Below are positions 1-24,000 of a stretch of DNA of 24,000 bases, one piece after another. This DNA is from an uncultured Clostridia bacterium (GTDB taxonomy: Bacteria; Bacillota; Clostridia; Christensenellales; UBA1242): NCBI GenBank assembly GCA_944383345.1, contig CALWPE010000080.1:934-24933 (forward strand), in the 5' to 3' direction. Position numbers and translations under genes: made by a program. Below the pieces are notes generated by a model. It ran no database searches. It worked only from the letters and a program-made list of their open reading frames with translations, and had not been told where the DNA came from. The first letter of the stretch is position 1, and each line of letters begins with the position of its first letter.

Positions 1-335
1 AAGCACTTGCCGATATTATACACAACAGACTGAATGACCCAAGATTAAGTGAATTTATTACAGTGACATATGCACACTTGTCAGTCGATTTTAGACATTG
101 CAAAGTGGGCATAAGTGTCTACACTGGAGATAAAAATGTTGTTATAAAACAACTTCGTAAGAGTGAAGGCTATATAAAGCGTGAACTTGTAAAAGATGTT
201 AAGTTGCCTTTTACTCCTGAACTTACATTTATTTTGGATGAGGGCGCAAAATATAGCGATAAGATAAATGAAATCATTAGTACACTTAATATTCCAAAAG
301 AGGATGTAGATGAAGACGATTCTAAAGAAGATTAA
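1..335 (+). CDS. rbfA: ribosome-binding factor A, 5'-truncated by the window edge
   Basis: The frame is open from position 3 (ALADIIHNRLNDPRLSEFITVTYAHLSVDFRHCKVGISVY...) and matches the RbfA core pattern (DPRL..vTVT.v.vS.D...AKVyvsv). The rbfA-DHH-truB order is typical of Firmicutes. Confidence 0.8.
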   Translation, partial: ALADIIHNRLNDPRLSEFITVTYAHLSVDFRHCKVGISVYTGDKNVVIKQLRKSEGYIKRELVKDVKLPFTPELTFILDEGAKYSDKINEIISTLNIPKEDVDEDDSKED

Positions 336-1275
336 AAAAAGTAATAGGGTGGCAGTATTTGGGCATCAATCACCAGATGGCGATTGTATAAGTTGCTTAT
401 ATGCCATCACTTTTTTATGTAAACAACTAAATAAAACAGTTGATGCTTTTATTGATGACGATATTCCAACTCGTTATAAGTTTATCGATACAAGTTTTAT
501 CAACAATAAAATATTTGATAAAGAAAATTACGATTTATTTATTTCTGTTGATGTTGCAGATAAGCATCTACTTGGTAAATACAAAGATGCTTTTAATAAA
601 GACAATCAAACAATAAGCATTGACCATCATGCAATTCGTGACCTTGTTAGCGATATTACATATGTTGAAAAGACTGCATCATGTGCAGAAATATTATACA
701 AACTATTAAAGTTGTCAAAATTCAAGTTGGATAGCAGGGTATCAACATTTTTGTATATGGGTGTTGCAGATGATACTGGTTGTTTTTTATATGATAATAC
801 AACCACAGATTCACATTATATTGCAGGAAAGTTAATTGAAAATGGTGCTGATATGAGTTCGGTCAACTACCATCTTTTTAAACTCGTAACAAACAAAACC
901 CATGAATTGATGAAAAAGATTGATGAGATTGTAGAAGAAAAAGACGGGATAAGATATGTTGTTGTAAACCAAAAATTCATGCAAAAAAATGATTGTCAAA
1001 AATCAGATTTTGGTGACTATGCAAACACTTTGTTAAATTATGAAAATACAAAAATTGCTTTTACAATGTTTGAAAAACAAAACAAAGTTTATTCGCTTAG
1101 TTTTAGGTGCCTAAAAAATTATAATGTTGCAGAAGTTGCATCCAAATTGGGTGGTGGTGGACACAATCAGGCAGCAGGTGGAAAAATCTCTGGTGACGAA
1201 AAAGAATGTTTGCAAAAAGTTTTAAATCTTGTTAGTGAAGAACTAAAAAGGGGAGACAAAAATGCTAACAGATAA
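310..1275 (+). CDS. DHH/DHHA1 family phosphoesterase (NrnA-like oligoribonuclease / pAp phosphatase)
   Basis: Has the motifs GHQSPDGDCISC (DxD), SIDHHA (DHH) and GGGGHNQAAGG (DHHA1 GGGH). ATG follows AGAGGA, and the gene overlaps the rbfA end. Confidence 0.8.
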   Translation: MKTILKKIKKSNRVAVFGHQSPDGDCISCLYAITFLCKQLNKTVDAFIDDDIPTRYKFIDTSFINNKIFDKENYDLFISVDVADKHLLGKYKDAFNKDNQTISIDHHAIRDLVSDITYVEKTASCAEILYKLLKLSKFKLDSRVSTFLYMGVADDTGCFLYDNTTTDSHYIAGKLIENGADMSSVNYHLFKLVTNKTHELMKKIDEIVEEKDGIRYVVVNQKFMQKNDCQKSDFGDYANTLLNYENTKIAFTMFEKQNKVYSLSFRCLKNYNVAEVASKLGGGGHNQAAGGKISGDEKECLQKVLNLVSEELKRGDKNANR

Positions 1276-1933
1276 CGGTATAATTGTTTTAAATAAACCA
1301 ACCAATATGTCAAGTAGTCAAGCAGTACAAAAAGTAAAACATATATTAAAGCCAAATAAGATTGGACATATGGGAACACTTGACCCTCTTGGGAGTGGAG
1401 TGTTAATTCTTGGTATAAATAAAGGTACAAGATTATTTGATAGTTTTTTAAAACATACCAAAACTTATAGAGCAATTTTTTATTTTGGAGAGCAGACGGA
1501 CACATTAGATAGCGAAGGCAAAGTAATCAAAAAAAATATGTGTGATATAAAAATTGAAGATGTACAAAATTTGTGTCCTAAGTTCATCGGTAAATTTGAC
1601 CAAATACCACCACAATATTCGGCAAAAAAAATCAATGGCAAAAAAGCATATCAATTAGCAAGAAGTGGAGAGGAGATACAACTTAAACCAAGGGCTATTC
1701 AGATTTATGATTTATCGTGTAAAGCGCAATTAAAGAAGAATACTTTTCTCTTTGAAATAACTTGTTCAAGTGGTACATACATAAGAAGTTTATGTAGAGA
1801 TTTTGCAGAGGCATTATCAACATATGGTACTATGCTAGCGATTGTACGCACAAAATCTGGTGATTATGATATAACACAGAGTTGCACTATTGCAGATATA
1901 GAAAAAGGCAACTATAAAATTTTAACAGTGTAA
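1262..1933 (+). CDS. truB: tRNA pseudouridine(55) synthase TruB (short form without a long PUA tail)
   Basis: N-terminus GIIVLNKP.NMSS plus the catalytic motif GHMGTLDPLGSGVL. SD AGGGGAG precedes the ATG, and the position after rbfA is conserved. Confidence 0.9.
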   Translation: MLTDNGIIVLNKPTNMSSSQAVQKVKHILKPNKIGHMGTLDPLGSGVLILGINKGTRLFDSFLKHTKTYRAIFYFGEQTDTLDSEGKVIKKNMCDIKIEDVQNLCPKFIGKFDQIPPQYSAKKINGKKAYQLARSGEEIQLKPRAIQIYDLSCKAQLKKNTFLFEITCSSGTYIRSLCRDFAEALSTYGTMLAIVRTKSGDYDITQSCTIADIEKGNYKILTV

Positions 1934-1947
1934 AAAAGGAACAAAAT

Positions 1948-2805
1948 ATGACAAATATAGTAAGATTTGGACCATCAGGTAATCAAAAATTGTTTTATGA
2001 TACAGGTCATAAACACAGCATCGAAGCACCATTATGGTTAAAGAATATGGGGCTTAATGCCTATGAGTTTTCTTTTGGCCGAGGATTTACAATAAAAGAA
2101 GACACTGCTAGAAAAATTGGTGAAGAAGCAAAAAAGTATGATGTTTTAATATCATGCCATGCACCATATTATATAAACCTAGCAAACCCAGACCCACTTA
2201 TGATTGAAAAATCTTTTGGGTATGTTACTCGTGGGCTTGTTTTACTTGATTGTTTTGGTGGTACTGATTATGTTGTTCACATTGGTTCATGTGGAAAACT
2301 AACAAGAGATGTTGCACTAGGTAACATAAGAAAAAATTTGAAAACATTGTTAGTTATTTTAAAGCAAGGTGATTATTTAAAAGGTGGTAAAAGACTATGT
2401 ATAGAGACGATGGGAAAACCACAACAAATTGGTACTTATCAAGAAATAATTGACTTATGTACACTTGATGAATGTTTGGTACCAACTTTTGACTTTGGGC
2501 ATATCAACGCTTTGACTGGTGGAACTCTTAAAACATACGATGATTACAAAAAAATATTTGATTTAGCAATTGAAAAATTAGGTGAAAGAGCAAAGAGTTG
2601 CCATATACATTTTTCTAAAATTGAGTATGGTGCAAAAGGGGAAATAAGGCATCTAAACTACGATGACAAAATTTTTGGACCAGACTTTGAACCTTTGGCT
2701 AGGGTAATAAAGGATATGAAATTAACCCCAACCATAATTTGTGAATCGAAAGACAATATGGCGACAGATAGTTTGATAATGAAGGGCATTTATGAATCAT
2801 TATAA
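1948..2805 (+). CDS. TIM-barrel endonuclease IV (Nfo)-like / xylose isomerase-like fold protein
   Basis: 285 aa with the layout of AP endonuclease family 2 (His/Asp/Glu-rich strand ends: CHAPYYINL, VVHIGS, CIETMG, FDFGHINA). SD AAGGAA precedes the ATG. Confidence 0.55.
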   Translation: MTNIVRFGPSGNQKLFYDTGHKHSIEAPLWLKNMGLNAYEFSFGRGFTIKEDTARKIGEEAKKYDVLISCHAPYYINLANPDPLMIEKSFGYVTRGLVLLDCFGGTDYVVHIGSCGKLTRDVALGNIRKNLKTLLVILKQGDYLKGGKRLCIETMGKPQQIGTYQEIIDLCTLDECLVPTFDFGHINALTGGTLKTYDDYKKIFDLAIEKLGERAKSCHIHFSKIEYGAKGEIRHLNYDDKIFGPDFEPLARVIKDMKLTPTIICESKDNMATDSLIMKGIYESL

Positions 2806-3355
2806 TGTAAAAAGAATAGTATCAAACATACTTATGGAAAATTGTTATATCGTCTATGATGACAAAAACGCACTAATAATTGACCCGGGCAATACCTATT
2901 TTGAAGTTATGGATTTTGTGACAAAAAACAAACTAAAAATTTTGGCTGTACTTTTAACACATGGGCATTTTGACCATTGTTTATCATGTAAAAGTTTTCA
3001 GCAAGATGGTGCTTTAATCTATATACACAAACTAGATGAAGATAAACTTTATACAGATGGTAATTTGTCCACAATGCTTGGTATTGAATTTCCTTTTATT
3101 CACGCAGATGTTACCTTTGTTGAAGGAATATTAAATATAGGTGAATTTGAAGTTGATGTTATTCATACACCGGGACATTCAAAAGGTAGTGTTTGTTATA
3201 TAATAGGTGATTGCTTTTTTAGTGGTGATACATTTTTTGCACAAGGCATTGGAAGAACAGATTTTTATGACGGAAATTTTAAAGATATGCAAAATAGTTT
3301 AAATAAATTGAAATCATATTTAAAAATGCCATATAAATTTTATTATGGTCATTAA
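2792..3355 (+). CDS. MBL-fold metallo-hydrolase (glyoxalase II-like)
   Basis: Has the HxHxDH motif LLTHGHFDHC, then HTPGHS, and a terminal His. Length of 187 aa is typical of small beta-lactamase-fold hydrolases. Confidence 0.8.
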   Translation: MNHYNVKRIVSNILMENCYIVYDDKNALIIDPGNTYFEVMDFVTKNKLKILAVLLTHGHFDHCLSCKSFQQDGALIYIHKLDEDKLYTDGNLSTMLGIEFPFIHADVTFVEGILNIGEFEVDVIHTPGHSKGSVCYIIGDCFFSGDTFFAQGIGRTDFYDGNFKDMQNSLNKLKSYLKMPYKFYYGH

Positions 3356-3422
3356 AAAATGGTTGCATTTAGTGACTGAATTGTGTTATTCTTAATTAGG
3401 TAATATAACATAAGGAGAAATT

Positions 3423-3983
3423 ATGATAACAGCAGGAGATTTTAGAAAAGGCGTAACTTTTGAAATGGAAGGAAATGTTTACACTGTAGTTGAGTTTATG
3501 CATGTTAAACCAGGCAAAGGTTCACCATTTGTTAGAACAAAATTAAAAAATGTTATAACTGGACAGGTTATTGAAAGAACTTTTAACCCAACGGATAAAT
3601 TCCAAGTAGCAGTTATAGAAAGAAAAGAGATGCAATATCTTTATCATGAAGGTGACTTGTATTATTTCATGGATATGGAAACATATGACCAAATTCCATT
3701 CAATAAATCACAAGTTGAAGACGCAATGAACTTCATGACCGAAAACATGATGGCAACAGTCCAATTCTATAAAGGCACAGCATTTTCAGTTGAACCACCA
3801 ACATTTGTTGAACTTACAGTTGTAGATTGTGAGCCAGGTGTACAGGGCGATACTGCAAAATCAAGTTATAAACCAGCAACACTTGAAACTGGCTATGTAA
3901 TTGGCGTTCCACTTTTTGTAAATAGTGGAGAAAAAATCCGTGTTGATACTCGTGATGGTAGTTACATGGAGCGTGTAAAATAA
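3423..3983 (+). CDS. efp: translation elongation factor P
   Basis: N-terminus [43 protein letters not shown] is canonical EF-P (KPGKG loop). SD AAGGAG precedes the ATG, and efp sits upstream of spoIIIA as in B. subtilis. Confidence 0.97.
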
Positions 3984-4004
3984 TTTAAAAATATTTTTGT
4001 CGAG

Positions 4005-4039
4005 ATATGCAATATTTTGTAATATTGCATATTTTTTTT
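4005..4039 (+). terminator. Rho-independent terminator of efp
   Basis: Perfect 12-bp stem ATATGCAATATT (4005-4016) / AATATTGCATAT (4021-4032) with loop TTGT, followed by a T-run to 4039. Confidence 0.9.
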
Positions 4040-4093
4040 GCGTTTAGTTATTATTTGATTTTTCTCTTATTATAAATTTTATAGGAGAAAAAT

Positions 4094-5005
4094 ATGTTAC
4101 AAGAAATTTTGTCCGAACCTTTATCAAATATTATAAATTACAAAATAGCAATTTCTCAACTTTCAGAGATAAGGTTAAGAGCCGATAAACCGATTGTAGT
4201 TTTTGTAAAAGGTCAACCGTATTACATAAATGAAAAAGGATTATGTTGTGACATAAATAGTGCCATGTATTGTAGTCAAGATATGATTGCAGATATTGTC
4301 TATAAAGCAAGTGATTATTCAATATACTCGGTAAGTGAACAAATAAAAAATGGCTATATAACAATGTCTAATGGGGTAAGAATTGGGCTTTGTGGTAATG
4401 TTATAGAAGAAAATGGTCAAGTAAAAACAATAACAAACTGGACAAGTCTAAATATAAGAATACCTCACATGATAAAAAATATTTCTCTTTGTGCTTTTGA
4501 TGATATTGTTGATGAAACAGGCATACACAATACGCTTGTAGTTTCACCACCGGGAGCAGGGAAAACGACTTTTTTAAGAGATTTCTTGTTGCAACTTTCT
4601 GAGCATAACTATTGTTTAAATGTGTGTGTAATTGACGAAAGGGGAGAAATTGCAGGTGGTGTGGATAGTAAACTCGACATTGGTAATTTTTGCGATGTCA
4701 TTAGTTTTTGCAGTAAAAAGGTTGGTTTCATACAAAGCATAAGGGCAATGAATCCGGGGCTAATCGTAACCGATGAACTAGCAGATAAGGAAGATGCTAA
4801 GTGCCTAATAGATGCAATGAACTGTGGGGTAAAGGTTATAGCAACTGCTCATGCGTCTAGCATGGAAGAACTAAGAAGAAAAGATTTTTTTGCTAATTTA
4901 CCTTCTCATTATTTTGAAAGATATGTTTTATTTTCAAAAAGAGAGGGGCCGGGCACTTATGAGGGAACATACAACGAAAAATTCTCAAAAATAGTGAAGT
5001 GGTGA
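4094..5005 (+). CDS. spoIIIAA: stage III sporulation protein AA (ATPase)
   Basis: Walker A SPPGAGKTT and Walker B-like LIVTDEL. It is the first gene of an 8-gene cluster with the spoIIIA size pattern. SD AGGAG precedes the ATG. Confidence 0.9.
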   Translation: MLQEILSEPLSNIINYKIAISQLSEIRLRADKPIVVFVKGQPYYINEKGLCCDINSAMYCSQDMIADIVYKASDYSIYSVSEQIKNGYITMSNGVRIGLCGNVIEENGQVKTITNWTSLNIRIPHMIKNISLCAFDDIVDETGIHNTLVVSPPGAGKTTFLRDFLLQLSEHNYCLNVCVIDERGEIAGGVDSKLDIGNFCDVISFCSKKVGFIQSIRAMNPGLIVTDELADKEDAKCLIDAMNCGVKVIATAHASSMEELRRKDFFANLPSHYFERYVLFSKREGPGTYEGTYNEKFSKIVKW

Positions 5006-5009
5006 AGCA

Positions 5010-5504
5010 ATGACCATTATTTTGATTGTTATTATAATTTTTTGCTTTGGGCTTATAGGCTTTAAATTGTCATCATATTACATAAACAGAAAGAAGTTTT
5101 TTTCGTCATTAGTTTTAATGCTTTCAAATATAGAGGCAGATGTCGTTTTTAGTAGGGACAAATTAGCGAACATATTAAGAAAGAATATACAGGTTTGTGC
5201 AAGTAATGACCTTCGTACACTATGCGAAAAGATAATTTTCGCCATAGACAACAAAGAGATAATTACTCCTGAAGCATTTGAACAAATAAAAATATTAAGA
5301 AATGATGAAAGACAACTTTTATATAAATTTTTTTCATCACTGGGAAGATATGACGCCTTTGCTCAAAGCAAAGAGATAAAAACATACCAATTAGCGATAA
5401 ACGATTACAACAAAGAGGCACAAGAAGAGTGTAAAAAATATTCTGGGCTATTTGTAAAACTAGGAATCATTATTGGTATTTTAGTGTGCCTACTTATCAT
5501 ATAG
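5010..5504 (+). CDS. spoIIIAB: stage III sporulation protein AB
   Basis: 164 aa with N- and C-terminal TM segments flanking a soluble helical domain. Called from its position as second gene of the operon. Confidence 0.8.
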   Translation: MTIILIVIIIFCFGLIGFKLSSYYINRKKFFSSLVLMLSNIEADVVFSRDKLANILRKNIQVCASNDLRTLCEKIIFAIDNKEIITPEAFEQIKILRNDERQLLYKFFSSLGRYDAFAQSKEIKTYQLAINDYNKEAQEECKKYSGLFVKLGIIIGILVCLLII

Positions 5505-5514
5505 GAGGAATGTA

Positions 5515-5709
5515 ATGGGTGTTGAAATTATATTCAAGATTGCTGCTGTTGGAATACTTACAACAGTTGTTGGGCAAATACTCAAACAAAGTGGTAAGGA
5601 AGAAATTGCTACTTTTTCAACATTGGCTGGACTAATCATTGTGCTCTTGATGGTTTTAGACCTTATTAGCACCCTTTTTGATACTGTGAAAAATTTATTT
5701 GGTCTTTAA
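5515..5709 (+). CDS. spoIIIAC: stage III sporulation protein AC
   Basis: 64-aa two-TM protein (IFKIAAVGILTTVVGQILKQSGKEE...) that matches the SpoIIIAC/AD family signature. SD GGAGGA precedes the ATG. Confidence 0.9.
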   Translation: MGVEIIFKIAAVGILTTVVGQILKQSGKEEIATFSTLAGLIIVLLMVLDLISTLFDTVKNLFGL

Positions 5710-5718
5710 GGAGGTGGT

Positions 5719-6105
5719 ATGGACATAATAAAAATTGTCGGAATTGGACTTATCACCGTAATAGCGACAATGCTTATAAAGCCAATAAAGCCCGAAATGA
5801 GCATAATTATAGGGCTATGTGGTGGCATACTTATTTTGGTACAAACAATAAATTATGCTGTCGACATCGTTGATGCGTTTTGGGGAATTGTAAATAAGAC
5901 AGGGCTTGATGCTGGACTTTTAAAAACATTATTAAAAATAATTGGAGTAGGTTATTTAACAGAATTTTCTGCTAACATGTGTTATGATGCAGGGTCAAGT
6001 GGAATCGCTGACAAAATATTGTTTGCTGGAAAAGTTATTATTCTAGTTATCGCATTACCAATAGTAACAAGCATTATAGAAATAATCGTGGAGATATTGC
6101 CATGA
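5719..6105 (+). CDS. spoIIIAD: stage III sporulation protein AD
   Basis: 128-aa polytopic membrane protein (IVGIGLI...LLKIIGVGYLTEFSANMCYDAG) in the SpoIIIAD position. SD GGAGGTGG precedes the ATG. Confidence 0.9.
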   Translation: MDIIKIVGIGLITVIATMLIKPIKPEMSIIIGLCGGILILVQTINYAVDIVDAFWGIVNKTGLDAGLLKTLLKIIGVGYLTEFSANMCYDAGSSGIADKILFAGKVIILVIALPIVTSIIEIIVEILP

Positions 6106-7304
6106 AAAAGTTTATAATCATTTTGTTTGTTCTTATGTTGGTAGTTTCAATTTTTTCAATCAATCAAACACAAAATTGTGTTTATGCCGAGGAGCAATTA
6201 TCTGCTTCTGAAATTGAAGAAATTTTAGAGGAGAGTATAGGCTCTCAACTAGACGATTTAGATTTTAGTGAACTTGAAGAAATATTGGCTTCGCTAGGTG
6301 ATGAAGGTCAAGAGATATTTGGAAATGAATCTTTTGTGGAAAAGTTAAAACAAATATTAAATGGTGATTTGTCCGACTACAATAAATCAATTTGGACAAG
6401 CATTTTAAATTTGTTTTTTGAAGATGTACTTTCTTTTTTACCTGTTTTGTCTTTAGTAATTGCAATAGCAGTTATGTTTAGTTTGGTCAATGCATCAAAA
6501 CCAAGTTCAAAAAATAAGTCGATAGGTGATGTTATCCACTTTGTTTGCTTCGGTGCAATAATTGTCCTTTTGGTTGGTTATAGCGTTAAAATGCTGACGC
6601 TTACATCTAATACTTTGCAATCAATAAAGGCACAAATGGATATTGCTTTGCCGATACTTTTAACAGTACTAACTGCAATAGGTGGTGTTACCTCTGTGAG
6701 TGTATATCAACCGGCTGTGGCTATTTTAAGTGGAACAATCATCAATATCTTTACGAATATACTTATGCCAATATTTATATTTAGACTTGTATTTTCAATA
6801 GTTGGAAATTTGTCAAACAATGTCAAGTTGGATAAATTTGCTTCGTTTTTTTCAAGTTTGTTCAAGTGGATAGTAGGTGGAGTATTTACAGTTTTTTCTG
6901 CATTTTTAACTATTCAAGGAATTACGGCTGGAAGTGTCGATGGTATATCGTTTAGGACGGCAAAATACGCAATAAAAAACTCAATACCACTTGTAGGCTC
7001 ATATTTGTCAGATGGACTTAATTTGATTGTTGCTAGCAGTGTGCTTATAAAAAATGCAGTTGGTGCAACCGGACTTGTTTTGTTGTTCTCCACAATTATA
7101 GTCCCTATATTAAATTTGATAGTTTTCATGTTGTCTTTAAAATTGGTTTCAGCAATATTAGAACCAATAACAGATAGTAGAATATCTAACTTTATTTCAA
7201 TGCTTGCTAAAAGTATTTCTTTATTGATTGTACTAATTATTGGCTGTGCTTTTATGTATCTTATAATGACCGGTATGATAATGGTTAGTGCCAACTTTTT
7301 TTAA
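6102..7304 (+). CDS. spoIIIAE: stage III sporulation protein AE
   Basis: 400 aa with a signal/TM N-terminus, an acidic linker, then about 7 TM segments. The ATGA overlap with spoIIIAD and the operon position fit SpoIIIAE. Confidence 0.9.
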   Translation: MKKFIIILFVLMLVVSIFSINQTQNCVYAEEQLSASEIEEILEESIGSQLDDLDFSELEEILASLGDEGQEIFGNESFVEKLKQILNGDLSDYNKSIWTSILNLFFEDVLSFLPVLSLVIAIAVMFSLVNASKPSSKNKSIGDVIHFVCFGAIIVLLVGYSVKMLTLTSNTLQSIKAQMDIALPILLTVLTAIGGVTSVSVYQPAVAILSGTIINIFTNILMPIFIFRLVFSIVGNLSNNVKLDKFASFFSSLFKWIVGGVFTVFSAFLTIQGITAGSVDGISFRTAKYAIKNSIPLVGSYLSDGLNLIVASSVLIKNAVGATGLVLLFSTIIVPILNLIVFMLSLKLVSAILEPITDSRISNFISMLAKSISLLIVLIIGCAFMYLIMTGMIMVSANFF

Positions 7305-7315
7305 AGGAGTTTGAT

Positions 7316-7804
7316 ATGAATGTTTCTGCATGGGTTTTATCAATAGCGGGGGTTAGTGTTTTGTCTATTTTAATTGACCTATTTTTGCCAAACGGAGAAA
7401 CCAATAGTCACATAAAAACGGTTTTTAACTATGTTATTATCTTTGTGATTATTGCACCTTTGCCATCACTGATAAAGTCGGATTTTGATACATCATCAAT
7501 ATTTACAGAATCCGAAATTGTCTTACAAGAAGATTACATTTATCAATTAAACAGAGACAAACTTACTATGCTTGAAACGAGTATGGAAAAAGAATTAGAT
7601 GACAGAGGATTAAAGTATATTGATATATCAATTTCGGCCGATATCTTTACTACTGTTATGAAAATTGAGACGATTTATGTCGATTTTAGTAGTTTAGTTA
7701 TAGTAGGAGATGAAGAGCATATAGATATAGAGAATGAGGCAGTCGATGTAATTACTTCATTTGTAAATATAGAAAAGGAGAATATTGTATTTAGTGGATA
7801 CTAA
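7316..7804 (+). CDS. spoIIIAF: stage III sporulation protein AF
   Basis: 162 aa with two N-terminal TM segments plus a soluble ring-building-type domain. Called from operon position. Confidence 0.8.
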   Translation: MNVSAWVLSIAGVSVLSILIDLFLPNGETNSHIKTVFNYVIIFVIIAPLPSLIKSDFDTSSIFTESEIVLQEDYIYQLNRDKLTMLETSMEKELDDRGLKYIDISISADIFTTVMKIETIYVDFSSLVIVGDEEHIDIENEAVDVITSFVNIEKENIVFSGY

Positions 7805-8339
7805 ACAGAAAAAACAAGGTATATGGGAAAAACTAAAAAACATCAAGCATTTTGAAATTATTGTAGTCATAGTATTTTGTGCCATATTGTTGCTTATTTA
7901 CAGTTCGACCTTTTCTTCCAAAAATAGTGAAGAAAACACACTGACGGCACTAACAACAGAGGAATATGCAGAGTACCTTGAGAATAAATTATCATATGTA
8001 CTCTCACAAATAAATGGGGCTGGAAATGTGAGTGTTATGATTACACTTAGTTGCGGTGTTGAGTATGTGTATGCTACGAATACAACAGAAGAAACCACTT
8101 CTCAAACTGTTGCAGGAACAACAACCACACAAACGACAACAGAAGAAGAATTGATTTTTACATCTCAGGGTGGTAAAGATTCTCCAATAATAATAAAGGA
8201 GAACTTACCAAAAGTTAGTGGAGTGTTGATAGTTAGTAGTGGAGCAAGTGACATAAGCGTAATGATGGAACTGCAAAAAGCAGTTGTAGCATTACTTGAA
8301 ATTGATGCAAATGATATAGAAATTTTAGTTGGTAAATAA
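7785..8339 (+). CDS. spoIIIAG: stage III sporulation protein AG
   Basis: 184 aa with a single N-terminal TM segment and a C-terminal domain ending VSGVLIVSSGASD...VVALLEID...IEIL, typical of SpoIIIAG. The start is uncertain: TTG 7785, or GTG 7794 after AAAGGAG. Confidence 0.85.
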   Translation: MYLVDTKQKKQGIWEKLKNIKHFEIIVVIVFCAILLLIYSSTFSSKNSEENTLTALTTEEYAEYLENKLSYVLSQINGAGNVSVMITLSCGVEYVYATNTTEETTSQTVAGTTTTQTTTEEELIFTSQGGKDSPIIIKENLPKVSGVLIVSSGASDISVMMELQKAVVALLEIDANDIEILVGK

Positions 8340-8350
8340 AGGAGATTATT

Positions 8351-8824
8351 ATGTTAAAGAAAAGAACAAAGATTATCATTTTAGTTGCTATGGTATTATT
8401 ACTTGGAGTTACTGGATACTTAAATATTGCACTTAACAACAGTGCTACGACACCTACAACTGGAACAGTGACACAGATGAATTATTTTGATACATACAGA
8501 CAAGACCGACAAACAACTCGTGACCAAGAACTTTTGTATTATGACGCTATAATAAATTCTGAAGATTCAACAGAAGAAGCAAAACTAAATGCCGAAGCAA
8601 TGAAAATGGAGATTGTTGAGCAAATGGAATCAGAACTTGTTATGGAAGGGCTTATTAAAGCAAAAGGCTTTGAAGATGCAATAGTAACAAATTCTGCAAA
8701 CAATATCAATGTTATAGTAAAATGTGCATCACTTGAAAGTTCACAAGTTGCTCAAATAGTTTCAATAGTTCAAGAGCAGACACAAAAATCAATAGACAAT
8801 ATTAAAATAATTCCTGTAGAATAA
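8351..8824 (+). CDS. spoIIIAH: stage III sporulation protein AH
   Basis: 157 aa with N-terminal TM segment MLKKRTKIIILVAMVLLLGVTGYLN and a soluble YscJ-like C-terminal domain. It is the last gene of the operon. SD AAGGAG precedes the ATG. Confidence 0.85.
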   Translation: MLKKRTKIIILVAMVLLLGVTGYLNIALNNSATTPTTGTVTQMNYFDTYRQDRQTTRDQELLYYDAIINSEDSTEEAKLNAEAMKMEIVEQMESELVMEGLIKAKGFEDAIVTNSANNINVIVKCASLESSQVAQIVSIVQEQTQKSIDNIKIIPVE

Positions 8825-8853
8825 TTGCAAAACTAATAAATGTATGTTATATT
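8825..8853 (+). promoter_or_regulatory. sigma-A-type promoter for the asp23-family gene / nusB unit
   Basis: TTGCAA (8825-8830), a 17-nt spacer, then the extended -10 TGtTATATT (8845-8853). Confidence 0.5.
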
Positions 8854-8900
8854 ATAAATAAATTGGTGAAAACCTATAATATAACAAAGAGAGGGTTCTA

Positions 8901-9275
8901 GTGTCACAGCCATACAGTCAACTTCAAGAAGATAAAGGTAAGATAACTTGCGATAGAAATATTTTATTATCCATCATCTCATTAGCGACAAAAGAGATAA
9001 GTGGTGTGTCAAGTTTGCAAGACAGTTTTTCTATGAAACTTAAAAAGATGTTTTCAAAATCGGACTCTACTGGTGTTAAGTTAAAAATTGCTCAAAACGG
9101 ACAACTAATTATTGATGTGTTTATAAGAATATACAGTGGAAATAGTGTCCCTGATATAGCATACAGGGTTCAAGAAAATATTAAAAACAACATAGTTTCC
9201 ATGGTTGAGATGAGAGTTAATAAAATAAATATCCATATCGTGGGTGTTGATTTTAAAGCAGAAGAACAAAATTAA
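8901..9275 (+). CDS. Asp23/Gls24 family envelope stress protein (YqhY-like)
   Basis: 124 aa (ISLATKEISGVSSL...IDVFI....G.SVPDIAYRVQENIKN.I..M....V..INIHIVGV) matches the Asp23 family pattern. GTG start follows GAGAGGG. It occupies the same position as B. subtilis yqhY, upstream of nusB. Confidence 0.8.
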   Translation: MSQPYSQLQEDKGKITCDRNILLSIISLATKEISGVSSLQDSFSMKLKKMFSKSDSTGVKLKIAQNGQLIIDVFIRIYSGNSVPDIAYRVQENIKNNIVSMVEMRVNKINIHIVGVDFKAEEQN

Positions 9276-9300
9276 AGTCCACTACAAAAGTGGATTTTTT
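9276..9300 (+). terminator. Rho-independent terminator (possibly partial) between asp23-family gene and nusB
   Basis: Stem AGTCCACT (9276-9283) / AGTGGATT (9289-9296) with one G-U pair and loop ACAAA, followed by a T-run to 9300. Confidence 0.65.
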
Positions 9301-9313
9301 ATAGTGAGGTATT

Positions 9314-9703
9314 ATGCGAAAATACGCAAGAGAAGTAGCGTTTTGTAAAGTTTTTGAAACATTGTTTAATTCCACAACAAATGTTGATGGAATTTTTGAC
9401 TTTACTGATTTAACAAAGCAAGAGGATATTGATTTTGCAAATACACTTGTAAAACTTGCCCTTGATCATCATGATGAGATAGAGAGTTTAATTAGTGAAA
9501 ATCTTAAAGATTATAGTTTGGATAGGCTTTATAGGGTTGATAGAGCAATCTTAATTCTTGCTATTGCAGAGTTAAAGTATTATGCACAAACACCAGAAAA
9601 AGTTGTTATAAATGAAGCCGTAAATCTTGCAAAGAAATATGGCACAGAAAAAAGTTACTCATTTGTAAATGGTGTACTAAAATCAATTATCGAGGAGAAA
9701 TAG
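9314..9703 (+). CDS. nusB: transcription antitermination factor NusB
   Basis: 129 aa (RKYAREVAFCKVFE...DRLYRVDRAILILAIAELKY...P.KVVINEAVNLAKKYG.EKSY.FVNGVL) is canonical NusB. Confidence 0.93.
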   Translation: MRKYAREVAFCKVFETLFNSTTNVDGIFDFTDLTKQEDIDFANTLVKLALDHHDEIESLISENLKDYSLDRLYRVDRAILILAIAELKYYAQTPEKVVINEAVNLAKKYGTEKSYSFVNGVLKSIIEEK

Positions 9704-10893
9704 TGGAACAAAAGCCGTTGACTGTTACGCAGATTTCAAATTACTTTAAACAGATATTTGATGCTGAAGAGTTATTGTTTAATGTGCGTGTAGTCGGTGA
9801 AATATCTGGACTTAGTATAGTGCGAGGTGTCGCATATTTTGTCTTGAAAGATGAAAATGCAATGATGTCCTGTGTATGTTTTGATGTTTCTAATTTCACA
9901 TATCAAAATGGTGATAAGGTTGTTTTGACTGGTACACCTAGATACTATGTCAAAGGTGGGAAACTTAACTTTAATGTCCAAAAGGCAGAAAAATATGGAC
10001 TAGGCGATTTATATCAGCAGTTTTTGAAGTTGAAAGAAACACTTGAAAAAAGTGGCTATTTTGATGAGTCTCACAAAATTCCAATGCCAAAAACTATAAA
10101 ACGCATAGGAGTTGTAACGAGCAAAGAAGGAGCAGTCATACAAGATATAATAAATGTTCGTTCCAGGCGTAACCCTTATATTGATATAGTACTGTATCCT
10201 GTAAAGGTTCAAGGCAAAGACGCAGAAAAAGAAATTGCTAAAGGAATTAGGTTTTTTGATAACTATAATGTAGATGTTATAGTTGTTGCAAGAGGTGGTG
10301 GTTCACTAGAGGACTTAGCACCATTTAATACAAAAGAAGTTGCTGATGCTATTTATGAAGCCAACAAATTTGTGCTATCGGCTGTTGGACATGAAACGGA
10401 CTTTACAATATGTGATTTCTGTAGTGACCTAAGAGCACCAACGCCAAGCGTTGCAGCAGAACTGTTATGTAGCAATATAGAAGAACAAGTAGATAAGTTT
10501 TATAAATTAGTACCAAGATTAAAAGATGCTATAAAATCAGTATATATAGACAAGCACACATATTTTGTTGGTTTGTACAAGGCACTGCTTGATGATTATA
10601 GCGATGAAAATAGTGAGATGAGCAATAATTTAGTAAAACTTATTATGCGATTAAAGTATAGTGCTAGCAATTTTTCCAATTTACAATTTAACAACTTTAA
10701 ACTTTTGGAGAGCAAACTAAACAAACTTAATCCAAGTGAAGTACTTAAATTGGGTTTTGCTGTTGTTAGGGGAAAGGGTGGAGAAATCCGTTCAGTAAAA
10801 GATATTGATATTGGTGATGATATCAGCATAAAACTAGTTGACGGCGACTTATTTGCAAAAGTTACAAACAAGGAGAATAGAAATGACATTTGA
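9703..10893 (+). CDS. xseA: exodeoxyribonuclease VII large subunit
   Basis: N-terminal OB fold (LTVTQISNYFKQIFD......V.GEISG....RGVAYF.LKD) and catalytic core (IGVVTS..GAVIQDI......R.P..DI.LYPV.VQG; ARGGGSLEDL; VGHETDFT). GTG start overlaps the nusB stop. Confidence 0.93.
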   Translation: MEQKPLTVTQISNYFKQIFDAEELLFNVRVVGEISGLSIVRGVAYFVLKDENAMMSCVCFDVSNFTYQNGDKVVLTGTPRYYVKGGKLNFNVQKAEKYGLGDLYQQFLKLKETLEKSGYFDESHKIPMPKTIKRIGVVTSKEGAVIQDIINVRSRRNPYIDIVLYPVKVQGKDAEKEIAKGIRFFDNYNVDVIVVARGGGSLEDLAPFNTKEVADAIYEANKFVLSAVGHETDFTICDFCSDLRAPTPSVAAELLCSNIEEQVDKFYKLVPRLKDAIKSVYIDKHTYFVGLYKALLDDYSDENSEMSNNLVKLIMRLKYSASNFSNLQFNNFKLLESKLNKLNPSEVLKLGFAVVRGKGGEIRSVKDIDIGDDISIKLVDGDLFAKVTNKENRNDI

Positions 10894-11089
10894 AGAAAAT
10901 ATAAAAAGATTAGAAGAGATTGTAGCACAACTAGAAAGTGGAGAATGTTCGTTTGAGCGAGCAACAACTCTATTTAAAGAGGGTAAGGATATAGCACAAA
11001 ATTGTGCTAAGGTTTTAGATGAGAACAAAGGCAAGATTACGGAACTTGTTACAGAACTTGATAACATCGTAGAACGGGAAATGAAATAA
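10883..11089 (+). CDS. xseB: exodeoxyribonuclease VII small subunit
   Basis: MTFEENIKRLEEIVAQLESGE.SFE....LFKEG matches XseB. I prefer ATG 10883 after AAGGAGA (10870-10876) over the longer ORF start at 10838. Overlaps the xseA end by 11 nt. Confidence 0.9.
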   Translation: MTFEENIKRLEEIVAQLESGECSFERATTLFKEGKDIAQNCAKVLDENKGKITELVTELDNIVEREMK

Positions 11090-11092
11090 TAG

Positions 11093-11121
11093 TTGTATTT
11101 TTAAAGTATTCATGATATAAT
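11093..11121 (+). promoter_or_regulatory. sigma-A-type extended -10 promoter driving the large ncRNA
   Basis: TTGTAT (11093-11098), a 17-nt spacer, then TGaTATAAT (11113-11121). Predicted +1 is near 11128, at the 5' arm of the RNA-closing helix. Confidence 0.6.
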
Positions 11122-11125
11122 ACTT

Positions 11126-11708
11126 ATGAAGGTGCAGTATTCTAGTCAGTTTCAATCACTTGGAAGTTGATACATAAAAGCAACGAAGGGCACAACTGTG
11201 AAGTTTCTGGTGCGTGCTTTGATTGCCCAAATTGGGGTGCGTGCTGGAAGTTAAGATTATTGGGCGAGTTATAACGGCATATAACCCCCGACCCAATTTT
11301 CGCGGAGACCCAAGTTGGTGCTATGCATTTTTAAAATAGTACTGTTTGGGGAGAACCTGCATTGCGGTTAAACAAAAACGGCTGTGTGCAGAGTAGCCTG
11401 CTTTGAGTGGGCTTGTAGGAATAATGCGTTAAAGTAATTTAAAGATTAGGCCAATCGGTAAATCTACTTTGTATTTGAAATCAAGTTTGCAAAAAGAGCT
11501 AAGAGTGGTTCAAACTGTCAAGGAAAACTTCTAGACTGTGACATATAGTCGAACATTTTGGGGATTATAGTGTGGTCTTAGTGGCGATTCGGTGTCAGCC
11601 TTTGCTTAAAAGGAAACTGCCCATGCGGTGACGATGGGTGCGAAGTTTGGGGAAATCCTACCGAACCTATGCCACAAGGTTTACTCAAAGTGTTACCTTC
11701 ATTTTTTT
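11126..11708 (+). ncRNA. ole: large structured noncoding RNA, OLE (ornate, large, extremophilic) RNA candidate
   Basis: The track shows no ORF on either strand between 11090 and 11725. G+C is locally elevated: my hand counts give 28/60 at 11221-11280 and 33/60 at 11581-11640, versus 19/60 at 11761-11820. The terminal helix ATGAAGGT (11126-11133) / ACCTTCAT (11695-11702) closes the element. There are several internal hairpins, for example 11259-11297. The position between xseB and a 4-TM protein upstream of argR-recN is the known OLE/oapA context. Confidence 0.7.
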
Positions 11709-11747
11709 ATTTAAAATTACATACATTAGTATTTGAAAGGAAATAAA

Positions 11748-12500
11748 GTGAAAACAAAACCAAACCCGAAAAATAAAACGGTAAAAAAACAAAGCCATAA
11801 ACAACTTTTATGGTCGCTAAAAGTTTTGATAATATCATTTGCACTCTCAATGTGCTTTGGTGTGCTTAGTGAGTTCTTTCTAAGTGGAACAGGAGTTGTC
11901 ATCTCGGTATTGATTATTATAGTATTTATGTCTATATCAATTCTTACTGATATGATAGGTGTTGCAGTTACTGCTGCCGATATCCAACCATTTAGAGCAA
12001 TGGCATCAAAGAAAATTAGGGGAGCAAAAGAAGCAATCAAGTTAATAAAAAATGCTGATAAGTTTACAAGCATCATCGCCGATGTAGTTGGTGATGTGTG
12101 TGGAATCTTATCAGGTGCAGCAGGCGCAAGTATTATTGTTAAAATTGCTATTGATTCAGAATCTGCTCTTGGAATTATTATTGCTTCACTTGTCAGTGCT
12201 ATTATCGCTAGTTTAACAATTTTTGGTAAATCTCTTGGAAAAAAGTATGCTATGAAAAATTGCAATAAGATAATGCTTGTTGTAGGTAAGGTAATGAGTT
12301 GGTTCACTCCACAGGGTAAAACAAATAAAAAGAACAAGCAAGAACAAAATAAAGACAGCAACGAACAAACCGACCAATTAAACAAAGAACAAGTTGATGA
12401 AGATAAAGATAAAGAGAATGTACATAATGCAGGTGACAATGTAATTCAAGCAGGGACTAAAAACGAAATTGATGATAAAGATGAGAAGGAGAACGATTAG
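11748..12500 (+). CDS. oapA: OLE-associated membrane protein OapA candidate (4 TM) with a charged low-complexity C-terminal tail
   Basis: Sits immediately downstream of the ncRNA. It has four hydrophobic segments (LKVLIISFALSMCFGVL; VVISVLIIIVFMSISILTDMIGVAV; FTSIIADVVGDVCGILSGAAGASII; LGIIIASLVSAIIASLTIF). GTG 11748 follows AAAGGA; TTG 11733 is an alternative start. The tail is K/N/E/D/Q-rich. Confidence 0.6.
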   Translation: MKTKPNPKNKTVKKQSHKQLLWSLKVLIISFALSMCFGVLSEFFLSGTGVVISVLIIIVFMSISILTDMIGVAVTAADIQPFRAMASKKIRGAKEAIKLIKNADKFTSIIADVVGDVCGILSGAAGASIIVKIAIDSESALGIIIASLVSAIIASLTIFGKSLGKKYAMKNCNKIMLVVGKVMSWFTPQGKTNKKNKQEQNKDSNEQTDQLNKEQVDEDKDKENVHNAGDNVIQAGTKNEIDDKDEKEND

Positions 12501-12518
12501 GTTAATCCTTCTTTTTTT
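12485..12518 (+). terminator. probable Rho-independent terminator after the oapA-like gene
   Basis: GAAG..GATTA ggt TAATC CTTC interrupted stem (12485-12511) followed by T7 (12512-12518). The stem is imperfect. Confidence 0.45.
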
Positions 12519-12574
12519 ATGCTTTTTTATACAATGTATATTTATAACTACCATAATCTATTATTATAAAAATT

Positions 12575-12694
12575 TTGAATAATCATAAAAAATCAAATGA
12601 ATAATTATACAAATTTTGCTTGCATAATTATAAATTACATTGTATAATAATTCCAAACAACATGAATAAATATGCGTGCATAATTATTCATAGG
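12575..12694 (+). promoter_or_regulatory. argR promoter with a cluster of ARG-box-like operators
   Basis: Promoter is TTGCAT (12620-12625), a 17-nt spacer, then TATAAT (12643-12648). TGAAT/TGCAT-N4-ATTCA-like cores lie at 12576, 12598, 12621, 12663 and 12677. Positions 12662-12691 form a 14+2+14 inverted repeat (ATGAATAAATATGC gt GCATAATTATTCAT) matching at 13 of 14 positions. Confidence 0.6.
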
Positions 12695-12747
12695 ACGCTG
12701 AATCCCTTTATTTATAAGGGTTGCAGGGTTTTTAAGGAGATACAAAA

Positions 12748-13200
12748 GTGGCAAGGTCATCAAGACAATCAAAGATATTAGAATTGATATCAACTAAAGA
12801 AATATCATCGCAAGATGAGTTGGTTGCGTGTTTAAAAGCAGCAAATTTTGATATAACACAAGCAACAATTTCAAGAGATATCAAAGAACTTGGTCTTATT
12901 AAAATTCAAACTCCAGATGGCAAATATAAGTATGCACTTATGGAGTCTACTGACCAAAGTGTGTCTAATAAAAATATATCTATATTTCGTGAGTCAGTAA
13001 TTTCAATTAAACCTGCAGGCAATTTGTGCGTTATAAAAACCGTCAAAGGTCTTGCTAGTGGAATTTGTGCAATTATTGATAAATTAAATGTAGAAGATGT
13101 AATGGGTTCTGTTTATGGTGACGATACCGTTATGGTAATTATGCCAACTACACTTTCTGCACAAAAAGCAAGTAATACATTAGAACAATTTATAAGATAG
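12748..13200 (+). CDS. argR: arginine repressor ArgR/AhrC
   Basis: RQSKILELI......S.QDELV..L...NFDITQATISRDIKELGL is the winged HTH, and the C-terminus has GDDTVMV (the hexamerisation/arginine-binding motif). GTG start follows AAGGAGA. Confidence 0.93.
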   Translation: MARSSRQSKILELISTKEISSQDELVACLKAANFDITQATISRDIKELGLIKIQTPDGKYKYALMESTDQSVSNKNISIFRESVISIKPAGNLCVIKTVKGLASGICAIIDKLNVEDVMGSVYGDDTVMVIMPTTLSAQKASNTLEQFIR

Positions 13201-13206
13201 GGAAAT

Positions 13207-14889
13207 ATGTTACAAAAGTTATCTATAAAAAATTTTGCTATAATTGAAAATTCAAGCCTTGAATTTAGTCAAGGCTTTAATGTTGTGATTGGTGAAACGG
13301 GTGCTGGTAAAAGTATAATTTTAGATGCCTTAAAATTTGTGCTTGGTAACAAAGCACAGAAAGAAGATATAAGGTATGGAGAAACTGAACTTTCAGTTAA
13401 AGCAACATTCATAAATTTGCAAGACGAAACTATCTCTCTTTTAAAAGATTTTTCAATTGATTATGACGATGATGTTTTGATTATTACTCGTGTTTACAAT
13501 GTAGAGGGTAAATCTTCATGTAGGATAAATGGTGAAGTTGTGACAGTTTCGATGTTAAAACAACTGGGTGACACATTGTATGATATGTATGGTCAGCATG
13601 ATAGTGTCCAACTTTTGAACACAAAAAATCATTTAAAACTACTTGATAGTTATGATGATAGTTATATCCTAAACGAAAAGGATAAGATAAAATCTTTGTT
13701 ACTCGCAAAGAAGAATATAGACCTAAAGATAGAAGATATCGGTGGAGCAAATGATGATAGAGAAAGGACTTTGGATTTGCTACGCTACCAAATCGATGAG
13801 ATAAACAATGCAAATTTATTTGTTGGCGAAGATGAAAAACTTGAGGAACAAATAACAACCCTTAGTAACTCAGAAAAGATATCATCTGCACTTGATAATG
13901 CGATACAAAGTTTAAGTTACACTCAAATATCAAATGCAGTTGCAAGCCTTTTATCAATATCAAATCTTAGTCCAACATTGTCACAACTAAGTGATAGGTT
14001 AAAAGGTTTAGAAATAGATATTGAAGATATTTTATCGTCATTAAAAGATGTCTCTGCTTCTTTGGAATTTGAAGAACAAGATTTAGATAATCTTGTTTTA
14101 AGACAAGAACAAATAAAGACATTGAAACGCAAATATGGAGCAACCATTGAAGATGTGCTTGCCTTTGCAAAGACTACACAAGATAGATACGATACTATTC
14201 TTAACAGTGAAAAAGAACTTGAAAAGTTAAACAATGAAAAACAAAAGATTATAAGTGAACTTTACAAAGAAAGTATTGCTTTACATCAAAAACGAGTTGA
14301 AATTGCAAATACACTTGAAAAAAGTGTTGCTAAGCAGTTACAAGACTTAGGAATGGAAAACACTACATTTAAAGTTGATTTTGCTGAGATTGGGCAAGAT
14401 GATACTGATTTTACAACTGATGGACTTGATAAGGTTGAATTTTTGTTTTCTGCAAATAGAGGCGAGAAAGAAAAGAGTCTTTCAAAAACCATATCTGGTG
14501 GTGAAATGAGTAGATTTATGCTTGCACTACGAACTGTACTTGGAACAAAAGATAGCAAAAAAACTTTGGTCTTTGATGAAATTGATACCGGGGTAAGTGG
14601 AGAGATAGGTTATAAAGTCGGTGAAAAACTATATACTTTATCAACATCATCTCAAATACTATGTATCACGCATTTACCTCAAGTTACGGCATTAGCAGAC
14701 AAACATATTTTTGTGTACAAAAAGGTTATTGACGACAAAACTTATAGTGAAGCGAAGTATCTTTCAAAATCAGAGTTAATAAATTATCTTTCAACTCTTT
14801 TGGGTGGATATGATAGCAAAACATCAAAACTTCATGCTGAGGAATTATTGACTCTTGCCAATAATAAAAAGCGTGATTTGAATAAATAA
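13207..14889 (+). CDS. recN: DNA repair protein RecN
   Basis: MLQKLSIKNFAIIE...F..GFNVVIGETGAGKSII (Walker A), a long coiled-coil middle, the signature SGGEMSRFMLAL, and Walker B LVFDEIDTGVSG. 560 aa. Confidence 0.96.
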   Translation: MLQKLSIKNFAIIENSSLEFSQGFNVVIGETGAGKSIILDALKFVLGNKAQKEDIRYGETELSVKATFINLQDETISLLKDFSIDYDDDVLIITRVYNVEGKSSCRINGEVVTVSMLKQLGDTLYDMYGQHDSVQLLNTKNHLKLLDSYDDSYILNEKDKIKSLLLAKKNIDLKIEDIGGANDDRERTLDLLRYQIDEINNANLFVGEDEKLEEQITTLSNSEKISSALDNAIQSLSYTQISNAVASLLSISNLSPTLSQLSDRLKGLEIDIEDILSSLKDVSASLEFEEQDLDNLVLRQEQIKTLKRKYGATIEDVLAFAKTTQDRYDTILNSEKELEKLNNEKQKIISELYKESIALHQKRVEIANTLEKSVAKQLQDLGMENTTFKVDFAEIGQDDTDFTTDGLDKVEFLFSANRGEKEKSLSKTISGGEMSRFMLALRTVLGTKDSKKTLVFDEIDTGVSGEIGYKVGEKLYTLSTSSQILCITHLPQVTALADKHIFVYKKVIDDKTYSEAKYLSKSELINYLSTLLGGYDSKTSKLHAEELLTLANNKKRDLNK

Positions 14890-14902
14890 AGAAAAAGCAT
14901 AT

Positions 14903-14935
14903 AAACTACCTTATAGATTTTAAGGTGGTTTTTTT
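14903..14935 (+). terminator. Rho-independent terminator of recN (contains the spoIVB SD)
   Basis: 11-bp stem 14903-14913 / 14921-14931 (AAACTACCTTA / TAAGGTGGTTT, one G-U pair) with a 7-nt loop. The T-run spans 14929-14935. Confidence 0.8.
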
Positions 14936-16150
14936 ATGGTTAAAAGGTTTATATTAAAAGTAATTGGTATTGTGCTTGCAGTTTGTTTTTTGCTGACAAT
15001 AAAAAATGTAGATTTTGAAGGTATTATCTCTTTGGTGGACAATACTCCTATTACACTGGATACTTTGGAAAAACTAAATGAAGAACACTTACTGGGTAAT
15101 TTTGTTGATACAAAACTTACAGAAGAAATTTGGACAACAGGGGGCGTCAAAGAAAAATCAACGGCACTTGTTGTAAAATTGTTTGGTTTTATACCTATAA
15201 AAAAGACTGAAGTTATTGTTTGTGATGAGGAGCAGGTATATCTTGGTGGTGTTCCTCTTGGATTTAGTGTTTCTACAAAAGGTGTTATTGTTGTTGGTTC
15301 TAATAGTGTGCTTTCAAGCGAAGGTAAAAAATCTAATACAGAACTTGAGAATGGAGATATTGTAACTAAGGTAAATGACATAGATATTTTTAATGTTGAA
15401 GATATAAAAGAACAGTTAGACAAGTCAAATGGTAATGATGTAAAAATAACATATATAAGAAAAGGCAAAGAAAAGACCTGTAGCCTTACTCCAATACTAG
15501 ATTCACAAAGTGGTGAATACAAACTCGGTATTTGGATACGAAATGATGCACAGGGAATTGGAACGCTTACTTTTGTTACAGAAGACAACGATTTTGGTGC
15601 ACTTGGCCATGCAATAACAGATTTTGAAACAGGGGCGACAATTCCTGTTAACGATGGTAATATATATCCTTGTACAATGCTTGGAATAACAAAGGGAAGC
15701 AAAGGTAAAGCAGGGGAACTTAGATGTTTGTTTGTTGAAGGTTCAATTCCAGACGGTACAGTAGACAAAAATACGGCTTGTGGTGTGTTTGGAGAGGTTA
15801 GCGATGATGCTAATATAGTTGACCAAAATTTAAGTTGCCCAATTGCTTCAAGACTTGTAGTTAAAGTTGGAAAAGCAAAGTTGATTAGTGCTGTTAGTGG
15901 AATAAGAGAAGAATATGACATAGAAATTATAAAGACATATAATCAACATTCGGCGAACGACAAAAGTTTTATATTTAGAGTTAAAGACGAAAGATTGCTA
16001 AAGTTAACGGGTGGAATTGTTCAAGGTATGAGTGGTTCTCCAATCGTGCAAGACGGAAAACTTATTGGCGCAGTAACTCATGTATTTTTATATGACCCAA
16101 CCAAAGGTTATGGGGTTTATGCGGACTTTATGTTAGATGAAGTTTCTTGA
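14936..16150 (+). CDS. spoIVB: SpoIVB peptidase (S55 signalling serine protease, PDZ domain)
   Basis: N-terminal TM anchor, a PDZ-like segment (GDIVTKVND..I...EDI), catalytic His context GALGHAI, and catalytic Ser context GIVQGMSGSPIV. Conserved position after recN. Confidence 0.93.
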   Translation: MVKRFILKVIGIVLAVCFLLTIKNVDFEGIISLVDNTPITLDTLEKLNEEHLLGNFVDTKLTEEIWTTGGVKEKSTALVVKLFGFIPIKKTEVIVCDEEQVYLGGVPLGFSVSTKGVIVVGSNSVLSSEGKKSNTELENGDIVTKVNDIDIFNVEDIKEQLDKSNGNDVKITYIRKGKEKTCSLTPILDSQSGEYKLGIWIRNDAQGIGTLTFVTEDNDFGALGHAITDFETGATIPVNDGNIYPCTMLGITKGSKGKAGELRCLFVEGSIPDGTVDKNTACGVFGEVSDDANIVDQNLSCPIASRLVVKVGKAKLISAVSGIREEYDIEIIKTYNQHSANDKSFIFRVKDERLLKLTGGIVQGMSGSPIVQDGKLIGAVTHVFLYDPTKGYGVYADFMLDEVS

Positions 16151-16185
16151 CGAATATTTGGTTTTTTTGTGAATAAACATATTAT

Positions 16186-16809
16186 ATGAAATCTAATATG
16201 TTTGCAAAAAATATATATACTTTACGCTATTCGTTTAAAGAGTTTTTTGCTAGAAATAAGTATAAAATTATTATATGCTTGTTGTTTTGTGTTGTTGGAA
16301 TACTAACAGGCATTTTCACGGCTATTAAAATATTTGATTTAGACGAAGAAGAAATATTTGAAAGTTTTAATTTGACATATCAACTTGATGATTTGGAAAA
16401 ATTTTCAGCCAATTTTTTTGCAAGACTATTATCATACGAACTTGTGCTCATATTGTTGACAATCTTTGCCTTACATCCAGCAATGTTTATTTTTGGTTGG
16501 TGCTTACTTGCTTATAGGGCATTTTTGGTCAGTATAAACTGCATGATGATAATCTTATGCTTTAGTTTTAACGGAATCATAAAATCTCTTTTAATACTCT
16601 TTCCATGTCAAATACTTATGCTTTTATTGATGCTTGCATACTTTTGTTATGTCTGTTATAAAGTCAAAGATTGCAAATATCAAAAACGAAAAAAGTATAG
16701 TGGATTATTATATTGGCTATTTTTAGTTTCTCTTGCACTGACTATCATAAATTTGTTTGAAACAACTTTACTATTTATTTTTAGAAGTAATGTTATACTT
16801 GTTATTTAA
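16186..16809 (+). CDS. polytopic membrane protein, possible stage II sporulation protein M (SpoIIM-like)
   Basis: 207 aa with about 5 TM segments and a SpoIIM-like size and topology. In B. subtilis spoIIM lies in the same neighbourhood as punA and dacF. I could not verify a motif and saw no SD. Confidence 0.35.
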   Translation: MKSNMFAKNIYTLRYSFKEFFARNKYKIIICLLFCVVGILTGIFTAIKIFDLDEEEIFESFNLTYQLDDLEKFSANFFARLLSYELVLILLTIFALHPAMFIFGWCLLAYRAFLVSINCMMIILCFSFNGIIKSLLILFPCQILMLLLMLAYFCYVCYKVKDCKYQKRKKYSGLLYWLFLVSLALTIINLFETTLLFIFRSNVILVI

Positions 16810-16810
16810 T

Positions 16811-16839
16811 TTGACAATATAATAAGTATGAAATATACT
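16811..16839 (+). promoter_or_regulatory. strong sigma-A-type promoter upstream of / overlapping the punA 5' end
   Basis: TTGACA (16811-16816), a 17-nt spacer, then TATACT (16834-16839). Predicted +1 at 16846 coincides with an in-frame ATG. Confidence 0.55.
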
Positions 16840-17649
16840 CATAATATGAAAAGATTAAGTAAAGCAAAAAGAATTGCAAATAGGTTAAAAAATAAATACA
16901 AGATAGAAAATGTTGAATATGCAATAGTTGCAGGTTCTGGACTTATGGACGCAGTGGTTGACCTTGAAGATATAACAATGGTTGATTATAAAGATATCGG
17001 TATGCCTAAGTCAAGAGTGAAAGGTCATAGTGGAAAGTTTATATTTGGAACTTATTGTGGCAAAAAAGTTGCAGTTGTTTCTCGTGTTCATTTTTATGAA
17101 TACGCAGATATGGCAAAGGTTAGGTTACCTTATGAAGTTCTTGCAAACCTAGGCACACAAAAAGTTGTATTGTTGACATCGTCAGGTGGAATAAACAAAA
17201 CTTTTAGGGTCGGTGATATAATGCTAATTTCAGACCATATCAATTTTACAGGACAAAATCCACTTGTTGCTATAGATGACTTAGAGTTTGTACCTATGAC
17301 AAATGCTTATGATAAAAGTATGTTTGAAAAAAAAAAAAAAATTGCTGATGAAAATGATATCAATGTAAGACAGGGCGTGCATATACAATTTTTGGGACCA
17401 AGTTACGAAACAATGGCAGAAATTGCATTGGCGAAAGCAATGGGAGCCGATAGTGTATCCATGAGTACAGTTTTTGATTGTATAATATGTAATTATCTTA
17501 AAATGAAGGTTGCGGGTATTGCAAGTATCGTCAACACATTCTCAAGTGATGACAAAAATTTGGACCACTCAAAAGTATTAGAAGATGCACAGAAAACCTG
17601 TAAAAAGATAAAAATAATATTAACAAAACTATTGCAAGAAGAATTTTAA
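16828..17649 (+). CDS. punA: purine nucleoside phosphorylase (PunA/PupG type)
   Basis: IVAGSGL, KGHSGKFIFG, HFYEY, LLTSSGGIN, SDHINFTGQNPL, GPSYETMAE, GADSVSMST match the PNP family. The longest ORF starts at 16828. In-frame ATG 16846 is the likely start if the promoter at 16811-16839 is real. Confidence 0.9.
   Translation: MKYTHNMKRLSKAKRIANRLKNKYKIENVEYAIVAGSGLMDAVVDLEDITMVDYKDIGMPKSRVKGHSGKFIFGTYCGKKVAVVSRVHFYEYADMAKVRLPYEVLANLGTQKVVLLTSSGGINKTFRVGDIMLISDHINFTGQNPLVAIDDLEFVPMTNAYDKSMFEKKKKIADENDINVRQGVHIQFLGPSYETMAEIALAKAMGADSVSMSTVFDCIICNYLKMKVAGIASIVNTFSSDDKNLDHSKVLEDAQKTCKKIKIILTKLLQEEF
17327..17341 (+). repeat. A15 homopolymer inside the punA coding sequence
   Basis: Counted directly: g17326, then a17327-a17341, then t17342. 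It encodes part of FEKKKKIAD, and the frame is intact in this assembly. Confidence 0.95.
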
Positions 17650-17657
17650 ACATTTTG

Positions 17658-17688
17658 AAAAAACTACTTCTAAAAGGAGTAGTTTTTT
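17658..17688 (+). terminator. Rho-independent terminator of punA (contains the SD of the next gene)
   Basis: 13-bp stem AAAAAACTACTTC (17658-17670) / GGAGTAGTTTTTT (17676-17688) with one G-U pair and loop TAAAA. It has the A-tract/T-tract arrangement. Confidence 0.85.
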
Positions 17689-17690
17689 AT

Positions 17691-18857
17691 ATGAAAAAAT
17701 CAATATTGTCTACATTATCTATATTTTGTGTAGTATGCTTAATGATACTATCAATAAATTGTGGTACAATGCAAACCATATTCGCTGATAACGATGTTTT
17801 AAAAAACACAGCGAAAGCATCACTATTGGTTGATTATGATTCAAATACCATACTTTATGAAAACAATTCAAATGCAAGATATCCAATTGCTAGTATGGTT
17901 AAATTGATGACTTTGCTATTGACATATGAGGCTATTGACAATGGACAACTTACACTTGATACTATGATTACAACTTCTGAAAATGCTTCAGGTATGGGTG
18001 GGTCGCAAGTGTTTATTGACCCATATGTTGAATACAAGGCTGAAGACCTTATAAAAAGTGTTGTTATGGCATCTGCAAATGATGCAAGTGTTGCACTTGC
18101 CGAATATATTAGTGGTAGTGAAGGTGAGTTTGTCAATTTGATGAATAAAAGAGCAAACGAACTCGGTATGAAAAATACACTATATGTAAATTGTACAGGT
18201 TTACCAGCACCAGAACAATATTCTAGTGCATACGACTGCTTTATAGTTTTAAAACACCTTATGAAACACGAACATTACCATACATTAAGCACAATTTGGA
18301 TGGATAAACTTGTTCATCCGTCAGGAAGAGAAACAGAGCAGGTTAATACAAACAAACTTGTTAGATACTACAAAGGTTGCGATAGTGGCAAAACTGGTTC
18401 AACATCAGAGGCTGGTTATTGTTTAACGGCATCTGCAAAGCGTGACGATTTTAGACTTGTGGCAGTTGTTATAGGTTCAAAGACAGGGCAACAAAGGTTT
18501 ACAGATGTATCTACACTTTTTAACTACGGTTTTGCAAATTTTGAAAACAAACTAATTTTAGATATGTCAAAACCTGTCCTTGAAAATGTTGAAGTTAAAA
18601 TGTCAAAACAAAAAACTGTTGATTTGTATGCTAGTGAAAATTACTACGGATTATCAAAAAAAGGTACCAATAACGAATACGAGTTTAAGTATGAAGTTAT
18701 GGATATAAAAGCACCTAAAAAAGTAGGCGATAAGGTAGGAACATTGCTTATAACAAAAGAAGGGCAAGTTGTTAAAGAAATAGATTTAATCTTAAATGCC
18801 GATGTAGAAAAATTGTCATATTATGACGGTATTAAGCGAATAGCAGAAAATTGGTAA
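17691..18857 (+). CDS. dacF: serine-type D-Ala-D-Ala carboxypeptidase (S11, DacF-like)
   Basis: Signal peptide MKKSILSTLSIFCVVCLMILS, then SxxK (SMVKLMT), SxN (SAND) and KTG (KTGST). The position after punA matches the B. subtilis punA-dacF order. I prefer ATG 17691 after AAGGAG to TTG 17655. Confidence 0.8.
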   Translation: MKKSILSTLSIFCVVCLMILSINCGTMQTIFADNDVLKNTAKASLLVDYDSNTILYENNSNARYPIASMVKLMTLLLTYEAIDNGQLTLDTMITTSENASGMGGSQVFIDPYVEYKAEDLIKSVVMASANDASVALAEYISGSEGEFVNLMNKRANELGMKNTLYVNCTGLPAPEQYSSAYDCFIVLKHLMKHEHYHTLSTIWMDKLVHPSGRETEQVNTNKLVRYYKGCDSGKTGSTSEAGYCLTASAKRDDFRLVAVVIGSKTGQQRFTDVSTLFNYGFANFENKLILDMSKPVLENVEVKMSKQKTVDLYASENYYGLSKKGTNNEYEFKYEVMDIKAPKKVGDKVGTLLITKEGQVVKEIDLILNADVEKLSYYDGIKRIAENW

Positions 18858-18867
18858 AATTAAAAAA

Positions 18868-18895
18868 CGACTTAGCAGTTGCTGAGCCGTTTTTT
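18868..18895 (+). terminator. Rho-independent terminator after the dacF-like gene
   Basis: Stem CGACTTAGC (18868-18876) / GCTGAGCCG (18881-18889) with one mismatch, one G-U pair and loop AGTT. T6 follows at 18890-18895, and an A-run precedes the stem. Confidence 0.75.
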
Positions 18896-18918
18896 GCATC
18901 ATCTTTTAATGATTTTTC

Positions 18919-18947
18919 TTGCAAAATAACTACTTTATATGTATAAT
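18919..18947 (+). promoter_or_regulatory. sigma-A-type promoter overlapping the annotated 5' end of the M50 protease ORF
   Basis: TTGCAA (18919-18924), a 17-nt spacer, then TATAAT (18942-18947). Predicted +1 at 18954 coincides with an in-frame ATG. Confidence 0.55.
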
Positions 18948-19619
18948 ATTTATATGCTTTATCAACTCGTTGGTTCAGGATTACCATTTTTAGAAATCAT
19001 AGCATTTATCTTGGCATATATGATTGCACTTATGTTTTCGTTTTGTGCACATGAGTTTTCTCATGCCTTTGTAGCATTTAAACTTGGTGACCCAACTGCT
19101 CGTTCGTTAGGCAGAGTTTCATTAAACCCTTTAAAACATATTGATGGTTTGGGTTTTTTGTGTCTTATACTTTTTGGCTTTGGTTGGGCAAAACCAGTTG
19201 AAATAAACCCTATGTACTTTAAACATTACAAGCGTGATATGTCATTTGTTTCGCTTGCAGGAGTAACTGCAAATTTAATACTCGCATTTATTTTTAGTGG
19301 AATATACTTTTTCGTTGCTCCACTTTTGGTTAATGTCCAAAATCTATTTTTAATTTTTTTGGATTATCTTATCTACTTTATGATAGTTTTAAATTTGTCA
19401 CTTTTAGTTTTTAACTTATTACCAATATATCCGCTTGATGGTTTCAATTTTATAAAAGCACTTACAAAGCCAAATAATGCTTTTGTAAACTTTATGCTTC
19501 GCTATGGAACTATAGTGCTTTTAATATTTTTAATTACTCCAATCTTTGATATAATATACTTTTATGTAACAGACGGATTGTTATGGGTATTTAACTTATT
19601 TTGGGGGTTATTTGTATGA
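18939..19619 (+). CDS. site-2 protease family (peptidase M50) membrane metalloprotease
   Basis: HExxH in a TM helix (AHEFSHAF) and NLLPIYPLDG (the NxxPxxxLDG motif). It is polytopic. The longest ORF starts at 18939; ATG 18954 is the likely start if the promoter is real. Confidence 0.85.
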   Translation: MYNIYMLYQLVGSGLPFLEIIAFILAYMIALMFSFCAHEFSHAFVAFKLGDPTARSLGRVSLNPLKHIDGLGFLCLILFGFGWAKPVEINPMYFKHYKRDMSFVSLAGVTANLILAFIFSGIYFFVAPLLVNVQNLFLIFLDYLIYFMIVLNLSLLVFNLLPIYPLDGFNFIKALTKPNNAFVNFMLRYGTIVLLIFLITPIFDIIYFYVTDGLLWVFNLFWGLFV

Positions 19620-20431
19620 CAGAGGAAGAAAAGATGATGGAAGACGATTTAGATGTAGAACATGATAATTATAGTCAAGGCTACGAAGTTCATCTTGAAA
19701 ACTTTGAAGGACCTCTTGATTTGTTACTTCAAATTATCAAAGACAACAAGATGGATATTGAAACCGTTAAACTTGCTGATTTGACAGAACAGTACTTGGA
19801 ATATATTGCACAGATTGATAAACTTGATATGGAGAATGCTAGTGAATTTATTGAGATTGCTGCACAGTTAATTGAGATAAAGTCAAGAACACTTTTGCCT
19901 CCAGAACAAGAAGAAGAGGAAGAGGACGATCCAGAAGTAAACCTTCTTGCAAGGCTTAAAGAACTAAAACTATTTAGAGAGGCTAGTGAAAAACTTGCAG
20001 AAGAAGAAGATTTGGACAAGATGTATAAAAAACCGGACAAGATGGCAAGCAATGTGCGTATAGTTTTAAAAGATATGTCACTTGATTTAATGCTTGATGC
20101 TTTTGCAAAAATGATGGCAACAGTGCCTAAAAAGACCTTGGAAATTGAGCCAAAACAAATTGTAAAAGATAGGTTTACGGTTGCAGAAAAGATAATTTCA
20201 ATTAAAAACATCATAAGAGAAAAGAAAATGATGAAGTTTACTGATTTGTTTGATAAAGACCTTACAAAGAGTGAACTTATAAACACCTTTCTTGCTTTGC
20301 TAGAACTACTTAAAATGCAAATAATCAAGGCACAACAAAGTGAGATTTTTGGTGAAATTGATATAATTGCAAATGAAGAAGGAATCGATAAGGAGATTGT
20401 AATAGATGGACAACTTGAAGGAAATTATTAA
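19616..20431 (+). CDS. scpA: segregation and condensation protein A (kleisin)
   Basis: LENFEGPLDLLLQIIKDNKMDI and ADLTEQYLEY match the ScpA N-terminus. ATG 19616 follows GGGGG and forms an ATGA overlap with the upstream stop. TTG 19601 is less likely. Confidence 0.92.
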   Translation: MTEEEKMMEDDLDVEHDNYSQGYEVHLENFEGPLDLLLQIIKDNKMDIETVKLADLTEQYLEYIAQIDKLDMENASEFIEIAAQLIEIKSRTLLPPEQEEEEEDDPEVNLLARLKELKLFREASEKLAEEEDLDKMYKKPDKMASNVRIVLKDMSLDLMLDAFAKMMATVPKKTLEIEPKQIVKDRFTVAEKIISIKNIIREKKMMKFTDLFDKDLTKSELINTFLALLELLKMQIIKAQQSEIFGEIDIIANEEGIDKEIVIDGQLEGNY

Positions 20432-21152
20432 AGCAATACTATTTGTCTCAGGCGAAGGAGTAGAGAAATCTGCAATAAGCGAAAAATTGCAGGTGACCGA
20501 CAAACAACTTGAAAAGGCTGTAAATGAACTTAAAAACGACTTGACTGGAAATTGTGGAATACACTTAATCGAATATAAGAACAAGATTCAATTATGCTCA
20601 AATCCTGATTATGCTGAGTTGATTGCTACTGTTTTAAATCCGATACGAGAAAAGGCATTAACAAAAGCCGCACTTGAAACTGTTGCTATAATCGCATACA
20701 AACAACCAATAACCAAGTTGGAGATAGAAGAGATAAGAAAAATAAATTCTGCTGACTATGCAATACAAGTTTTGTTAGATAATCATATGATTGAAATAGT
20801 TGGAAGAAAAGATGCTGTTGGAAAACCATATATGTTTGGTACAACTGATGAATTTTTGAAAAGATTCAATTTAAAAGATTTGAGTGAATTGCCAGATTAT
20901 GAACAACTACTAGAGAGAATTGAAGTTATAAAAAATGAAACATATGATAATCAACTTTCTAGCGATGGGCTTTATCGTGATTATGATGTGCCACAAGATG
21001 AGGAAATTCCGGACTTTTTGAAAGACGAACAAGATGTGAAGAAGTTAAAAGCACAAGATAATGAAATGTTGGATAAGATAGATGAAATACTTAAAGCAAA
21101 CAACATTCAAAAAATGGACTTTTCACCTAAAACAGATGAAGATGCTGGCTAA
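20406..21152 (+). CDS. scpB: segregation and condensation protein B, with an acidic C-terminal extension
   Basis: IKAILFVSGEGV, ALETVAIIAYKQPITKLEIEEIR, GRKDAVGKPYMFGTTDEFLKRF are ScpB winged-helix motifs. Overlaps the scpA end. Confidence 0.92.
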   Translation: MDNLKEIIKAILFVSGEGVEKSAISEKLQVTDKQLEKAVNELKNDLTGNCGIHLIEYKNKIQLCSNPDYAELIATVLNPIREKALTKAALETVAIIAYKQPITKLEIEEIRKINSADYAIQVLLDNHMIEIVGRKDAVGKPYMFGTTDEFLKRFNLKDLSELPDYEQLLERIEVIKNETYDNQLSSDGLYRDYDVPQDEEIPDFLKDEQDVKKLKAQDNEMLDKIDEILKANNIQKMDFSPKTDEDAG

Positions 21153-21192
21153 TATATAGTATAAATTTACAAATTAAACAAACAATAGTGAT

Positions 21193-21762
21193 ATGGAAAG
21201 TTTATATTTTCTCATACCACTATTTTTTGTTATGGTTTTTGTAGTGCCATTGTCAATGCGCATAAAATTTGCTTGCGATATAAACAAAAATCAAACAATA
21301 ATAAGTGCTTTTTTGTGGAAACTAAAATTGATAACTATACGACTTTATATAAAGGACAATAAAATATATTTAATAACAAAGCACAAAAAGAAAGAGATTG
21401 AAATAAAACTTTCTATCAAAGAGATTTACTTTGTTGAAAGTATTGGAGAAAATTTAAAAGACAAGACAACATTAAGAAAACTTGCATTTTGGGGAAAGAT
21501 AGGGCTAATTGATGCAAAGGACACAGCACTTAGTACAGGAAGTTTATTAGTTGCATTAAAATGTATTTTTGCTTACATAAAGAACTATAAACCCACTTGT
21601 TCAATGTCTGCAAATATCACTCCCATTTATGATGATTCTGTGTTGTTATTTTGTGGATATTTAAGTTTTTCAATTACTTTATTTGATTTGTTATTTAGTT
21701 TAATTATTTCATTATTTAGTTTAAGGAGAAAAGCATATGGAAAACAATCAAAATTATCTTGA
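21193..21762 (+). CDS. hypothetical membrane protein, YtfI-like (upstream partner of ytfJ)
   Basis: 189 aa with N-terminal and C-terminal hydrophobic segments. It overlaps the start of the ytfJ-family gene as in ytfI-ytfJ pairs. I recognised no motif. Confidence 0.4.
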   Translation: MESLYFLIPLFFVMVFVVPLSMRIKFACDINKNQTIISAFLWKLKLITIRLYIKDNKIYLITKHKKKEIEIKLSIKEIYFVESIGENLKDKTTLRKLAFWGKIGLIDAKDTALSTGSLLVALKCIFAYIKNYKPTCSMSANITPIYDDSVLLFCGYLSFSITLFDLLFSLIISLFSLRRKAYGKQSKLS

Positions 21763-22117
21763 TGAACTCATAAATTCTAGCATAGAAAAAATAAGAACAT
21801 TGGCCGAAACAAATACTGTTATAGGCGAACCTGTTGTAACGGCTACTGGAAAAATAATTATACCTATAAGTAAAGTTTCTGTTGGCTTTGTTGTAGGTGG
21901 TGGACAATATAATTCTATAAAGAAAAAAATGCCTTATCCGTTGGCAGGTGGAAGTGGGGGTGGTTTATCGGTTTCTCCTATAGGCTTTTTGGTAGAAGAC
22001 GATGAAGGTATCAAGTTTATTGATGTAGAAAATAAAACTGCATATCAAACCATACTCAACCTAGCAAACACATTGATTAACACTGTTGATAAGAAGGTAA
22101 ACAAAGATGGAAAGTAA
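21737..22117 (+). CDS. ytfJ: GerW/YtfJ family sporulation protein
   Basis: VIGEPVVTATGKIIIPISKVSVGFVVGGG......GGSGGGLSVSPIGFLV matches the YtfJ/GerW family pattern. SD AAGGAGA precedes the ATG. Confidence 0.85.
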   Translation: MENNQNYLDELINSSIEKIRTLAETNTVIGEPVVTATGKIIIPISKVSVGFVVGGGQYNSIKKKMPYPLAGGSGGGLSVSPIGFLVEDDEGIKFIDVENKTAYQTILNLANTLINTVDKKVNKDGK

Positions 22118-23240
22118 AATTAAAGCGATATCTTGTATTATGCTCCTCATATTATTAACAATATTTTGTATACCGTTGCAACAAGCACAGGTATATGCTG
22201 ATACAAGCACAAGTGCGCAAGCAATGGTTGTAATTGAAGCACAATCTGGCAGAGTTTTGTTATCAAAAAATGAAAATGTACAAAGAGCAAATGCAAGCAC
22301 AACTAAAATTGCAACTTTTCTAACTGTTTTAAAACATTGTGATAACTTTGATGCTGTGGTAGATGTAGACGATAGAGCAATTGGAATTGAAGGAACTTCA
22401 ATTTATTTGAAAAAGGGCGAGAAATTAACAGTAAAAGAGTTATTGTATGGTATGATGTTAGTCTCAGGAAACGATGCAGCGACTGCTTTAGCGCTTTACA
22501 TAAGTCCAACAGTTGAAGAGTTTGCAAATCTTATGACACAAGAAGCCAAAAACTGTGGGGCATTAAATACTACCTTTAAAAACCCTCATGGGTTAGACAC
22601 AAGTGGTCACAAAACTACTGCATATGACATTGCAATGATAACAAGAGAATGTTATAAATACCCACTTTTTGAAGAGATAGTTACAACACAAAATATGAAG
22701 ATATCAAATGGTGATGGTGGCTATAGATATTTAAAAAATAAGAATAAATTGCTATGGTCATATGAAGGTTGCAATGGCGTTAAAACAGGGTTTACTGATG
22801 ATGCTGGTAGGTGTTTGGTTAGTAGTGCTAAAAGGCAAGATATGCACTTAATATGTGTTGTTTTATCTTGTGGTCCAATGTTTGAGGATAGTGCCAAGTT
22901 GCTTTCTGATTGCTTTTCAAACTACCATATGTCAAACATTTTACCACCATACAGTTATATAAAAACTGTGCCGGTGGTTGGAAGTGATAAAACATCTGTA
23001 AAAGTTTATACACAAAAAGGGTTTAAATACCCTTTAACACAAGAAGAAGAGGGAAGAATTAAAACTGAAATTGTTATTGATAACAATCTAATTGCACCAT
23101 TAGAAAAAGAAGAAGTTGTTGGAGAAATAAAAATATATCTAAATAATCACTTGCTATTTTCTGAAAAAATATATACTATGGAAGATGTAAAATCAAATAA
23201 ATTATTTGATAACATTAAAAGAATTTTAGAGAATTGGTGA
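22107..23240 (+). CDS. dacB: serine-type D-Ala-D-Ala carboxypeptidase (S11, DacB-like)
   Basis: Signal peptide, then SxxK (ASTTKI), SxN (SGND) and KTG (KTGFT). It precedes rluB as in the B. subtilis dacB...rluB region, and is a paralog of the gene at 17691-18857. Confidence 0.8.
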   Translation: MESKIKAISCIMLLILLTIFCIPLQQAQVYADTSTSAQAMVVIEAQSGRVLLSKNENVQRANASTTKIATFLTVLKHCDNFDAVVDVDDRAIGIEGTSIYLKKGEKLTVKELLYGMMLVSGNDAATALALYISPTVEEFANLMTQEAKNCGALNTTFKNPHGLDTSGHKTTAYDIAMITRECYKYPLFEEIVTTQNMKISNGDGGYRYLKNKNKLLWSYEGCNGVKTGFTDDAGRCLVSSAKRQDMHLICVVLSCGPMFEDSAKLLSDCFSNYHMSNILPPYSYIKTVPVVGSDKTSVKVYTQKGFKYPLTQEEEGRIKTEIVIDNNLIAPLEKEEVVGEIKIYLNNHLLFSEKIYTMEDVKSNKLFDNIKRILENW

Positions 23241-23953
23241 TTATGAGAATAAATAAGTACATTGCACTTTGTGGAGTTGCATCAAGACGAAAAAGTGAAG
23301 AGTTTGTAAAAAATGGAAAAGTAAAAGTAAATGGTGTAGTCATAACTTCACTTTCAACTGATATTAATGTTGAAAAAGATAAGGTTGAATTAGAAGGCAA
23401 GGTTTTGACCCTGCCTTCTAATTATGTTTACTATAAACTAAATAAACCAAAAGGATATCTTTGCAGTAGAGATGATGGCACTGGAAGAAAAACCATCTAT
23501 GATTTGGTGAAAAGTGATGTTCGTTTGTTTTCAATTGGCAGGTTAGACTATGACACCGAAGGGCTTATAATTCTTACAAATGATGGTGATGTTGCACAAA
23601 GTGTAGCACATCCAAGTAGTGTTATTGAAAAAGAATATAATGTTACTATTGAAGGTAATATTTTGGAAAGCGAACTTGCAGTTCTTAGAAACGGAGTAGT
23701 TGAAAAAGGTGTTCGTCTACCGAAAGCAAAAGTTGAAGTCATAGAAAAAACTGCAGATGAAACAAAGTTGAAAGTAATAATACACGAAGGTAAAAACCGA
23801 CAAATAAGAAGAATGTTTGAATGTGTAGGCAAAACTATAGTTCTCTTGCGTAGGGTTAGAATTGGTGAGATAAAACTTGGTGGGCTTATGCGTGGAAAAT
23901 ATAAGCAATTAAACGCTTTTGAACAAACATGGTTATTAAGTAATTTGAGGTGA
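23234..23953 (+). CDS. rluB: 23S rRNA pseudouridine synthase, RsuA/RluB family
   Basis: S4 domain RINKYIALCGVASRRKSEEFVKNGKVKVNG, catalytic motif GRLDYDTEGLIILTNDG, and KNRQIRRMF. Confidence 0.9.
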   Translation: MVIMRINKYIALCGVASRRKSEEFVKNGKVKVNGVVITSLSTDINVEKDKVELEGKVLTLPSNYVYYKLNKPKGYLCSRDDGTGRKTIYDLVKSDVRLFSIGRLDYDTEGLIILTNDGDVAQSVAHPSSVIEKEYNVTIEGNILESELAVLRNGVVEKGVRLPKAKVEVIEKTADETKLKVIIHEGKNRQIRRMFECVGKTIVLLRRVRIGEIKLGGLMRGKYKQLNAFEQTWLLSNLR

Positions 23954-23957
23954 AGAT

Positions 23958-24000
23958 ATGGTTATTGCAATAGATGGGCCAGCATGCTCTGGAAAATCAA
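23958..24000 (+). CDS. cmk: cytidylate kinase, 3'-truncated by the window edge
   Basis: MVIAIDGPACSGKS matches the Cmk N-terminal P-loop (IAIDGPAGSGKS). SD GAGGTGA precedes the ATG, in the conserved position after rluB. Confidence 0.75.
   Translation, partial: MVIAIDGPACSGKS

Follow-up and report, generated by a model that had tools for sequence, protein, structure and literature searches.

The gap between xseB and oapA in the 24,000-nt stretch of DNA analysed here (the window) is, with a probability that we put at about 96%, the gene for a full-length OLE RNA of ~575 nt, and it is followed by oapA, the gene for the membrane partner of that RNA. OLE (ornate, large, extremophilic) RNA is a large structured bacterial RNA that works with the membrane partner OapA, and its full-length form was reportedly described by Puerta-Fernandez et al. 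in 2006. The window copy is a genuine OLE gene and a further member of this known class, and it falls in a subgroup that lacks hairpin P13. The OLE consensus was updated by Fernando and Breaker in 2024 (PMC11332333).

The first-pass annotation of this DNA had proposed an OLE or OLE-like RNA at this position, and comparison with the Rfam covariance model, run as cmscan, bore the proposal out. RF01071 (OLE) matched at 11113-11715 on the + strand with 399.7 bits and an E-value of 2.2e-114 (gathering score 50), and the match was untruncated, spanning model positions 1-616 of 616. It was the sole Rfam match in a scan over the whole 24,000-nt window. When the cmscan alignment was mapped to window coordinates, 211 of the 245 strongly conserved (upper-case) consensus nucleotides proved identical in the window OLE (86%), and canonical pairs were found at 136 of the 148 paired positions of the RF01071 model (92%). 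By the published criterion for the family, ~25% of OLE positions are near-invariant. Sequence and structure of the window copy agree with full-length OLE from end to end.

The base composition of the region had also been singled out, and the enrichment in G+C was confirmed: 11126-11702 has 42.6% G+C against 31.8% in the remainder of the window, and it is the richest among 937 sliding windows of 577 nt. The same region had been described as free of open reading frames, which is essentially correct. The interval from 11089 to 11733 is the largest gap in the window between ORFs of at least 75 aa, though it does contain short runs of up to 62 codons without a stop, including two 46-aa ORFs on the minus strand. 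Folding by energy alone gave z = -2.84 relative to dinucleotide shuffles, and this model-free fold recovered P1, the P12 stack and four of the model hairpins (those labelled P5-P8 here). The ends of the RNA and the surrounding transcription unit are laid out as follows.

11093..11121, + strand: ole promoter, with -35 TTGTAT at 11093-98, a 17-nt spacer, TG at 11113-14 and TATAAT at 11116-11121
11126..11702, + strand: OLE RNA, ~575 nt with both strands of P1 included (Rfam match 11113-11715)
11126..11133, + strand: 5' strand of P1, ATGAAGGT (AUGAAGGU), pairing with 11695-11702
11131..11149, + strand: near-invariant 5' motif GGUGCAGUAUUCUAGUCAG, taken from the cmscan alignment and containing a CUAG palindrome
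11695..11702, + strand: 3' strand of P1, ACCTTCAT (ACCUUCAU), abutting the 3' strand of P12 with 0 unpaired nt between them
11703..11709, + strand: U7 tract (T7) adjoining P1, probably the 3' end and a partial terminator
11748..12500, + strand: oapA, 250 aa, with a GTG start preceded by AAAGGAAA
12484..12518, + strand: terminator-like hairpin AGAAGGA...TCCTTCT followed by T7, overlapping the oapA stop and seen both in the sequence and in the alignment with relatives

A helix closing the RNA end to end had been suggested, with covariation as its test. The letters at 11126-11133 (ATGAAGGT) and at 11695-11702 (ACCTTCAT) are exact reverse complements of each other, giving 8 bp, and the MFE fold of the window OLE contains this helix, as does the centroid fold; the Rfam RF01071 model leaves it unpaired. 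We obtained OLE loci by scanning one genome per species for an exact 18-mer of the 5' motif, which returned at least 120 loci. For 95 OLE loci among the matches listed, the joined 5' and 3' ends were aligned and the pairs counted. In these 95 listed loci, P1 cells were paired in 82.2% of cases versus 68.7% with shuffled partners, double changes were seen in 7 of 10 P1 pairs, and the covariation score was 0.447 versus 0.215 in shuffles, none of 500 shuffles scoring as high. As a control, sliding the partners by 1-3 columns gave covariation scores of 0.07-0.22. Compensated changes among the loci include AUGGUGG/CCACCAU, GGAAUGG/CCAUUCC and CAGCGG/CCGCUG. The end-to-end helix is thus exactly complementary in the window and covaries in the family by the shuffle test. 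It is presumably P1 of the published OLE model, in which P1, P2 and P10-P15 constitute 'domain 2' (PMC12265935). A possible P2 pairing can also be drawn, between GCAGU...CUAG at 11134-45 and CUAGACUGU at 11531-39; the 5' motif was fixed by the locus search pattern, so that the loci are uninformative on covariation inside it.

Immediately upstream, the extended -10 promoter that had been read from the letters (TTGTAT-17-TGaTATAAT) is in place, and each of the 27 distinct upstream regions examined in P13-less relatives has it at the corresponding position. In none of the 27 does the -10 element deviate by more than one mismatch; the TG precedes it in 21, and a TTG stands at 16-18 nt spacing in 23; the distance from the end of the -10 to GGUGCAG is 9-12 nt in 25 of them. 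A generic promoter scan missed the ole promoter, whose -35 hexamer has only 3/6 matches. In H. halodurans, ole reportedly has its own promoter although it sits in an operon (PMC9723947), with which the conserved promoter in the window agrees. We infer a +1 at ~11127-11129, inside the 5' strand of P1. A start near 11128 would place the two outermost P1 pairs outside the RNA and leave 6 bp; over the predicted range of starts, P1 may have 6-8 bp.

At the other end, the T-run noted earlier after the closing helix consists of seven T at 11703-11709. A generic terminator scan detected no canonical terminator after OLE, where the U-run follows a multi-branch closing helix and not a compact hairpin. 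The P13-less relatives divide at this point: P1 is followed at once by a U-run without a hairpin in 7 (the window among them) and by a canonical hairpin with its U-run in ~22, whereas 2 show neither arrangement. This alternation suggests that both arrangements may end the RNA at the same place.

From these features we propose the following course of transcription. The extended -10 promoter, of the sigma-A type, would start transcription at ~11128. Pairing of the adjoining 3' strands of P12 and P1 would then make the terminator stem, and U7 would end most transcripts, yielding an abundant, discrete RNA. Read-through past U7 would give oapA mRNA ending at the 12484-12518 hairpin, which probably marks the end of the ole-oapA unit (the generic terminator scan missed this hairpin, its 15-nt loop being too long). 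Transcripts of nusB-xseA-xseB could also run into ole, because no terminator was found between xseB and the ole promoter. No separate promoter is evident for oapA, which starts 45 nt after the U-run, so its expression probably depends on read-through from ole.

This close spacing, with some co-transcription likely, is what one would expect if the element were a long structured 5' leader of oapA, acting in cis and giving rise to no separate stable RNA. We consider such a leader very improbable. The match is to OLE at full length, in ~22 related loci OLE and oapA are separated by a canonical hairpin terminator, and OLE of H. halodurans accumulates as a discrete, abundant RNA of ~630 nt (PMC9723947).

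Read as an OLE RNA, the element contains a second long-range helix, P3/P3.1, which is absent from the Rfam model. The features of this helix and of the hairpins that it encloses, which make up domain 1, are given below, with labels P4-P11 inferred from the order of the helices and from text descriptions (e.g. PMC12265935).

11149..11161, + strand: 5' strand of P3/P3.1, 11149-52 pairing with 11512-15 (4 bp) and 11154-61 with 11503-10 (8 bp)
11166..11184, + strand: hairpin with an A-rich loop, probable P4 (dimer contact), 4/5 model pairs canonical
11204..11250, + strand: 20-bp hairpin with loop GCCCA, probable P5/P5.1, 20/20 pairs canonical
11255..11301, + strand: bipartite hairpin with loop ACGGCA, probable P6/P6.1, 7/9 and 5/5 pairs canonical
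11309-50 and 11357-91, + strand: two full-length hairpins, probable P7 and P8, from model helices
11400..11499, + strand: long three-part hairpin, probable P9, with the loop palindrome GGCC at 11449-52
11503..11515, + strand: 3' strand of P3/P3.1, pairing with 11149-61

C11153 opposes C11511, forming the single mismatch between the 4-bp and 8-bp parts of P3/P3.1. The resulting helix of 12 bp agrees with P3+P3.1 of the literature, which is also 12 bp and which has been proposed to span the membrane (PMC12265935). Duplex energies support the pairing: native partners averaged -12.4 kcal/mol versus -6.9 kcal/mol for partners swapped between loci (n = 99 among the matches listed; Mann-Whitney p 1.8e-40). 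The two strands are nearly all different between the window and its nearest relative, locus L120, with complementarity kept.

The loop sequences expected for the published dimer contacts (P4, P5.1/P6.1 and P9) are all present in the window OLE. AUAAAA sits in the 11171-79 loop of the probable P4. UGCC at 11224-27, in the loop of the probable P5/P5.1, and GGCA at 11276-79, in the loop of the hairpin that follows, are complementary, which fits the published intermolecular kissing loops (PMC12265935), and a palindrome in the P9 loop forms a symmetric kissing loop in published work (PMC12286853). The anchor spacings across P7, P8 and P9, 262 and 138 nt, are inside the range of full-length OLE RNAs.

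Domain 2 follows, and it is here that the window copy departs from the consensus.

11520-30 and 11540-50, + strand: two 3-bp model hairpins flanking the conserved CUAGACUGU (11531-39)
11552..11694, + strand: nested P12 stack, all pairs canonical
11552-62/11684-94, + strand: P12, 11 bp
11571-75/11672-76, + strand: P12.1, 5 bp
11588-93/11660-65, + strand: P12.2, 6 bp
11594..11597, + strand: site where P13 is expected, with ~19 model positions reduced to a single nucleotide at 11596 in the cmscan alignment
11598-605/11640-47, + strand: P14, 7/8 pairs canonical, covarying in the P13-less group
11619-27/11632-39, + strand: P14.1, enclosed by P14, capped by a GUGA tetraloop (11628-31) and with G11625 bulged out

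The local hairpins that the first-pass annotation had picked out by eye can now be set against this structure. The one at 11259-97 equals the family helices 11255-64/11292-301 and 11269-73/11280-84, and the one at 11620-38 corresponds to the model helix 11619-27/11632-39. For the hairpin placed at 11534-50, the model pairs 11540-42 with 11548-50 and nothing else there. The CCTTT/AAAGG hairpin at 11599-613 has to be given up: it clashes with the covarying P14 at 11598-605/11640-47, and its AAAGG lies in a conserved internal loop.

P13 should follow the 5' strand of P12.2 and precede P14; in the window OLE it has been deleted outright, an absence that the first-pass annotation had passed over. 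In H. halodurans, the GNRA tetraloop and single bulge of P13 are the primary high-affinity site for OapB, and the GNRA loop of P14.1 is a weak secondary site (PMC7936274); the OapB-P13 contact is essential in that organism. Without P13, the four-way junction of P12.2, P13, P14 and P15 becomes a three-way junction. The lineage presumably works without OapB, or else via the remaining P14.1 GNRA loop only, which would be the obvious residual OapB site. Neither oapB nor oapC was found within the 24-kb window, the part of the genome that our data cover. We also considered P14.1, with its GUGA loop and a bulge two pairs below, as a specific replacement for P13, and rejected it because many OLE RNAs in which P13 is still present show this bulge-plus-GNRA arrangement in P14.1 as well.

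The spacing of flanking anchors allowed P13 to be followed through the family. It was 52 nt in ~80 of 98 listed loci, where a G-GNRA-C P13 hairpin is clearly present, and 41-47 nt in 12 listed loci, where P13 is shortened and mostly without a GNRA hairpin. In the window (34 nt) and in three genome loci, L120, L028 and L064, the spacing is 33-34 nt and P13 is absent. A metagenome scan recovered the P13-less junction in 31 further contigs, mostly from gut samples, so that the window, the 3 genome loci and the 31 contigs together represent 30 distinct P13-less junction sequences. Within this group P14 covaries, and P14.1 ends in a GNRA loop in all members. Ten P13-less copies were re-scanned; the nine complete ones scored as full-length OLE, at 353-418 bits, and the tenth (L141) was cut by a contig end. 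L141 was 75-83% identical to the window, the best among the contigs compared. The nearest relatives are MAGs of uncultured Clostridia or Christensenellaceae and gut metagenome contigs, and the window bears the sporulation genes spoIIIA, spoIVB and ytfJ.

The recurrence in 30 distinct sequences, together with the full-length scores, argues that the P13 deletion is a maintained subtype, and neither an assembly error nor decay. Erosion would be the natural reading if the window held a non-functional relic of an OLE gene, with loss of P13 as one of its signs. P13, needed for OapB binding in H. halodurans, is indeed missing, and ispA and dxs have also been lost from the locus. We give this reading very little credence. 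The RNA retains 86% of the conserved nucleotides and 92% of the model pairs, the promoter and oapA are intact, and the same deletion recurs in the 30 distinct sequences with compensatory changes in P14 and P3. The OLE DNA, moreover, is better conserved with L120 (83-97% identical to this nearest relative) than are the neighbouring protein genes (55-85%). That the element is a distinct new class of large RNA merely resembling OLE, for which nothing speaks beyond the missing P13 and the lack of annotation of P1 and P3 in the Rfam model, is refuted by the cmscan result to the point of being negligible, since the match covers the whole model at ~8x the gathering score and P1 and P3 are both named in the published OLE model (PMC12265935) and covary across ordinary OLE loci.

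We therefore return to the window element as an OLE RNA, best described as full-length OLE with P13 removed. In common with full-length OLE (RF01071) it has P1, P3/P3.1, P5-P9 hairpins of normal length, the P12 stack, P14 and P14.1, the conserved dimer-contact loops, and a promoter of its own though embedded after xseB; oapA lies directly downstream, and nusB, xseA, argR and recN are neighbours. It differs in lacking P13 (the GNRA loop plus single bulge that is the primary OapB site), in lacking the ispA that most loci have between xseB and ole, and in lacking dxs, tlyA and nadK downstream of oapA.

OLE RNAs that have lost the OapB site, and with them the general nature of the P13-less subgroup, are already known from the literature, so that the loss defines a subtype and does not speak against membership in OLE. 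Those of 'variant 1' are often without the OapB site and come from gut lineages in which OapB and OapC are largely missing, and truncation of P13 has been described in variant OLE RNAs (PMC11332333). The window copy resembles variant 1, found in gut Clostridia of the TANB77 type (PMC11332333), in the loss of the OapB-binding part of P13, in its pared-down locus and in its likely host, an uncultured AT-rich lineage of gut Clostridia. However, the defining mark of variant 1 is that P7, P8 and P9 are short, whereas these stems are full length in the window, and P13 has been wholly removed here, not merely truncated at its tip. Variant 2 (RF39 type) is without P7 and P8, both of which the window keeps, at 11309-50 and 11357-91. 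It is conceivable, and we offer this only tentatively, that the P13-less RNAs make up a coherent OLE subgroup with a full-size domain 1, working without the OapB-P13 contact and, in some members, using the stacked P12/P1 helices plus the U-run as a terminator in place of the separate hairpin; the odds are somewhat against it.

The 250-aa protein encoded after OLE had been described as a four-helix membrane protein, and judged by its predicted features it is the product of oapA. We base this on its four spans, its match to the CNNM family and its conserved position after OLE. Hydropathy places the hydrophobic spans at approximately residues 19-46, 49-77, 113-135 and 140-163. A basic loop at 76-108 has 8 K/R versus 3 D/E, and the tail is acidic and lysine-rich. 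The protein matched the transmembrane domain CNNM/DUF21 of Pfam (PF01595) with 30.3 bits, just above the cut-off of 28.4, and a relationship between OapA and CNNM/MpfA proteins has been published. Of the 97 listed loci with enough downstream sequence, 95 carry an OapA homologue as the next gene after OLE. With OapA/MpfA (CNNM, DUF21) proteins the window protein thus shares the four transmembrane spans, the basic cytoplasmic loop, the CNNM match and the place after ole. It is without CBS or CorC domains, unlike MpfA/CNNM proteins and as expected for OapA, and it differs from OapA/MpfA proteins in a charged, low-complexity tail of 70 residues that aligns poorly even with L120.

OLE genes are typically found in a neighbourhood of nusB, xseA, xseB, ispA, dxs, argR, recN and yqhY/Asp23. 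The gene order in the window is rbfA, an nrnA-like gene, truB, efp, spoIIIAA-AH, asp23/yqhY, nusB, xseA, xseB and OLE, followed by oapA, argR, recN, spoIVB, a purine nucleoside phosphorylase gene, genes for D-Ala-D-Ala carboxypeptidases, scpA/B and ytfJ. The nusB-xseA-xseB-OLE-oapA-argR-recN order on which the first-pass annotation had relied is therefore present, but ispA and dxs, which it had counted as optional parts of that neighbourhood, are simply absent, as are tlyA and nadK, from the stretch of the window that runs from xseB through OLE and oapA to argR and recN. Most listed loci have xseB ~1.2 kb ahead of OLE, with ispA in the interval, and argR at a distance of 4-4.7 kb on the downstream side. 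In the window and L120, the end of xseB and P1 are 37 nt apart, and argR begins 1.6 kb downstream; the ole locus of the window is unusually compact.

What the RNA does in its host can be approached from published work. In the H. halodurans and Clostridium literature, OLE RNA dimerises and is bound by OapA, which keeps it at the membrane; the published OLE complex, a membrane-localised RNP with OapA, OapB and OapC, helps cells to tolerate alcohols, cold, excess Mg2+ and poor carbon sources. By homology, the window copy may dimerise, be held at the membrane by its OapA and contribute to the same tolerances. The chemistry of the OLE particle is still unsolved in the literature.

OLE is among the largest conserved bacterial RNAs with a biochemical job still unsolved, and natural variants help to sort its essential from its optional parts. 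The window copy leaves knowledge of the OLE class as such unchanged. It does show that an OLE of full size persists under selection without P13 while keeping every dimer-contact loop and the P3/P3.1 stem, as it does in at least 30 distinct relatives, and this persistence limits the roles for which OapB, the protein that binds P13, can be required. If the proposed subgroup is real, it would provide a ready-made minimal system for the contributions of OapB and domain 2. Expression studies could also make use of the proposed ole-oapA unit, which would be compact and clearly delimited by its promoter and its end.

A strongly conserved non-coding stretch between oapA and argR was considered as a second RNA and rejected; it matched no Rfam family and corresponds to the argR promoter, flanked by ARG-box-like repeats.

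Comparing the gene content of window positions 11089-12748 with that of the OLE loci L001-L120 revealed that this stretch is missing ispA, whose usual place is between xseB and ole, as well as dxs, tlyA and nadK, which usually lie between oapA and argR. The corresponding stretch of L120, the window's nearest relative, likewise lacked all four genes, and the gap that ispA would fill was also lacking in L001, L072 and L101.

oapA and argR are separated by an AT-rich spacer (window 12519-12747) that was 87% identical in L120 and was also recognisable in at least eight further contigs. Inside this spacer lies TTGCAT-17-TGTATAAT, with several repeats of the TGAATAAnnATnCA type on either side which look like ARG boxes; this sequence arrangement suggests a promoter for argR that is under autoregulation. 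The ArgR proteins of the window and L120 were 98% identical, and neighbouring proteins were 64-79% identical.

A 237-aa minus-strand ORF (window 11726-12439) runs antisense to oapA, the gene of OLE's membrane partner. Because homology and conserved position support oapA, this ORF is almost certainly spurious. The C-terminal tail of OapA (residues ~178-250, window 12300-12500) is charged, of low complexity and rich in K, E, D, N and Q. It aligned poorly and with gaps even to that of L120 (42-59% DNA identity), in contrast to the transmembrane core, which was conserved.

Elsewhere in the window, three ORFs had no Pfam match (0/3):

7785-8339, plus strand, 184-aa ORF at the spoIIIAG position
16186-16809, plus strand, 207-aa ORF directly after spoIVB
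21193-21762, plus strand, 189-aa ORF

NCBIfam, applied to the 207-aa ORF among these, likewise gave no match. In many spore-formers, the place just after spoIVB is occupied by spo0A.

A hairpin of nearly the same sequence, GCUGAUAGC...GCUAUCAGC, followed by a U-run, recurs directly 3' of OLE, just beyond the end-to-end closing helix P1, at loci belonging to several genera (L024, L026, L027, L070, L074, L080, L090, L095, L098 and L114). These genera include Alkaliphilus, Anaeromonas, Caloranaerobacter and Clostridium, together with a Tissierellaceae MAG. The stem keeps its sequence and not just its ability to pair, and this would be unusual in an ordinary terminator. In many Bacilli loci (such as L006, L030, L036, L039, L050, L053, L055 and L062), a UACAUAA motif recurs 10-20 nt 3' of P1, and it could signal processing or the 3' end. 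The window bears a comparable UUACAUACAU at ~11716-11725; because L120 is without it, this match may be due to chance.

The literature holds 24 non-Bacillota OLE matches, ascribed to mis-binning or horizontal transfer. Among our loci, L042, L054, L081 and L056 place OLE in MAGs labelled Actinomycetota and Deltaproteobacteria.
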